From the IMG/VR virus record IMGVR_UViG_3300021478_000019, positions 53,511-117,510 of that record: a stretch of 64,000 nucleotides of DNA; one strand, written 5' to 3'. Each line of letters starts with the position of its first letter. Position 1 is the first letter of the stretch. The position numbers and the translations under genes are program-made. Source of the DNA: a virus. Below the pieces are notes generated by a model. The model saw only the letters and a list, made by a program, of their open reading frames with translations, had not been told where the DNA came from and did not search any database. Below, piece after piece: positions 1-64,000 of the stretch.

Positions 1-36
1 GAGACGGCCAACAGGCCGCGCTTCATGATGTTCATG
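1..36 (-). CDS. Partial CDS (5' end, runs off the window), possibly with a signal peptide
   Basis: ATG at 36 after an AAGGGG RBS-like sequence; reads MNIMKRGLLAVS... Confidence 0.45.
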
Positions 37-90
37 CTTTTTCCCCTTGCTTGCTGGCTGTGTGCCGGCGTCGAAGTTAGCAGAACGACC

Positions 91-115
91 GAGGGCCCCC
101 ACAAGGGGGGCCCTC
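91..115 (-). terminator. GC-rich hairpin, likely terminator/attenuator downstream of the leftward operon
   Basis: GAGGGCCCCC-acaag-GGGGGCCCTC inverted repeat just after the stop of 138..374. Confidence 0.6.
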
Positions 116-137
116 TGAACATTCGGTGTACGGGGGA

Positions 138-374
138 TTACTCCTCCAACTTCCAGCTGAAGTCCTCGGCGTACTTCTCCGGGGAGTAGTCGCAGGCGTC
201 GTCGGAGATGATGTGATAGGCCGAATAGCCGCCCTGGCCGCTTTCGGCGGCGTTGCCCATCCTGTACTTGGTGGCAAAGGCTTCGGCGGCGCCGGTGTCG
301 GGGAACGGCCCGATGACTGGCGGGGAGATGACACCGTCCTTGGTGTCATCTACCTCGATCAGGTAGGCGCTCAT
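138..374 (-). CDS. Hypothetical protein (78 aa)
   Basis: ATGA overlap with upstream ORF 371..781; GC3-rich codons. Confidence 0.7.
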   Translation of the reverse strand: MSAYLIEVDDTKDGVISPPVIGPFPDTGAAEAFATKYRMGNAAESGQGGYSAYHIISDDACDYSPEKYAEDFSWKLEE

Positions 375-781
375 GGCAGGGACGCGGCCAGCAGCTGCAG
401 ATTGGCCTGGGCCACGTTGATGATGGCGCCGACGACCTGGTTGGACCTGGGGTTGATGATGCCCATGCGGACCAGATCCGGCTCCCAGGCCCGGATCAGC
501 CGGGTCCCGAAGTCGTCCACCTGCTGGTGGCTCATGGTGCGGGCGTCAGCGGTGCTGGCGCCGACGTGCCACACGGCGTTGCGAGTGCGACCGGTGCGGT
601 GGATGACGTACAGCGTCTGGCTCCGGGGCAGGCGCTGCACCTCCTGGTACGCCTGGATCATGTTGCTGGCCTCCCAGGTCGACACCCCCAGGTCGTAGGC
701 CAGGGCGGCATTGTTGAAGGCCAACCCCACCCCTCCCTGGTTGCTCACATAGTTCTCCAATATTTCCCATCGTGCCGGCAT
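371..781 (-). CDS. Hypothetical protein, possible N-terminal HTH
   Basis: Strong AAGGAGGT RBS; 'LAYDLGVSTWEASNMIQ' is HTH-like. Confidence 0.7.
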   Translation of the reverse strand: MPARWEILENYVSNQGGVGLAFNNAALAYDLGVSTWEASNMIQAYQEVQRLPRSQTLYVIHRTGRTRNAVWHVGASTADARTMSHQQVDDFGTRLIRAWEPDLVRMGIINPRSNQVVGAIINVAQANLQLLAASLP

Positions 782-799
782 GGCGGCACCTCCTTTTGG

Positions 800-1411
800 T
801 TATGAGACGGCGAAACGGGCTTCCGCCAAGGTGAACGAGAACGCCTCAAAGGCGGCGTTGACGGGGGCCATGGCTTCCTCGGTGGCGGCGCCCTCGGAGA
901 TGGCTTTCTGCAGATATTCCTGGGCCTCCGTCAGAGCCTGAACGCATAGGACCAGGCCGGTGCTGGCCAGGGCCCGTCGCACCGGCTCCAGGGCTTGATG
1001 CGTCCGGGCCACGCTGGCCTTGCGACCGGCTTCGGAGGTGTCGATGCCGGCCCGACGCAGCTTTAGTTCGTGATAGATGGCGTCCTGGGTCTTCGTGTCG
1101 GCAGCCATGATCCCGTCCACCACCGCGGTGGGCTCCGCGGTAGCGGTACGGGTGACGTCACGCTTCTGCCAGGAGATCGGACGTGGTTGGGGCGATCGCC
1201 CTTCGACCGAGTTCTTCAGCCAGTTCCTGAACACGCTTGGGTCGATCCCCATGTGGACGGCAAAGGAGCGCGCCGTGACCTTGACGGTGCGGCCCAGGGC
1301 ATCTCTCTCGTCGGTGGGCTGGTTTTCGTAGCGGCGGAACACGGCCACGAAGCCCTCCTTGTAGTCGCCACACTCGGTGATGATGTCGTTCCAGTTGATG
1401 ATGTTGTCCAT
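800..1411 (-). CDS. Putative HTH DNA-binding protein
   Basis: AGGAGG RBS; 'TARSFAVHMGIDPSVFRNWL' HTH-like motif; helical C-terminus. Confidence 0.7.
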   Translation of the reverse strand: MDNIINWNDIITECGDYKEGFVAVFRRYENQPTDERDALGRTVKVTARSFAVHMGIDPSVFRNWLKNSVEGRSPQPRPISWQKRDVTRTATAEPTAVVDGIMAADTKTQDAIYHELKLRRAGIDTSEAGRKASVARTHQALEPVRRALASTGLVLCVQALTEAQEYLQKAISEGAATEEAMAPVNAAFEAFSFTLAEARFAVS

Positions 1412-1422
1412 ATGTCCTCCTG

Positions 1423-2199
1423 TTAGTTGATGGTGATATAGCTGCCCTGGCCGATATCCCCGACGCCTTCTTCTCGACCAGGGAACATCTTGCGCTGAAG
1501 GATCTTCAGGGTGCGGATGACCCGTTCGATGTCACGGTCAACGATCTTCAGCTGGGCCGGGATGGTGGCCGGCAGGTTGTCGAATTCGGCCACATAGGGG
1601 CCGACGATCCTGAGGAACGCCTCGATTTCCTTGTCCAACCGCTCCCAATACTGGTGCCGGCGCAGGGCATGCTCGCCGGCAGCCTTGCTGAGCTTGATGG
1701 CCTGCTTCTGGGCCTCCACGGCCCGACGTTCGTCCTCCTCCTCGTACATGCGGATGACGGCCAGGTTGCGGCGGGCGTTACGGCTGTCCTCCGCGGTGGC
1801 CTTGAGCCCTTCACGGACCTCGGGGTCGGATAGCTCCTCCCACAGGGCGTTGATCCGGGCTTCCAGCTTCTCTTGCCGGGTGGGCTGGGCGAAGGGCACG
1901 GGCTCGCCGGCTTCGGCGGCTTTCCGACCGGATTCGGTGATGTCCCAGACCATGTTGGCTTTGCCCGAGGCGCTCTGACGGCGCCCGGCCTGGACGACCA
2001 GGCCGGCTTTCCGTAGCTCGTTGCGCCGGGGGCGCAGCAAGTCGCCGGGGATACCGGTGGCTCGCTCTAGTTCGGCATCGAGGAGGGGCACGTCAGCGAT
2101 GGCCAGAATCTGAAGCACTCGGAGGCGCACCTCTGCCGCTGACCACGATGTGAAAGAGGAGGGGCCGGCGTCATCCGGCCCCTCCTTTTCTCCGATCAA
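1423..2199 (-). CDS. Winged-HTH (MarR/ArsR-like) protein with coiled-coil C-terminus
   Basis: 'LLDAELERATGIPGDLLRPRRNELRKAGLV...VWDITESGRKA' is a wHTH pattern. Confidence 0.7.
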   Translation of the reverse strand: MIGEKEGPDDAGPSSFTSWSAAEVRLRVLQILAIADVPLLDAELERATGIPGDLLRPRRNELRKAGLVVQAGRRQSASGKANMVWDITESGRKAAEAGEPVPFAQPTRQEKLEARINALWEELSDPEVREGLKATAEDSRNARRNLAVIRMYEEEDERRAVEAQKQAIKLSKAAGEHALRRHQYWERLDKEIEAFLRIVGPYVAEFDNLPATIPAQLKIVDRDIERVIRTLKILQRKMFPGREEGVGDIGQGSYITIN

Positions 2200-2795
2200 A
2201 CGGAGCCGGCAGCCAGGGCCAGCCGCTCGGCCACCTTGGCCGAGGCGTTGGTGGTGATCTCCTGGGCGTCGTTCTTGAACTCGTCCAGCAGTTCGGGGGC
2301 CAGCTGGCCGGCATAGCCGACATCGCGGACCACGGTCTTGGCGATCCGGGTGCCCACCTTGTCGGCGTCGCGCTCAGCCACCTCGCCCCGCTCGGACATG
2401 ATGCCGCGGGCCGCATCCTGGCGGTCCACCACACTGATCACCCCGGTCACGAAGTCGCAGACGTAGACGTGACCGTTGGTCACGAAGTTGCGGTTAAACC
2501 GCGACCTCGGGGTGAGATAGGTCTTGAGCCGGGTGATATACCAGACATCGTCCAGCCCGTAGACCTCGGGGGTGACCCCGGTGGCGTTGACCATGCCGGT
2601 CGCCAACTCGCCGCTCTCAACGAGCGGCTCCAGGTTGCTGAGGATGCGGCCCATCTCCGTGGGCACGTTGAACTCCAGTTCCGGCTCCCCCGGCTTGCCC
2701 ACCGGGCCACGGGTGACCTGGTAGACGAGATTCTCATCGGTGGCGACGAGAACCTCCACCTCCTCGGGGTGTTCCATCAAGCGAGTGGATTTCAC
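2196..2795 (-). CDS. Hypothetical protein, first gene of the leftward operon
   Basis: GAGGAG RBS 5 nt before GTG at 2795; overlaps the next gene by 4 nt. Confidence 0.65.
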   Translation of the reverse strand: MKSTRLMEHPEEVEVLVATDENLVYQVTRGPVGKPGEPELEFNVPTEMGRILSNLEPLVESGELATGMVNATGVTPEVYGLDDVWYITRLKTYLTPRSRFNRNFVTNGHVYVCDFVTGVISVVDRQDAARGIMSERGEVAERDADKVGTRIAKTVVRDVGYAGQLAPELLDEFKNDAQEITTNASAKVAERLALAAGSV

Positions 2796-3342
2796 CACTG
2801 CTCCTCTCTGTTGGAAGCTCGCCACAGGCGGGCTTGTGGTCTGCCCCGGAGGTAAATCAGATCACCACCGGTGATCTGGGTTTCCGAGGCACCGCCATGT
2901 CTACCATCTCTTATCCCCAGGTGCAAGCGTTTTCTTCCACATGCATGCGCGTTCCCAAGCATGCCGAGACCGCATACTCCCTGGTACTGGGCGGTTCTTG
3001 CTGGTACTCGGTGGTACTGGTGATGCCTGTAGTTGTCCACAGGTTCCTCTGGAGTCCACTGATTACCGGTATTGACCGCCCGTGACCTCTGGCGTCAGGA
3101 AAACCGGACGCCAGCGACTTCCAGCGACCTGCGGCGGAACGAGAAGGCCCCCCGCGTCCGGGGGGCTCCTCCCTGGGATGGTGTCAGGGGCCGTCGCCTA
3201 CCTGCCATGCCCTGCTGACGGATTCGCGGTGCCGTTGCCTCTGTGTGCCTCATTGGCTCTGCGCTGATGGCGGTGCGGGCCGTCACCGGTGACTATATCA
3301 TCTTCGGTTCTCGGGGGTAACGGGCCCTGACCAGGGCATTTA

Positions 3343-3405
3343 CAGAAAAGGGGCACTATCCGCTCATTGAGGGGCATGACTGCTCATATGGTGCCCCATT
3401 TTCTG
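3343..3405. repeat. Imperfect inverted repeat upstream of the integrase; candidate attP or operator
   Basis: CAGAAAAGGGGCAC ... GTGCCCCATTTTCTG arms. Confidence 0.45.
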
Positions 3406-3418
3406 GTACCGTGTGGGC

Positions 3419-4855
3419 ATGAAGTCGAGGGAACAACGCCAGGCCGAAAGCGCCTACGAACTGCTATTCGGTATCTACGCCAGACAGTCCCTGACCAGGG
3501 GCGAAACCGAATCTCTGCCCGACCAGGTGGAGCGGGGTCGCAGGGCGGTGGCGAGGGAGGGCACCGCGGTGGTGGAGTTCATCGAGCCCCCGTCCACATC
3601 CGGCTCCAAGCATCGTGGTCTGAAGCGCCAGGAGTTCCCCAAGCTCGTAGAGATGGTGAGATCGGGGGAGATAAATGCGGTCTGGGCCCTCACCACTGCT
3701 CGCATCAGCCGAGGCGGGGGGCCCGGCTGGGCTCCGCTCCTCCAGGCTGCCATCGACATGGGCCTGGACCTCAACCGCTTCGTGATGATCAGGGATAAGT
3801 TCTTGGATGAATCCGCGCTCAACCGTAAGGCTGACGCTGACCGGGAGTTCGCTGAGCAGATGAGCGAATACAGCATCGACAATAAGGAGCGTGAGGCTCG
3901 GGACGGCAAGCCCTCTCCTGGTGGTCTGCGCCCGTTCGGTCGCAACAAGGACGGCCTCACTGAGCATAGGACCGAGGGCCCCATGGTGCGACAGATGGGT
4001 CGGGAGGCTCTAGGCGGGCGCAAGCCTTACAGCTTCGCTGAGGAACTGAACAGGAAGGGGATCAAAAATACCGGTGGTGGCAAGTTCACACCGGAGTCGG
4101 TTCGTCGTATTCTCGTCTCGCCCCGCACCGCCGGGTATCGAGAGATCGGTAGCGATCTCATCCCAATAATCGGATGCGAACCGTTGATTGAGCGGGAAGC
4201 CTGGAAGAGATTACGGGACATGCTGGAGACCAACAAGGAGTGGGACACCAGGCCCCGCCATCCGAAGACCTTTGAGTTGCACGGCTTCGTCTTCTGCGCT
4301 CTCTGCGGAAAGGGGCTCCGGGGCCGCTACAAGAGCAACACCAGTGATGAAGATCGCCGCTACTGCTGTCCTTCGGTCGCGCAGGGCGGTTGCAACAAGA
4401 TCTCGGCCAGTGCGGCCCAGCTAGAACGAGAGATGGAGCGGAAGGTCATGGGTCAGCTGGCCGACCCCGCGTTTCGTCGAGGGCTGCTGGCCGGCCAGGA
4501 GGATCAGCCGAGTTCGGAACTGGAGGCCCTGAGCAAGGAGAAGGCAGCCCTCCAGACACAGCGCCTCGGGTTCATGGACCTGGCAGGCGTGTTCACCAAG
4601 GACGAGATCGCGGCCAAGGTGCGCCCGGTAGACCAGGCCATCAAGAAGATCGATCACCAGATGGGCACACTGCTGAGCGCCCGACATCAGTTGGCGATCA
4701 GCGTGGACCTCGACAACCTCCCTACCTGGGCAGAGGCGACCTTCGACCAGAAGCGTGACCTGATGCGTCTGGTGGTGAATCGGGTCGAGGTCGGTAAGTC
4801 GAAGACGAAGGGTCGCGCCTGGGACGCTTCCCGGTTGACTTGGCATCTTCGCTGA
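3419..4855 (+). CDS. Large serine recombinase (phage integrase)
   Basis: N-terminal 'YARQS' catalytic Ser motif, 'ARISR', recombinase domain (PFG...), Zn ribbon CALCG...YCCPSVAQGGC, coiled coil, C-terminal 'KRDLMRLVVNRVEV'; ATG at 3419 follows a TACCGT -10 (leaderless). Confidence 0.95.
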   Translation: MKSREQRQAESAYELLFGIYARQSLTRGETESLPDQVERGRRAVAREGTAVVEFIEPPSTSGSKHRGLKRQEFPKLVEMVRSGEINAVWALTTARISRGGGPGWAPLLQAAIDMGLDLNRFVMIRDKFLDESALNRKADADREFAEQMSEYSIDNKEREARDGKPSPGGLRPFGRNKDGLTEHRTEGPMVRQMGREALGGRKPYSFAEELNRKGIKNTGGGKFTPESVRRILVSPRTAGYREIGSDLIPIIGCEPLIEREAWKRLRDMLETNKEWDTRPRHPKTFELHGFVFCALCGKGLRGRYKSNTSDEDRRYCCPSVAQGGCNKISASAAQLEREMERKVMGQLADPAFRRGLLAGQEDQPSSELEALSKEKAALQTQRLGFMDLAGVFTKDEIAAKVRPVDQAIKKIDHQMGTLLSARHQLAISVDLDNLPTWAEATFDQKRDLMRLVVNRVEVGKSKTKGRAWDASRLTWHLR

Positions 4856-4991
4856 TCCTGCTCAGCATGATCTGGGCCAGGACTCGACCGGCCTCATAGG
4901 CAAGCTCGTCGGACCACTCTGTCCCTTGCCGGGCTCTGATAGCTCTGACCTCGGCGGTCATCTCGTCCAGTTCTTCCCGGCTGTAGGGCAT
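4722..4991 (-). CDS. Small hypothetical protein convergent with and overlapping the integrase; candidate recombination directionality factor
   Basis: MPYSREELDEMTAEVRAIRARQG...; adjacent to the integrase; function is inference only. Confidence 0.45.
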   Translation of the reverse strand: MPYSREELDEMTAEVRAIRARQGTEWSDELAYEAGRVLAQIMLSRISEDAKSTGKRPRRDPSSSTYRPRPDSPPDASGHASGRRSPLPR

Positions 4992-5144
4992 GGAGCCGAC
5001 GGTACGAGCCGGCCTGGCGGCGCACCCCCTTGGCGCTGAAGTTCACCTAAATGGTCGTCCTGACTTGCACCCAACCTTCGGTGTGGTAGGGTTTTGTCAC
5101 CGGGGATTGGAACCCTTCGGTGGTTGGTTGGTTGTGTCATCGTG

Positions 5145-5168
5145 AAGAGCCCCCTTCGGGGGGCTCTT
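5145..5168. terminator. Intrinsic terminator-like hairpin downstream of the Rpf gene
   Basis: AAGAGCCCCC-ttcg-GGGGGCTCTT with TTCG tetraloop. Confidence 0.75.
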
Positions 5169-5247
5169 CTAGTTGTGGAGCCCCCTCCCCAGGGCGGGCG
5201 GGGAGGGAAGCTCCGAAGAGGGACGTGGTTGTTGTGACTACGTGCCC

Positions 5248-5943
5248 TCAGCAGCCATCGTAGGGTCTCCATGGCTGAGCGCCGTCCTTGGCGTACAGCT
5301 GCTGGAACGCCGCGTCCTGCTCCGACCGGGAGGCCGTCCAGGCGCTCCCAGACCGGCCCAGGCTGGCCCAGGTGCTGTTCAGGATCCCGTAAATGTTGCT
5401 GGACCCAGCACCGTTTGTCGACTCCCTGAAGGCCACACAGGACTGGAAGGAGCCCGGCGCCCCATATGACCGGGGCGCCGAGTACGACCTGCTCACCACA
5501 GGCGCCCGGACGGGTGTATAAGTCCTGGTAGGAGCCGTGTAGTAGTGGTGAACGGGAGGTGTACTGGCGGGGGCCGTGGGTAGAACAACAGGGGCCGGCA
5601 CATAGCTGACAGGTGGGAGGGTGATGACCTGGCCCACCAGGATCAAGTTCGGATTGGGAACGTGGTTGTAGGAGGCCAGTTGTTCCCAGGTCCGGGCTGG
5701 GCGGGCTCGGGTGCCGATCAGCCAGAGGGAGTCTCCCGATCGCACGGTGACCCTCGGCATCGGCGCCTGGACCCGCAGCGCCGTGAGGACGGCTCTCGGG
5801 GGCGAACCACTGGCCTGGGCCACATCTCCTACCGCTGGAAGGTGGCTACCGGGGCCTACCGGCGCCGCTGCTGCTGTCGCTGCGGATGCTGCAAAGGGAA
5901 GTGCGCCCGCTAGGGCGCACATGAGTAGGAACTTCTTCCTCAT
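5248..5943 (-). CDS. Secreted LysM + Rpf-like (resuscitation-promoting factor/lytic transglycosylase) protein
   Basis: Start MRKKFLLMCALAG after AAGGAG; signal peptide; LysM 'VTVRSGDSLWLI...NPNLILVGQVITLP'; Pro-rich linker; Rpf-like 'CVAFRES...YGILNSTWASLG...ASRSEQDAAFQQLYAKDGAQPW...C'. Confidence 0.88.
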   Translation of the reverse strand: MRKKFLLMCALAGALPFAASAATAAAAPVGPGSHLPAVGDVAQASGSPPRAVLTALRVQAPMPRVTVRSGDSLWLIGTRARPARTWEQLASYNHVPNPNLILVGQVITLPPVSYVPAPVVLPTAPASTPPVHHYYTAPTRTYTPVRAPVVSRSYSAPRSYGAPGSFQSCVAFRESTNGAGSSNIYGILNSTWASLGRSGSAWTASRSEQDAAFQQLYAKDGAQPWRPYDGC

Positions 5944-6120
5944 GGGTCTCCTTGGTCTCGGGGGACTTGCGAGGGCTCTGACTACGAACCCTGGTCTGTG
6001 TCGAGGGGCGCGCTCCTTCCTGGCTAGGTGAAACAGTGGATCTGGCAACCTTAGTCGATGTACAGTTCCGAAAACCGGTCTGGGGAAGAGCAGTCTCCGA
6101 GTCAGGAAAGGGCGATTTTT

Positions 6121-6501
6121 ATGGCGAGACGCAGCGCTGCCGACACCCTCATCGAGGAGGCTGCCATCTTCCTGCGCTGCCGGGCCTATGGCCACAGCTG
6201 GGACGAATTTTTCCCCGACGACATGGAGCAGCCCTGGTACGGCTGGCGGCTGAGCCTGCGCTGCGTCCGCTGCGGCACGGAGCGCCATGACAACATCGAC
6301 TTCAAGGGCGCCATGATGAGCCGACGCTACATCCACCCGCTGGGCTACCTGACCCGTAAAGGCGACGCCAAACCGACCAGGACTGAGTTCCGTGAGGAGC
6401 TATTTATCAGCCTGCGTGCCAGACTGGAGAAGATCAACGCGGTGGGCGAAGACGCTGAGATCACGCCCATCAAGTCGGCCCGGAAAGCCAGGAGCGCATG
6501 A
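6121..6501 (+). CDS. Zn-binding phage protein (CxxxxH...CxxC)
   Basis: 'LRCRAYGHSW' and 'LRCVRCGTERHD'; first gene of the rightward operon. Confidence 0.75.
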   Translation: MARRSAADTLIEEAAIFLRCRAYGHSWDEFFPDDMEQPWYGWRLSLRCVRCGTERHDNIDFKGAMMSRRYIHPLGYLTRKGDAKPTRTEFREELFISLRARLEKINAVGEDAEITPIKSARKARSA

Positions 6502-7376
6502 CCACCCGTACCCGCACCCGCACCTCGACCAACGGCAAGGTGACCCACCGGGAGACGGTGGGCATCGAGGAGATCGACCCGGAGACGGCGCAGCGGTGGT
6601 TGGAGGGTAACGTCGATAACAGAGTCCTGCGGGAGTCTCGGGTCGTAAAGCTGGGTGGAATTCTTCAGCGGGACGAGTGGGAACTGACTGGCGACGCCAT
6701 TGTTTTCGATGACCAGGACGTGCTGCTCAACGGCCAACACCGGCTGAGCGCCATCGTGGTCACCGGAATACCGGCCCGGCTCCTGGTCCTCCGGGGGGTC
6801 CCCTCCAAGGCACAGGAGGTCATGGATCAGGGGTTGAGCCGGAACTTGGGTGACCAGCTGCATCGCCGCGGCGTGTCCTACGCCTTCGTGATCTCGGGGG
6901 GCCTGCACTGGCTGCACCAGATGCGCTACAACGAGGCCACCGGGGGCGCCCACTACGTGGACTCCGCGGAGCATCCCACCCTGCGCCAGCTGCTGGCCAT
7001 CCATGAGGAGACCGCCCCCCACCTGGAGGAGTTGGCGCCCTCCATCAACAAGCTGCGCTACTACACCAAGGTCCGTCCGGGCCCCACCCTGGCCCTGCGC
7101 TACCGCCTGGGTCAGATCGACGAGACCGAGGCCCAGCTGTTCTTCGACTCCTGGCGGGAGGGCACCGGCCTGGCCAAGGATGACCCCATCTTCCGGCTAC
7201 GGGAGTGGTGCATGGCTGACGCTCGCTTTCGCTCGACCAAGGGTCGGACGCCGGCCTACCGCTACGTGGCCTACGTACTGGTGGCCTGGAACCGCTGGCG
7301 GGACCAGGTGCCCATGCGCCAGCTGACCTGGCACTTCACCCCCAGTCAGAAGGACCCATGGCCGACACCCCACTGA
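6498..7376 (+). CDS. ParB/Srx-superfamily (DGQHR-like) protein
   Basis: 'NR.LRESRV..L...L....W.LTGDAIVFD....LLNGQHRLSAIV' motif. Confidence 0.8.
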   Translation: MTTRTRTRTSTNGKVTHRETVGIEEIDPETAQRWLEGNVDNRVLRESRVVKLGGILQRDEWELTGDAIVFDDQDVLLNGQHRLSAIVVTGIPARLLVLRGVPSKAQEVMDQGLSRNLGDQLHRRGVSYAFVISGGLHWLHQMRYNEATGGAHYVDSAEHPTLRQLLAIHEETAPHLEELAPSINKLRYYTKVRPGPTLALRYRLGQIDETEAQLFFDSWREGTGLAKDDPIFRLREWCMADARFRSTKGRTPAYRYVAYVLVAWNRWRDQVPMRQLTWHFTPSQKDPWPTPH

Positions 7377-8449
7377 CGTCTCGGCCCCGAGTGGGTAAGG
7401 CCCCTGGCGGGCGTCTGGCGAAAGGCACCGTCCCGCTCCCTGACGAAGTCGAGTCGCACCCGCGGGCCGGTAAGTGGAGTTGGGGTGGTGGTGACGGTGG
7501 TGACCCCTTCCTCCAGTCCCTGCGGCCCCAGGACGTGGCCCACCAGCGCCAGCAGCTGCTGCGCTGGTGGTCCCACCCCGGTGAGTGGCAGCACAAGTTC
7601 GCCCTCCATGGCCGGCGCAACATTCCCGGTTGGCTGGAGCATCCCGAACGGGAGGCCGAGGAGGTTCGCTGGTGGATGGAGGACACGTTCAGGAAGGCTG
7701 AGTTGTACTGGGTGAGCCCGGAGATGACCGACGTCATCACCACCCTGGCGCCCGGCATCCCCGACACCCTGCCCCAGCCTCCGGTGCCTCACGCCCTGGT
7801 CATGTTCGCCAAGTCCATCCCTGGCACCGACGCCGAGGACGGCAGCAACATCTACACCTCGGCGTTCCTGTGGAGCGACATCGACCTGTACAAGATCGGC
7901 CCTTGCATCGCTATGGAGAGCTACGCCTGGCGGGATTGGGTGGGCCTGTACCGGGGCCTCGACGACGAGGGCCAGCAGCTGTTCCGTGAGATCTACCCCA
8001 ACCGGCTCATGCCCACCGGGGGCTCGGAGTGGCCCATGGGTGCCCTGACCTCGGAGTTCGATACCGCCCCAGCTGAGGATGACCTGCAGAGGCAGTCCAT
8101 GGTGGAGGACCGCCGGCTGCTGTCGACCTTCTGGGCCCTGGCCTCTCAGAAGATTGTGATCGAGTCTCGTCACCAGCCCTCTCGGGCAGAGCGGCGTGCC
8201 GCCCAGCGGGAGGGTCGTCCCCTCGACGAGGTTCGTGTGATCCGGCTGCGGGAACCCGCCACCCGCAGCCGCGGTGATGCTGGTTCGGATGTGGAGTGGT
8301 CCCACCGGTGGATCGTCGGTAAACACTGGCGAAACCAGTGGTACCCCGCATCCGGCCAGCATCGCCCAAAGCTGATCGAGGCGTACCAGAAGGGCCCGGC
8401 TGACAAGCCTCTGGTGCTACGTGAGACAGTGCGAGCCTTGGTGCGGTAA
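7358..8449 (+). CDS. Conserved-type phage hypothetical protein
   Basis: 363 aa; C-terminal 'HRWIVGKHWRNQWYP...AYQKGP' motif of a kind I recognise from phage hypotheticals. Confidence 0.75.
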   Translation: MADTPLTSRPRVGKAPGGRLAKGTVPLPDEVESHPRAGKWSWGGGDGGDPFLQSLRPQDVAHQRQQLLRWWSHPGEWQHKFALHGRRNIPGWLEHPEREAEEVRWWMEDTFRKAELYWVSPEMTDVITTLAPGIPDTLPQPPVPHALVMFAKSIPGTDAEDGSNIYTSAFLWSDIDLYKIGPCIAMESYAWRDWVGLYRGLDDEGQQLFREIYPNRLMPTGGSEWPMGALTSEFDTAPAEDDLQRQSMVEDRRLLSTFWALASQKIVIESRHQPSRAERRAAQREGRPLDEVRVIRLREPATRSRGDAGSDVEWSHRWIVGKHWRNQWYPASGQHRPKLIEAYQKGPADKPLVLRETVRALVR

Positions 8450-8466
8450 TCAAGAAAAGGAGAGAA

Positions 8467-8739
8467 ATGACACTCGTATCCGAAGCCCAGGTTGACAACA
8501 TCGAGGAAGGGAAGCTGCTGTTCGTAATTCTTGACAAGACTGGCGACACCAAGCACATCTGGGACCGCAGCAATCCCGACGAGGTGGCCGAGGCCCGTGC
8601 CCTGTTCACCCGCATGACCGGTGAGCGCAAGTTCCAGGCGTGGTCGGTCACCAGGAAGGGTGACAAGGATCAGCGCATCACCGAGTTCGACCCCCAAGCT
8701 GAGAAGGTGATCTTCGCCCCGGCCCTGGTGGGCGGCTGA
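8467..8739 (+). CDS. Ubiquitin-like (beta-grasp, MoaD/ThiS-like) protein with C-terminal di-glycine
   Basis: AAGGAG RBS; predicted beta-beta-alpha-beta-beta-beta order; ends KVIFAPALVGG-stop. Confidence 0.75.
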   Translation: MTLVSEAQVDNIEEGKLLFVILDKTGDTKHIWDRSNPDEVAEARALFTRMTGERKFQAWSVTRKGDKDQRITEFDPQAEKVIFAPALVGG

Positions 8740-9359
8740 TGCCTCAGACCGGCTACTGGCCGCAGCAGTACTACAGCACCACCGCGGCCACCATCAACTA
8801 CACCCCGATCATCACCACCACAGCCATCAGCCCCAACACGATCTGGCAGAACTGGGTGAACACCTCGGCCACCACTATCACCTACGTTCCCACCTACTCC
8901 AACGAGGTGTGGCACAACTGGGCCAACCAGCTGAGCCAGTACGACTACCGGTACACGCTGCCGGCGCCGACGCCCGAAGCTATCCGTGAAGGCGAAGAGC
9001 GTTACGAGCGGCAGCGCCAGGAGCTACAGGCTGCCCGCACCCGTGCCCGTGTGCTGCTGGGCGAGTTCCTCAACGAGGGGCAGAAGACAGAGCTTGAGCG
9101 CCACGGTCGGTTCCATGTCACCGGGTCCAAGGGCCGGCGCTACTGCATCCGCACCAGCGGGCAGCAGGGCAACGTGGACCTGCTCACCGACAAGGGCGAC
9201 GTTCAGGCCACCTTGTGCGCCCACCCCCGTGGTGGCCTGCCTGACGGTGACGCCTGGCTGATGCAGCTGATTGAGATCCGTCATGACGAGGACCGTTTCC
9301 TGCACGTCGCCAACGTCCACCGTGGCCAGCTGCCTCGGGAGCTAGTCCGGGCGTACTGA
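8739..9359 (+). CDS. Hypothetical partner of the Ubl; T/N/W-rich N-terminus, coiled coil, C-terminal domain with CAHP motif
   Basis: TGATG coupling to the Ubl gene; 'TLCAHPRGGLPDGDAWLMQL...DEDRFLHVAN'. Confidence 0.8.
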   Translation: MPQTGYWPQQYYSTTAATINYTPIITTTAISPNTIWQNWVNTSATTITYVPTYSNEVWHNWANQLSQYDYRYTLPAPTPEAIREGEERYERQRQELQAARTRARVLLGEFLNEGQKTELERHGRFHVTGSKGRRYCIRTSGQQGNVDLLTDKGDVQATLCAHPRGGLPDGDAWLMQLIEIRHDEDRFLHVANVHRGQLPRELVRAY

Positions 9360-9360
9360 C

Positions 9361-9452
9361 CCATGGGAGGAATGCAGAGGGGTCGGCGTGTGGGATTGAT
9401 CACCCACCACTAGCCAGCGAGGAACGGCTGGCACCCTCTGCATCTCCTATGG
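9361..9452. other. Three-way-junction RNA structure between convergent genes (terminator or ncRNA)
   Basis: Outer stem CCATGGGAG..ATGCAGAGGG / CCCTCTGCAT-CTCCTATGG enclosing hairpins GTGGG/CCCAC and GCCAGC/GCTGGC. Confidence 0.55.
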
Positions 9453-9665
9453 CTCGGTGGTACCGCCCAGCGCCGCTGCGATCTCGGACACCTTGGCCTC
9501 GACCGCGGCCACCAGTTCGTCCACCTTGGCCTCGATGGCGGGCCGCACCTCGGCAGCGGCAGCCTGTACCGCGGTCTTGATTTCGGCAGCCTTGGCCTGG
9601 ACGCTGTCGATCAGGGCCCGGAGATCTGCGGCGACGGGGTTATCAGCAGGGGGAGTATCAGTCAT
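9447..9665 (-). CDS. Small Ala-rich helical protein
   Basis: MTDTPPADNPVAADLRALIDSVQAK...; TAGCAT -10 lies 7 nt upstream (leaderless). Confidence 0.65.
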   Translation of the reverse strand: MTDTPPADNPVAADLRALIDSVQAKAAEIKTAVQAAAAEVRPAIEAKVDELVAAVEAKVSEIAAALGGTTEP

Positions 9666-9694
9666 GATGTCGATGCTAATGCGGGAGGTCAACA

Positions 9695-9985
9695 GTGAAA
9701 GTCGAAGCCGTTCAATGCGACGCCAAGGGTTGCCCCAATATCGAGGTGCCCGAGGGGGCCGATCTGCCTTACGGCTGGTTGCTGGTGGATATCTACCAGG
9801 AGGGTGACGGCAACGTGGTGAACGGTGCCGTCTTTTGCTCCTGGGTCTGCTTGAGCGCCAACAGCCAGGCGCGCACCCCGGCGGCGCCGCTCAAGCGCAA
9901 GCGCCGCACCAGGGCCCAGATCGAGGCCGATGCGTTGGCTGCTACCCACGGCTCTGTCCCTGACCTGGAGATCCCCAGTGCCTGA
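9695..9985 (+). CDS. Zn-finger protein with basic 'KRKRRTRAQIEAD' tail
   Basis: GGAGG RBS; CxxxxC...FCSWVC. Confidence 0.7.
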   Translation: MKVEAVQCDAKGCPNIEVPEGADLPYGWLLVDIYQEGDGNVVNGAVFCSWVCLSANSQARTPAAPLKRKRRTRAQIEADALAATHGSVPDLEIPSA

Positions 9986-10151
9986 CGTACCGGACAGCCT
10001 GGAGGCGTTCCCTCCGGTGTCTGAGCTAGGCGGCGCCATCGGGCGCACGGCCTCTCCAGCCTGCAAGCAGGGCCAGCATGACCTGTGCCAGGACGACAGC
10101 TGCCAGTGCCGCCATCATGAGCGGCTCTGGTACGACCGCGTCATCTCCTGA
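9978..10151 (+). CDS. Small Cys/His-rich protein
   Basis: GTG at 9978; 'ACKQGQHDLCQDDSCQCRHH'. Confidence 0.6.
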   Translation: MPDVPDSLEAFPPVSELGGAIGRTASPACKQGQHDLCQDDSCQCRHHERLWYDRVIS

Positions 10152-10624
10152 TGCACCAGGAGACCTTCAACCTGGTCTGCGTGATCTTGGAGGACTCAGC
10201 CGGCAAGGACGTCGAGGAGATCGCCGCCACCATCCTGCGAGATCTGGGCTTCCAGGGGGAGGAGATCCTCGACCACCTGGACCCGCCCAAGGGGATTGGG
10301 CGCTGGCTGGAGTCACACGGGCTGTCCCTGGTGGCCACCCATGAGGTGGCCCCACCGCAGGAGTGGGATGAGCTAGAACAAGAGGCCCACCTGGAGGAGG
10401 CTCGACTTGAGGGGGGGACTCCCAAGGGAGAGATACCGTCACTCCAGGTGGGCGATTACGTAGAGTACAAGACCGCCCCACAGGGTCCGCGCAAGGTGTC
10501 TCAGCTGGGCTCGGGGGCGGTGGTGGAGGTCTCCGACCAGGGTGGGCTCATCGTGGTGCAGGGCAGCCCCCACGATGTGTACCTGCGCCCTGGTGACGGA
10601 GACACCATCAACGTGGTCCGCTAA
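10151..10624 (+). CDS. Hypothetical protein, possible C-terminal SH3/KOW-like barrel
   Basis: TGATG coupling; 'LQVGDYVEY...GAVVEV'. Confidence 0.65.
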   Translation: MHQETFNLVCVILEDSAGKDVEEIAATILRDLGFQGEEILDHLDPPKGIGRWLESHGLSLVATHEVAPPQEWDELEQEAHLEEARLEGGTPKGEIPSLQVGDYVEYKTAPQGPRKVSQLGSGAVVEVSDQGGLIVVQGSPHDVYLRPGDGDTINVVR

Positions 10625-11607
10625 CCCCGCCGTAGCCGGCGCCGCGGCTCAGCTGGGGGCTCGGGCACCTCGACGACGGACGGAACGGGCTGCTCGGGAG
10701 TCATGTTGAAGGCCACGCCCTCGACGGTTTTCCCCAGGTCTGTGAGAAAGCTGTCGAAAACGTCGGACATGCGGGCCACGAAGGTGTTGCCGAACCGGTC
10801 GAGGATGTCCTCCAGGCCGGCCCAGTCCGGGGCCACGATCACGTCGGTCTCCTCGACCACGGTGACGACCTCGGGCTCAGCTGGCTCCTCCTCGGGCTCC
10901 TCTGCAGCTTCCTCCTCGACCCCGCTCTGAGCAGCCAGGATGTCACTGACCATCTGCTCCCGGCTCTTGCGAGGAGGCAGGTTCAGGGTGGCAGCCACCT
11001 CCTTGAGCCGCAGCATGGACATCTCCTTCAGGTCGGTGCGGGAGTAGATGTCGCCGGCTTCGGCCTCCTCGGTCGCTTCCTCGGTGGCCTCGGGCCGGAT
11101 GGCGGTGACGGTGGCCTCGACGGGCTCGGCGTCTTCGTCCCAGCCCATGGGGGTCAGGGCGTCGCTCAACTCGTAGACGGCGATCTCGTCGTCGAGGAAC
11201 TGGCTGGAGATCCGCTCCATCTCGTCGTTGCGCTCGTCGTCCCACAGGATGAACAGGGCTGACTCGCTGGCCTCCTTCAGGATCTGCTCCATCTGCAGTA
11301 GGGGGTTGTCGATGTTGTAGGTGCGGGAGGCGCTGTTGGCCACCTCGGTGAAGGTGCGCCGGGCCCGGTCGTCGGGCTTGGTGATCACCTCGTAGGGGAT
11401 CTCAAATTCCTTGGCCGAGGCGGCGTAGTCGGCCAGGGTCTGGGTGAACTCGTCGGCGGTCAGCACGAAGACCCAGCGGACCTTGTCGTCCTTGGACACC
11501 TTGCCATCGATGAACTCCTCGATGAGGGTGGTGCCGTGTTCAACGTCCATGGCTCCGGTGCCGAAGAAGCCGATGGTCAGGGCTGGGGTGGATGCTCGGG
11601 CAGGCAA
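10621..11607 (-). CDS. Acidic protein with Rho-N/HeH-like motif
   Basis: TTG after AAGGGAG; 'DLKEMSMLRLKEVAATLNL...SREQMVSDILAAQ'; Glu-rich linkers; ends PRRRLRRG. Confidence 0.75.
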   Translation of the reverse strand: MPARASTPALTIGFFGTGAMDVEHGTTLIEEFIDGKVSKDDKVRWVFVLTADEFTQTLADYAASAKEFEIPYEVITKPDDRARRTFTEVANSASRTYNIDNPLLQMEQILKEASESALFILWDDERNDEMERISSQFLDDEIAVYELSDALTPMGWDEDAEPVEATVTAIRPEATEEATEEAEAGDIYSRTDLKEMSMLRLKEVAATLNLPPRKSREQMVSDILAAQSGVEEEAAEEPEEEPAEPEVVTVVEETDVIVAPDWAGLEDILDRFGNTFVARMSDVFDSFLTDLGKTVEGVAFNMTPEQPVPSVVEVPEPPAEPRRRLRRG

Positions 11608-11697
11608 TGGGGGGCTCCCTTCGTCAGTACCCCCCCATGCCAGCAAAAGTCAGGAGCCACCTTGAGCCCGGCGCAGAAATAATCAGGAAAAAAATAC

Positions 11698-11723
11698 GGT
11701 GCCCCTCTGGGGAAAGGGGCACC
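11698..11723 (-). terminator. Hairpin followed by a T-run on the minus strand; terminator of the baseplate operon
   Basis: GGTGCCCCT-ctggggaa-AGGGGCACC; the A-run at about 11688-11694 gives a U-tract on the minus strand. Confidence 0.65.
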
Positions 11724-11788
11724 GCTTAATATCCAACGTCAGGATGGACGAGGTGACTATAACCAAGGTACTGGCAACAAGCAAGCAC

Positions 11789-12100
11789 CTATCTGGACCG
11801 ACGACTTTGGGACCTGGTCATGACCGCGCTCACCATGTCGTCGCGGTGGGAGCGCAGCACGGTGTCGACGGCGTGGGCCAGGGCAGCCATGCCAGCTGCG
11901 CCCAGGGCGACAAACGTCCTGGTAGTGGCACTATAGTGCGGAATCAGTAGTACCAATACGGCACAAACGACCAGGTTCACAAAGGATTTCATCCAGGCCA
12001 CCTGGTGCAGACCCACCCGGCTGGCCACCTCCTTGTACAGCTGCGTCAGCTTCATCGACCCCAGGCCGATGATCAGTACATACCCCAGTACCGTCCCCAT
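11789..12100 (-). CDS. Small membrane protein (about 3 TM helices)
   Basis: Hydrophobic segments VLGYVLIIGLG, FVNLVVCAVLVLLI, FVALGAAGMAALA. Confidence 0.7.
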   Translation of the reverse strand: MGTVLGYVLIIGLGSMKLTQLYKEVASRVGLHQVAWMKSFVNLVVCAVLVLLIPHYSATTRTFVALGAAGMAALAHAVDTVLRSHRDDMVSAVMTRSQSRRSR

Positions 12101-15100
12101 CACCACAAGGTGGGGTCGAGGGGGGGTGCGGTGTTGCCGCTGCCGAAGCTGACGGTGTAGGAGGAGCCCATGGGCACGAAGCGGTATAGCTCGGCCCGGA
12201 GGCGGGTGCTGCGGGCGTTCAGGCCCCGGTAGTAGTAGGTGGCGCCGCTGGAGCCCTGGGTGTAGTCCGGGTTGCCGGCGTACATCGAGAAGTCCATGTA
12301 GTCGGGCATGGTGGCGCCAGGGGCCAGCATGGCCGAGTTGAGCAGGAAGCTGGTGCCCGGCCCGGCCTGGGGGAAGCGAATGAAGGGGTACACCTGGTTG
12401 GCCGGCACGTTGGTACTCTGCTCGACCGGCGTCTCGCCCCGGATGGAGTTGTCCGGGGGGAACTGGTAGCGCACGAAGCCCTGGGTCAGCGGGAAGGTGT
12501 CGTAGTCCTCGTACCAGGTGCCATCGGGGAAGTACCAGCGCAGGCCGATCCGCATGGCTGCCATGGAGGGGTCGGGGGCGTTCATGTACCTGGCGTAGAT
12601 ACTGAAATTCAGCAGCTGGCCCGGTACCGCCGCGAATCCGTTGACATTATTGGTTTGCGGGGGCTGGGCCTGCACGAACCAGTTGCCGCCCACCATGGCC
12701 GTGCCCAGGTAGAAGTAGCCCTGGTTGATGAAGAACCAGTTGTTGGGGGAGGTGGTGCTGCTGGCGGGATCCATCCAGGGCCGGATGGCGCCTGGGCCCA
12801 GGGTGGCGCCGCCGAACCAGTCGTTGTTGGGATCGGCCCACCATCCTGCCGGCAAGGTAGGAGGAGGCTGGGTGAAGGTGAGGACTTCCCCGGCCCACAC
12901 CACAGCGCGCTGGTCGACCGGGTTGACCTGGAGGGATCCGATGCCATGCACCGTGAACGCTCCCGGTGGCTCATCCGGCGAGGTGTAGTGGATGTAGAGG
13001 GGGGTGGAGGCGATGCTGGTCGGAACCGGGGGCGGGGCTCCCAGGAAGACGCCGAGGTCGTCCCAGTAGTGGACTTCTCCCGCGGCATGCACGGTGACCA
13101 CGGTGGGCCACAAGGTCACGTAGGCGGCGTTGGCAGGCACGGTGCCGGTGACCGCTACCTCGGTCCACACCGAGGTGGCCGGGTTGCTGGTGGCGACTAC
13201 GTCGGTGACGGCGGTGCCGGTCACGCCCGACACGAAGCCCCCGGCGGCGTTGTAGAAGTTCATGGTCAGGCAGCACGGCTCGGCGGTGGCGCCGGCCAGG
13301 GCCCAGGCCGTGGCGGTGAGAACCTGGGCGGGGACGACCGAGTACTTGGTGACAGAGACGGGCCCGAAGTACGCAGCCCCGCTGGCCACCGTCGAGGTCA
13401 TCTGCACGCTGGAGTTCCCATTGTGGTACTGGTTGTGGCTCACGGCGATGGTGCAGCCGGCGGGGTTCCCCCAGTCTCCCCCGAGGCTGCCGGTCTCCAA
13501 CGTGGAGGCGTTGTAGGTCAGCATGTTGGTGGGATCGAGGGCGGCAGACCAGCCGTCGAAGCCGATCAGCTGGGTGGTTGGCACGTAGGTGCCGAAGCTG
13601 GTCAACGGGTTGGACAGCAGGTTGGTGCCCTGGGGCGACAGGATGATCTTGGTGTCGCGGGGGTAGTCGTAGACCGGGGTGTCGACGCCGATCTTGTTGG
13701 GCGGGCAGGGCCAGATCATGCCCAGGGTGATGTAGTGGGCCTCACCACCGGCTGCGGAGATGATCCGCAGCCGGGGGTAGATCCAGTAATACCCCGTGGT
13801 CACGGTAGTGGTGCCGTCCGAGTTGTAGACGGTGGTGTAGGGGTTGAGGGTGGCCGTGACCTGAAACTGCTTCCAGTCATGCAGCGTGCTGGTGACCGTC
13901 GTCGCGGCTCCGATAGCGATAGGACTGCCGTTGCCAACGTCGCCCCAGATCGATAGCTCGACGGAGCGAGCCACGCTCGACCACACCTGGATCTGGAAGG
14001 TGACGGTGCCGGGCCCGTCGATGCCCGACAGGAAGTCCAGCACCGGGATGGGGTCGGTGGTGATGTCGATGACACTGGTCAGAGTCACCTGGGCCCGCAT
14101 ACCGGTGTTGTTGTAGGGCGGCGGGTTCCCCCCCACCGGGGGCTGGAAGCCGATGATCTTGGTGGGGTTGGTCATGCTCGCCACCGTCAGCAGGTTGGGG
14201 ATCTGCGTCAGGGTGAGCCCGGAGTTGGTGCCGCTCGGGATGGGGAAGGTCTTGAGCCCCACGTCCGAGGGGGGCGGGGGCCAGGACTGCCAGGTGCCGA
14301 TGGAGGAGTCCATGACGCTGTCGTCCCGAGTCAGCATCAGGTTGTAGCCGTGATGCACGATCTGCGCCATCGGGTAGCTGGTCATGATGGAGGCGAACTC
14401 GGTGATGCCCCGCGGCGAGCCCTTCAGCTTGTAGAGGTGGATGGCGTTGGCGATCAGCTGGCGTTCCTGCTGCATGCCGATCTCGGGCTCGTTGGGCAGC
14501 CCCACTTGGAAGGCCAGCAGTGGCAGTAGGGCCCCGGAGCAGTTCAGGGCGTCGTTGACACTGGTGAGGGACTCAAGCTCGGTGCGGATGAAGTCCAACT
14601 CAAAGCCCAGCATGGCCAGGTAGCGCTGGAGTGGCGGCTGTGCATCGCTGCCGTCAACAGCCCAAGGATTGTAGGGGTCGACGAGTACGAAATCCTGGTC
14701 CCGGTAGGCGCCGGGCAGCAGTTCGTACATCCGGTTGCCGTAGCCCCAGTTGATGGGGAGCAGGGCGATCAGGTCGGTGCAGCGAACCCAGACCAGGTTC
14801 TTGGCATCCCAGCCCCACATGGTGTAGTAGTTGAAGCCCGGCGTGGGACCGACATCGGTATAGCTGGTGGCTTGGCCGACCGGCTGATTGAAAATGATCA
14901 GGCCATCGGTCTCGTCCTGAGGCAGGTTGTGACTATTTATGACCAGCTGCAGGATGGTGCATTGAGTGGACTGCGGCTTGCGCCAGGTCAGGTGCAGGGT
15001 GGTGTAGTTGAGGGGCGTGGAGACGAAGGGGGCGACTGAGAAGTCCGGTCGGGCCAGGTTGGGGTCGAGCCCGAAGCGAGCGGTCCCGTAGATGTTGGCG

Positions 15101-15114
15101 CCATAGACGGCCAC
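12100..15114 (-). CDS. Baseplate wedge/tail protein (P2 gpI-like) with carbohydrate-binding-like domains
   Basis: 'LLPLLAFQVGL...RQLIANAIHLYKLKGSPRGI' P2 I-like motif; CBM4/9-like 'NMLTYNASTLETG...WTEVAVTGTVPANAAYV'. Confidence 0.8.
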   Translation of the reverse strand: MAVYGANIYGTARFGLDPNLARPDFSVAPFVSTPLNYTTLHLTWRKPQSTQCTILQLVINSHNLPQDETDGLIIFNQPVGQATSYTDVGPTPGFNYYTMWGWDAKNLVWVRCTDLIALLPINWGYGNRMYELLPGAYRDQDFVLVDPYNPWAVDGSDAQPPLQRYLAMLGFELDFIRTELESLTSVNDALNCSGALLPLLAFQVGLPNEPEIGMQQERQLIANAIHLYKLKGSPRGITEFASIMTSYPMAQIVHHGYNLMLTRDDSVMDSSIGTWQSWPPPPSDVGLKTFPIPSGTNSGLTLTQIPNLLTVASMTNPTKIIGFQPPVGGNPPPYNNTGMRAQVTLTSVIDITTDPIPVLDFLSGIDGPGTVTFQIQVWSSVARSVELSIWGDVGNGSPIAIGAATTVTSTLHDWKQFQVTATLNPYTTVYNSDGTTTVTTGYYWIYPRLRIISAAGGEAHYITLGMIWPCPPNKIGVDTPVYDYPRDTKIILSPQGTNLLSNPLTSFGTYVPTTQLIGFDGWSAALDPTNMLTYNASTLETGSLGGDWGNPAGCTIAVSHNQYHNGNSSVQMTSTVASGAAYFGPVSVTKYSVVPAQVLTATAWALAGATAEPCCLTMNFYNAAGGFVSGVTGTAVTDVVATSNPATSVWTEVAVTGTVPANAAYVTLWPTVVTVHAAGEVHYWDDLGVFLGAPPPVPTSIASTPLYIHYTSPDEPPGAFTVHGIGSLQVNPVDQRAVVWAGEVLTFTQPPPTLPAGWWADPNNDWFGGATLGPGAIRPWMDPASSTTSPNNWFFINQGYFYLGTAMVGGNWFVQAQPPQTNNVNGFAAVPGQLLNFSIYARYMNAPDPSMAAMRIGLRWYFPDGTWYEDYDTFPLTQGFVRYQFPPDNSIRGETPVEQSTNVPANQVYPFIRFPQAGPGTSFLLNSAMLAPGATMPDYMDFSMYAGNPDYTQGSSGATYYYRGLNARSTRLRAELYRFVPMGSSYTVSFGSGNTAPPLDPTLW

Positions 15115-15115
15115 G

Positions 15116-15904
15116 TCAGATCCCTATCGCCATCCAGGCCAGGGCCACCAGAGCGCGGGCGTCCACCCGGATGTCCTCAATGAACTGGATGATGGCGTAT
15201 GAGTTGGTGAGCGCCTGGAGGATCAGCTGGTCCTCCATGTACTGGAAGGCGTACCAGCCCAGCATGGACCCACCGGGGAAGGGCAGCTTCATGTAGACGA
15301 AGCTCATCAGGGCGGTGAAGGGCGGATCGAAGTAGACGGTCAGGTTGCCGTTGTTGTCGCTGCCGCCCCAGGTCTGGCCTCCCTGGATCCGCAGAGCCTG
15401 GCCGGGCCTACCGCGAACGGTGTTCTGATCCAGTTCCGCGGTCACGTAGCCCTGCATCTGGGACGCGGTCACGCCCGTGCCCTGGACCTGGCCCAGGTTC
15501 ACCAGGTTGTGGGCGCCTCGGGCGGGCGGGGAGGTGACCGGTGCGCTGAAGCCTCGGGACCCGTCAGCCCGCGGATATTGGTGATGGTCATCCGCTCCCA
15601 GGTCCAGCAGGTAGCGGTGGTTGTGGCTGTGGGTCCTGGCAGCCTTGTTCTGGTACAACCACACCACCGAGGCGCCGATGGTGGTCTTGCTGGGGACGGT
15701 GAAAGGACGCACCCCAATGGTCTGCTCGATGGCGATGACCTCTTGGTGGATCTGATCGGTGATATGCGCCGAGTCGATGGTGAGGTCGGTAGTGACCGGC
15801 AGGCCGGTGTTGGGATCGAGCCCGGAGGTCAGCATGTGGTTGGCGTCGCCAGGCTGGTCCTGGTAGACGAGAAACTGGGCCAGGGAGGTGGGGTAGCTGG
15901 CCAT
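15116..15904 (-). CDS. Tail fibre-related protein (paralog A)
   Basis: 'HSHNHRYLLDLGADDHHQYPRADGSRGF' His motif; lies in the baseplate block. Confidence 0.7.
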   Translation of the reverse strand: MASYPTSLAQFLVYQDQPGDANHMLTSGLDPNTGLPVTTDLTIDSAHITDQIHQEVIAIEQTIGVRPFTVPSKTTIGASVVWLYQNKAARTHSHNHRYLLDLGADDHHQYPRADGSRGFSAPVTSPPARGAHNLVNLGQVQGTGVTASQMQGYVTAELDQNTVRGRPGQALRIQGGQTWGGSDNNGNLTVYFDPPFTALMSFVYMKLPFPGGSMLGWYAFQYMEDQLILQALTNSYAIIQFIEDIRVDARALVALAWMAIGI

Positions 15905-16710
15905 CAGCTGCCCAACGCGATCCACGAACAGGAGAAGTTCATGTACGGCTGCCAGCTGTAGTCATGGGAGACCTGCACCACCACGGCGTTTAGGGCGTAG
16001 GCCACCAGGGTCACCTGGGCCTCGATCCAGTTGTAGGGCCCGTTGGGGCAGCCGCCGCCACCCGGTGGAGGGAGCTTGGTGCAGGTGAATGCTTGCAGGC
16101 AAAAGGGGAAGGGCGACGAGAAGGGTATGGTGACCCGCCCATCGCCACCGGTGCAGGCGGTGGTGAGCCCGCCAATGATCTTCCAGGTGCCGGCGTGAGG
16201 AGTGCCCCACAGGGCCTGAGCGCCGGGCGCTCCCACTACCGCTTCCAGGGCGGCGTCGTCCGCGATCTGCTCGGCCTGGGCGGCGTTGATGTAGCCGAAG
16301 GACTGCACCTGGTGCAGGGTCACCAGGTTGGAGGCGCCGGTGCCGGCGACCCCGTTCACTGGCGCAGTGAAACCCCGCGAACCGTCTGCCCGAGGGTATT
16401 GCAGGTGATCATCACCAGCTGCGTCGCCCGTGAGCAGGTGATGGTCATGGCTGTGGTTGACCGGAGCCTTATTGGTGTAGAGGTCTTGCACGGCGCCCGA
16501 GAAGGTGACGTAGGGCGTGCCCGAGAACGGCGCTGACCCCAGGGTCTTCTCGATGGAGTACACCTCGTCATGGATCTCGTTGACGCTGTGGGCCCAGATG
16601 ACGTCGGTGTAATCGTGATAGGTGGTGAAGACCTTGAGGGCGTTGGGCCACACCGCATTGACGCCTGCTATGGGTGCGGGGCGTTCGCCAGGTGGGATTG
16701 AAACCGACAT
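15904..16710 (-). CDS. Tail fibre-related protein (paralog B)
   Basis: 'HSHDHHLLTGDAAGDDHLQYPRADGSRGF'; collinear with 15116..15904. Confidence 0.7.
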   Translation of the reverse strand: MSVSIPPGERPAPIAGVNAVWPNALKVFTTYHDYTDVIWAHSVNEIHDEVYSIEKTLGSAPFSGTPYVTFSGAVQDLYTNKAPVNHSHDHHLLTGDAAGDDHLQYPRADGSRGFTAPVNGVAGTGASNLVTLHQVQSFGYINAAQAEQIADDAALEAVVGAPGAQALWGTPHAGTWKIIGGLTTACTGGDGRVTIPFSSPFPFCLQAFTCTKLPPPGGGGCPNGPYNWIEAQVTLVAYALNAVVVQVSHDYSWQPYMNFSCSWIALGS

Positions 16711-16713
16711 CGC

Positions 16714-18597
16714 TTAAATTCCTCCCGTCGCAGTCACGGTGACGTTGTTGGCCTGGGGAATTTCGTAGACGTTGCAGACCACGTCACCGACGCTCAGGGG
16801 AGTGTTCTCATGCCGGCTCAGGACCGTGACCTGGCAGTAGTCCACGCCCTCGACGGCTTGCACGTTGTGGTACACGCTGGACACAGTGACCCGGTAGCCG
16901 AAGTCGACGACGGAGAACAGCATGAGGTTGTAGATGGCCGCGATGGTGTTGGCCCTGACGCTGGCCTGGTTGTACTGGGGCAACACCTGGATCGCTACCG
17001 TCACATCCACCGGCACATACCCGACCTGGATGGCACCCAGCTTGTTGTACTGCGGCGCCAGGATTTGGACCGAGGTGCCCACCATCTTCTTGTCATCCAG
17101 GTAGCCGGTGTAGGCCGAGTTGGTGATGGAGGGGGTGAGGTTGGCGACCGCAGTGTTCAAGGCTGAGGGCGGGTTGATGAAGTCCCCGGTGGGGTGGATA
17201 TAGATGTTGACGCTGCTGTAGGCCGTCGAGGTGGCGGCAGCCTTGGCCACGCTGGGGTTGTTGAGGACCAGGGCGGCGTAGTCGTCGAGGGTGACCGCCC
17301 GGTTGATGGCCGTGATCGACAGGGGAGCGTGGATGCGGATGTGATCGAGGGTCTCGGCGTCGGCGCCTCCCGACGCACCGGCGGGATTGGTGACGGCGAC
17401 GACGTTGGAGATATTGGGAAGAGCGGTGACCAGGTTGGTCAAGGTGTTGGCCGACACGTTCCCAGCGGCGCCCCCACCTATCGTATATGCCGCGGTGATG
17501 GTGGATCCAGGGATGGGTACTCGACCATTTATCCCGTCACCGAAGCTGACCGTGACCACCCCGTTGGCGTCGGTGTTGAGGGTGTAGGCCAACTCGGTGG
17601 ACATGGCGTCGACCAGGCGCTGAAAATAGTTCCAGGTGGCCGGCCCGCCCCCTTCATCGATGGTGATTATTACGCTGCCGTCCACCACCGGAGTCTGGAA
17701 CAGGGTGTAGCTCTGCGCCGGCAAGCCAGTGGACGTGCCAATGACCTCACCGGAGGTGCTGACGCCGTGCTGGGCCGGGACACCACCGCCGGGCTGGGGC
17801 GGCATGGTATTGGCGGTGTAGACGGCGCTGGGGACAGCTGGCTGGTAGGTGACCGTGATGGCCACCCCGTTGGCGGGCTTGGCCCCATGCACCCCGTCAC
17901 CGAACTGGATGGTGTTCGGTAGGGGCGAGCCCACCACCGTGAACATGGTGGCGGTGGCTACTTGGCCCGCCAGGTTGTTGCCGGGAGCCAAGGTCCAGGT
18001 GGCGCCGCCCACTGTGACGGTCTGGTTGGCGCCGCCACCGTTGAAGTAATACGGTCCCTGATTCAGCAGGATCTGCTGACCGGCCAGGTTGGTGCCCGTG
18101 GCGGTCTGGGTGGTCGGCGTGAAGTCGCCCCAGATGTAGGCGTCCTGGGTGGTCTCAAAGGTGGTGGCGCCGGTACTGGTCAGGTCTCCTTGCACCTGGG
18201 TGCCCGCCGGGATGAGGACCGTGGGGCAGGGCGCGGTGACACTGAACTGCAACATGACCAGAGCGGAGACGTTGCCGTAGGGGGTGTAGTCGAGCAGCGA
18301 GGCCAGGTTGAGGACCGACTGGCGCTGCTGGGCCGTGGCCAGGAAGGCTTCGTTGGCGATCCGGTCGCTGTAGAAGTTGATGATGTCGCCCATGTAGCTG
18401 AACAACTCGATCAACACGATGCCGAAGTCGCCGGGAGAACGGTCAGTCCACTCGGGCAGATAGGTCGGGATCAGGTTGATCAGGTCGTTGACCAGGCTGC
18501 CGTAATCCCGGCTGGTGTAGTCGACCTGGGGGATGGTGGACAGGCTCGGTATGACATCGGCCAAGGTTCCCGCGATGGCACTGGGCACCATGGTCAT
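16714..18597 (-). CDS. Baseplate J-like protein
   Basis: 'DYTSRDY...PEWTDRSPGDFGIVLIELFSY...NEAFLATA', 'FGDG..G..P', 'GGADAETLD...RAVTLDDY'. Confidence 0.93.
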   Translation of the reverse strand: MTMVPSAIAGTLADVIPSLSTIPQVDYTSRDYGSLVNDLINLIPTYLPEWTDRSPGDFGIVLIELFSYMGDIINFYSDRIANEAFLATAQQRQSVLNLASLLDYTPYGNVSALVMLQFSVTAPCPTVLIPAGTQVQGDLTSTGATTFETTQDAYIWGDFTPTTQTATGTNLAGQQILLNQGPYYFNGGGANQTVTVGGATWTLAPGNNLAGQVATATMFTVVGSPLPNTIQFGDGVHGAKPANGVAITVTYQPAVPSAVYTANTMPPQPGGGVPAQHGVSTSGEVIGTSTGLPAQSYTLFQTPVVDGSVIITIDEGGGPATWNYFQRLVDAMSTELAYTLNTDANGVVTVSFGDGINGRVPIPGSTITAAYTIGGGAAGNVSANTLTNLVTALPNISNVVAVTNPAGASGGADAETLDHIRIHAPLSITAINRAVTLDDYAALVLNNPSVAKAAATSTAYSSVNIYIHPTGDFINPPSALNTAVANLTPSITNSAYTGYLDDKKMVGTSVQILAPQYNKLGAIQVGYVPVDVTVAIQVLPQYNQASVRANTIAAIYNLMLFSVVDFGYRVTVSSVYHNVQAVEGVDYCQVTVLSRHENTPLSVGDVVCNVYEIPQANNVTVTATGGI

Positions 18598-19469
18598 GAC
18601 ATGACCTCGACGCCGATGCCGCCCATCGAGAAGGCGATGGTATGGCGGGTGGGTGAGACTCCTACCGAGAAATGAACGGTCACGTTGGCGAGGCCGGCAT
18701 TGAAGAGATCCGGCGTCATGGAGATCTCGTTGATGGTGATGTTGGGCTCCCAGGCTTGGAGGCTCTGCTGCGTGGCCGAAATAATGGTCTGCTCGACGAA
18801 GGGGTCATTGCTCTCAAAGACGAAGCTTCGCAGGCCGGCTCCATACCCCGGTCGCATGACTCGTTCTCCGGGGCTGGTCAGCAGGAGAGCCAGGATGTGG
18901 TTCTGGGCCCACAGGACCGGGTCGGTGTCGTAGGCCACTCCTCCACCGGTCCCTAGCTTGAGCGGCAGCACGCTCCACGGGATGATGGGATTGCCATTGG
19001 TGTCCAGCATCGGGTTGCCGTTGTCGTCGAGGGGGCTGCTACCGGGTGGCACTCCGCTGCTGGCCACCGTGGCCATCCATGACTGGTTCATATACAGGAC
19101 GGCGTCGTTGACGTTGTACTGGGTGCTGGCGTTCCAGTTGACCACGTTGGCCCAGGGGTAGATTGGGTTGCCGTTGATGTCGGTGATGGGGTCACCGTTG
19201 TCGTCGAGCATGGGACTGAGCGGTGGCACGCCCGTGACCGCCTGGCTGGTCGTCCACACCATGTTGTTGTACATGACGGCGTCGTTGACGTTGTAGCTGG
19301 CGCCCGGATCGTAGAACCCAGGAGGACTAGCAGTGCCCGGCGCCCAGTTGAGGGCGGGCATTCCGACTTGTCCCTGAACAGCAACAGTGCTGCCGCCGAT
19401 ACGGAAGGGCTGGGCCATCTCCCAGGTCTGGGGCAGCTGGCGGAAATTGGAAGGGACCCAGAAGCTCAT
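18594..19469 (-). CDS. GPW/gp25-like baseplate protein with two CBM5/12-like repeats
   Basis: 'LLLTSPGERVMRPGYGAGL..FVFE...WEPNITI'; two 'YNVNDAV.Y....W' repeats. Confidence 0.9.
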   Translation of the reverse strand: MSFWVPSNFRQLPQTWEMAQPFRIGGSTVAVQGQVGMPALNWAPGTASPPGFYDPGASYNVNDAVMYNNMVWTTSQAVTGVPPLSPMLDDNGDPITDINGNPIYPWANVVNWNASTQYNVNDAVLYMNQSWMATVASSGVPPGSSPLDDNGNPMLDTNGNPIIPWSVLPLKLGTGGGVAYDTDPVLWAQNHILALLLTSPGERVMRPGYGAGLRSFVFESNDPFVEQTIISATQQSLQAWEPNITINEISMTPDLFNAGLANVTVHFSVGVSPTRHTIAFSMGGIGVEVMS

Positions 19470-20278
19470 ACCATTGCTCTGACGACGAAGTAGGCCCGGT
19501 CTGCTCCGACGTAGCCCTGGAGCCCAGTGACAGAACACTGATGCTGAACCTGGAGAGTGTCCCCAGCCTTGCAGGGAATGACGTCAGTCGCCTGGCATAC
19601 CTGGGCGGCACCGGCAATGGTGCTGTCAGGCGTGCCATTCCAGGCGGTCGAGACGTTATTGTGCATCAGATGGACGTTGTACCACTGGTTGGCGCCGGTG
19701 GTGGCAAAGCCCACCTGGGCATGGACGAGATAGTCGGCGGCGTAAGGGCAAACGAAGGTGGTCCCGCCACTCCAGTTGCTGCCGTATTCAATGGTGTCGA
19801 AGCCGTAGATGGTGGGGGTCGTAGAGGTGCCATAGCCCGCAACCCGGTGGGCCTTGCCTCGGGCTGCCTTACCTGGCACCGCGTTGGCGAACTGACGAAC
19901 ATCACCAAGACTGGTTCCGGTGATGACCCAGAGCGGGATCTCGTAGATGTCGGTGAGGTTCTGGGTGGGCTGCTGCGGGGTCGGCAGCAGGGTGAAGATC
20001 ATCTGCCGGCCCGTGGGATCCATGCGAGCCACTACCGTGCCGTTGGTCACGGCGAGGGCCTTGTTGCCCTGGGTCTCTCCATAGAAGCCGTCGATCCAGG
20101 CCCCACCGGACTGGATGGTCAGTACCCCCCCGGACAGGGTGGCGTTGAACTGATTGAGATAGCCGGGCACCACTCCGCTGCCATAGAACAGGCGGGCCAT
20201 GAGCCGCCACCGCGGTTGGCTGGCGTTGAGCCCCTGCCCTTGGTCGAAGGGGAAGAAGCTGTCGAGGGCGATACTCAT
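19466..20278 (-). CDS. Minor tail/receptor-binding protein with C1q-like C-terminus
   Basis: 'FFPFD.G.G...RWRLMA...GVV...AWIDGFY' N-domain; beta-rich C-terminus. Confidence 0.7.
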   Translation of the reverse strand: MSIALDSFFPFDQGQGLNASQPRWRLMARLFYGSGVVPGYLNQFNATLSGGVLTIQSGGAWIDGFYGETQGNKALAVTNGTVVARMDPTGRQMIFTLLPTPQQPTQNLTDIYEIPLWVITGTSLGDVRQFANAVPGKAARGKAHRVAGYGTSTTPTIYGFDTIEYGSNWSGGTTFVCPYAADYLVHAQVGFATTGANQWYNVHLMHNNVSTAWNGTPDSTIAGAAQVCQATDVIPCKAGDTLQVQHQCSVTGLQGYVGADRAYFVVRAMV

Positions 20279-21174
20279 GAGGATGCTCCGAGGTCAATCA
20301 GGCGCATGGACAGGGTCATATTGGAGACCTGAATGCCGGGGCCCGGCCCCGCAACTACCAGCCATCCGGCGTTCTTGAGTCCCGTAGTCACCGGGATCAC
20401 ACCTGACAAAGTGATGGGCAGGGCGAGTGTCTGCAGGGACATGCCCGCCCCCCAGGCTGAGTTGCCCGGTTGCATAGCGGTGGTCGGTGCCAGCTGGGCT
20501 TGACCCGCGACACCTTGCTGATAGGTCAGCTGACAGGAAGCGGTCTGGGCCGCGGACAAGTCGGTGAGGGTGATCATGGCTGAGCCCTCGATCTTGGCCC
20601 AGCCGGCATAGGGCACTCGGGCCACCATGAACTGAGCCATGACCAGCGGACTGGTGCCTCCCGTGGCAATGGATATGGGGCCGTCAAGGCGACCGGCCCA
20701 GGTCACGCCTTGACCACCGATGATGAAGGTCCGTAGGTCGGTCAAGGTGGCGCCGCCGGTGACCAGCCATAGCGGGATCTCCCAGAGGCTGAGGGATTGC
20801 GTGTAGCCGGAATAGTCGGTGGCGCCGCTCTTGTAGTAGATGGAGCAGATCTCGTTGACGAGGTCCACCCCGGCCACGATGGTGCCGTTGCCGGTGACGC
20901 TGACGACGTTCTGGGGGGCCATCACTTCGGCGTAGTAGCCGTGAATGAACGCCGCACCGGGCTGGATGGTCACCGTGTTGCTGGCGATGGTGGCGAACAG
21001 CTGGGTTACGGTGGAGACACCGGTGGGATAGTTCTGGAGGACCCCGTCTGGGCACCACAGCTGAGCCATCTTGCGCCAGCGGGCGCTGTTGGCCGAGGCC
21101 CCGAATCCCTTGTCGAAGGGAAAATACTCATCGAAGTTCGGCACTACTGACCCTGCCCCGTCAGGTTTTGCCAC
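20275..21174 (-). CDS. Minor tail protein, paralog of 19466..20278
   Basis: 'YFPFDKGFG...ARWRKMA...GVL...AFIHGYY...WEIPLW'. Confidence 0.7.
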   Translation of the reverse strand: MAKPDGAGSVVPNFDEYFPFDKGFGASANSARWRKMAQLWCPDGVLQNYPTGVSTVTQLFATIASNTVTIQPGAAFIHGYYAEVMAPQNVVSVTGNGTIVAGVDLVNEICSIYYKSGATDYSGYTQSLSLWEIPLWLVTGGATLTDLRTFIIGGQGVTWAGRLDGPISIATGGTSPLVMAQFMVARVPYAGWAKIEGSAMITLTDLSAAQTASCQLTYQQGVAGQAQLAPTTAMQPGNSAWGAGMSLQTLALPITLSGVIPVTTGLKNAGWLVVAGPGPGIQVSNMTLSMRLIDLGASS

Positions 21175-21686
21175 TTCTGGCGGTGCTGTTCCGACACTGA
21201 CGGCCCACTGCCGGGAACACCAGAGAAGGGCGCCCAGTAGCCAGGCTTTCCTGCTCCTTGCTCACCACCCGCACGCATTGCTTCGTCGATGCCCATGGGC
21301 TCGGTGACCGTGCTACCGCCGTGTTCCTCAGCTTCCAGGGCTCCTGGGTCGAGCCCGGTCTGGGGCCGGCGGGTCTGGGCCCGGAAGTAGTCGTTCAGGT
21401 GGGACGGGGTCTGGGGCAACCCCAGGGTGTGGCGCAGCGCCGCGCCCAGGCCGGCGTGGCGGAAGTAGTTGGCCTTCTGGTTCTGGTCGAGGACCCTGCC
21501 GACCTGCTTGCGGACATCGGGGGTCAGCAGCTGCCGCCTGTTGGTGTTGCGCCCCATCCCGGTGTTGGGCTCAAGCCCGCCAGTGCCAGGGATGATCTGG
21601 GCCTCACCGGTGAGAGGCGGCCTACCCGGCCTCCAGTTGACGTCGCCGGGACCCTCCGGGCCAGTGCGTGGAGCTATGTCGGACAT
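21144..21686 (-). CDS. Hypothetical G/P-rich protein
   Basis: ORF within a compact minus-strand operon. Confidence 0.6.
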   Translation of the reverse strand: MSDIAPRTGPEGPGDVNWRPGRPPLTGEAQIIPGTGGLEPNTGMGRNTNRRQLLTPDVRKQVGRVLDQNQKANYFRHAGLGAALRHTLGLPQTPSHLNDYFRAQTRRPQTGLDPGALEAEEHGGSTVTEPMGIDEAMRAGGEQGAGKPGYWAPFSGVPGSGPSVSEQHRQKWQNLTGQGQ

Positions 21687-21689
21687 GGG

Positions 21690-22193
21690 TCATCTCCAGG
21701 GGGGTGCGAGCTTGCGTAGCTGGGTGGTGCGTCCTATGCCCGGATCGGCACCCCACAGAGACTGCTGGCGAGGAGAGAACATGGGCACCTTGTCGAAGTC
21801 GGGTACGTAGCGCTCCGACAGCACCATGGTGTCAACGGGGACCCCTCGGCTCTCCCGTACCAGCCCTCGGTCGGGCTGGAGGTCGGGTGGGAAGAGGTAA
21901 TCCGAGGGGTCGATCCGTTCCCCCTTGTGGACCCCCCGCACATAGGAGCGCTGGTTCTGACGGCTCTTCAGATTGTCGAGGAGGCGGTCTCCACGCCGGG
22001 AGTTGATCGTGCCGAGGTAGCCATCGGGATACATCGCCTCCGGGGTGCGGTTGTACATCGACCGCCGCGCATCCAAGGCGTCTCGGAAATACGGTCCCAT
22101 ACCCCCGCCCCCGCCAACCGTGTTGGCATTTCCGGGGGCCCCCATATTCATTGGGGGGAGGTACTGCCACGGCGTGAAGACCCCTCGGGGCAT
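21690..22193 (-). CDS. Hypothetical (probable virion) protein
   Basis: 'PEAMYPDGYLGTINSRRGDRLL...RSYVRGVHKGERID' looks conserved. Confidence 0.7.
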   Translation of the reverse strand: MPRGVFTPWQYLPPMNMGAPGNANTVGGGGGMGPYFRDALDARRSMYNRTPEAMYPDGYLGTINSRRGDRLLDNLKSRQNQRSYVRGVHKGERIDPSDYLFPPDLQPDRGLVRESRGVPVDTMVLSERYVPDFDKVPMFSPRQQSLWGADPGIGRTTQLRKLAPPWR

Positions 22194-22435
22194 CAGTCCA
22201 TCACTGATGTCGCATCGAAGAACCCGCGCACTTCTTCATTGCGGGAGTGGGCCACCGGCATCAGCTGGCCCAGATAGTGGGGATCCTGGGCGTCTTCATT
22301 GCCGCTGAGCTTGTCGCTCATGACCATGTCGTAGGTGGGCCCGTGGGGCTCACCCTGGTGCTGCTGAGCCTGCTCGTAGCTGCCGCCTCCAGCGCTGGTG
22401 GGAGCATTCGTGGGGAACCCTCGGGCTGGGCTCAT
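22193..22435 (-). CDS. Hypothetical protein
   Basis: ATG at 22435 overlapping the upstream stop (ATGA). Confidence 0.55.
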   Translation of the reverse strand: MSPARGFPTNAPTSAGGGSYEQAQQHQGEPHGPTYDMVMSDKLSGNEDAQDPHYLGQLMPVAHSRNEEVRGFFDATSVMD

Positions 22436-22920
22436 GGCTCGTTGCCCATCATCCCGGTCTGGAAGTTCGTGGTCCGACTGGGCGTCGAGGGCACGATGTG
22501 GCCCCCGCCCTGGGTCGGTACCGGCGACTCGGTGGGGATCTTCATGGACGGCGACACCGTCAGCCGGGCCGTCGCCGCCTCCCCTTGGGACATGGCTACC
22601 CGAGAGGGATGGGGCTCTTGGATCACCCCAGCTGAGACCCCGCTGGCGAAGGCGGCGTTGTCGCTGGCCAGGGGCGGGCCGGCACCGCGACCGTAGGTAT
22701 CGGAGCCCGTCTCGTAGGCATCGGGCACCCCCTTGAGCCGGCCCCCGGTGGCGCCGATCCCGCCAGCGAGATCGCCAGGCGTCCCTACCTGTCCAGGCTG
22801 GGGTCCGGGTGGGGTCCAAGATCCATTTTGCTTTGCTGCTTTTTCGGCCATACCCAGGTGACTACTTTCTGCTCCCATGCGACGACGAATCGCATGACCG
22901 ACACGTCTCTGATCAGCCAT
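22432..22920 (-). CDS. Hypothetical G/P-rich protein
   Basis: Leaderless start 6 nt after TAACAT. Confidence 0.65.
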   Translation of the reverse strand: MADQRRVGHAIRRRMGAESSHLGMAEKAAKQNGSWTPPGPQPGQVGTPGDLAGGIGATGGRLKGVPDAYETGSDTYGRGAGPPLASDNAAFASGVSAGVIQEPHPSRVAMSQGEAATARLTVSPSMKIPTESPVPTQGGGHIVPSTPSRTTNFQTGMMGNEP

Positions 22921-22966
22921 GGGTCGATGTTAGGGCCGGGCGGGCCGAGGGCCCCGACCACAGGAG

Positions 22967-23689
22967 CTACTGGGCTCGCCGGATCAGTCGTCGAGGAGGG
23001 GAGGTGGTGATTTCCACCGGGGCCCATTCGGTGCGTCCCTGCAGGGCCTTTATGACGTCACGCTGGAAGTTGGTCATCTCGGGGTCGGTGGCGTAGGCGT
23101 GGGCCATGCGAGCCAGGATGTACGCCTCAGCCAGGTTGGTGTCGTTGAAGTCCTCGTTCCAGCGCTTCAGCACCTCCTTGGTCAGGAGTTCCTTCTTGGT
23201 GTTGCCATTGCCGGTGGCGAACTTCTTGATCTGCTGAGGGCTGGGCAGGACCGGGAAGGACCGCCGGTTGCCGTTGTAGACACCGTCGTCGAAGAAGGTC
23301 AGGATGGCCAGCTTGATGGCGCCACCGACCTCACCGGAGTTGTGCTGGCCGAACTTCTCCAGCATGCTGTAATGCTCCATGGCGATCTGGCAGATCTCGC
23401 CCTGCTCGGACAGCCGGCGTAGCTCCCGCCTGATATTCGTCATCAGATAGCGCAGCCGTAGCACTCCCTTGGGCAGGGTTTTCGCTACGGGTTTCCACTG
23501 CCCTACCAGCCCGCGGGTGGGACTCCAGGCCACCAGGGCGCAGTTGAGGACGCCGGGGTCGATACCTATATACAGGTCCACACTTGGCTTGGTCACCCGG
23601 CGATGCTCCTCTTTATGGTTGGGATGCTCCCAGTACTCGCCACAGGTGGCGCATCGGCTCTCGCTGGTGCCTCGGTACCCATGGCTCAC
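22967..23689 (-). CDS. ruvC: RuvC-like Holliday junction resolvase
   Basis: 'YIGIDPG', 'IAMEHY', 'PSPQQIKKFATGNGNTKKE', 'DTNLAEAY'. Confidence 0.88.
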   Translation of the reverse strand: MSHGYRGTSESRCATCGEYWEHPNHKEEHRRVTKPSVDLYIGIDPGVLNCALVAWSPTRGLVGQWKPVAKTLPKGVLRLRYLMTNIRRELRRLSEQGEICQIAMEHYSMLEKFGQHNSGEVGGAIKLAILTFFDDGVYNGNRRSFPVLPSPQQIKKFATGNGNTKKELLTKEVLKRWNEDFNDTNLAEAYILARMAHAYATDPEMTNFQRDVIKALQGRTEWAPVEITTSPPRRLIRRAQ

Positions 23690-23907
23690 TCCTTGCGCCA
23701 GCGGGACCGCATCTCGGTGGTGGCCTTGGGCTCAGCTGGCGCCCGCCGTGGGGGCCTACGGTCCTTGGGTAGGTAGCCCTGGTACAGGCGATCGCCGCAG
23801 TCGGCGCAGTACACGCACCGGCCCACCTGCTTCCAGGTGTGGGCTTCGTGGATCTCCAGCCCCGCAGACCAGTCCTCCAGCGCCTTCCTGATCGTGGCCT
23901 CATCCAT
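23686..23907 (-). CDS. Small Zn-ribbon protein
   Basis: 'HTWKQVGRCVYCADCGDRLYQG'. Confidence 0.65.
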   Translation of the reverse strand: MDEATIRKALEDWSAGLEIHEAHTWKQVGRCVYCADCGDRLYQGYLPKDRRPPRRAPAEPKATTEMRSRWRKE

Positions 23908-24112
23908 CGCTCAGCCTCTGGATCTCCCGGTTGACGTACCACGCCGCCTTCTTGAGATCCTCCACCGGGTCCACGCCCTCCTTGAGCCCGGCCCGCCACA
24001 GGTACTTGATGGCGTTGCCGACGTTGAAGTTGTAATGCTCAGCGATGCGGATGCACTCGATACCGGAGGGGTGGCTGCCGTAGTGGGGAGGATGGTTGAT
24101 CAGGTCACTCAT
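23900..24112 (-). CDS. DUF3310-type phage protein
   Basis: 'INHPPHY...IECI...FNVGNAIKYLWRAGLK...EDLKKAAWYV'. Confidence 0.9.
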   Translation of the reverse strand: MSDLINHPPHYGSHPSGIECIRIAEHYNFNVGNAIKYLWRAGLKEGVDPVEDLKKAAWYVNREIQRLSDG

Positions 24113-24702
24113 GGGGCGTTCCGATCCGCTCGACGAAAGCCAGGGCTCTTGTCGTCGCCCCGCCGGGTTAGCTCCCGGCTCACCACGGCGGCGTCCCGCT
24201 CGGCCCCCTCAAAGAGCATGGACTTCAGCTTGCGCCGGGCGTAGGTGACCTTCAGGACGTCCCTGGCCTTGGCGATGTCGGGATCTGACTCCATGCCGGC
24301 CCGGACCCAGGTGACCGCCTCCGACACCCGCTCAGGCTTGTTGGCGATCATGTAGAGCCCCTCCAGCCGGCGCACCTCGGCGTCGGCGTAGCGTTCGTGG
24401 ATCTCCTCGATGGCCAGCTGGTTCTGCAAATAATCGGCCCAGCGGGTAAACATCACGAACAGATTCATGAGTTCTTTTCCGGTCAGGTCGTCAATATCTG
24501 GCTCCAGCTTGGGCAGCTTGAAGTCAGGAGCGTCGGGCTCCTCCAGCTGGAGATCCCGGTACACCGACTGGCGCCGCAGGGCCACGGTCTGGCGCACCTG
24601 CTCCCAGCCGTCGACTGGCTTGGGTCGGTTCAGGCGCCGGGCGGCGGATGAGTCGCCGTCTACCATGGACGGGCTCGTAGCGTGAACAATCGGCACAGCC
24701 AT
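24109..24702 (-). CDS. Helical protein, possible UvsY-like recombination mediator
   Basis: Helical, ends 'AAVVSRELTRR'; lies in the recombination cluster; start uncertain. Confidence 0.55.
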   Translation of the reverse strand: MAVPIVHATSPSMVDGDSSAARRLNRPKPVDGWEQVRQTVALRRQSVYRDLQLEEPDAPDFKLPKLEPDIDDLTGKELMNLFVMFTRWADYLQNQLAIEEIHERYADAEVRRLEGLYMIANKPERVSEAVTWVRAGMESDPDIAKARDVLKVTYARRKLKSMLFEGAERDAAVVSRELTRRGDDKSPGFRRADRNAP

Positions 24703-25576
24703 CGTAGGGGCACTTCGGGATGGTACCGCCGTTTAGTGCGTCCACCACCTCGGCGCACTGAGATAACCGGTCGAAAATTCGTTCCGGTCGATATTTAACG
24801 ACCATCTCTTTGACTTGCTGATTCCACTTGCACTCGTAGAGATAGATCATGTCGGTGAGCCCGCTCATGAAGCAGTAGAGGTGGCCCTGGCGGATGTGGG
24901 AGGGGAACGGTACCCGAATAGAGTTCCACAGGGCGTCGTAGTCGAGGAAGGTTCTCGATTTACCGTTCAGGTTCAGCTTGGTGGTGTGCTTGACCAACAG
25001 GTCCGGGGCTTCAAAGCGCAGGGTGCCGAGGCCGATGGACTTGATCTCGACGAGGTCTTGACCGTCCTGGCCATCGGCGTGGCCCACCATGTGCAGGGCC
25101 TCGTTGGTGAGGGGCACCTCGTCGTAGCGCAGGAACTTGCGCTGGGCCAGGCACTGCTCGCACTCGTCGGGAGCTTCAGCCCACCAGCTGTGATGACACG
25201 CCTGGCAGTAGAACATGCCCGAGAGGCGCCCGATGTCCCAGATCCGGTCCTGCCACTTGCGGTGGATGTCCTTGCCCTCGTCGAAGATCATCTGCATCCG
25301 CCAGTGGGTGACCGGTAGCGCGGTGTGGGGCTGGATGCCGGCCAGGCGGTAGTAGCTGGCCCGCGGGCACCACTCGTTGTGGGAGACCTCAGAGGGATGC
25401 AGTTCGTCCTGGCGCCGCTCGTCGTTGGCGCCAGGCCGCAATAAGTGTCTTTGCACGTCCCCAAGGAGCCGAGTCTCTCGCTTGGTCGTCTCCAGCAGGG
25501 CCTTGAGGTTGGGGTCGTTGTTGGGATGCCACAGCTGTGATCGTGATGATCGTTCCGGTGGTAAGCGCACCTTCAC
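24524..25576 (-). CDS. Cas4-like / PD-(D/E)xK exonuclease
   Basis: 'LHPSE...CPR..YY', 'G..IH', CxxC insert, 'GHADG...VEIKS', 'HIRQGHLY', C-terminal CxxxxCxxC. Confidence 0.88.
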   Translation of the reverse strand: MKVRLPPERSSRSQLWHPNNDPNLKALLETTKRETRLLGDVQRHLLRPGANDERRQDELHPSEVSHNEWCPRASYYRLAGIQPHTALPVTHWRMQMIFDEGKDIHRKWQDRIWDIGRLSGMFYCQACHHSWWAEAPDECEQCLAQRKFLRYDEVPLTNEALHMVGHADGQDGQDLVEIKSIGLGTLRFEAPDLLVKHTTKLNLNGKSRTFLDYDALWNSIRVPFPSHIRQGHLYCFMSGLTDMIYLYECKWNQQVKEMVVKYRPERIFDRLSQCAEVVDALNGGTIPKCPYDGCADCSRYEPVHGRRRLIRRPAPEPTQASRRLGAGAPDRGPAAPVGVPGSPAGGARRS

Positions 25577-25871
25577 GATGGCGCTCCCGCTTCATCCGGC
25601 GGCGTTCGCGCTCGGAACACCCGCCCCAGACCCCCCACTTCTCGTTGTTGTCGAGGGCGTAGTCGAGACACTGGTCGAGGACCGGGCACCGACCGGGGTG
25701 GTCCGGGTGGGTCCCCAGGCACACGCTCTTGGCCTCCTGCACCTGACCGTTGTGCTGATGGTCCGCGAACCACAGGTTGGTGGGTCCGCTGGCGCAGCTT
25801 CCCCAGCACTTTGCTCGATCCAGCCAGTCGGGCTGCACCCGTTCGTGGACCGGGGGCAGGGCTCCGTTCAC
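25389..25871 (-). CDS. whiB: WhiB-family transcription factor
   Basis: 'WLDRAKC...WF...AKSVC...CPVLDQCLDYAL...WGVWGGCSERERRR'. Confidence 0.88.
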   Translation of the reverse strand: MNGALPPVHERVQPDWLDRAKCWGSCASGPTNLWFADHQHNGQVQEAKSVCLGTHPDHPGRCPVLDQCLDYALDNNEKWGVWGGCSERERRRMKRERHREGALTTGTIITITAVASQQRPQPQGPAGDDQARDSAPWGRAKTLIAAWRQRRAAPGRTASL

Positions 25872-26175
25872 GTCCACCAGAAAGGTCGAGGTAGTCCCGC
25901 TCAGGGATGACGACAAAGTCGTCTCCTCCAAGCTCAAAGACCAGAACAGGGCGGCGACCTTCTGCCATTGCATGCTGACGTAGGTCGTAGAGGTCGATGT
26001 ACTTGAGAGTGATGCTGCTCCGGTTGTCAGTGCGCTTGAACTCAACCAGTTCGTCGGCAGTACGTCCGTCGTTCTTACGGTCCCAGCGTGCGCCTGATCT
26101 GGGGCTAGGTACCCCTCCAAACCGCTCCATCCCCTGTCGTTCTTGCCGCCTCGACCGGGTGAGGCGGTCGTTCAT
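25573..26175 (-). CDS. Hjc-like PD-(D/E)xK endonuclease/resolvase
   Basis: 'QER...GG...PRSGA....KND....ELVEFKRT'; C-terminal part overlaps whiB. Confidence 0.75.
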   Translation of the reverse strand: MNDRLTRSRRQERQGMERFGGVPSPRSGARWDRKNDGRTADELVEFKRTDNRSSITLKYIDLYDLRQHAMAEGRRPVLVFELGGDDFVVIPERDYLDLSGGRERSPAPGPRTGAARLAGSSKVLGKLRQRTHQPVVRGPSAQRSGAGGQERVPGDPPGPPRSVPGPRPVSRLRPRQQREVGGLGRVFRARTPPDEAGAPS

Positions 26176-27278
26176 GACCGACGCCTGATCCGGCGCCCGG
26201 ATTTCGCCGCGGCTGCCGCAGGGTCTGGGCGCCGGCCCTTATTCACTACCGATAAGACAGAGTCCCTCAGGCTCTCCTGCAGAGTCAAGTCCCATCTGAC
26301 CTGTTCTTCCAGCGCAGCGCGCCCATGCCAGCGCTCTTCGCCCAGCTGGTAATAGGAGCCCTTGACGCTGAAGATGTCGTAGTAGAGGGCCAGGTTGATG
26401 ACCTCGGTGGCCGGGTCGTAGCCGCCGGGTGGGATGGCCAGGTCGTTGAAGTCGAAGAAGAAATTGAAGGCGGCGACGCGCTCGGGCGGGAACCCCTTGT
26501 TCTTCTTGATCAGGCACTTGATCGAGATGCCCACCTTCCGCTGGTTGCGCTTCTCACCTTCGGTGATCCATTCGTCCCGCTTCAACTCCACCCTGGTGAA
26601 GTACCAGTAGTTCTTGGCCCGGCCCCCTGGGGTGGTGCGGGGGTCCCCGAACATGATGCCGATCTTCTCTCGCCACTGGTTGACCATGAAGCAGGTCACG
26701 GGGCGATCGGCCTCAACCAGGGACCGCTTCATGGCCGTGTACGCCTTGCGGAAGAACTTGCCCAGGAGGCGGGCGGCGAGGCCCACCTGGTGGTCCTCGA
26801 TGGTCCCCTCGGACTCGCTTATCGGTGATAGCGCCGGCAGGGAGTCGACCACCAGGCAGTCCACGGTGCGGCTCTCCAGCACCCGGATAGCGGCGTTGGC
26901 AGCCTCCTCCAGCACGTTGGTCTGCATGACCACGATGCGGTTGGTGTCGCAGCCCAGAAGTCGGGCCCACTCCGGTACGAAGTCCTCGGCGGCGATCCAG
27001 AACACCGTGAAGTTGGGGTCCAGGCTCTGCTGGTGGGCGATGGTTTTCAGCAGGATGGTGGTCTTGCCCGAGGACTCGTCGCCGTAGATCTCATGCCAGC
27101 TGTTGACGGTCCAGCCGCCCCCCAGCGCTACGTCGAGCGCCAGAGAGCCGCTGGAGATGCGGGGCATGTCGGAGAACTTGATCTGGCTGCCCCAGACCAC
27201 GGTCTCGGGCCCGTACTCGGAGTTGATCTCCCCGATGACGGCGTCGATCTCGACGTGGGCCTTGGTCTTAGTGGCCAT
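26172..27278 (-). CDS. recA: RecA-like recombinase
   Basis: 'SSGSLALDVALGGG', Walker A GDESSGKT, 'LVVDSL', 'NQWREKIGIMFGDPRTTPGG'. Confidence 0.95.
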   Translation of the reverse strand: MATKTKAHVEIDAVIGEINSEYGPETVVWGSQIKFSDMPRISSGSLALDVALGGGWTVNSWHEIYGDESSGKTTILLKTIAHQQSLDPNFTVFWIAAEDFVPEWARLLGCDTNRIVVMQTNVLEEAANAAIRVLESRTVDCLVVDSLPALSPISESEGTIEDHQVGLAARLLGKFFRKAYTAMKRSLVEADRPVTCFMVNQWREKIGIMFGDPRTTPGGRAKNYWYFTRVELKRDEWITEGEKRNQRKVGISIKCLIKKNKGFPPERVAAFNFFFDFNDLAIPPGGYDPATEVINLALYYDIFSVKGSYYQLGEERWHGRAALEEQVRWDLTLQESLRDSVLSVVNKGRRPDPAAAAAKSGRRIRRRS

Positions 27279-27606
27279 CGTTCCTCCAGGCTCTGAGCCC
27301 TGTCTCGGTGACTTCCCACTCATGCAGGATGCTGCCGTGGCGTACCGCTCGACGGGAGCGGGCTGCCCGTCCGGTGTCTGAGATCCAGCCCTTGCCCAGG
27401 GCCTTGCTGGTGAGCGAGCCCACCCGCTTCGGGTTGTCGGGCCGGCGCGCCCCGGTGTCCTCAAAGAAGTCGTCGGTGGTGAACGGCTTGCCGATGGTGG
27501 CGGCGTAGTCGAGGAACAGGGGCAGCACCTCCGACAGCCAGGGATCCTCTTCCTTGCGGGCCTTCTCCACCACCTTCCCGCTGGCCCGGATGTCGGAGTA
27601 GCGCAT
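27268..27606 (-). CDS. Small wHTH-like hypothetical protein
   Basis: 'PFTTDD...RVGSL...KGWI..TG' resembles 28435..28854. Confidence 0.65.
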   Translation of the reverse strand: MRYSDIRASGKVVEKARKEEDPWLSEVLPLFLDYAATIGKPFTTDDFFEDTGARRPDNPKRVGSLTSKALGKGWISDTGRAARSRRAVRHGSILHEWEVTETGLRAWRNDGH

Positions 27607-27609
27607 CAG

Positions 27610-28329
27610 TTACCCGAGTCCTATCCCACTACTGGGGCACTGGGGGTCTTGCCCAGGGCAGCCTGGTGCCGGCGTCGAGGGTGCCGTGATCCCTGGAGTG
27701 GACGGCGGGACGGTGATCAGCGTGGCCGGCGCCGTCGTCGAGGGCCCCCCTGGAGTGGTCTGACCAGGGACCGTGGTGGCGCTGGGGACCGTGGTAGCTC
27801 CTGGCACCGTGGTCGTTGCTCCTGGCAGCGTTGTGCTGCTCGGCAAAGTGGTGGTCGCTCCGGGGACGGTGGTGGTTGTCGCCGGCACCGTGGTGGTGGT
27901 CGGCGCCGCCGTGGTGGTGGTGGTCACCGGGGGACCGGTGGTAGTGATCGAGCAGGTGGCGATGTCGCCGTCACTCAGGGTCACCGAGTTGTCCGTGAAC
28001 GACGTTGCCCCTATGCACATCCATACGCTGGGGACGAAGCCCGCGGTGTCAGCGTTACCACTGGCGCTCAGCTGGTAGGTAGCTGACGGCACGGCGATCT
28101 CGGTCACGTTGGGTGACCCGCCGGCACCGGCGAAAGCGAAGACCGGGCTGGTGGCCATCAGGGTGTAGTCAGCCGGGGTGGTGGTTGACCCCCCATTGAC
28201 GATGTGGACGACCAGGGTCAGGGTCGGGTCGCCCGATGACCGTGTCGCAGCGTGCGATCCAGTCGCGCCCAGGCCCAGAAAAATGCCGAGGCCGGCTAGA
28301 CCGGCCAGGAGGATGGCCAGTCGCTTCAC
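27610..28329 (-). CDS. Secreted protein with pilin/prealbumin-like Ig domain and Thr/Pro-rich repeats
   Basis: Signal peptide; 'LTLVVHIVNGG...WMC...VTLSDGDIATCSITT'; ATTVPG repeats. Confidence 0.75.
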   Translation of the reverse strand: MKRLAILLAGLAGLGIFLGLGATGSHAATRSSGDPTLTLVVHIVNGGSTTTPADYTLMATSPVFAFAGAGGSPNVTEIAVPSATYQLSASGNADTAGFVPSVWMCIGATSFTDNSVTLSDGDIATCSITTTGPPVTTTTTAAPTTTTVPATTTTVPGATTTLPSSTTLPGATTTVPGATTVPSATTVPGQTTPGGPSTTAPATLITVPPSTPGITAPSTPAPGCPGQDPQCPSSGIGLG

Positions 28330-28448
28330 TTCTTGGTGCCAGCCTTCTTGGCGGTGGGCTTCTTCTTGTCGTCCTTCTTGTCGTCATCCTTCTGCCCGAA
28401 GGGCTTGGCTTGCTTGCCCCCGAATGGTTCCTTCTTAGTGGCTGCCAT
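28326..28448 (-). CDS. Small Lys-rich peptide
   Basis: AAGGA RBS; MAATKKEPFGGKQAKPFGQKDDDKK... Confidence 0.6.
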   Translation of the reverse strand: MAATKKEPFGGKQAKPFGQKDDDKKDDKKKPTAKKAGTKK

Positions 28449-28854
28449 TACCATTTCCTTTCTGTCGCATGAATAGCTCCACGGTGGAGAGCTTGTTAGC
28501 TCCGAAGTTGAGGGACTTCCATTGCTGCAATTCTCGGTGGCGACGGGGAATTTTGGTGGGCCTCCAGTCACCTTTGATCTTTTCGATATAGCCGTCCTCG
28601 GCTAGCCATTGCATCACCCGCCCCATGGCAGAGGGTTGGTGCGTATGCACGCCGGGGTGGTTGTTCGCCAACTCCTTCCACATTTCATCGGTATTGAAGT
28701 TCCGGTAGTAGGAGGAACAGTCGATGCCTGAGTCGTAGGCGGCTTGCATCCAGTCAACGTCGGCATGCTCTTCAGCTGTGGCGATGCCGCTGTTGCGGGC
28801 GGCACGGGCAGCTGGTGGGTCGAACAGTGGCGGATGCCTCGGTATCCTCCTCAC
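28435..28854 (-). CDS. wHTH-like hypothetical protein
   Basis: 'NFNTDEMW...SAMGRVM..LAEDGYIEK...RH...QQWKS'. Confidence 0.65.
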   Translation of the reverse strand: MRRIPRHPPLFDPPAARAARNSGIATAEEHADVDWMQAAYDSGIDCSSYYRNFNTDEMWKELANNHPGVHTHQPSAMGRVMQWLAEDGYIEKIKGDWRPTKIPRRHRELQQWKSLNFGANKLSTVELFMRQKGNGNGSH

Positions 28855-29103
28855 TTAGCCACGGTTCTCCTTCTTGTTGTAGCGGCTGCTGGTGGGCTTG
28901 GCTTCGCCGGTCTTACTGATGGGCTTGCGCCCGGACTCTCGGGTCTCAGCTGCCTTCTCCCCCATGGCGTGACGCCGGCCCTTACCCTGAGCCTGGGCGT
29001 TGGAGATGGCTGCCGCCTTGCTCTTGGAAAATCCCTCCTTCTTCAGTGCCTCGTAGCTATCTGGCTTCTTAATAGAGGGACCGGGATCTTTGCCACCTGG
29101 CAT
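28855..29103 (-). CDS. Small basic protein of the 'GPSIKxxxxYEALxxEGxSKSKAAAISNA' type (DUF7218-like)
   Basis: AGGAGGA RBS; recognisable motif. Confidence 0.75.
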   Translation of the reverse strand: MPGGKDPGPSIKKPDSYEALKKEGFSKSKAAAISNAQAQGKGRRHAMGEKAAETRESGRKPISKTGEAKPTSSRYNKKENRG

Positions 29104-29111
29104 GACTCCTC

Positions 29112-29606
29112 CTATCTGAGTGCAGCTGGGTTCCAATTGCTGGCCGACAGGGTGTCGTCCATGCCGAAGCGGGACGCGGCATGGGGGTTGTCGGAGCGGG
29201 CCGACTGGGTGGGCCCGGAGCTAATCACCCCGGCGTTGCTGAGCATGGTGCCGGTCTGGGTGAAGTACTCGCCGTTGTAGCCGCAGTCCACGCAGAGGGG
29301 CGCGGCCTCGGCGTTGGCCCACCGGCGCCGGAAGAAGTTGCCGCCCCCGCACTCCGGGCAGCGCCCCGAGGCAGCACTCCCAGCTGGGGCCTTGGAGTTA
29401 AAGCCCTGCTGACGGACTCGAATGTAGACTTCGTCGCCCTCCGACTGGTCTGGTGGCAGTTGGCGCTGTTGGGGACTGGTCGGGGGGTACGAGTCCTCCC
29501 AGCGCACCGCCTTGCGAGGCAGGCCGGTAGGGGCAGCTGGTCTGGTCTCCTGGCGTGCCGGCGGGGCCATGCCCAGTCGGCGGGCCCACCAACCACCGTC
29601 ACTCAT
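29112..29606 (-). CDS. Zn-ribbon protein
   Basis: 'CPECGGGNFF...PLCVDCGY'. Confidence 0.75.
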   Translation of the reverse strand: MSDGGWWARRLGMAPPARQETRPAAPTGLPRKAVRWEDSYPPTSPQQRQLPPDQSEGDEVYIRVRQQGFNSKAPAGSAASGRCPECGGGNFFRRRWANAEAAPLCVDCGYNGEYFTQTGTMLSNAGVISSGPTQSARSDNPHAASRFGMDDTLSASNWNPAALR

Positions 29607-29615
29607 ATTCGCTCC

Positions 29616-31601
29616 TCATTTACACTCGGCCCAGTTCTGGCCGACGCTGATATTGGCTACCAGGGGTACATCGAGGACAGGCCGGTCGCCCAGGCGAATA
29701 TCCTCCATAGCTTCCCGCACCAACGGTAGGGCTCGGGGTACTACCCGCTCGTCGCACTCGATGATGAACTCATCGTGGATCTGGAGGACCAGGTGGGCGT
29801 CGAGGCCGCGCAGGGCCTCATGCACGGCCACGATGGCCAGCTTGGCGATGTCCGCAGCGGTGCCCTGGATGGGGTGGTTGACGGCCTGGCGCTCGGCGTA
29901 GTACCGCAGCTTGGGCACGTCGGAGGTGACGTCCTTGAGCCGGCGCTTCCGTCCGTAGAGAGTCTCGACGAAGCCCTGGACCCGGCAGAAGTCCTTCACC
30001 TTCTCGGCCCAGCGCTTCACGCCGGGGTAGGCCCGGTGCCACGCTTTATAGACCGCCTCGGCGTCGGACTCAGAGATCCCCGACATCTCCTCCACCCGGC
30101 CTGGGCCCCCCTCAAAGGCGAAGTTGAAGTTGCAGTTCTTGGCGATGGAGCGCTGGGCGGGGGTCACCTCGGTCTGAGGGATGCGCCAGATCAGAGCCGC
30201 GGTCTGGGTGTGCAGGTCCAGGTCATGGGTGTAGGCGTACATCAGCTTGGCATCACGGCACTGGTGAGCCAGGACCCGTAGCTCGATCTGGCTGTAGTCG
30301 GCCACGATGAGCTTGCGGCCCGAAGGGGCAACGAACAGGCGGCGCACCATGGTGGCCTCAAAGGTGTCCTTGTAGCGGGCCGGGATGTTCTGCAGGTTGG
30401 GGGTCGAGCAGCTGAGTCGACCGGTGCGGGCGATGGCCTGGTTGAAGCTGGCCCGGATCCTGTTGTCGTCCTCGATGGTGGGGATATATCCAGCGACGTA
30501 AGTGGAGAGCAGCTTTTGAAGATCCTTGTATTCCAGCACCGCTCCAGCCGCGGGGCTGCGCCGGGCCAGGTACCGCAGGGTCTGGGCGTCGGTGGAGCGG
30601 GCCCCCTTGTCGGTGAACTTGGGGCACTTGATCCGCAGGACGTCATAGAAGTAGTGACCCAGCTGCTGGGTGGAGTTGAGGTTGATCTCGTCGGGCCGGT
30701 CCCAGCGGTCGGTGATGATGGCGATCGCCTGGCGCTGGGCCGCGGTGCGGCGGGTCTCCAGTTCGGGCCGCAGCCGGCGGAACTCCTCCACGTCCACGTA
30801 GGCGCCGTACTGGCGCATGTGGATCAGGACCCGCAGCACCTCCATCTCCAGGTCGAGGAGGGCCCGCAGCTTGGCCAGGCCCCTCTTGGAGAGCTTGCGG
30901 GTCAGCTTCCACCACAACAGCCAGGCCATCTTGGCGTCGACCAGGGAGTAGCGGATGGCCCGCTCAAACTCGACCCGGTACGCCTCCTCGCCCAGCTTCT
31001 CCGCATAGATATAGCCCACGTACAGCTTGGACAAGGCCCCCAGCTTGTAGACGCCCAGGTTCTCGTTGAGCAGGAACGCGGCCACCAACGTGTCGCCGTA
31101 GGGGGGGTCGGGGATCTCCCCGTCGTAGTACTTGCTCACGGACAGCAGGTCGAAGCCCACGTTCTGATTGACCTTGCGCCGGTCGCTGAACATGAGGGGC
31201 TCCAGGGCGTCGAAGACCTGCTCAGGGCGCAGCTGGGGCCGGGGGTCGGGGTGGCCGCAGGGGATGACGTCAGAGCGCCCCGGCCCGGCCAGGCTGATTG
31301 ACCACACCACGTTGGTCATGGGGTCGAGGGCGGGCTTGTCCTTGCCGGCGGCATCGCGGCACTCGTCGGTGCAAAACTTCCGATTGTGCCGTGGTGGGAA
31401 CGGTCGCTGGCAGGAAGGGCAGATCTTCATCTGCTCCGCATCACGGGACGTGCCCTTGGGTATCTCCCCGGCCAGGGCCAGGCCCCGAACCTTGCGGTTG
31501 GTCCGGGTCTCGACGTCGAAGGCGAACTCGTCGAAGTCGAGGTAATCCTCGACGACCTGCTTCAGGTCTTCGGTGGTCCGAACGGTTTTGGTAGCGAGCA
31601 T
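29616..31601 (-). CDS. polA: DNA polymerase family A (3'-5' exonuclease + polymerase)
   Basis: ExoI 'FDVET', 'TGRLSCSTPNLQNIP', motif A 'ADYSQIELR', motif B 'RSIAKNCNF', motif C 'QIHDE'. Confidence 0.96.
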   Translation of the reverse strand: MLATKTVRTTEDLKQVVEDYLDFDEFAFDVETRTNRKVRGLALAGEIPKGTSRDAEQMKICPSCQRPFPPRHNRKFCTDECRDAAGKDKPALDPMTNVVWSISLAGPGRSDVIPCGHPDPRPQLRPEQVFDALEPLMFSDRRKVNQNVGFDLLSVSKYYDGEIPDPPYGDTLVAAFLLNENLGVYKLGALSKLYVGYIYAEKLGEEAYRVEFERAIRYSLVDAKMAWLLWWKLTRKLSKRGLAKLRALLDLEMEVLRVLIHMRQYGAYVDVEEFRRLRPELETRRTAAQRQAIAIITDRWDRPDEINLNSTQQLGHYFYDVLRIKCPKFTDKGARSTDAQTLRYLARRSPAAGAVLEYKDLQKLLSTYVAGYIPTIEDDNRIRASFNQAIARTGRLSCSTPNLQNIPARYKDTFEATMVRRLFVAPSGRKLIVADYSQIELRVLAHQCRDAKLMYAYTHDLDLHTQTAALIWRIPQTEVTPAQRSIAKNCNFNFAFEGGPGRVEEMSGISESDAEAVYKAWHRAYPGVKRWAEKVKDFCRVQGFVETLYGRKRRLKDVTSDVPKLRYYAERQAVNHPIQGTAADIAKLAIVAVHEALRGLDAHLVLQIHDEFIIECDERVVPRALPLVREAMEDIRLGDRPVLDVPLVANISVGQNWAECK

Positions 31602-31605
31602 TCAT

Positions 31606-31693
31606 TCCCCTCGGGTTGGCGAGGGGGAGAGCCAGCGGTCAAGATCCGACTCTCCCCCTCGGGCGCAGGTGACGGCTCCCGCAGCATCACCTG
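31606..31693 (-). promoter_or_regulatory. Structured leader of the pol gene (two hairpins, alternative SD-sequestering stem)
   Basis: 12-bp stem CGAGGGGGAGAG/CTCTCCCCCTCG and 7-bp stem CAGGTGA/TCACCTG. Confidence 0.5.
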
Positions 31694-31698
31694 GCCAT

Positions 31699-32397
31699 TC
31701 AGGTCGTAGCCGCGTCGGCCACTCCCTGAAGTTCGGCCTTGGTCGAGCGCTCCACCGAGGAGGCGTCCCACAGCTTCTTGGCGTAGGTCTGGATCTGGGC
31801 GTCGGTCAGGGGCTTGGTGTCCCAGTCCTCCTCCAGGTCACGGGCCTTGATGGGGCGGATCTGGGTGCGCCGGCCCTTCTTGTTCTTGCCCCCGCTCATG
31901 GAGATGGCGAAGTACTGGTTCTCGATGGGCTGGTACTTGGCGATGGTCTCGGCCACGGTGATGCCGGTCTGCAGGGTGGTGTGGATGGGCTCGTCGGCAT
32001 GCAGGTCCAAGATGTTGAACCGGATCTGGCTGTTGGGGTCGTCGACCTCGCAGATCGGGCACTCGTCGGGCCGCATGCACACGTAGCCCAGCTTCTGGCC
32101 GTTGGGCAGCCAGTCACACCAGTGCTGGTTGAACGATGCGTAGGGCCCGTCCTCCAAGAACATGATCAGCTGCTCCTCGTCGGGAACCTTGAAGAGCTTG
32201 GCGTACTTGGTGGGGGCGTTGGCCTTGGTGCGGGCGTAGCCGCCCCAGCCGGCGGCGACGGCGCCGACCGTCAGGTCGCCGTCATCGCTCCCATTGTCAC
32301 GCTGCGGGCGGCGGCGTCGAGGAGCCTCCTCCTCCTCGTCGTACTCTTCTGCTGGTCGGGGTCGGCGGATGATCCTTCTGGTCGCGGTCTCGGGCAT
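31699..32397 (-). CDS. Single-stranded DNA-binding protein (gp32-like)
   Basis: 'FNQHW...YVC....CPICE...FNILD'; adjacent to pol. Confidence 0.75.
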   Translation of the reverse strand: MPETATRRIIRRPRPAEEYDEEEEAPRRRRPQRDNGSDDGDLTVGAVAAGWGGYARTKANAPTKYAKLFKVPDEEQLIMFLEDGPYASFNQHWCDWLPNGQKLGYVCMRPDECPICEVDDPNSQIRFNILDLHADEPIHTTLQTGITVAETIAKYQPIENQYFAISMSGGKNKKGRRTQIRPIKARDLEEDWDTKPLTDAQIQTYAKKLWDASSVERSTKAELQGVADAATT

Positions 32398-32692
32398 GCT
32401 GGTTCCTTTGTAGGGTGGTTGATAGGTAATCCTCGGCCAGGTTCGGGCTGAACTCCGAGAACTCGGAGAGGGTTTCCAGTTCCTGGTGGGCGAGCTTGCT
32501 CACCTCGTCGATGACTTTGATTTCCAGGTGATCGGTGAAGGTGGCCCGGTGCTGGGGATCCAGTTCCGCCCAGCCCTGGTCGGTGAAGCCAAGATCATGG
32601 TGATCAGCCTCGGCGCCGACCTCTACTTGAGCGGTCTCGTATTCTCGGATTCTCATCGTGAGACGGATCTGCTTACTGAGCTTCATAGCCAA
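32297..32692 (-). CDS. Hypothetical protein
   Basis: 'LTMRIREYETAQVEVG'; C-terminal tail overlaps the SSB gene. Confidence 0.6.
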   Translation of the reverse strand: MAMKLSKQIRLTMRIREYETAQVEVGAEADHHDLGFTDQGWAELDPQHRATFTDHLEIKVIDEVSKLAHQELETLSEFSEFSPNLAEDYLSTTLQRNQHARDRDQKDHPPTPTSRRVRRGGGGSSTPPPAA

Positions 32693-33150
32693 CTCCGGTA
32701 CTCAGCGACGATGCGCTCGGTGAACCTGGTCTCGGTGATGGGGGGTGGCTTGGGGTTGAGCAGTCCCTCCTCTCTGGCGATGCGTTGCATGCCCTCGATC
32801 ATCTTGCGGTTCCACAGTCGGCGCCCGGCGTTGCCGCGGCTGCCGACGATGTCGTTGGTGCGGTAGCGGGCCTTGGGGATCCAGGCTTTGGTGATCCACG
32901 ATCGGATGGTGACGGGCCGGCGCCCCAGAGCCTTGGCCAGGGCGCCGATGTGGAACATCTCCATCTCCCTGCCGTCAGGCAGGTGCTTGATCACCGGATG
33001 GGCGTCCCAGCCCTCTTCCTCCTTGGCCTCGGCCCGCTCTCGGGCCAGGCGCAGGGCTTTGTCCTCCCTGGACTCCCGGCGCCGCTGCTTGGAGGCCGGG
33101 TAGAACTCGCTCTGGAGGTCCCCGAAGGCTTCGCTGATCAGGTCGCTCAT
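32683..33150 (-). CDS. MerR-like HTH protein
   Basis: 'FHIGALAKALGRRPVTIRSWITKAWIP...GRRLW'. Confidence 0.8.
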   Translation of the reverse strand: MSDLISEAFGDLQSEFYPASKQRRRESREDKALRLARERAEAKEEEGWDAHPVIKHLPDGREMEMFHIGALAKALGRRPVTIRSWITKAWIPKARYRTNDIVGSRGNAGRRLWNRKMIEGMQRIAREEGLLNPKPPPITETRFTERIVAEYRSWL

Positions 33151-33614
33151 GACACCGGCTTCTCGTTCTCGTCGAGGAGCCAGAACGAGAAGCTGATGGT
33201 CTTCGGGAACATCTGATCCAACTCGGCCTCGGTGATCTTGCCGTCGTAGAAGCCGGCGTAGATGGCGTCGGGGTCCAGGCTGGTCTCCACCACCGTCCTG
33301 GTCACGGTCATGGCGTCCCACAGACCCTTCTTCCGCAGGATCTCTTCCGCCCGCTCATAGTTGGTGGAGTCGCTGACGCTGCGCTGGTTCTTGAGGGTCA
33401 GGATCCGGCGGTCTCCGACCGGCTCCTTCAATCGCAGGAAAATAGAGCCGGTGGTGGGGTCCGTCTCCCCGTATTGCTGCACCATTTCCTTGAGGGCCTT
33501 CTTGCCCTCGTTGAGCTTGGCACCGATCAGAGTGGACTGCCGTTTGAGGGCATACCAGGACTCCACCACCCCCTGGACTTTGCTCAGGTCCACTGTGGCA
33601 CGCTTCGTAGGCAT
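33147..33614 (-). CDS. Hypothetical phage protein (N-terminal coiled coil)
   Basis: Leaderless start after TACCCT; GC3-rich codons. Confidence 0.75.
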   Translation of the reverse strand: MPTKRATVDLSKVQGVVESWYALKRQSTLIGAKLNEGKKALKEMVQQYGETDPTTGSIFLRLKEPVGDRRILTLKNQRSVSDSTNYERAEEILRKKGLWDAMTVTRTVVETSLDPDAIYAGFYDGKITEAELDQMFPKTISFSFWLLDENEKPVS

Positions 33615-33648
33615 GCCCCAAGGGTACTTAGGGGGTGTGACGGTCTCG

Positions 33649-33999
33649 CTACCCCGGCCCTGAAATAGCCAGGGCGTAAGTCTGGACGAGGTAGGCCATC
33701 ACGCCCTCCTCCTGGGCCCGGTCCAGCCATATCTGGTTCTCTCGGGCATGCCGTAAAGAGTCCATGAAACACAGGACGATGTTGCACTTCGTCCATGATT
33801 TAACGCGGCGCCACTCCAGATGCCGGAAGCTCTCGACCTCATGCTCCAGAAAGGGCAGGGTGCCGTTGTCGAGGATGATGATGGTCTCGGACCACTCTCG
33901 GGCCATGGCGTTGAGCCCGGTCAGGCACAGGCGCAACACGTAGGTGTCCTCATCCAGGCAGGAGCCCAGGAACAGATAACGGGGCCCGTAATTGGTCAT
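33649..33999 (-). CDS. Hypothetical protein
   Basis: ATGA overlap; fits the operon. Confidence 0.6.
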   Translation of the reverse strand: MTNYGPRYLFLGSCLDEDTYVLRLCLTGLNAMAREWSETIIILDNGTLPFLEHEVESFRHLEWRRVKSWTKCNIVLCFMDSLRHARENQIWLDRAQEEGVMAYLVQTYALAISGPG

Positions 34000-34151
34000 C
34001 CCTCATCCGAACCAGGCACGAAACGCCACACTATTCCGAACGGCGGGGCTGTCCAGGTATGACAGTTCCCGCAGTAGCCCTCCTCCAGGTCATGGGGGTT
34101 GTGGCTAACCATGCTGCAGCGGGGACAGGTGAATGTTGTCTCGGTGGTCAT
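33996..34151 (-). CDS. Small Zn-finger protein (not in the ORF track)
   Basis: MTTETTFTCPRCSMVSHNPHDLEEGYCGNCHTW... Confidence 0.7.
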   Translation of the reverse strand: MTTETTFTCPRCSMVSHNPHDLEEGYCGNCHTWTAPPFGIVWRFVPGSDEG

Positions 34152-35707
34152 AGCTCCCGCTCGGATAGGAATTTGGTCAGCGATTGCAGGTCCAGGGTCA
34201 GCCGACCCTTGGTGCCTATGCCCCGCCCATCGACGACGGCGTCCGCGATCTTCTGCTTCTGGGCCAGGAGAGCGGCCTGGTACTCGTCGAGGGAGTCCTT
34301 GACCTGCATGCTGATGAGCGTCACCTGGGGGAACTGGGACGACAGGCGGATGATGCGGGCCTGGCGCTGGGCGTAGGCGCCGGCACTCCAGGGCAGGTCC
34401 AGGGAGATCAGGTAGTTGCCCTGGGGCAGGTCGAGCCCTACGCCCCCGGCGTCAGAGGACAGGAACAGGCGCACATCGGCGTCGAGGGCGAAGCGCTGCT
34501 TGGCCACCTCTCGGTTCTTGGCGTTGACGTCCCCGGTGAATAGCACCGACTGGGTCAGGCCCTTGGTGGCCGTGGCCAGCAGGTCCAGGCTGTCCTTAAA
34601 GTTGGAGAAGACGACGCATTTGTTGACCGGGTTGGCGTCGAGGATGTCGGTGATCAACTCCACCGTGGCCTTGATCTTGGGGGCCTCGGTGACCTTCTCC
34701 AGGGCCCCGGCCAGGTGTAGCTCCTCGGCGTAGACCGACCCGGTGCGGTTGCCACCGGGGATCTCCCCCCGGTAGTGGGCAGCAGAGCGTCGCAGCAGGT
34801 CAGGGCTATCGAGCAGCATCCGTAGGCAGGTCAGCTTGGACATGATGTCGCCCCGCGCTTGACTTAGATCCGGGTCTCCGGTATAGAAGCCGGTCAGGCT
34901 GAAATTCCCGAACTCGTCGAAGGCTTGCTGGAGGGCCCGCTCCAGGTCACGCACGATGCGGCGGTACAGCCGGGCCCCGGCCTCGTCCATCTCCACGTAG
35001 ATGGACTGCTCGGTGATGGCCGGCAGCTGGTCCTTCACCTGGTCGCGGGTGTGGCGCACCATGTGGTCGGAGACCAGCTTGTGCAGGGTGGCCAGGTTGC
35101 GGTAGGCCCGCGGCCTGCCGAAGTGGTCCCGGCTGATGAAAGATCGGTCGAAGATGTCGAAGCGGCCCAGCACGGTGGGGTCGATCCACTGGAAGATCGA
35201 GAAGATTTCCTCGGGCCGGTTCTCGACCGGCTGACCGGTCAGCCCCCATTGGTAGGTGGCCTCCAGGCGCTTGAGCCGTTTGCTCCGCTTGGGGGCGAAG
35301 TTCTTCGCCCACTGGCACTCGTCGGCCACGATGAAGTCCCGCGGCAGCCGGCGCACGATGTCCCAGTCGCCCACCATCTGCTCGGGATTGATAATCAGGT
35401 ACTCAACCCGGCCACAGCGGTAGTCGCTGTACCAATCCAGTCGCTTCCTGGGCACCCCGTCGACCACGGCCACCTTGGCCGTCCCTTCCGTGAACTGATC
35501 GATCATGCGGGCCCACTGGTACTTGATGGAGGCCGGGGCGATGATGATGCCGCCGCCCACCAGGCCGTCGTCGATCAGCTGCTCCACCGCGGCGATGACC
35601 ACCACCGTCTTGCCCAGGCCCATCTCCATGGCCAGGAGCAGGTGCTTGGCCTCGATCATGCGGTCGACGGCCAGCTTCTGGAACGGGAAGAGTTCGCCCT
35701 TAAACAT
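34148..35707 (-). CDS. SNF2-family helicase
   Basis: 'MEMGLGKT', 'IVADECQ', 'LTGQPVENRPEE', 'AGGVGLDL', 'QRQARIIR'. Confidence 0.93.
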   Translation of the reverse strand: MFKGELFPFQKLAVDRMIEAKHLLLAMEMGLGKTVVVIAAVEQLIDDGLVGGGIIIAPASIKYQWARMIDQFTEGTAKVAVVDGVPRKRLDWYSDYRCGRVEYLIINPEQMVGDWDIVRRLPRDFIVADECQWAKNFAPKRSKRLKRLEATYQWGLTGQPVENRPEEIFSIFQWIDPTVLGRFDIFDRSFISRDHFGRPRAYRNLATLHKLVSDHMVRHTRDQVKDQLPAITEQSIYVEMDEAGARLYRRIVRDLERALQQAFDEFGNFSLTGFYTGDPDLSQARGDIMSKLTCLRMLLDSPDLLRRSAAHYRGEIPGGNRTGSVYAEELHLAGALEKVTEAPKIKATVELITDILDANPVNKCVVFSNFKDSLDLLATATKGLTQSVLFTGDVNAKNREVAKQRFALDADVRLFLSSDAGGVGLDLPQGNYLISLDLPWSAGAYAQRQARIIRLSSQFPQVTLISMQVKDSLDEYQAALLAQKQKIADAVVDGRGIGTKGRLTLDLQSLTKFLSEREL

Positions 35708-35834
35708 GCTGGATGCCGGGCGGCGCACCGATCGGGTTTGGTTTTGCCGCCCGGCGGGGTTGATCGTACAAGCCCTCGATTACTCTCACCGCATAGGCAT
35801 CACCCCTATCCACATAAGTTGCCATCGAGGTCAT
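35700..35834 (-). CDS. Small hypothetical protein (44 aa)
   Basis: Fills the gap and overlaps the genes on both sides. Confidence 0.45.
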   Translation of the reverse strand: MTSMATYVDRGDAYAVRVIEGLYDQPRRAAKPNPIGAPPGIQHV

Positions 35835-35959
35835 GTGAAGGCCAACGCGGCCAGGTAGAACGCCACCACGAAGGTGGCCACCCCCACGATGGTGACGGCG
35901 ACGACGAAGAACACCCGGTCGGAGGGCTTGGGCTCCCTCGGCGGGTCGTCCATCCGCAT
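35831..35959 (-). CDS. Small single-TM membrane peptide (42 aa)
   Basis: MRMDDPPREPKPSDRVFFVVAVTIVGVATFVVAFYLAALAFT. Confidence 0.55.
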   Translation of the reverse strand: MRMDDPPREPKPSDRVFFVVAVTIVGVATFVVAFYLAALAFT

Positions 35960-36846
35960 CACCAGTACGCCGCCAGGATCGCCGTCTGCACGCCCTCGTA
36001 GACCTCTTCAGCGGAACACTCGCCGGGATCCTTGCCGCTGGCGTGCTGGTAGTTGAACACCGTCATGGGCAGCCGGTGGTGCCACTTCTCGGCCAGGATG
36101 CGCCGGGTGGCGGCGATGCCGGTCTTGTCGTTGTCCAGGGCGAGGACCACCTTGTCGGCATGCTCGACCAGGAGGCGCAGTTGCTGGTCGGAGACGGCGG
36201 CGCCGTAGCTGGCCACCGCCGGCACGTTGAGCCCATTCAGGTACACGCAGTCGAGGGGGCTCTCCACCAGCAGCAGGCCGAAGTGCCGGGGGGCCTTGTC
36301 GACGGTGAGCCCGAACAGGGTCTTCGACTTCTTGATGCCGGGCGGGAAGTTGCGGGTGAACTCGGGCCCTTTGCGCTGGTAGCCCCACAGGGCGCCGGCA
36401 GGGCTGTGAATGGGCAGGATCCAGGCGTAGTCCTCGGGGTCGAAGCGCACCCCATAGCGCCGCGCTGCGTACGACCGGAGCTTGCGATGCTCCAGCGCGG
36501 TGCGGGGCGGGAACCCGAAGCGCTCCAGCTGGTCGTCGAAGTTCAGCGGCGGGGGCTCCCACTCCTCCTCATCGTCTTTGTCCAGCTGCACGTCATGCTG
36601 GACGAGCAGCTTGGAGATGCTCCAGGGGTCCAGCCCGGTCAGGTCGCTGACCAGGCGGGCCAGGCTGCCCTTGTACTCGCAGCTGAAGCAATAGTGCAGC
36701 CCGGTGCGCCGGCTGATCGACCAGTGGTCGGTCTTGCCCTCTCGCTCGCCGGTGCGCTTCTCATGGGCCGGGCAGCGGCCCTGGATCTCGTCACCGAGGG
36801 GTCGGATGTCCTCGATGCCGATGTAGTGGAGGAGGTCTTCCAGCAT
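35959..36846 (-). CDS. DNA primase (Zn finger + Toprim)
   Basis: 'CPAH...CFSC' Zn finger; 'LLVESPLD', 'VLALDNDKTG', 'KDPGE'. Confidence 0.92.
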   Translation of the reverse strand: MLEDLLHYIGIEDIRPLGDEIQGRCPAHEKRTGEREGKTDHWSISRRTGLHYCFSCEYKGSLARLVSDLTGLDPWSISKLLVQHDVQLDKDDEEEWEPPPLNFDDQLERFGFPPRTALEHRKLRSYAARRYGVRFDPEDYAWILPIHSPAGALWGYQRKGPEFTRNFPPGIKKSKTLFGLTVDKAPRHFGLLLVESPLDCVYLNGLNVPAVASYGAAVSDQQLRLLVEHADKVVLALDNDKTGIAATRRILAEKWHHRLPMTVFNYQHASGKDPGECSAEEVYEGVQTAILAAYW

Positions 36847-38087
36847 CAGCTGTCGTCGGTCTCGTCGTCGTCGGCCTCGTACTCCACCTCGCCCATCTCC
36901 AAGATGGCGCCCATGTCCCAGTCGAAGCGCAGCCGGATCTCCTTCTGGGTGGTGTTGCGGGCGGCGATGATCTTGAGGACGCGTTCGGCCTTATCGTCGG
37001 TCTCTTCCAGCCCGAAGACCACGTCGGAGTCCTGGCCGAAGCTGGAGGAGTAGCCGATGCTGTCCAGCTTGAGGCCCCGCTTGGACTTCCAGGTCAGGGC
37101 CTGGGTGGAGATGACGATCGGGATGCCAGCCCGCTGGGCCAGGCGCTTGAGGGAGCGGGTGACCGAGGTCAGGGCCTGGGCCGAGTTGGGCTCGACGCCC
37201 TGCACCTCGGCGTCGATCATGTAGGCGCCATCGACGAACAGGATGTCGGGCCGGTGCTGGCTGACCTTGGAGCCCAGAGCGCTGACGGTGGTGGTGGAGG
37301 AGGGGTCATGCACGAACAGCATCGGGTGCAGGTCTTCCATCTCGGCCATCATCTGACCCAGCTTGCGCTGCTCATGGGGCCACAGGCTGCCATTGGCCAG
37401 CCGGTTGTAGCTGACACCGGCCCGGAAGGTGTCATGGCGCATGGACTGCTCCTGGGTGGACATCTCAAAGGTAATGAACATGGGCTTATGGCCGCTGGCG
37501 TGCGCCGCGATGCACATGGCCAGGATGATCACTGACTTGCCCACCTTGGACGTGCCCACGATGGAGATCAGCTGCTCGGGTTGGAGCCCGGCGGTGGCCC
37601 GGTCCATGCCGGGGAAGCCGGTGGGGATGCCCCGCATCCCTTCCTGGTTGCTCAGGCTGGCGTAGAAAGCCAATCGGGCCTCCGTGGTCTTGCACAGGTC
37701 GATGTCATGGAGGTCGGAGACCTCCGAGTGGGTGGCCTCCAGCCCGTGGGCCAAGATCTTGATGGCGCTGGCGGCGTCGCCGGCCTTGAGGGGCTCCTGG
37801 GTCCGGTCCAGCATGTCGAGGACCAGGGCATAGCGGTGCCGCTCCCGCATCTGCTCTACGTAGTAGGACAGGGGCTCCTGGGTGGGGACCAGGGTGTAGC
37901 GGGGGAAGGCGTGGTGGAGCGCATCGGTGCCGGGGGAGGCACCGTGGTTGTTCCAGTGGTCGACCATCCAGCTGAAGACGGTGCCGTTGTCGGGGTCCGC
38001 GAAGTAGTCCCGAGTGATGCGGGCGTCCAGCACGGGACGAATATCCGACTCGACGACTTTGCACAGGAGGGCCCATTCAATGTCCAT
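36846..38087 (-). CDS. dnaB: DnaB-like replicative helicase
   Basis: 'GIPTGF', Walker A GTSKVGKS, 'FEMS', 'LFVDG', 'QDSDVV'. Confidence 0.93.
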   Translation of the reverse strand: MDIEWALLCKVVESDIRPVLDARITRDYFADPDNGTVFSWMVDHWNNHGASPGTDALHHAFPRYTLVPTQEPLSYYVEQMRERHRYALVLDMLDRTQEPLKAGDAASAIKILAHGLEATHSEVSDLHDIDLCKTTEARLAFYASLSNQEGMRGIPTGFPGMDRATAGLQPEQLISIVGTSKVGKSVIILAMCIAAHASGHKPMFITFEMSTQEQSMRHDTFRAGVSYNRLANGSLWPHEQRKLGQMMAEMEDLHPMLFVHDPSSTTTVSALGSKVSQHRPDILFVDGAYMIDAEVQGVEPNSAQALTSVTRSLKRLAQRAGIPIVISTQALTWKSKRGLKLDSIGYSSSFGQDSDVVFGLEETDDKAERVLKIIAARNTTQKEIRLRFDWDMGAILEMGEVEYEADDDETDDS

Positions 38088-38119
38088 TTTGTACCCCTAG
38101 AGCTCGGAAGTTAGCATTG

Positions 38120-38560
38120 CTAAGGGCTCGAGTGTGTCGCCACACCGACCCCGTGGGGACCGAAGGCCCAGCGCTGCTCCTCCAGCCCGTAGTAGACCCG
38201 CCAGACGTCGGGCATGGTGGGGAGCTTGCGGCCCAGGCCAGCTGCGGTCTCGGAGAAGACGTAGCGGGCCGGCAGGTTCTGCCGCTCCATCAGCCGGGCC
38301 ACAGCCATGGCGAACTCGGGCTGCCGGCTGGTGACGCAGACGTCGATTCGCATCCCGGTGGTGGCCAGCATCGACCACATCTGGTTAATGGTGGGCCCGT
38401 TCAGCTGCCAGTACCGCACCGCCTGATCGAAGAGGCCCATGCGCCGTTTGATCCACTCCAGGTCACGGATGACCCGGCCCCCTGGGAGGGTGGCCACCGC
38501 ACCCTCCCAGATGAAGATGGACCGGAGCGGGACCTCAGTCCCCAGCTGACCGTTCTTCAC
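38120..38560 (-). CDS. Hypothetical protein (possibly degenerate HAD-like)
   Basis: GTG start; 'IFIWEGAVA'. Confidence 0.6.
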   Translation of the reverse strand: MKNGQLGTEVPLRSIFIWEGAVATLPGGRVIRDLEWIKRRMGLFDQAVRYWQLNGPTINQMWSMLATTGMRIDVCVTSRQPEFAMAVARLMERQNLPARYVFSETAAGLGRKLPTMPDVWRVYYGLEEQRWAFGPHGVGVATHSSP

Positions 38561-39170
38561 GGGTCCGATAGTCCTCACTACCGATGTAGATCACCTCGGT
38601 GGCTTCGTGGAGGAAGGAGACCAGCCCCTCGGTGTAGCGTTGGTCAAGCTGGTCTTCGCCGCAGTTGGAGGTCAGCAGGAACGGCAGTCCCCGGTTGTAG
38701 CGGAAACGAGTCAGGTCGAAGAGTTGGTTGGCAGACCAACCCGAACCTGACTCGTATTCGCGTCCGATGTCATCCAAGAGGACCCAGTCGGCGGCAGTCC
38801 GCTTGGCGCCCCCCTTGATGCGGCGAACGTGTTCCTCGATCCGGTACCACTCGTCCTGGGCCTCCTCGTTCCCGTTTTTGCCGAAGCTCGCCAGGGTGTA
38901 CTGCTTCTTGACCAGTTCCACCAGGGCGGTGAACTCGATGGCCTCGATGCGGTAGTTCCTGGCCTTGGCCTCCTTCAGTACCAGGCAGGACAGCATGGTC
39001 TTACCTACCCCCGCCGGGCCCAGGAGCGTCAGGCCGTGACCCTTGGCCCGGTTGTCGTCCAGGTTGGCGATATAGGTCGTCACCTGGTCGAGCGCATCCT
39101 GCATGTAGTCGTCGGTAACCCGGATGTCCTCCAGGGTCATGTCGCGGTATGGACCGAATATGTCACGCAT
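38535..39170 (-). CDS. DnaC/IstB-like ATPase (helicase loader)
   Basis: Walker A GPAGVGKT, 'LLDDIGRE', 'RYNRGLPFLLTSN', 'EDYR'. Confidence 0.9.
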   Translation of the reverse strand: MRDIFGPYRDMTLEDIRVTDDYMQDALDQVTTYIANLDDNRAKGHGLTLLGPAGVGKTMLSCLVLKEAKARNYRIEAIEFTALVELVKKQYTLASFGKNGNEEAQDEWYRIEEHVRRIKGGAKRTAADWVLLDDIGREYESGSGWSANQLFDLTRFRYNRGLPFLLTSNCGEDQLDQRYTEGLVSFLHEATEVIYIGSEDYRTREERSAGD

Positions 39171-39577
39171 TACTGCTCCTTTCTGGTTGTGCCCCTACGC
39201 TTTTTGAACCCCGCCACTCGTTGCTTGTGGGCGATCGCCCTCGCCACCATCTGGGTCTGGAGGGAACGGCTCCAGCCGCGGGCCCAGTCATAGAATTGCT
39301 TCCGCCCTTCGTAGATCTTTCGCCGTTCGGCGGCACTATATCCCGACCAGATCCCGTACGGCACCTCTGGGAAGTGACGGATCGACCAGCGGGCGCACGG
39401 CTTGCGTACCGGGCAGCCGATGCAGGTGGCTCGGCACAGGGCCAGGGCCTCCAGCCCGGACACCGGGCCCTCCTCAAAGTACAGGTCTCGCATGTCGCGG
39501 CACTTCCGACCGGGGTGGTCGAGGAAGTCGTAGCTGTCGGGGTCGCCGCCGTACCACCAGATGGGGATGCTGGTCAT
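39170..39577 (-). CDS. whiB: Second WhiB-family transcription factor
   Basis: 'RKC.....LYF...ATCIGCPVRKPC...YGIWSGYSAAERR'. Confidence 0.85.
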   Translation of the reverse strand: MTSIPIWWYGGDPDSYDFLDHPGRKCRDMRDLYFEEGPVSGLEALALCRATCIGCPVRKPCARWSIRHFPEVPYGIWSGYSAAERRKIYEGRKQFYDWARGWSRSLQTQMVARAIAHKQRVAGFKKRRGTTRKEQ

Positions 39578-40338
39578 GTTGCTGCGGCCCGGACCTTGGA
39601 GGGGTAGGTGATCCATGCCGACCGATTGTCCCGTACCCGTGAGACACCCACCTTGGCCTGGGCCGATAGCACCAGGCTCACCAATTCGGGCCTGTAGCTC
39701 AGGAACACCCGCCAGGCCGGGCGCCTGGACCTACCGGCCCACTGCGAGTGCTTCCCGAACTCCCACATCATGGCTTCAATAAATGTGGGCCCGAACTGCT
39801 TGTCTTTCTCCCACCACAGCCTGAGATTCCGGGCCAGGGCCGGGGTGTTGATCTCTGAAGGGACCACACGAATTCCACAGCTTGTACACACCTTGGGGAA
39901 AACCTCGCCGGCCAGCTGGTACCAGGGACCCCTCCTGAGTTGCTTGAAAGAACTCGCCCGAGTAAATACAAGGTGCCCTTCGGGCACACTCATGTCGCTT
40001 CGGCTTCGCCTTCGCGACATGACGAGGGTCGGGGGCTCACTCAGCCGCTGCGCGGCTAAGCTATCCCCCTCTGCTGCCGGGGGCAGCGAGGTCACAGAAA
40101 TAGTGCAAAGAATTTTCTGGGCCAGAGGGAGGACCCTGGTCCCCGCCTCGGTGCGGTCGAGGTAGCCAGCGTCCTCAAGCTCCTGGTACCGGGTCCTGCC
40201 GTCTGATTCCCCGGTCAGGTTGTTGACGATTTCCACAACCTCTTCGATGGGCTTCTTGATCAGCCCCCGGCGAGAAGACAGCTGGTAGAGGGTGGGAAGT
40301 ACCTGAAGGGCGCGTTCATCCAGGCTGATGTTGTCCAT
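39574..40338 (-). CDS. Putative replication initiator
   Basis: N-terminal wHTH-like segment; first gene of the operon containing DnaC/DnaB/primase; function inferred from position. Confidence 0.5.
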   Translation of the reverse strand: MDNISLDERALQVLPTLYQLSSRRGLIKKPIEEVVEIVNNLTGESDGRTRYQELEDAGYLDRTEAGTRVLPLAQKILCTISVTSLPPAAEGDSLAAQRLSEPPTLVMSRRRSRSDMSVPEGHLVFTRASSFKQLRRGPWYQLAGEVFPKVCTSCGIRVVPSEINTPALARNLRLWWEKDKQFGPTFIEAMMWEFGKHSQWAGRSRRPAWRVFLSYRPELVSLVLSAQAKVGVSRVRDNRSAWITYPSKVRAAAT

Positions 40339-40367
40339 AAGTTATCCCCAATAAGGTCCGACGTTGG

Positions 40368-42098
40368 ATGGAACACCCCGCCACCGAGGTGGCGAGTGGA
40401 GTCGTTTTACACCCCGGCCCTGGCCCGGTCAAGGGGAGAAATACGCCCGGAACTAAGGTGCTGGTAGTGACCTATGTGGACGATCCGCGCCTGGATGAGG
40501 TGCCCGAGGAGGAGGAGTTCCTCTCCGAGGATCTGGCCGGCCTGGCGCCGGCTGCCCTCGACCCGGCTGATGCTCGCTTCGTGCAGATGCTGGTGGACCG
40601 GGTGTGGGAGTTCACGGTCATGTTCAGTGGCGTCGAGATGTTCCCGTACCAGGCTGCCCTGGGCCGGCGCATCATCGAGTCGGTCATCAGCTGCGACGGC
40701 GCCACCATCACCGGCGAGCTATCCCGCCAGAGCGGAAAAACCGAGGTGGTGGCCAACGTAGCCAGCAGTCTCATGATCCTTTTACCGCGCCTGGCGGAAA
40801 TGTTCCCCGAGTTTGAGCCCCTTCAGAAATTCGCCAGGGGGGTTATGATCGGGTGCTTCGCTCCGGTCGAGCAGCAGGTGGAGACCCTCTTCGGGCGGGT
40901 GGTTGACCGGCTCACCAGTGAGCGGGCCCTGGAGATCCTTGAGGACCCCGACATCGACGACAGCGTGCGGCCCGGCTCCCGCAAGGTGCGGTTACGTAAA
41001 TGCCAGAGCTTTTGCGCCATGCAAACGGCAAACCCCAGGGCAAAAATAGAATCCAAGAGCTACCACGTCATATTTGTGGACGAAAGTCAGAGCGTAGACG
41101 AATATGTTTTGAACAAATCCATCACCCCCATGGGAGCCTTCTATTTAGCTACCATGGTCATGACCGGGACCCCTGATATCGTTAAAGGTGTCTTCTACAA
41201 GACGATTCAGTTCAACAAGCGCCAGGAATTACGGCGCGGGGGCAAGAAGAACCACTTCCGCTTCGACTGGAAGTTCTGCGCCCGGTACAACCGCAACTAC
41301 GCCGCCTACATCCGGGGCGAGGCCAGTCGCATCGGGGAGGACTCCGACGAGTTCCGGCTCAACTACCGCCTGGAGTGGCTGCTGGAGCGGGGCATGCTCA
41401 TCACCGAGAGCCGCCTCGACGAACTGGGCGACCCCTCCATGCCCATCGTGCCGGCCTACTGGAAGAGCCCCCTCATCGCCGGCATCGACTTCGCCCGGCG
41501 CATGGACTCCACGGTCTGCACGGTGGTGTGGGTGGACTGGGACCGGCCCGACGAACTGGGGCTGTACGACCACCGCATCCTCAACTGGCTGGAAATCCAT
41601 GGCGAAGAGTGGGAGGAGCAGTACTTCCGCATCATCGATTTCCTGTCCAACTACTCTGTGATGGCGGTCGGTGTCGACGCCCAAGGGGTTGGAGACGTCG
41701 CTGCCGACCGCTTAAAGCGCCTGCTGCCCAAGATCCAGGTTGAGCCCCTGTCGTCGAACATCGGGGACCAGAGCCTGCGCTGGAAGCACCTCCAGCAGCT
41801 GCTACAGCGGGGCCTGCTGTCCTGGCCGGCCCACCCCAAGGCCAAGAAGACGAAAACCTGGCGGCGTTTTCGCCAGCAGATGATGGATGTCGAGAAGAAA
41901 TATACGGGCCCCCACATGGTGGTGGAGGCGCCCGACGAGGCCGGTGTCCACGATGACTACGTCGACAGCCTGGCCTGCGCCACCATCATGTCGCAGGCTC
42001 TGATGGTGCCCGAGGTGGAGGTCCAGACCACGCCCTGGTCGGCCCCCATCCGTAGAGCTACCGGCGTGCCTCGCCAGATGCAGCGGGCCCGCCGTTAG
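40368..42098 (+). CDS. Terminase large subunit (true start may be GTG 40476)
   Basis: Walker A 'SRQSGKT', Walker B 'VIFVDESQ', 'TGTP', nuclease 'AGIDFAR..D' and 'HDDYVDS'. Confidence 0.95.
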   Translation: MEHPATEVASGVVLHPGPGPVKGRNTPGTKVLVVTYVDDPRLDEVPEEEEFLSEDLAGLAPAALDPADARFVQMLVDRVWEFTVMFSGVEMFPYQAALGRRIIESVISCDGATITGELSRQSGKTEVVANVASSLMILLPRLAEMFPEFEPLQKFARGVMIGCFAPVEQQVETLFGRVVDRLTSERALEILEDPDIDDSVRPGSRKVRLRKCQSFCAMQTANPRAKIESKSYHVIFVDESQSVDEYVLNKSITPMGAFYLATMVMTGTPDIVKGVFYKTIQFNKRQELRRGGKKNHFRFDWKFCARYNRNYAAYIRGEASRIGEDSDEFRLNYRLEWLLERGMLITESRLDELGDPSMPIVPAYWKSPLIAGIDFARRMDSTVCTVVWVDWDRPDELGLYDHRILNWLEIHGEEWEEQYFRIIDFLSNYSVMAVGVDAQGVGDVAADRLKRLLPKIQVEPLSSNIGDQSLRWKHLQQLLQRGLLSWPAHPKAKKTKTWRRFRQQMMDVEKKYTGPHMVVEAPDEAGVHDDYVDSLACATIMSQALMVPEVEVQTTPWSAPIRRATGVPRQMQRARR

Positions 42099-42331
42099 GG
42101 GCGGTCGAGAAACCAGCCTTCTCGCTGGCGCATGATGAGCCGGTCTATCTCGGCGTTGGAGTGCTGCTCCCGTAACCGGCCTCGGGCTTCGCCCTTCTTC
42201 CAGCCGGCGTTCTTCTCGGCCTGGCGCACATCGGCATCAGCTGGGCTCTTGGCGTAGCGGCGGGGCAGAGTGTTGGTGGCGCGCTGCATGCTGGTGTCCG
42301 CAGCCCAGTCGGATCCCTCCACGATCCTCAT
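42095..42331 (-). CDS. Hypothetical protein on the opposite strand
   Basis: 78 aa ORF filling the gap. Confidence 0.5.
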   Translation of the reverse strand: MRIVEGSDWAADTSMQRATNTLPRRYAKSPADADVRQAEKNAGWKKGEARGRLREQHSNAEIDRLIMRQREGWFLDRP

Positions 42332-42412
42332 GGTACTTCGGGTGGCTCAGGTGGGGGGTACTGGCGTAACTAGCGTTTGTGGGAACGAGCTATCAGCTAC
42401 CAAGGAGCCGCC

Positions 42413-42814
42413 ATGACTTTGGCCCCAGACCCGATGTTCCCTGAGAAGCCCAACTACCAGTACGACATGGCGCCTGGGCCCAACCGGGCCGGGCAGCGCG
42501 GGCCGCTCCGGTTTGAGGAAGGCGTCGCCACCGACACGGACGTCCCCTCGGACTTCTCCAGGGGGATGATGGAGTTCATGGTTCCGGCCCCAGGCCGGCT
42601 GAACCATATCGATCCCTCGACCCAGTTCAAGATGCCCGAGGAGACCATGCGGGAGCGGGCCCATGTCGGCTCCGCGGCGTGGATCGACGCCCCCACCATG
42701 TTGGGGGAATTTGCTCATGGTTCTTTCACGGACGCGGCGGAGGTGACCTACGAACAGGTGGTCCGCAACGGTCGCATCCAGAAGCGGCGGTCCCCCGAGG
42801 TCGTCTCCGACTGA
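42413..42814 (+). CDS. Hypothetical head-region protein
   Basis: AAGGAG RBS; 'GPLRFEEGVATDTDVP...EETMRERAHVGSAAWI'. Confidence 0.8.
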   Translation: MTLAPDPMFPEKPNYQYDMAPGPNRAGQRGPLRFEEGVATDTDVPSDFSRGMMEFMVPAPGRLNHIDPSTQFKMPEETMRERAHVGSAAWIDAPTMLGEFAHGSFTDAAEVTYEQVVRNGRIQKRRSPEVVSD

Positions 42815-42815
42815 G

Positions 42816-42977
42816 ATGGCTGAGCAGGAACGTCACCCCTCCAAGACGCCGGCCCAGGACTACTGGCCCGACAACCCCAAGGGTCATGAGTGGACCGACC
42901 CGGAGGTATTGCAGCGCCTGCGCCCAGACCTCTTCCATGACCGGCGGGAAGAGGGTCGCCGGGATAGGCCCAACTGA
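42816..42977 (+). CDS. Small hypothetical protein (53 aa, not in the ORF track)
   Basis: MAEQERHPSKTPAQDYWPDNPKGHEW...; TGATG coupling to the next gene. Confidence 0.55.
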   Translation: MAEQERHPSKTPAQDYWPDNPKGHEWTDPEVLQRLRPDLFHDRREEGRRDRPN

Positions 42978-44296
42978 TGGCTGACGATGTTGCTGGTGGT
43001 CGCCAGTTCCCTACGGGCTCGCAGCAGCGGGTGGCTGCCAACCGCGCCAGCCAGCGGCGGTCGTCGAGGCGTGCCGTGGAGGGGCTATGGGATCCGACCC
43101 AGCGGCCCACCAGCCAGCGGCGTCGGATGCGGGAGACGAAGCAGGCGGCTTACCAGCGGCAGGGGTTCGCCTCGGTCGGCAGCGGGGGCTCTACCCAGGG
43201 GGCCGGCGGGTTGCGCCCCCTGTCCTCCTGGCGCACCATGGACCCGGCGAAGCGCCAGAAGGTGGAGGGCAACTTCCAAGAGCAGTACGGCGTCACCATG
43301 CGCCAGGCCAGCAGGACGGTAGGCCGCAACATCGACATTGGCTTCAGTCAGACCCGCAAGGCAGCCAAGGCGGCGGGCTGGAAGCGCCCCAAGGGGGGTA
43401 CCTACGAGGCTGAGGGTCAGCGCTTCTACCACGGCGACGATCCTGACGTCGCCACCCCGCAGCGAACCAAGGAGGAGGGCACCTTCTCCATGGACCGTGA
43501 CGTACACGGGCGTGACCCCGCCGCCAACCGCGCTGAGTTGCACGAACTGGGGCAACAGCATGGAGTGGACTTCAACGCCGCCACCGCGGTGCGAGCCACC
43601 GTGTCGCCTCGGGTCAAGCTGCCTGGTGAGCGGCGGAACGCCCAGTCGGTCTTCGCCCACGTCGAGGCCGGGAAGAAGGTCGACACCTCGTCATCGCAGC
43701 AGTTCAGCCCTGGTGAGGAGATCGAGGGTGTGGCGCTCCAGGGCAACGCTCAGAAGGCCGCTCGCATCGTGTCGGAGGCCAAGAAGGGCGTGGACCCGCT
43801 GGATGTGCAGTTCCCCAGGATGGCTCGGGGCGAGAACACCGGCCAGCCGGTTCGCAACAAGAAGACGGGAGAGGTCGAGATGGGGAAGGCCCTGTCGGGC
43901 CCCAAGGTTGAGGGCTACCACCAGAGCTACGTCCACCCCAACGACCCCCGCATCCGGGGGGCCATGGATGTCCACGCCTTCTCCCAGGCCAAGCCCGACT
44001 TCCAGGTCAACCAACAAGGTGCGACCAAGGAGGTTGTCAACCCCAAGTTCAACCCGGAGAAGGAGGCCAGCCGTAAGCGGGGCAAGCCTCAGACGCCGAA
44101 GATCAAGAACCCGGCTTGGCAGCCGAACGCCGAAGATCTAGCCAAGGAGGCCAGTTCCCATGAGTTCATGGACGAGGCCCACCGGCTGGCGGCGAAGAAG
44201 CGGGGGCTAGTCAAGACCGAGGCCCAAAGCACAGCCTGGCATGTCCAGCGGCGGTCCCGTGGCATCACCGACCCTGAGGATCGGGGTGGGGACTAG
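42977..44296 (+). CDS. DUF7178-like protein (possible HhH glycosylase-like fold), basic N-terminus
   Basis: 'FY...A.VSPR...N..KA.RI...GPKV..Y...MDVHA...AH..AA...G....AQSTAW' pattern. Confidence 0.6.
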   Translation: MADDVAGGRQFPTGSQQRVAANRASQRRSSRRAVEGLWDPTQRPTSQRRRMRETKQAAYQRQGFASVGSGGSTQGAGGLRPLSSWRTMDPAKRQKVEGNFQEQYGVTMRQASRTVGRNIDIGFSQTRKAAKAAGWKRPKGGTYEAEGQRFYHGDDPDVATPQRTKEEGTFSMDRDVHGRDPAANRAELHELGQQHGVDFNAATAVRATVSPRVKLPGERRNAQSVFAHVEAGKKVDTSSSQQFSPGEEIEGVALQGNAQKAARIVSEAKKGVDPLDVQFPRMARGENTGQPVRNKKTGEVEMGKALSGPKVEGYHQSYVHPNDPRIRGAMDVHAFSQAKPDFQVNQQGATKEVVNPKFNPEKEASRKRGKPQTPKIKNPAWQPNAEDLAKEASSHEFMDEAHRLAAKKRGLVKTEAQSTAWHVQRRSRGITDPEDRGGD

Positions 44297-44517
44297 TGGA
44301 CGACCTTGCGGACCTTGCCTCGACGCTCGTCGAGGAACCCGTCCTCCAGGTAGACGCCGAGGCCGTCATGGTCCTCTTCGTCGATGAACTGGATCAGGTC
44401 GTAGACCTCCCGGTTATGGGTCGGGTCGATAGCCAGGTCGTCGTATTCGATCCCAGGGTTGCTCTGAGCCAGTCGGACACCGATGTCGTAGGCGTCTTGG
44501 TTGGTGTAGTCGGTCAT
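44293..44517 (-). CDS. Small acidic protein with its own leaderless promoter
   Basis: TACAAT-GGGGGC-ATG. Confidence 0.65.
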   Translation of the reverse strand: MTDYTNQDAYDIGVRLAQSNPGIEYDDLAIDPTHNREVYDLIQFIDEEDHDGLGVYLEDGFLDERRGKVRKVVH

Positions 44518-44563
44518 GCCCCCATTGTACTGAAAATACCTACCGTTATGGGAGCAGTGTGAG

Positions 44564-44821
44564 ATGTCGAAGCCCTATATACAGAACGTGCCCGTCCCCT
44601 ACATGGACGTCCAGACCCTCTGGAACGACCGGCGCCACCCCCATGACAACCCCCTGGGCTCGTCGCCTCGACGAGAGGATGGTCGGGCCCCGGCGCCATC
44701 GGGCCTGGGCACCACCATCGACGCCATCTACCGGCCCCAGCTGGGCCCTGACCCCGAGAGCGGGCCCAGCCGGGACGAGATCGTCAACCAGCGGCTGTAC
44801 ACCTCAGGGCGCCCCCGATAA
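44564..44821 (+). CDS. Hypothetical protein
   Basis: GGAG RBS; TAATG coupling. Confidence 0.6.
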   Translation: MSKPYIQNVPVPYMDVQTLWNDRRHPHDNPLGSSPRREDGRAPAPSGLGTTIDAIYRPQLGPDPESGPSRDEIVNQRLYTSGRPR

Positions 44822-45009
44822 TGGCGCTGCTGACGTCGAACCTGTCACGGTTCCAGCCCAAATATGCGGCCCAGGCATCTGGCACTCCGCTGCGGCGCTA
44901 CCAACGTCAGCTGGCCCACGCCGCCACCATCGTCACCGTCCAGCGCCGGCTACCCCTGACTCAGGCCAAGTCCCAGGCCATCCGGGTCGCGAAAAAGGGA
45001 AGGTCGTAG
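44821..45009 (+). CDS. Small basic hypothetical protein
   Basis: Fits the operon just before the portal gene. Confidence 0.55.
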   Translation: MALLTSNLSRFQPKYAAQASGTPLRRYQRQLAHAATIVTVQRRLPLTQAKSQAIRVAKKGRS

Positions 45010-45015
45010 CCCCGG

Positions 45016-46791
45016 TTGTCCATCCAGTTCCAGAGCCCTAGCTATCGAGCCGCCTCCAGCGACCTCACCATTCAGATCAGTCCCCTGGGACTGGTGGAAC
45101 TGGCCGACGAGGAATTTGAGGTACACGGGCCGCGGCTGAATCGGTACGCCATGAATTGGGCGTTCTATTTGGGCTACCACTGGGCCCAGCGTCCTGATTT
45201 AGGTGAGCCCCAGCTGACCTTCAACTACACCAGGGCTCTGTCGGACTTCACCACCAACTTCGTGTTCGGCAAGGGTGTCGGCTTCCGCTCACCAGACGCC
45301 ACCTCGGCCATCATTCCCACCCGGCTGCAGCGCATCTGGGAGATCGATAACAAGAAGGAGTCCCTCCTGTGGGAGGCCGGCTCCATGGGCTCGGTCACCG
45401 GCGACTGCTTTATCAAGGTGGCCTATGAGGAAGCCTGGGAGGATCCCTCGGGCATGCCCCATCCCGGTCGGGTGCGGATCCTGCCGCTCAACGCCGCCTT
45501 CTGCTTCCCTGAGTGGCACCCCCATGACCGCAAGCGGCTCATCCGGTTCAAACTGAAATATCGGTTCTGGGGCACCACTATGGAGGGAACCAGGCAGGTA
45601 TTTACCTACACCGAGTTGCTGACCGAGAACCAGATCGAGGAGTACGTCAACGACGAACTCATCGACAGCCGGGAGAACCCGCTGGGCGAGATCCCTGTCG
45701 TCCATATCAGCAACTTGCCGATCGCATCATCACCGTGGGGCATGCCTGACATCCAAGACGTGACGGTCCTCAACCGGACCTACAACGAGGTGGCCACCGA
45801 TGTCGTCGACATCATCAACTACCACGCCGCCCCGGTAACGGTGATCGTCGGGGCCCGCGCCTCCAACTTGGAGAAGGGCACCCACCAGACCTGGTCGATC
45901 CCCAACAAGGAGGCCAAGGTCACCAACCTGCTGTTCGACCCCCAGGGCATCGAGATGTCGATCAAGTACCTGGAGGTGCTGAAGCGGGCCATGCATGAGA
46001 TGACCGGGGTCCCGGTCACGGCCCTGGGTGAGGAGCAGGCCATCAGCAACACCAGTGGCGTGGCCCTGGCCATCCAGTACCAGCCTCTGATGAACAGGTT
46101 CCATCTCAAGGAGACCCAGTACGGCGAAGGCTTTGCCGAGGTCAACCGGCTGGCCCTGAAGACGCTGTTCATGAAGGAACCCGAGACCCTGGTCTACAAC
46201 CCCGAGGTCGACCCGCCGCTGCGTGATGACCAGCTGCCCATGCTCGACCCCATGGACCCGGTGACCTACGTCAACACCGTGCAGTTCCAGCCCCCGCTGC
46301 CCGTCGACCAGCTGGTCAAGCTCAACGAGCTTCAGGTCAAGATGGCGCTCGGGCTGGAGTCCAAGCGCGGCGCCCTGGAGGAACTGGGCGAGGAGTTCCC
46401 CGACGAGAAGCTGCAGGAACTCTTCAAAGAACTTGTCGACGACGCAGAGCAGCAGGCGGCGTTGGAGTTGCTGCGGGCTCAGATCGCCGGCTTCACGGTC
46501 ATGCAGACCGGCATGGTGCCGCAAGAGGGCCCCCAGCCCATGCCCCCACCCCCGGCCAATGGCGGCAACGGCAACGGCAACGGGAATGGCAATGGTGGTG
46601 GGGTCAAGTCTGCCGGCGGGCCCGACGTCAGCGTGGCGCCGGGCGCCAAGCCGCCCACCGGGGTGCTGCCTGGCATCGACGTCACCAGTTCCGCCGACAT
46701 CAAGAAGATGTTCGACCGGGTCGTAGCTCTATCCCATGGCACGGTGATCCCTCAACGCCGGGCCCCCGAAGAAGACACGCCGTCCACCTAA
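45016..46791 (+). CDS. Portal protein (SPP1 gp6-like)
   Basis: 'TFNYTRA..D', 'GSVTGD', 'ENPLGEIPVVH', 'ISNTSGVAL'; head-gene order. Confidence 0.92.
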   Translation: MSIQFQSPSYRAASSDLTIQISPLGLVELADEEFEVHGPRLNRYAMNWAFYLGYHWAQRPDLGEPQLTFNYTRALSDFTTNFVFGKGVGFRSPDATSAIIPTRLQRIWEIDNKKESLLWEAGSMGSVTGDCFIKVAYEEAWEDPSGMPHPGRVRILPLNAAFCFPEWHPHDRKRLIRFKLKYRFWGTTMEGTRQVFTYTELLTENQIEEYVNDELIDSRENPLGEIPVVHISNLPIASSPWGMPDIQDVTVLNRTYNEVATDVVDIINYHAAPVTVIVGARASNLEKGTHQTWSIPNKEAKVTNLLFDPQGIEMSIKYLEVLKRAMHEMTGVPVTALGEEQAISNTSGVALAIQYQPLMNRFHLKETQYGEGFAEVNRLALKTLFMKEPETLVYNPEVDPPLRDDQLPMLDPMDPVTYVNTVQFQPPLPVDQLVKLNELQVKMALGLESKRGALEELGEEFPDEKLQELFKELVDDAEQQAALELLRAQIAGFTVMQTGMVPQEGPQPMPPPPANGGNGNGNGNGNGGGVKSAGGPDVSVAPGAKPPTGVLPGIDVTSSADIKKMFDRVVALSHGTVIPQRRAPEEDTPST

Positions 46792-46800
46792 GGAGCGAAG

Positions 46801-47595
46801 TTGACCGTCGTACCTGACCCCGTAACGCCCGACCCCGCAGCTGATCCGCCGGATCCCAACGCGGTCACTATCACCGTTCCAGCTGAGCCCCCGGCGCCGC
46901 CGCGTCAGGCTCGTAGTGGCGGCGACGTCACCGTGTTCACGCCCGAGGACGTCGAGCGCATGCGCCAGGAGGAGCGGGCTCGCTTCGCCGCCGAACTGAA
47001 ACGGGCCGATGACCTGGAGGCCGAGTTGACCCGGTACCGCCAGAGCGAGGACGAGCGGGTCAAGGCCGAGGCCAAGGCCCAGAAGGATGCGGAGCGGGCC
47101 GAGAAGAAGAAGCGCGAAGACGAGATGGAGATGCGGGACCTCCTGGCTCAGAAGGAGCAGGAGTGGGAGCAGAAGCTGGCCGACGAGCGGGCTGAGCGGG
47201 AGAAGGCCCTGGCCATCCTCGACCAGGAGCGCAAGTACGCCGGGCTCCAGAACTACCTGGCGCAGCGCATGATGGCCGAGGGGGAGCGCATCGCCCCTCA
47301 GCTGCGGCGCCTGGTGGCTGGTAACAGCGAAGAGGAGATCGACGCCTCCATCGCTCAGCTGGCTGCCATCACCGATGAGATTGCCGGTGAGACCCAGCAG
47401 CTGGTCTCGGCTCAGAACGCTTCTCGTAGGACCGCCGGGGTGACCTCCCCACCAATCGGTCCAGCAGATGTCTCCGCGACGACAAAGTCGTATACGGCGG
47501 ATGAACTCAAGGACATGAGCATGGAAGAGTACGGTAGAAGAGAAGTCAGGGAGCAGTTACTCGCTGAAGCTGGGCGAGCGTATCGTAATAGGTAA
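46801..47595 (+). CDS. Capsid scaffolding protein
   Basis: Charged coiled coil between portal and capsid; 'MSMEEY' C-terminus. Confidence 0.85.
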   Translation: MTVVPDPVTPDPAADPPDPNAVTITVPAEPPAPPRQARSGGDVTVFTPEDVERMRQEERARFAAELKRADDLEAELTRYRQSEDERVKAEAKAQKDAERAEKKKREDEMEMRDLLAQKEQEWEQKLADERAEREKALAILDQERKYAGLQNYLAQRMMAEGERIAPQLRRLVAGNSEEEIDASIAQLAAITDEIAGETQQLVSAQNASRRTAGVTSPPIGPADVSATTKSYTADELKDMSMEEYGRREVREQLLAEAGRAYRNR

Positions 47596-47638
47596 ATGGA
47601 AGGCCGGAACTGGCCCCTAAAAACAGGAGGTAGGCAAT

Positions 47639-48670
47639 ATGCCTTCCGCAATCACCGGCACTCCAGTACTGAGCGCCAGCCCCACTGGATATCCCGGCAC
47701 CAATACCAACCTGGCTCCTGCCATCCAGGTAATTTGGAGCAAGGAAATTTTGTTCCAATCAATGCCCGTGTTGCGCTTTGAACAGTTCGCGGTGAAGAAG
47801 ACTGAGCTTGGCATCCAGCCCGGTCTGCAAATCAACTTCATGCGTTACAACAACCTGGGCGACGCCACGCAGCTGGTTGAAGGTGTCCGCATGCAGACCG
47901 CTGCTCTCACTGCCTCGCAGTACGCCATCACTGTGGCTGAGCAGGGCTATGCGGTAGCGGTGTCGGAGTTGCTGCTCAACTCCTCCTTCGACGACGTGAT
48001 GGCTTCGTCGAGCCGGCTGCTCGGCCGCAACATGGCCAAGTACCTGGACGGCGCCGCCCGCGACACCATCTATGCGGCCTCCTCGGCCATCTTCGGCTAC
48101 GTCCTGCCGGCGCCCGCGGCCACCCGGACCCCACTGTCGCCGTACGACGCTGGCGCCGTGGCTGCCAACTACGCCGCCCTGGCCGGCACCGCTTTCATGT
48201 CGGTCACGGTGACCAAGGATGCCGTCGAGACCCTGGCCACCAAGAACGTCCCGCGTCTGGGCGAGACCTACGTCTGCTTCCTCGACCCGCACCAGTCCCG
48301 CCGGCTGCGTGACAACCCCGAGTTTATCGAAGTGACTAAGTATGCAGCCGCAGGAAACTTTATGCTAGGCGAGATCGGGCGTTTGAACGACACCGTGTAC
48401 ATCGAGACAACCCAGATTCGCCAGTACGCCCCGACCTTCGGGCCCGCCACTGGGGCCAACCCCACCGGTAGCGGCTACGGCAATGCCGGCGTGGTGCATG
48501 GGGCCATCTACCTGGGCGACAATGCCTTTGGTCATGCCATCGCCCTCCCGGTCGAGCTTCGTGACGGTGGCGTCCTCGACTTCGGACGTGAGCATGCATT
48601 GGCGTGGTACGCGATCTGGGGATTCGGACTGATCACCGACCAGGCTGTGGTCATCGCCTGGACTAACTGA
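47639..48670 (+). CDS. Major capsid protein (N4-gp56 type)
   Basis: 'WSKEILFQSMPVLRFEQFA', 'GEIGRL', 'DFGREHALAWY'. Confidence 0.92.
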   Translation: MPSAITGTPVLSASPTGYPGTNTNLAPAIQVIWSKEILFQSMPVLRFEQFAVKKTELGIQPGLQINFMRYNNLGDATQLVEGVRMQTAALTASQYAITVAEQGYAVAVSELLLNSSFDDVMASSSRLLGRNMAKYLDGAARDTIYAASSAIFGYVLPAPAATRTPLSPYDAGAVAANYAALAGTAFMSVTVTKDAVETLATKNVPRLGETYVCFLDPHQSRRLRDNPEFIEVTKYAAAGNFMLGEIGRLNDTVYIETTQIRQYAPTFGPATGANPTGSGYGNAGVVHGAIYLGDNAFGHAIALPVELRDGGVLDFGREHALAWYAIWGFGLITDQAVVIAWTN

Positions 48671-49209
48671 TGGCAGGCAGAGGAGGCCCCCAACGGGGTG
48701 ACTTCACGGGCTCGGAGCGTCAGCGGCTGACTGAGGAGAAAGCCGCTGAGCTTGCTGAGCGTCAGAAGGAGATCGGACTGGTGAACCAGGTGGACATCGT
48801 GGTGGAGGAGGAGGGCATCTTCGACCCGGCCACGGGAACACTGACGCAGCCCTTGTCAGCTGAGACCCAGGCCAAGGTGGACCGGCTGCAGGAGCCCGTG
48901 GTGGTCGAGGACGATCCCATCCTCGACCCCAGCCAGCCCACGCCGGTCTACGACCCCATGAAGGATCTGCGTGACCTGGAGGTCAAGCAGCGGGCCAAGC
49001 CCATGCCCACCAACACCATGGAAGTCGTAGACCTGGGCGAGGATCCCATCGTGGTGGAGGACGAGTACCGGGTCATCCGGGTCAACACCGACATCGAGGA
49101 GATGACCTACGGGATCGGCAACACCCTCACCTTCCTGCGTGGGCGGCGGTACCGGGTTCCGCAGCATCTCTACGTCTGGTTGGAGTCAAGAGGAGTCGTA
49201 TACCACTGA
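48670..49209 (+). CDS. Hypothetical head-associated protein
   Basis: Coupled to the capsid gene; 'IRVNTDIEEMTYG.G...F..GRRYRVP'. Confidence 0.75.
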   Translation: MAGRGGPQRGDFTGSERQRLTEEKAAELAERQKEIGLVNQVDIVVEEEGIFDPATGTLTQPLSAETQAKVDRLQEPVVVEDDPILDPSQPTPVYDPMKDLRDLEVKQRAKPMPTNTMEVVDLGEDPIVVEDEYRVIRVNTDIEEMTYGIGNTLTFLRGRRYRVPQHLYVWLESRGVVYH

Positions 49210-49532
49210 TGTCATCGCCCCCCGAACCAGAAGACAGAAAATGTGCCGTTTGTGGCTTGGTAACAGATGAGCCGATGCATATTCAGTACGTCGCCTTCGC
49301 TCACCCGGTCACAGGAATGGGCGTTGACCTATCAGTGGCCAAGCACATCCACTGCTGTGGTGACGACGGAGATCCGATCTGCGCTCATGACGTGTTGCGG
49401 GCTGCTCAGGACGGGGTCTCCATCACCGAGTTCGTCACCAGGCCGCGTCCCAAAGACCACATGCAGTTTCTCTTTGAGCAGTACGGCGTGGAGTCGCCCG
49501 ACTTCCAGATCCCAGGCACCCAGGAGGCGTAA
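49209..49532 (+). CDS. Zn-binding hypothetical protein
   Basis: CAVC...HIHCC. Confidence 0.65.
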   Translation: MSSPPEPEDRKCAVCGLVTDEPMHIQYVAFAHPVTGMGVDLSVAKHIHCCGDDGDPICAHDVLRAAQDGVSITEFVTRPRPKDHMQFLFEQYGVESPDFQIPGTQEA

Positions 49533-49921
49533 TGGCGAACCTAGTAACTGTTGAGGCCAATGCCCTTCTGGCCGCTTCGTCAGGGCAGACGGCGTATACC
49601 GCCCCGGTCGGGCCCATCAAGGTGGCTCTGGTAAGCGTCATCGGTACTGCTAGTGCCCCCGGCACAGAGATCTCTGGCGGGCCGGGCCCCTATTCCCGGC
49701 AGACCATCACCTTCGCGGCGGCATCCGCAGGTTCGATCTCCAGCAATGCGGCGGTTACCTTCACCGGGATGCCGGCGGTCACGGTCGTCGGTGTCGATGA
49801 GTGGGACTCCACTGGTACTCCGATACGGCGCTGGTTCGGCCTCCTGTCGGCGTCCAAGACCGTCAACTCAGGAGATACTTTTTCGATTGCCTCGGGGTCG
49901 TACACCAAGACGCTGAGCTAG
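49532..49921 (+). CDS. Virion structural (fibre/decoration-type) protein
   Basis: 'EISGG..YSRQTITF...SNAAVTF...SKTVNSGDTF'. Confidence 0.75.
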   Translation: MANLVTVEANALLAASSGQTAYTAPVGPIKVALVSVIGTASAPGTEISGGPGPYSRQTITFAAASAGSISSNAAVTFTGMPAVTVVGVDEWDSTGTPIRRWFGLLSASKTVNSGDTFSIASGSYTKTLS

Positions 49922-49929
49922 TACGACTA

Positions 49930-50139
49930 GTGGCCACGTTCTATCTTCGTCCGCATGACGGCGCGCTGGCGATAGGACCGTTCACCACGTCAGACGACGC
50001 TGCGACCTTCTACCACACCAACATGGATCTCTCTGGCTGTGACCTGGTTGAGGCCATCGACCAATCCGCATGGCCGACACCAGGCAACTCACTGTTCTAC
50101 CGCTTTGAGTTTCAAGAGCCACCGGGGACGGTGCCGTAA
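49930..50139 (+). CDS. Hypothetical protein
   Basis: GTG start; fits the operon. Confidence 0.55.
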   Translation: MATFYLRPHDGALAIGPFTTSDDAATFYHTNMDLSGCDLVEAIDQSAWPTPGNSLFYRFEFQEPPGTVP

Positions 50140-50574
50140 GTGGCTAGGTACGACTACGCCTGGAACGTGGTCGGGGTATCCAACTCGGCTATGTCTTGGA
50201 TGCGCTCGACCACGGCCAAGGACATGCGGATCTGGGAAGTGGCCGTGTATATGTCGGGCGGCACGGCGGCGGCTACTGACGTGGGCCTGGGCCGACCCGC
50301 CGCTATCTCGGCCACGCCTACCACAGTGGTGCCTCAGGCCGAAGATCTCTCCTTCAATGCGGCGGCTTGCACCGGGTCGGTAGCGGCCACCACCAAGCCC
50401 ACGTCGCCCACTCTCTTCCTCAGACGGTTCGGTATTCCGGCCACCATCGGGGCCGGTATCATCTGGACCTTTCCCTTCGGTCTGATCGTGCCCACCGGCC
50501 CAGCCGAGATCGTGGTCTGGAACATCGGCGCATCCACCTCGACCTTCTCGGGGTATTTCGTCTACGACGAATAG
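50140..50574 (+). CDS. Beta-rich virion protein
   Basis: Composition and position. Confidence 0.65.
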   Translation: MARYDYAWNVVGVSNSAMSWMRSTTAKDMRIWEVAVYMSGGTAAATDVGLGRPAAISATPTTVVPQAEDLSFNAAACTGSVAATTKPTSPTLFLRRFGIPATIGAGIIWTFPFGLIVPTGPAEIVVWNIGASTSTFSGYFVYDE

Positions 50575-50582
50575 GGGCAACC

Positions 50583-53500
50583 ATGCCCAGCTATAACTGG
50601 CTCGGTTACCCGCAGTACCCCAACTCGGTGGCCTGGGGTACTGGCCGTGTTGTCTCCAACCCCACTGAGCAGGAGACATGGGGCCTTCCCGATGGCGGTC
50701 TTTCAAGGATCGTCAACCCCAACCTGCAGGGGCCTGTTACTGGTCCTCGTCTGGTGGCGGCGGGACCGATAACTCAGGCTGTTGGTGGAGTCATTTCCCC
50801 TACCTTCGGGGCACCCACCACAGTGGGCAACCTGCTGGTGTGCCTCCTGATCGGCTCGTCCAACAACTCCATTGCCACCAACCCCAACAGTGCCTGGGCG
50901 CTGACGGCCAGCCGCCAATCCCCCACTATCTGCTCTATGTACTCCCGCTTCAACTGTTTGGCTGGCGAATCACCTCCGACCTTCACGGACGGGTCCGGTG
51001 GCTCCAACTTTGGGTCGGGCATATTGCTGGAGTTCGCCGGGGTGTTGACCACTAGCCCCATCGACCAGCAGGGCAGCGTGGCTAATACCACCAATCCCTT
51101 TACCTTCACCATGGGGGGCGTTGACTCGGCGGCTGGGGATCTACTGGTGGCGGTATCCGGTAACGCCAATACCACCCCGCCCACCGGGGCCACCATGTCG
51201 TTCAGCAACGCCTCGGCCAACGTCATTGGCTCACTGGTCAGCCACCAGGTCAGCGGGGTGTTCGCCTGGGGCGTCACCACCACTAATGCCTCGGCGAATG
51301 CGGCCACCACCACTTGGACGGGTGGGTCGGGCACCAATCAGTTCAACTGCACCATGGCCTCGTTTAAGGCTGCGGGGCCGCCGCTTGTTACCGGGGCGAT
51401 AACCCTGGCCGCGACCGCCGGCCTGACCACCGCCAACGAGAGCGTCACCGAGGTCGCCTCAGTGACCCTGGCGGGCACTGCTGGTTTGACCGTAGCGGCG
51501 ACGACGGCCCCCGGTGGTGTTCAGAAGTTCGACACCCTGGTCGACACCTTCACCGGCTCATCTCTCAACGCCAGTGTGTGGAACTTCAGTGGCACCAACG
51601 TGGCTGTCGTAGCCAACCAGTTGCAGATCTCCAGCAGTCTCAGCGCCGCCACGTACCAATGCTTCACCCAGAACTTCTACGACCTCACCAACTCCCAGCT
51701 GGCCATCCAGCTGGCCAATGGTGGGACTCAGACCATCAACTCCTGGCAGGACTTCCCGATCCTCTTGCAGGATTCGGGAGGCACGAACCAGTTGTACTGG
51801 TACACCCTCCAGGGCGCTATTGCGGCCTACAAGGTAGTGGCAGGAACTTCAACGCAGGTCTTCTTTGCCACTTACAGCAGCACCACGCACCAGTGGTTGC
51901 GGATCAGGGAGGCCAGCGGCACCACCTACTGGGAGTACTCGGCTGACGGCATCACCTGGGTGACTGCTCACAGCGAGGCCGACCCCATCACCGAGACCTC
52001 CCTGCGGCTGATCATCCAGGCCGGTCAGTACAACGTCGAGACCTCGACCACCGCCGCTCTCTACGACAACGTCAACAACCTGCCGGTCGCAGTAACCATG
52101 GCGGGCACCGCCGGCATGACTGTTGGCGCGGTGGTCACCGAAGTAGCTGCAGTCCCTATGGCTGCGACCACAAGTCTGACGGTCACCCCGGTTCAGAAGT
52201 TCAACACTCTGGTGGACGACTTCAGTAGTGGATCCTTGAGCCCCACCCTGTGGAACCACAGCGCTTCCAACACGGCGGTGGTCTCTCAGCAGTTGCAGAT
52301 CTCCAGCAGTCTCACTGCGACTGAATATCAGGTCTTCTCCCAGAACTACTACGACCTCACCAACTCGCAGGTGGTCATCCAGCTGGTCAACGCTGGGAAC
52401 GAGTCGATCAACTCCTGGCAGAACAACCCGATTCTTTTGATGGATCCGACCGGTACCAATCAGTTGTACTGGTACGTCCTCCAGGGGACCATCGCCGCCT
52501 ACAAGATGGTGGCGAATACCACCACTCAGGTCTTCGCTGCCGCCTATAGCTCGACCACCCATCAGTGGCTACGGATCCGAGAAGCCAGCGGCACCACGTA
52601 TTGGGACTACTCAGCTGATGGTGCGAACTGGACGACCGCCCACAGCGAGGCCGATCCTATCGCTGAGTATTTCCTGCGGCTGATCATTCAGGCTGGCCAG
52701 TACAACGTAGAAGCCTCGACTACCACAGCCACCTACGACAACGTCAACAACCCGCCCGTATTCGTAACGCTGGCGGGTAGCGCCGGCCTGACGGTGGCCG
52801 CTGCGGTCACTGAAATAGCTGGGGCTGCCCTAACAGCCACCGCGGCCCTGACCGTCGCCGCCACGGTCACAGAGCAGGCTGCGGTACCCCTGGCGGCGAG
52901 CGCCGGCATGACCGTGGCTGCCTCGGTCACCCAGCTGGCCAGTGTCGTTTTGGCTGGTGGTGCTGCACTGAACGTCTCCGCGCTGGTCACCGAGGTGGCT
53001 GCGGTCACTGAGACCGCCACTGCGGGAATGACTGTTGGGGCCCTCGTCACCGAGGTGGCCTCGGTTGCTCTCGCCGGCACAGCTGGCATGACCGTGGCCG
53101 CTACTCGGACTCAATTCGCCACGGTGCCCCTCGCTGGTACAGCCGGAATGACGGTGGCTGCGTCGGTCACCGAACTGACTGCCGTGAGCCTGGCTGGTAC
53201 TGCCGGCATGACGGTGGTGGCTTCGGTGACAGAGGTCGCTTCCGTCGCTCTCTCTGGTACCGCAGGGATGACGGTCGCTGCCTCAGTGACCGAGGTGGCA
53301 TCCGTACCCTTGGCGGCTACCGCCGGGATGACCGTGGCTGGCACTTGGGTCCAGCAGGCCAGCGTCCCTCTCGCCGCTAGTACCACCCTCACCATGACTG
53401 CTTTGGTCACCGAGGTCGCAGCGGTAGCTCTGGCCGGTTCGGCCTCCCTCACCGTGGCCGGCATCAGGACCCAGTTGGCCAGTGTTGCTCTCTCGGGTAC

Positions 53501-55295
53501 GGCTGGCCTGACTATCACCCCGTTGGCAACCGAGGTGGCTTCGGTTGTCCTCTCGGGTAGCACCATCCTGACCGTCTCGGCGGGGGGAACCCAGGCCGGC
53601 ATCGTCGTTCTGGGACCAGCGGTTGCTGGTCTGACCGTCACTGGCTTGGTCACTGAAGTCGCATCGGCAGCCCTGGCGGCTACCGCCGGCATGACCGTGG
53701 GTGCCACGGTTCAGCAGGTTGCCGGCGTCACATTGGCGGGCGCAGCGCAGCTGACCATTACGCCTCTGGTGACCGAACTGGCGTCGGTTGCTCTGGCCGT
53801 TAGTACCACTCTCACGGTCGCGGCAGGAGGCACTCAAGCCGCCAGCGTGGCTCTGGCAGGTTCCACCGGGATGACGGTGCTGGGCCTGGTCACCCAGGTG
53901 GCCACGGTGGCCCTGGCCGCGACTGCTGGCATGACGGTCACGTCGGTTGTCACCGTGATCGCTGGTGGTGCCGCCCAACCAGCGTCCCTGAGAGCGACCT
54001 CGACCGGTAGTACCGGTGCTGCGGCAGCGACCTCCTTCACTGTCGCCCAGCCCGCTGGCCTGGCAACTGGTGACACCTGCCTGCTGTACGTCGCCACCAA
54101 CGCCTTGGCCCGTACCGCCACGGCGACCGGGTTCACCGCTGTCACGCCCACCTCGGGCAATAGCCAGTCCCTGAACCTGTTGTACCGGACTATCACCGGG
54201 GCTGAGTCCTGGCCTCTGACGGTGACCGTCAGCGGTGCAGCTGCTGAGTCTGTCGGCGTCATCTATGCGGCCCAGGGCGCGGTTGGGTTTGATCCGCTCC
54301 CGGCAAGCTCAGGGCAGACCAACGCCTCCAGCACCACCATCACTACCGCCGGGATCACCACCACCCTCAACAACGACCTGGTGGTGTGGTTCGGGAACTG
54401 CTCCAGCGCCTCGGGTGGGGCCCCGAACCTCATCACCGCTCCCGCCGGCACCACGGCTCGCTCGGCCCAGATCAATACCTCCAACGGGAGTACGACCAAC
54501 CTGGGTGCCCTGGTTGCGGACACGGTTCAGGCCACAGCAGGCGCCAACACTCTGAACGGCACCATCGCCAGCCCGTCCCGAGTAACTGGCGGGGTAGCGG
54601 TGGCACTGCAGGGCACTCCTGCTGCCGGCATTAGCTTTGGCGCCTCTGCGGGGCTGACGGTATCGGCTGGTGGTATTCAGAGCGCCGCGGTCTCTCAGTC
54701 GGCCACCGCAGGACTGAATGTCTCGCCCTTGGTCACCGAACTGGCTGCGGTGTCCATGGCGGCGTCGACAACATGGACCGGGATATCCCTGCCGTCCACC
54801 GTCCAGGGTCAGGTCAGCATGGCCCCGGTCTCTTCTCTGGTGGTGGCCGGCCAGGTGCTGGGGAACGATGCGGTGGTAATGGTGGCCACCGCAGCCCTAA
54901 CCAGCCAATCTCTGCCGCAGGTTGTCACTGGCCAGGTCAGCATGGCCTCTCAGGCGGCGTTGAGTATTTCCGCCAAGCCCATCGAGGTCGCCACGTTCTT
55001 GGCCACAGCGGTAGCATCGCTCATGGTCTTCGTGGTGCCTCGGATAGCGGGCTCGACGGTATTCACGGCCACGTCGGGCATGATCGTGGTGGCTGACACC
55101 TCTCCTGGCGTGCGGGTCCACATGAGCGCCACCGCCTCCATGATGGTGACCGCTGAGGTGCATCACATCAGCCCGGTGTTCCCAACCTTGGCTGAGCAGA
55201 TTGCCGCCGTAGCCGGCGAGGATCCCATCCTGCTGGGCGCCACCGGCTATGGCGACGACGTCTTCACGTCCCGGTTGGTGGGTGACACGAACTAG
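50583..55295 (+). CDS. Giant repetitive virion fibre/adhesin (about 1570 aa)
   Basis: Many ~20-aa repeats 'VTEVASVALAGTAGMTVAAS'; two copies of a ~185-aa lectin-like domain; beta-rich terminal domains. Confidence 0.8.
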   Translation: MPSYNWLGYPQYPNSVAWGTGRVVSNPTEQETWGLPDGGLSRIVNPNLQGPVTGPRLVAAGPITQAVGGVISPTFGAPTTVGNLLVCLLIGSSNNSIATNPNSAWALTASRQSPTICSMYSRFNCLAGESPPTFTDGSGGSNFGSGILLEFAGVLTTSPIDQQGSVANTTNPFTFTMGGVDSAAGDLLVAVSGNANTTPPTGATMSFSNASANVIGSLVSHQVSGVFAWGVTTTNASANAATTTWTGGSGTNQFNCTMASFKAAGPPLVTGAITLAATAGLTTANESVTEVASVTLAGTAGLTVAATTAPGGVQKFDTLVDTFTGSSLNASVWNFSGTNVAVVANQLQISSSLSAATYQCFTQNFYDLTNSQLAIQLANGGTQTINSWQDFPILLQDSGGTNQLYWYTLQGAIAAYKVVAGTSTQVFFATYSSTTHQWLRIREASGTTYWEYSADGITWVTAHSEADPITETSLRLIIQAGQYNVETSTTAALYDNVNNLPVAVTMAGTAGMTVGAVVTEVAAVPMAATTSLTVTPVQKFNTLVDDFSSGSLSPTLWNHSASNTAVVSQQLQISSSLTATEYQVFSQNYYDLTNSQVVIQLVNAGNESINSWQNNPILLMDPTGTNQLYWYVLQGTIAAYKMVANTTTQVFAAAYSSTTHQWLRIREASGTTYWDYSADGANWTTAHSEADPIAEYFLRLIIQAGQYNVEASTTTATYDNVNNPPVFVTLAGSAGLTVAAAVTEIAGAALTATAALTVAATVTEQAAVPLAASAGMTVAASVTQLASVVLAGGAALNVSALVTEVAAVTETATAGMTVGALVTEVASVALAGTAGMTVAATRTQFATVPLAGTAGMTVAASVTELTAVSLAGTAGMTVVASVTEVASVALSGTAGMTVAASVTEVASVPLAATAGMTVAGTWVQQASVPLAASTTLTMTALVTEVAAVALAGSASLTVAGIRTQLASVALSGTAGLTITPLATEVASVVLSGSTILTVSAGGTQAGIVVLGPAVAGLTVTGLVTEVASAALAATAGMTVGATVQQVAGVTLAGAAQLTITPLVTELASVALAVSTTLTVAAGGTQAASVALAGSTGMTVLGLVTQVATVALAATAGMTVTSVVTVIAGGAAQPASLRATSTGSTGAAAATSFTVAQPAGLATGDTCLLYVATNALARTATATGFTAVTPTSGNSQSLNLLYRTITGAESWPLTVTVSGAAAESVGVIYAAQGAVGFDPLPASSGQTNASSTTITTAGITTTLNNDLVVWFGNCSSASGGAPNLITAPAGTTARSAQINTSNGSTTNLGALVADTVQATAGANTLNGTIASPSRVTGGVAVALQGTPAAGISFGASAGLTVSAGGIQSAAVSQSATAGLNVSPLVTELAAVSMAASTTWTGISLPSTVQGQVSMAPVSSLVVAGQVLGNDAVVMVATAALTSQSLPQVVTGQVSMASQAALSISAKPIEVATFLATAVASLMVFVVPRIAGSTVFTATSGMIVVADTSPGVRVHMSATASMMVTAEVHHISPVFPTLAEQIAAVAGEDPILLGATGYGDDVFTSRLVGDTN
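51519..52750 (+). repeat. Internal duplication of a ~560-bp domain (about 51519-52080 and 52191-52750)
   Basis: Both copies run from VQKFxTLVD to HQWLRIREASGTTYW...YDNVNN. Confidence 0.9.
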
Positions 55296-55491
55296 TCGGC
55301 TCCTTCGATTTCCCTCTTCCGAGTCGTTCCAGCAGCGAGTCCAGGGGAACTACGCCCACCATGAGCAACCCCGCGATGATCTCGGTGACATGAGTGCCAG
55401 ACGTAACAACGGCGTCGATGATGACCCATACGCCTAGCACGAAGAGGATGGCCTGTCGAGCTAGGGCGAAGACCTCCCGAACCGTCTTCGT
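55264..55491 (-). CDS. Holin-like 2-TM protein lacking a canonical start, in frame after the endolysin stop
   Basis: Translates TKTVREVFALARQAILFVLGVWVIIDAV...EIIAGLLMVGVVPLD, a paralog of 61482..61739. Confidence 0.6.
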   Translation of the reverse strand, partial: TKTVREVFALARQAILFVLGVWVIIDAVVTSGTHVTEIIAGLLMVGVVPLDSLLERLGRGKSKEPTSSCHPPTGT

Positions 55492-56304
55492 TCAAGTCAC
55501 CGCTGAGGTCCAGCTAGTACTCCAAGTGGTTGGGCCCACCAGGCCGTCCACCGAGAGCCCCTTCTCGGATTGGAATTGACGACACACACTCTCACTGGCT
55601 GGACCGTACATTCCGTCCGCGGGGCCTATCCCTGACCAACCACGGGCCAGCATCTGCCGTTGCCACGTCGCCACGTTCGTATTATCCACGCCGCCGTAGT
55701 AGCCGGAATGACAGTGTGGGTCGGAGGAGGGCTGTCCGAGATAGTCACTGGATGGGTAGGGAAAGGCCGGCGCTTTCCCAGCCGGCGGTGGCGTGGGCGT
55801 AGGAGATGGCGCAGGAGCAGGCTTTCCACCGGCGGCGGTGAGGATGGCCTGGCGACGGTTCTTGCGGAGGTCACCGGGACAACCAGTATGGCCACCCCAT
55901 GAAGATCCACCCATGCCGTGCCAGGCGAAGCCTCTCTGGCCGGGAGTCTCGGCTAGTACCAGGGGCCAACCGTAGGTCTGGGCCCCCCATTGGTACAGCC
56001 TGGCCAGCATGGCCTCAGCTGCTGGAGTGAATGCCTCGGTGTCGTAGCCTTCGGTCTCGACCGAGTTGTAGGTGGAGTTGCCATTGGCTTGCGCCCAGGC
56101 GCAGACGTTGGCGTCAACGTACTGCTCTAGCGCCCCGGACTTTGACACCCACCATGTCGACGAGGCACCGGCCTGGGGATTGTTAAACCATCCGGCCAGC
56201 GAGTTGTTGCCTTGCTGCACATGCAGCACCAGGCCCAGATGGGAGGACATGACCCCACCGTGACCAGAGACCGGCTTCCATACCGCGAAGGGGCAGACGG
56301 TCAT
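55492..56304 (-). CDS. Endolysin: N-acetylmuramoyl-L-alanine amidase + peptidoglycan-binding domain
   Basis: 'LVLH', 'AWAQANGN...SVETEG', 'H..CPG', 'FQSEKGLSVDGLVGPTTW'. Confidence 0.92.
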   Translation of the reverse strand: MTVCPFAVWKPVSGHGGVMSSHLGLVLHVQQGNNSLAGWFNNPQAGASSTWWVSKSGALEQYVDANVCAWAQANGNSTYNSVETEGYDTEAFTPAAEAMLARLYQWGAQTYGWPLVLAETPGQRGFAWHGMGGSSWGGHTGCPGDLRKNRRQAILTAAGGKPAPAPSPTPTPPPAGKAPAFPYPSSDYLGQPSSDPHCHSGYYGGVDNTNVATWQRQMLARGWSGIGPADGMYGPASESVCRQFQSEKGLSVDGLVGPTTWSTSWTSAVT

Positions 56305-56417
56305 GACTTCTCCTCGCCTGGCAGTGGTTGCGGCTGAGGCGGCACATCGGGCTCGTCGGGATGCTCTCCCGAGAACTCGGTACCGCCCTTGTCGTCGATG
56401 GGTTCGGTATTGCTCAT
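56301..56417 (-). CDS. Small acidic peptide (38 aa)
   Basis: AAGGAGG RBS; ATGA overlap with the endolysin gene. Confidence 0.55.
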   Translation of the reverse strand: MSNTEPIDDKGGTEFSGEHPDEPDVPPQPQPLPGEEKS

Positions 56418-56430
56418 GGTTCCTCCTTGG

Positions 56431-57576
56431 TCACGGGAAAGCTGTCCAAGAGACCGCTATCTGCACGCCGTTGGCTGGCGCGGCGGCGTAGTTGATCCCC
56501 AGGAAGGTGGCGTCCTTGGTGTACCAGCAGCCCAGGCTGGCCTGGTTCATCGGTGTCAGGGTGGCCCGGCTGGGTAGGTGCCCAATGGTGTGGGGCACGG
56601 TGAAGGAGGTCAGGGTGCCGTTACCGGTGAAGAAAGCCTCCCCACCTTTGGCCGCTCCGATCCCTGCCGCGGCGGCGTCCACGTACTGCTTGGTGGCTAC
56701 GCCCAGAGCGGCAGCGGGATCCTGCGTCACCGTCACCGCACCGGTCTTGCTGACGCTCAGCCACTCATTCCAGACGTTGGTGCCGGGGACGGTGTTGGGT
56801 GGCTGGAAGGCCACGGCCCAGTGGCTGGATCCGATGATCTGGGGATAGGGCGGGCCCCCGACCGGGTTGTAGCTCTGGACATAGCCCCAGTACCAGGACT
56901 CCTGGGTGGGGTCGTCGTAGCCACCGAAGTCGGTGTAGGCGTTCTGCATCATGCCCACCAGGCGCTTGGCCAGGGCGGTGCCGGTGGTGTTGTTGACGAC
57001 GCGCCCGTAGGGGAGCGTGCCGTAGCCGTCGATCTCGATACCGCCGCCGCCCACGGTGAACTGGCGCTGTTGAGTGATGGTGACGCCCAGTTCCCATCCG
57101 CCCACGGTGCCGAAGCGCAGGTTGGCCGGGTTGCCGCCGCCCCGGATGAGGGTGTAGCTCTCGGGCTGAGCCACCCAGAAGGTGCAGCCCGACACGTAGT
57201 AGCCGAGGTCGGGCTCGCCGGGGATGTAGCCCTGACCTTGCATCTGGAGTCCAAAGGCAGCCTTGGTGATGTCCTGGCGGTAGAACTCGCTCCTGACCGG
57301 GTCCCAGTAGGCGTTGGTCAGGAACCAGACGTCACCGGAGATGGAGTACACCTGGGCTCGGATGACATTGCCGGTGTCGGTGAAGTTGAGCGGCAACTGC
57401 ATGCCGGCAATCCCGTTGACCTGGGGGTTGGGGTAAGTGCCCTTCAGGTCGCCACCAGCTGTGCCCGAAGTCTGTGCGCTCTGGAGGGAAATGACCGCTC
57501 CGTTGACCTGGTTGTGCTGATCGGCGTGAAGGTTGGCTTGAGCGATCTGATCGTTGAGGTCAGTACGTAGCACCAT
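56431..57576 (-). CDS. Tail fibre/spike-like protein
   Basis: 'AGGDLKGTYPNP', 'ATKQYVD', 'TGNGTLTSFTVPH'. Confidence 0.75.
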   Translation of the reverse strand: MVLRTDLNDQIAQANLHADQHNQVNGAVISLQSAQTSGTAGGDLKGTYPNPQVNGIAGMQLPLNFTDTGNVIRAQVYSISGDVWFLTNAYWDPVRSEFYRQDITKAAFGLQMQGQGYIPGEPDLGYYVSGCTFWVAQPESYTLIRGGGNPANLRFGTVGGWELGVTITQQRQFTVGGGGIEIDGYGTLPYGRVVNNTTGTALAKRLVGMMQNAYTDFGGYDDPTQESWYWGYVQSYNPVGGPPYPQIIGSSHWAVAFQPPNTVPGTNVWNEWLSVSKTGAVTVTQDPAAALGVATKQYVDAAAAGIGAAKGGEAFFTGNGTLTSFTVPHTIGHLPSRATLTPMNQASLGCWYTKDATFLGINYAAAPANGVQIAVSWTAFP

Positions 57577-58365
57577 TTATGCTCCTCCGATCCAAGAGAT
57601 TGCGTCGAGGAAAACCTGACCCGACGAGGTGCGTGGCGGGAACCGCAGCCGGATATTCCCATCGGTGCTGACGTCGACGCGGTAGAACTGGGCCGGGACA
57701 ACATCTTCGACCGCGGTCACCGTGGTGGTGAGGGCGGGGACGGTCCCCGGTGGGCACTGGGCCATGATGGAGCCATCAGGCGGGCTGCCACCGGGGAAGT
57801 AGACCTCCCCCAGGAGTTGGCAGCGACCCCAGGCGTCGACCATGAAGTGAGCCTGGGAGCCCGGCACTATTTTCCACGGTGCGGTGATGAGGACGCTGAA
57901 GTCCTGCCACTGGGGAGGCACCAGCTGACCCATGCTGCCAGGGGCGCCAGTCGGCCCGACCGGGCCCTGGGCTCCTCTGGGACCTACCGCACCTTGGAGA
58001 CCTTGCTGGCCTGTTGGCCCCGGAATCCCGTTGGGCCCCTGGGGTCCAGTTGCGATGTTCAGGGCTAGCCAACCTGCCACCGGATCGTGGTAGTAGACGA
58101 CATAGCTGTTGGTTCCGACCAGCCACACCAGGCCGGCTTGAGATGGTAGGGGGGTGGCGGGGAGATGGCTGATGTCAGGGACCACGGCGGCGATGACGAA
58201 GCCCCCTGGGGGTCCCACCGGACCAGGGGGACCGGGTATCCCTGCTGGTCCGGTAGGCCCTTGCACCCCACTTGCTCCTACCGGCCCCGGAGGACCCGGC
58301 GGGCCAGGCAGGCCCGGAGTGAGGATCTCGATGACGTTGTCGAGGGGAGTGGTGACGACGCTCAT
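57577..58365 (-). CDS. Collagen-repeat fibre protein
   Basis: Two Gly-X-Y runs and a beta-rich C-terminal domain. Confidence 0.8.
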
Positions 58366-60101
58366 GTGACCTCCAGGTCAACCCAGTAGTTCTGGAAGAG
58401 GGATCCAGCAGCGCTGTTGACCCCGACGTACAGGTTCGGGAAAGAGTTGGGTGGGCCGACCTGGAATGGTGCCTGACCGGGTTCAGGGATGGCTGGTGTC
58501 GGAATACCGGGGACAGCCCCCTGGTACGCATAACAGTTTTTGGCGTGGCTGGTAGTAGGAGCCATGAGTGGGCCTTGCACGATGTCGTTGCTGGCGATGA
58601 CAGCTTGGGCGGTATAGCCACCCGGCGCGATTCCCCAGTAGCTGAGGCGTTTTGCTCCCCAACCGTCAGCCCCGCCATTGGCGTCGTAAACTGACACTCG
58701 ATATAGCCCTGCCGGTAGTGTCCCTGACATCACGCAGTACAGCCAGCCTGCTCCTGCTGACCCGGCGTTGCCATTAGGCAGCTTCCAGGCTGGCGCACCG
58801 TTGGTGGCCACATTCGTCCCGGTGAGACCGCTGGCATCTACGCTCCAGATGTCCGCAGAAGTGCAAAGAGTGGTGGCACCACTGGGGCTGTAGTACCAGA
58901 TCTTGTTCAGGGTGCAGGTCCGAGACAGGTGAACCTCGGTGCCGATGATGTAGGCGACATGGTCGTCGGGTGCGGTTACCGAATCGGCCCCAGACCGATT
59001 GGGCCACAGTCGGTAGCTGCCTGCGTACCCTCCAGGGGCCCACGTTGCAATCTGAACGTCCACCCAGAAGTTGTCTGTTCCTGACGGGGTGATAGGCATC
59101 ACCAGCGAGGGATCATTGCCGCCCACACTGAAGCAACCCTGTGCCCCCCAAGGACTTGCTTGCCCGCCGGCATAATAGGACGTCCCTTGGGGTCCCCAGG
59201 CATGTAGTGGCCCGTTGGTGACCCCATTGACTCCGGTGGTCCCCCAGTAGTTAACGCTGTCGGGGAAGGGGCCATTACAACCGATGGCGGCAATGAAGCT
59301 GTCACCGATGGAGATAGGGACCGGTGCAGCTAGTGGGATGTAGTTCCAGCCGGGAGTAAGTGGGCCGGAAGTAACAACGCTGCCGGGTACCACCGTGCCG
59401 GTCGTCGCCCCTGACTGACTCCAGAGCGCGCACTTGGTCGGACCTGTTGGTTGCCCGCCACTGGAACAGAGCCACCACCAGTAACCCTGGAGCCAACATC
59501 CACTTTGCTGAACTGTGAACGCCGTACCTGAGATGAAGCTGGTGGGGGTACCGGTGGCTGCCGCTGGGCCGTTGGTCGCGGGCCAGAGCCGATAGACCGG
59601 CCCAGCACCGGCAACGATGTTCATTCCGGTCGTAGCAGACATGGCCACCGTGCCCTGCTCGGTCGGTGGGCCTGGTGGGGTCACAGGAATGGGTGGTGCG
59701 AGGTCGTTCTGCTGGCTGATGTTCGGGTCGACGTAGAAGAAGCCCCGCATGATCCGGTCCTGCGCCCCGCTGGCATAGAGGGCGAATAGGTCGTAGACAT
59801 AGGACCGCCCGATGCCCCAGATGCCCACCGCCTGGTTGGCGCCTGGGTAGTTCCCGGTGGCGAAGGCGGCTTCGCTGTCCTCTGCGCTGATATGCAGCTG
59901 TATGGAGGCTCCATCGCTCAGGATGGCGCAGCGCCCACTGATGGAGTCCAGCCGCAGGGATAGGTTGCCGTTGGAGTTGCGGATCTCCATGACGGCATCG
60001 CTCATGGCGACGAGTTGGTTGGTGGCGGGATCCCGCAGCCGGATGACCTTCTGCCAGTCGGCCCCGGCGTCGAGCGTGAAGTTGTACTGGACGAGGGGCA
60101 T
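58362..60101 (-). CDS. Virion protein with two DUF4082-like domains
   Basis: Two repeats 'YRLWP...G..F/H...NFWVD / NYWVD'. Confidence 0.75.
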
Positions 60102-60102
60102 G

Positions 60103-60606
60103 TCACCACACCAGGGTCTGTGAGAAGAAGTCGGCTTGCTGGGTGTCGTTGACCTGCTCTTCACCCTTGACCTGCTCGCCCAGCGCCGAGATGGTCAGGT
60201 AGGTGCCATGAACCAGCCCTTGCTTTTCGTACTTCGTCACCCGGTAAATGTTGTTGTCATACTGGAAGCGGTCACGGAAATGGCTGGCGGTATTAAGGGC
60301 CGTCACCCGGAACCGGTCGGTAGCTGCGGTGACTTGGAAGACCACGCTGGCGGTGGACAGGACGTAGAAGCCATCGGCGGTGTCGAGGGGGTCATCCTGG
60401 CGGAAGTCGAGGAACATCACCGGCAGGATGGTCGGCGGGTACCAGATTCGGCTGGGCCCCTCGTCGTAGACGGTGTTCTTCGACGACGACATGGCGTCGT
60501 ACTCAAACCAGAGGACGCTTTCGCCCCAGACGCGCTGATAGGTCCGCATTATTTCGTTCATGCGGAGGATGCGGTCTTTGCCGTACCAGGCAGATGTGTA
60601 GGGCAT
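60103..60606 (-). CDS. Putative head-closure/neck protein
   Basis: 'VYDEG..R.W...ILPV', 'DRFQYDNNIYRV'; next to the adaptor gene. Confidence 0.6.
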   Translation of the reverse strand: MPYTSAWYGKDRILRMNEIMRTYQRVWGESVLWFEYDAMSSSKNTVYDEGPSRIWYPPTILPVMFLDFRQDDPLDTADGFYVLSTASVVFQVTAATDRFRVTALNTASHFRDRFQYDNNIYRVTKYEKQGLVHGTYLTISALGEQVKGEEQVNDTQQADFFSQTLVW

Positions 60607-60633
60607 CGCAACCAGCGTATTCGCTGGGCTCAG

Positions 60634-61269
60634 CTAGCCGAATACACAGGCGAACAGGGTGACATTCTGGAAGCCTTGACCTTTGACCGTCAGCGCCTCC
60701 GGTGTGAAGCCGGTGGGACAGGTCATGCCGGGTGGTCCCTGTTGGCCTTGTGGTCCTGGTAGGCCCCGAGGTCCCCGTGCCCCGGCGGCTCCCGTCTTTC
60801 CGGTGGCACCTGTCTCTCCTGGCGCGCCGGTTGCTCCCGGCGCTCCGGTGGCTCCGTTCTCTCCTCTCGCTCCTGCTGCTCCGGTCGCACCAGTAGCTCC
60901 CACAGATCCAGTTGCGCCTGGGGGTCCTGCTGGCCCAGGAGGGCCAACTGCTCCATTCGTTCCAGCAGATCCGGTCGAGCCAGTAGAACCTGTGCTACCC
61001 GTTGAGCCAGTAGATCCACCAGAACTTGGTGACGATCCATTCGTTCCGTTCTTTCCTGGCGGGCCTCGTTCGCCGTTGTGACCAGCTGGGCCCTGTGGTC
61101 CGGTGGCCCCGGTTGATCCTGGTGGCCCGGTCTTTCCAGGGGGCCCCGCTGGCCCTATACCTGGCTCGCTCTGACTTCCAGCTACGCCGAAGCTCACTGC
61201 CATGACAACAAAAATGACAGAGGCAATCAGTAGCAAGGTGGAGGAAACTGCGCCCTTATCCGTCCTCAT
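60634..61269 (-). CDS. Membrane-anchored collagen-like protein
   Basis: N-terminal TM, long Gly-X-Y run, C-terminal 'CPTGF...AC'. Confidence 0.8.
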   Translation of the reverse strand: MRTDKGAVSSTLLLIASVIFVVMAVSFGVAGSQSEPGIGPAGPPGKTGPPGSTGATGPQGPAGHNGERGPPGKNGTNGSSPSSGGSTGSTGSTGSTGSTGSAGTNGAVGPPGPAGPPGATGSVGATGATGAAGARGENGATGAPGATGAPGETGATGKTGAAGARGPRGLPGPQGQQGPPGMTCPTGFTPEALTVKGQGFQNVTLFACVFG

Positions 61270-61489
61270 TTTTGACTTCTTTAGTCGGCTCTTCTTCGAT
61301 TTCCTCGGGATGTCTCATTCGTAGTCGATGGATCTCGGCTGCCTTGGCCTCGGCTTCCTTGCGAGTCTCCTCCAAGGTCTCTTCGCACTCCCTGGTGCCG
61401 GTGTTCTTGGCCCTGGTCACTGCCGCCACGGCGGTGATGACGGCGGCAGTGCCGGTGAGGATGGCGGCGATGGTTGTTCCCTCAGCCAC
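61256..61489 (-). CDS. Small membrane protein (TM + coiled coil), lysis-associated
   Basis: 'IAAILTGTAAVITAVAAV'. Confidence 0.7.
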   Translation of the reverse strand: MAEGTTIAAILTGTAAVITAVAAVTRAKNTGTRECEETLEETRKEAEAKAAEIHRLRMRHPEEIEEEPTKEVKNEDG

Positions 61490-61739
61490 CTCTGCGTCTT
61501 CTGGATGCCGTCATCGATTTGATGGCCTCATCGATAGGCAGCACGCCGACCATGATCATGCCGATGATGAGTTCCGGTACCACGTACTGTCGGTCCCAGA
61601 GGGCATCGATCATGATGGCCACCCCCAGGGCGAACACAATGATGCGCCGGATGACGTTGAAGCGTTCCCTGGGTGAAATCTTGGGGGGTCGGTAGGTAGG
61701 TAGCTCGTCTGGGGTGTACTCGGGCTCCTCTTCGATCAC
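61482..61739 (-). CDS. Holin-like 2-TM protein
   Basis: 'IIVFALGVAIMIDAL...ELIIGMIMVGVLPID', basic C-terminus. Confidence 0.7.
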   Translation of the reverse strand: MIEEEPEYTPDELPTYRPPKISPRERFNVIRRIIVFALGVAIMIDALWDRQYVVPELIIGMIMVGVLPIDEAIKSMTASRRRRGG

Positions 61740-62852
61740 TCACCACCACCCCACCCAACCGGTGTTGATGGTGCTGTAGGCCCAGTAGTAGCCGCTGCCC
61801 ACGTTGGGGTCGACGTCGCGGGTGGGATCGATGTTGGTGTTGGGCTGGAGGCAGACGTAGCGACGGTTCTCCCAGTCGACGAGATCCTGGGCGGCGTAGG
61901 GCCTCGTCGAGGTCCACAGCCCCTGGTAGGTGTACATCTTCTGGGTGACATCGATGGCCGGCATCTCTCGCTGCGGCCAGGTCAAGTCGTCGTACTCCTT
62001 GCTCCGATATATGGGCACCAGCCGCTTGGTGGTGCGGCTCATGCGGCGCAGCCGGCTCTGGGTGATGCGGTAGAGCCCGACGCCCAGGGCCGAGGACAGG
62101 GCCAGGTACTGGGCCTGGAGCCGGTCGATCATCTCGGTGATCTGCTGGAAGGTCTGGCTGATGGGGATGGTCACGCCGTCCGGAGTGTGGACATCATGTT
62201 GCTGGGCGGCGCCCACGGCCAGGTCCCACAGGGCCATGATCGTGACCAGGATCGAGATGGGGTACTCCTCGACCTCGGCTATCTGCATGGGCGCGGTGGT
62301 GCCGTAGGTGATGGGCTGCCCGGCGCTGTTCAGCTGAGGCGGCATGACCGGTGGGTAGCCGGTGTCGATCTCGCCGGTCGGCTCCATGCCGTAGGTGTGC
62401 TGCACCATGGCGGTGCGGACGTAGAGGTCAAGCTCGGCGGGCAGGAAGTCCCTGAAGTAGGTGCCCTGCGCCACCATGAGCAGGCCCGAGGTGGGCGCTG
62501 CGTTGAAGGTGACGATCCCGCCGTGGTCGTCGAGCATGTAGTCGGTCCCAAGGGTCAGCCCGGTAGTACCCCCGGCGGTGGTGTCGGTGAGGACCACCTG
62601 GAGGGAGTCGCGCTGGATGTTCTCCACCGGTAGCTCAAAGCGCCAGGCCACGCCGCTACAGATCTGGCGGGCCAAGAAGGGTCGGGGCAGGTCTCGCAGT
62701 CGTAGCCTGGCCATCTGGGCGATGCGCTGGGTGGACTGCTGGTTGACCGGCGGGTACAGCTGCGCCTGATCGGTGTCGGGGTACTGGCCCGGCTGACCGG
62801 CAGTGATGTCATAGGGGTTCGGCAGCCCTGAGGGCCCCGTGACAAGGCTCAC
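61740..62852 (-). CDS. Head-tail adaptor-like protein with C-terminal CBM5/12-like domain
   Basis: 'EEYPISIL...ALWDLA...DV.TPDGVTIP..Q'; 'W...RPY...DLV.W..RRYVC'. Confidence 0.7.
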   Translation of the reverse strand: MSLVTGPSGLPNPYDITAGQPGQYPDTDQAQLYPPVNQQSTQRIAQMARLRLRDLPRPFLARQICSGVAWRFELPVENIQRDSLQVVLTDTTAGGTTGLTLGTDYMLDDHGGIVTFNAAPTSGLLMVAQGTYFRDFLPAELDLYVRTAMVQHTYGMEPTGEIDTGYPPVMPPQLNSAGQPITYGTTAPMQIAEVEEYPISILVTIMALWDLAVGAAQQHDVHTPDGVTIPISQTFQQITEMIDRLQAQYLALSSALGVGLYRITQSRLRRMSRTTKRLVPIYRSKEYDDLTWPQREMPAIDVTQKMYTYQGLWTSTRPYAAQDLVDWENRRYVCLQPNTNIDPTRDVDPNVGSGYYWAYSTINTGWVGWW

Positions 62853-62977
62853 GCCCCCAGGCTAGGTCTGGGTGGTCGCGGTGCCGGCGCCACCCGGAGT
62901 TACGCTTTTCTTGACCGGCCTGCTATCGCCGGTCAGCTGTAAAACGCAACGACAATGCCTAGATATGGACTGCCTGC

Positions 62978-63403
62978 ATGGCTTACACATCGCGTCCGTG
63001 GATAAATAGATCAGCGGTCAAGCGGCTGTCCGATCTGCAACAGCGCTATAGCGCCATGGCCTCGCCCGGCGTGATCGAGCAGGCAGCCCAGGCGGCGGGT
63101 GGCACCATGGCCAACAGCATGCGGGTCATGATGCGATCGCAGCCTGACCTCTCTGGTTACACCGACGTGGCCAAGGGGCTGACCAGCTGGAAGGGCTACC
63201 AGGGCATCTTCGTGGGCTTGCCGCCGGGGCATGAACTGGTGGACCGGGCCAACGAGATGGAGCAGAAGTTCCCCCTCAAGCAGGTCACCGCGGACATGGA
63301 GCGCCAGACCGGAGAGACCCAGCGTTCCTTCTATGACGCCCTGGCCGATCTGGTGGGCCTCGGCCCAGGCATCGGGCCCGTGAGCCCCAGGCAGGTGACC
63401 TGA
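62978..63403 (+). CDS. Hypothetical (tail-region) protein
   Basis: Divergent start; TGATG coupling to the next gene. Confidence 0.65.
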   Translation: MAYTSRPWINRSAVKRLSDLQQRYSAMASPGVIEQAAQAAGGTMANSMRVMMRSQPDLSGYTDVAKGLTSWKGYQGIFVGLPPGHELVDRANEMEQKFPLKQVTADMERQTGETQRSFYDALADLVGLGPGIGPVSPRQVT

Positions 63404-64000
63404 TGTCGATGACTCCGACGACGCCGGTGGCCTTCGACACTCAGCCCAACCCGGCCACGGGGTTCCTCGGGCTCTACACCGAGGAGGACATGGGCCTCAA
63501 GGCCCTGCTGTCCGGGGTGACGGTCACCGACCTCAACGCCACCTGGGAGGCCCCTCGCCCGGTACCGGTGTGGTTCCACAACCCGGAGAGGGAAGAGCGG
63601 CGCATCACCTATCCCTCCATCATCATCGCCTTCGACGGTGAGCGGGTGGCCCATGAGAGAGAGCATCGGGGCTACGTGCAGCTGGGCTACCGGTACCTGC
63701 AGAACGTCCCCTTCGATAATGCCCACCCGGTGTTCCAGCAGTTCCCGATCCCCATGGATTTCGACTACACCGTCACCGTCCAGGCCCGGATCAACCAGCA
63801 CATCTCCCAGATGAGTTCCTTCCTGGCCCTGGGCCCTCTCCATCCTCGCTTCGCCGGGGTGGTCTGCCCTGGTGGGACGGTGCGCCGGCTGGAGGTACTC
63901 GGCACCACCCGGACCACCACTGTGGAGGCTGACAAGCGGCTGTTCCGGCAGATCTACCGGGTGCGGATTCCCACCGAGATTGAGGACCCGGTCGGCATCT
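63403..64000 (+). CDS. Tail terminator/completion-like protein (partial, runs off the window)
   Basis: Open frame MSMTPTTP...'VPVWFHNPE.E.R.ITYP.I.I...EREHRG...PIPMDFDYTV...GTVRRL'. Confidence 0.7.
   Translation, partial: MSMTPTTPVAFDTQPNPATGFLGLYTEEDMGLKALLSGVTVTDLNATWEAPRPVPVWFHNPEREERRITYPSIIIAFDGERVAHEREHRGYVQLGYRYLQNVPFDNAHPVFQQFPIPMDFDYTVTVQARINQHISQMSSFLALGPLHPRFAGVVCPGGTVRRLEVLGTTRTTTVEADKRLFRQIYRVRIPTEIEDPVGI

Follow-up and report, generated by a model that had tools for sequence, protein, structure and literature searches.

A candidate ubiquitin-like pair in phages: a Gly-Gly-ended small protein and its invariant-cysteine partner

The locus examined here raises the question of whether a phage can hold, in only two genes, a ubiquitin-like protein and a partner that acts on its C-terminal end. 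The window (the whole stretch of DNA that was analyzed, 64,000 nucleotides) is the final 64 kb of the 117,510-bp IMG/VR virus record IMGVR_UViG_3300021478_000019, which CheckV rates as 100% complete. A sequence-only reading of this window had described a 90-aa open reading frame (ORF) with a strong ribosome-binding site and a Gly-Gly-stop end, coupled by TGATG to a 206-aa ORF at the end of an operon, and had taken the products to be a candidate minimal ubiquitin-like conjugation or anti-defense system. The features that it listed are all seen in the ORF list and the sequence (Table 1), and its interpretation is partly supported. The pair comes last in a series of closely packed + strand ORFs (6058-6501, 6498-7376 and 7358-8449), the ATG of the partner overlaps the TGA of the small protein, and the layout given for the partner is also present: two Trp repeats, a helical stretch rich in Arg/Glu and, toward the C-terminus, TLCAHPRGGLPDGDAWLMQ...DEDRFLHVAN.

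The three ORFs 5' of the pair match only PHROGs of unknown function (4480, 5931 and 15934), and its neighbors overall are unknown-function PHROGs together with integrase, lysin and baseplate genes. Based on the serine recombinase, the LysM and transglycosylase-like protein, the Tail_P2_I-like protein and the baseplate J/wedge protein encoded nearby, the phage is of a temperate, contractile-tail type. A megablast search with positions 6000-11000 against 50,697 phage records gave no match.

Table 1. Window positions of the gene pair, its landmarks and neighboring genes
Feature	Positions	Strand	Basis or remark
Large serine recombinase	3413-4855		Upstream of the pair
LysM and transglycosylase-like protein	5248-6336	-	Upstream of the pair
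Shine-Dalgarno-like AAGGAG	8457-8462	+	4 nt 5' of the small protein's ATG; sequence
Beta-grasp-like small protein, 90 aa, free C-terminal Gly-Gly (...KVIFAPALVGG-TGA)	8467-8739	+	ORF, family, AF2 model
Tail of the small protein, Pro85-Ala-Leu-Val-Gly89-Gly90	8719-8736	+	Pro85, Gly89 and Gly90 invariant in alignment A1; residues 84-90 in predicted interface
TGATG stop/start overlap joining both genes	8737-8741	+	Sequence; A of TGA (8737-8739) is the first base of the partner ATG (8739)
Partner protein, 206 aa	8739-9359	+	ORF; always directly downstream of the Gly-Gly protein
N-terminal low-complexity region of the partner (residues 1-76), uncharged and rich in Thr/Gln/Tyr/Asn/Ser/Trp, with two WxxW (NTIWQNWVN, NEVWHNWAN)	8739-8966	+
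Long helix of the partner, rich in Arg/Glu (residues about 79-110; possible coiled coil)	8973-9068	+	AF2 model helix 2-33
Compact alpha/beta domain at the C-terminus of the partner, residues about 113-206 (helix, meander of four strands, Cys loop, helices), weakly UBC/RWD/UEV-like	9075-9356	+
Codon of invariant Cys160, end of strand 4	9216-9218	+	131/131 homologs; model residue 83 in predicted interface
Codons of invariant Pro168 and Asp171 (P-x-x-D after the Cys loop)	9240-9251	+	131/131 and 130/131; both in predicted interface
Codon of invariant Asn192	9312-9314	+	131/131; model residues 113-115 in predicted interface
Tail_P2_I-like protein, 1004 aa	12100-15114	-	Downstream of the pair
Baseplate J/wedge protein	16714-18597	-	Downstream of the pair

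The two protein families and their predicted folds

A word-indexed search recovered 65 homologs of the small protein, and in an alignment of 32 of them (A1) the terminal Gly-Gly (32/32), Pro85, Phe74-Asp75 and Gly26-Asp27 are invariant. When 1.84 billion cluster representatives were searched exhaustively with HMMER, 770 matched at E ≤ 0.001, 72 of them at E ≤ 1e-10, which gives a family of 770 cluster representatives at 50% identity. Among the best 150 of these 770, 129 end exactly in Gly-Gly, 14 run on for 1 to about 150 residues beyond it, six end in AG or EG and one ends otherwise. Because it is invariant in A1 and terminal in 129 of the best 150, the Gly-Gly end is, judged from these sequences, not a product of chance. 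A further alignment (A4, 113 of the 150 listed representatives) was assembled with C-terminal extensions, non-GG ends and long N-terminal extensions omitted; the invariance of Gly-Gly in A4 is a product of that selection, and the fair count is therefore 129/150. One representative of 238 aa (P0149) is a true fusion, with a GG domain at residues 11-88 and a partner domain at 112-224 (E 7e-14), and another (P0230) has two GG-type domains in tandem.

Scans of the small protein against Pfam, PHROG, NCBIfam and PADLOC (E ≤ 1 or 0.1) gave no match, a search of PDB sequences with the A1 profile gave nothing relevant, and tblastn matched only 2 records. When 113 family members were scanned against Pfam at E ≤ 1, each matched family was found in at most six members, and ubiquitin, ThiS and MoaD were not among the 25 listed of the 57 families. 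The AF2 model (pLDDT 79.1, pTM 0.70) has the order β-β-helix-β-β-β. Its top PDB rows in Foldseek are ISG15, FAT10, NEDD8, ubiquitin, SUMO and PB1, all weak (best E 0.021, TM 0.3-0.44), and MoaD is also among the weak fold matches; at E ≤ 0.001 there was no PDB row for this model or for that of the partner. From the strand order and from top rows that are all beta-grasp but weak, the predicted topology is therefore beta-grasp-like, with a geometry that fits no solved family well and singles out no one family among the beta-grasp proteins.

The partner has 63 close homologs (27 of them in alignment A2) and 153 relatives by profile, none of which carries a name. Its N-terminal region varies in length across 130 homologs (mean 76 aa, range 2-119) and is constant in character: it is rich in Thr (18.8%), Gln (8.7%), Tyr (8.5%), Asn (7.4%), Ser (7.3%) and Trp (6.7%), with 0.3% Lys and 6.2% charged residues (D+E+K+R), and at least one WxxW motif is found in 115/130. 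In the C-terminal part, the residues that are best kept across 131 homologs are Cys160, Pro168 and Asn192 (131 each), Asp171 (130) and Glu184 (128), followed by Asn145 (122), Gln176 (119), His162 (113) and Pro163 (111). Given these counts, the Cys-His-Pro motif that was first proposed is only partly general, and it reduces to an invariant Cys with Pro-x-x-Asp eight residues later.

Scans of Pfam, PHROG, NCBIfam and PADLOC supplied no name for the partner; its only Pfam signal was a sub-threshold DUF6894 (14.8 bits against a cut-off of 24.1). UQ_con, RWD, UEV and Prok-E2 models were not among the 18 families matched by 25 partner members (Pfam, E ≤ 1). A search of PDB sequences with the A2 profile gave nothing relevant, and tblastn with the C-domain gave no match at E ≤ 1. 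Prok-E2_B (PF14461) has matches in only 3/401 Planctomycetota genomes.

The model of partner residues 78-206, made with an alignment of 25 sequences that included very distant loci, has a pLDDT of 93.5 and a pTM of 0.82. It runs from a long helix and a short helix through a four-strand meander, with Cys160 ending strand 4 and a loop leading to Pro168, to two helices, a short strand and a final helix. In a structural search, 9 of the top 12 rows were RWD, E2 or UEV-like domains, and the best were mostly non-catalytic RWD and UEV domains; the similarity is weak. In Foldseek against PDB the best E was 0.21. In canonical E2 enzymes the catalytic Cys lies downstream of an HPN motif. This motif is absent from the partner, where the order is C-x-H-P and the Cys sits at the end of strand 4. 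Relatives of the model in BFVD occur in other phages only and include A0A1P8DIP4 (E 2.3e-5, TM 0.69) and A0A1P8DIR1; a 397-aa protein of Agrobacterium phage Atu_ph07 is a BFVD relative. A thioredoxin- or A151R-like partner was rejected, as the top Foldseek row (E 0.21, TM 0.26) is noise.

Co-inheritance and gene surroundings

A pattern scan of IMG/VR found 26 loci with a small protein 33-71% identical to that of the window, and 26/26 are followed immediately, in the same orientation, by a partner homolog, which a contig end cuts in one case; one locus (L022) has two pairs in tandem. With automatic start choice, the partner start falls in a range from 8 nt before to 17 nt after the small-protein stop at 21/27 junctions. 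The idea of a programmed frameshift that joins the two ORFs was set aside, as junction gaps vary from -8 to +327 nt and there is no slippery heptamer at 8730-8739.

Within 8 kb on either side, only these two ORF families are common to all 27 loci, the others being limited to 8-9 close relatives. A third cluster, in 24/27 loci, is an opposite-strand ORF shadow of the pair and no gene. In six phage genomes at least 92% complete (117.5, 81.7, 70.1, 40.8, 47.3 and 82.7 kb), the same two families are the only ones present in 6/6. In a BLASTP clustering of their 3,874 ORFs of at least 60 aa, a method that very distant homologs would escape, no further co-inherited gene (an adenylating enzyme of an unusual kind, for example) occurred in more than 3/6.

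In GenBank, KX853510 (Virus Rctr197k) has the pair annotated as hypothetical proteins Rctr197k_113 and _112. Narrow peptide patterns found a single locus, on a 58.9-kb MAG contig, in bacterial genomes of species representatives, and the partner profile matched 3/401 Planctomycetota genomes, in all three of which a small ORF ending in GG lies immediately upstream. The pair is rare among the bacterial genomes searched. In the Atlas, partner-like clusters are labelled mostly Bacteria/Chloroflexota.

Around 12 distant loci, PHROG matches were surveyed within 5 kb (142 ORFs from crude longest-ORF gene calls; 25 families listed of 75). The neighbors are mostly replication, recombination and nucleotide-metabolism genes, and include a DNA polymerase exonuclease subunit, a helicase, RecE-like and Erf-like proteins, dCMP deaminase, DHFR, methyltransferases and integrases. 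Head or virion proteins account for only 2 of the 25 listed of 75 families, and a role as a structural protein was therefore dropped. These neighborhoods are suggestive of expression together with early or DNA-metabolism genes, and not of a virion component. Taken together, the pair is a self-contained, horizontally mobile phage module that is widespread across unrelated phages.

The absence of E1 and JAB genes, noted at first for the window, extends to the whole record. ThiF (PF00899) has no match in its 117,510 bp or in 10 other records at least 90% complete (0/11), and the only ThiF match in 21 records, in KX853510, lies about 59 kb from the pair of that genome. Prok-JAB (PF14464) has no match in any of 13 records, a set in which 11, this phage included, are at least 90% complete. 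Both models match in most of the control genomes.

A module that is phage-borne, mobile between unrelated phages and devoid of its own E1 might have an anti-defense or decoy role, in which the Gly-Gly protein, by itself or bound to its partner, would mimic bacterial ubiquitin-like proteins or CD-NTase tails and titrate or poison the E1/E2 of Bil, Bub or type II CBASS, or the host ThiF/MoeB. Bacterial ubiquitin-like conjugation is reported to act against phages (10.1101/2023.09.04.556158; PMC11601596). However, PADLOC found no match for the pair or for five neighboring ORFs tested, and the gene neighborhoods described above have no link to defense genes. Moreover, a simple decoy would have no need of a strictly co-inherited Cys partner, and the G+C of the pair-bearing loci, from 38% to 66%, means that the hosts need not all carry such defenses. 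We therefore consider a decoy improbable.

A sulfur-carrier or persulfide relay appears less probable still. Here, a host MoeB/ThiF and a sulfurtransferase would adenylate and thiocarboxylate the Gly-Gly protein, as for ThiS, MoaD and Urm1, and the sulfur would pass to or via Cys160. The likeness to such pairs is that a beta-grasp-like protein ending in Gly-Gly has its tail predicted to be buried in the product of the neighboring gene. In contrast to MoaD-MoaE and ThiS-type pairs, no thiamine or Moco context, rhodanese or ThiF/MoeB was seen in the phage, no ThiS or MoaD match in Pfam was obtained with the window protein or among the 25 listed of 57 families from 113 members, and MoaE was not among the 50 listed fold rows for the partner. 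The architecture of the partner, a flexible region, a long helix and a small domain, is also not enzyme-like.

The predicted complex and the fate of the Gly-Gly tail

The C-domain of the partner (alignment A3) was co-folded with the small protein (A1) in three runs, alongside three controls. The runs scored 0.80, 0.80 and 0.78 and all three controls 0.00; in a benchmark, which is rough where custom alignments are used, the mark was reached by 58/80 solved complexes and 2/110 mismatched pairs. Contact agreement between runs was at least 96%, with a partner pLDDT of at least 83 and 87-92 contacts. The interface comprises residues 8-10, 20, 22-27, 59, 61, 65, 68-70, 82 and 84-90 of the small protein and model residues 18-33, 66-67, 83-91, 94, 97-99, 101-106, 110 and 113-115 of the partner, which in full-length numbering include Cys160 to Pro168, Asp171, Gln176 and Asn192. 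Tail residues 84-90 contact the Cys160-Pro168 loop in this prediction, and nearly all the invariant residues of the partner thus ring the invariant tail of the small protein. The pair is predicted to form a tight 1:1 complex, with the last seven residues of the tail in a groove of the partner.

Two readings of this complex have to be weighed. We tentatively infer, with somewhat less than even confidence, a mobile module in which Cys160 captures the Gly90 carboxyl and an E2-like partner passes the small protein on. The 90-aa protein would be a ubiquitin-like beta-grasp domain exposing a free Gly-Gly carboxyl end; Cys160 would accept the Gly90 carboxyl as an acyl (thioester) intermediate, making the partner a minimal E2-like enzyme; and the Gly-Gly protein would next be passed to itself or to a target recruited by the flexible N-terminus of the partner. 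The Trp/Thr-rich arm may serve to recruit targets or partners, and the long helix may mediate oligomerization. The chief obstacle is energetic, as a free carboxylate has to be activated. Activation could come from a host adenylating enzyme of the ThiF/MoeB type, or the reaction could proceed without an E1, as in E2-only CBASS. A transpeptidation of that CBASS kind would fit the members extended past Gly-Gly (14/150) and the fused form, but not the 129/150 that stop at Gly-Gly.

The second reading, possible although doubtful, is that the two proteins form an obligate heterodimer without covalent chemistry, in which the partner would be a non-catalytic clamp, UEV/RWD-like in fold or MoaE-like in logic, that buries the Gly-Gly tail. 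The tail would then end in glycines because only small residues fit a narrow groove, Cys160 would be structural or redox-sensing, and the complex would act as an adaptor or scaffold via the helix and the Trp/Thr-rich region. The predicted interface is extensive and confident (87-92 contacts, 0.80 against 0.00), non-catalytic RWD and UEV domains make up most of the best fold rows, and translational coupling suits a 1:1 stoichiometry. The lack of any E1 or JAB found, of a third gene common to the six genomes and of a conserved acceptor Lys also agrees with a clamp. However, the stop falls exactly after Gly-Gly in 129/150 divergent representatives, and an invariant Cys (131/131) with Asn and Asp around the tail forms a pattern that is typical of chemistry on a C-terminus and not of a groove alone. 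Because the large, confident interface fits a non-covalent clamp at least as well, the clamp is rated only a little below capture by Cys160, which is put forward tentatively.

Cleavage has also been considered. If the partner were a Cys peptidase, similar to a deubiquitinase, it would trim precursors of the Gly-Gly protein or remove that protein from conjugates. In the 14/150 members extended past Gly-Gly and in at least one fused to the partner, exposure of Gly-Gly would need cleavage, and the E2 of E2-CBASS is reported to show such a protease activity (10.1101/2022.05.25.493364). However, the Cys has no invariant His beside it (His162, 113/131), 129/150 members need no processing, and no peptidase fold is among the top structural rows, all of which makes a peptidase very improbable.

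Capture by Cys160 can be extended to a fuller proposal, which we regard as rather unlikely in its entirety: an E1-less, two-gene viral tagging system, in which the UBC-like partner would capture the Gly-Gly end on Cys160, directly or once activated by a universal ThiF/MoeB enzyme of the host, and tag host or phage targets chosen by the Trp/Thr arm in early infection.

Known systems and the virus side of conjugation

In its workings the pair is closest to E2-only CBASS, with a looser likeness to Bil and Bub, but it belongs to none of these systems, since it has no CD-NTase, effector, E1, peptidase or sequence match. According to the reports on E2-only CBASS, purified CdnG and the lone E2 give an SDS-stable covalent complex, and the E2 becomes covalently linked in vitro to the C-terminal glycine of its neighbor protein; the pocket of the E2 receives the CdnG tail next to Cys101, and residues past the conserved glycine are removed by the E2. 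The part of CdnG that recruits the E2, a C-terminal helix plus beta-sheet motif, is called ubiquitin-like there (10.1101/2022.05.25.493364; PMC12948482). As in that system (type II 'short' CBASS, a CD-NTase, CdnG/cGAS, with a stand-alone E2), the phage pair consists of two adjacent genes without E1 or JAB, and a conserved-glycine tail lies beside the partner Cys in a stable heterodimer with extensive contacts, here predicted.

The differences are also clear. In the phage pair, the glycine-ended protein is a free-standing 90-aa domain and not the tail of a nucleotidyltransferase, and the module is phage-borne and comes without a CD-NTase or effector gene. The phage partner has no E2-family sequence match, and it bears a low-complexity N-terminus followed by a long helix. 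A Cys-proximal His is reportedly essential in the CBASS E2, whereas it is not invariant in the phage partner (113/131), and most members of the phage family (129/150) end at Gly-Gly, with nothing to cleave off.

Bil (BilABCD) and Bub (BubA/B/C/D/E) are bacterial defenses that are reported always to have an E1 and a JAB or serine peptidase (PMC11601596, PMC11601603, 10.1101/2023.09.04.556158), whereas the pair occurs in phages, with ThiF and Prok-JAB each at 0/11 in near-complete records. The Ubl-E2 fusion reported for type I Bub parallels the rare fusion of Gly-Gly protein and partner in the phage family (PMC11601596). On the structural side, the partner is predicted to share with the UBC superfold (E2, RWD, UEV) a helix at the N-terminus, an antiparallel meander of four strands, a loop containing Pro and, after it, helices. 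Searches of the main text of articles found no published description of such a phage-encoded pair.

To our knowledge, ubiquitin-like conjugation in prokaryotes has so far been known as bacterial defense, in type II CBASS, Bil and Bub, and each system that we know of has an E1 or, in E2-only CBASS, a lone E2 that acts on its own CD-NTase. Strictly paired Gly-Gly and Cys proteins, as the sole genes common to unrelated phages, would put conjugation chemistry, or a tail-clamping mimic of it, on the side of the virus. If the fuller proposal of a tagging system holds true, prokaryotic ubiquitin-like conjugation would gain a third branch, on the side of the phage, and the pair would possibly be a free-standing relative of the CdnG-tail/E2 pair of E2-only CBASS. 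Such a pair would also offer a very small system, with 90 plus about 130 structured residues, for asking how a glycine carboxylate is captured when no activating enzyme is dedicated to it. Should the complex prove non-covalent, the pair still represents a large unannotated family, with 770 representatives, amid the early and DNA-metabolism genes of phages.

Fused, tandem and divergent forms of the pair

The GG protein and its partner are found joined in a single polypeptide in P0149, a database protein which is a natural fusion of a GG domain with a partner domain and whose junction retains the two glycines (GGAL...). A second database protein, P0131, appears to be a truncated fusion of the same type. 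In P0230, also a database protein, two GG-type domains are arranged in tandem, and the GG end is carried by the second domain only. Separately, the GG-protein/partner pair occurs twice, in tandem, on a single viral contig (L022:7082-9251), where the first of the two partners is short (122 aa) and has no low-complexity N-terminus.

Very divergent pairs were identified in two Planctomycetota genomes (see table), where the small proteins end in PPVTGG or PPVVGG and a different stretch of about 200 aa replaces the Trp/Thr-rich N-terminal region of the partners. The gene 3' of the partner encodes a Cys-rich protein whose C-terminus is hydrophobic. In Virus Rctr197k, the pair is flanked by two annotated CRISPR arrays and transposase-like genes, and an ORF with a ThiF domain (the E1-type adenylating enzyme domain) lies in the same 197-kb record, ~59 kb from the pair.

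Neighbours in and beside the operon

A Pfam scan of the 292-aa operon protein returned no match. Its sequence contains LLNGQHRL, which we presume to resemble the DGxHR motif of ParB/sulfiredoxin-type nucleases. The 363-aa protein is common only to the 8-9 closest relatives and is not shared with distant carriers of the pair. Beyond the partner gene, the Ala-rich ORF gave only weak, sub-threshold matches of an apolipoprotein-like kind.

Features of the window and of other loci carrying the pair
Location	Strand	Feature	Assignment or position
3413-4855	+	Large serine recombinase, 480 aa	Resolvase, Recombinase and Zn_ribbon_recom domains
5248-6336	-	362-aa protein	LysM domain, E 7e-9
6498-7376	+	292-aa protein	Same operon as pair; PHROG 5931 (unknown function), E 1.6e-46
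7358-8449	+	363-aa protein	Immediately 5' of pair; PHROG 15934 (unknown function)
9447-9692	-	81-aa Ala-rich ORF	Convergent on 3' end of partner gene
12100-15114	-	Tail_P2_I-like protein, 1004 aa	
16714-18597	-	Baseplate J/wedge protein	
L051:653-1785; L052:772-1782		Very divergent pairs	Two Planctomycetota genomes
L027 (KX853510.1 111658-123855); L028		Rctr197k_113 + Rctr197k_112	Pair in Virus Rctr197k

Phage lifestyle and host type

Together, the Tail_P2_I-like and baseplate J/wedge proteins point to a baseplate module of the contractile-tail type, which converges on the operon of the pair. The serine recombinase matches PHROG 95 (integrase; E 1.8e-52), and the phage carrying it is probably temperate. 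The LysM protein has a transglycosylase-like C-terminus, sub-threshold in Pfam (PF06737, 21.6 bits versus a cut-off of 27), and a PHROG label of transglycosylase/endolysin; it is likely to be a lysin for a host of the Gram-positive type.
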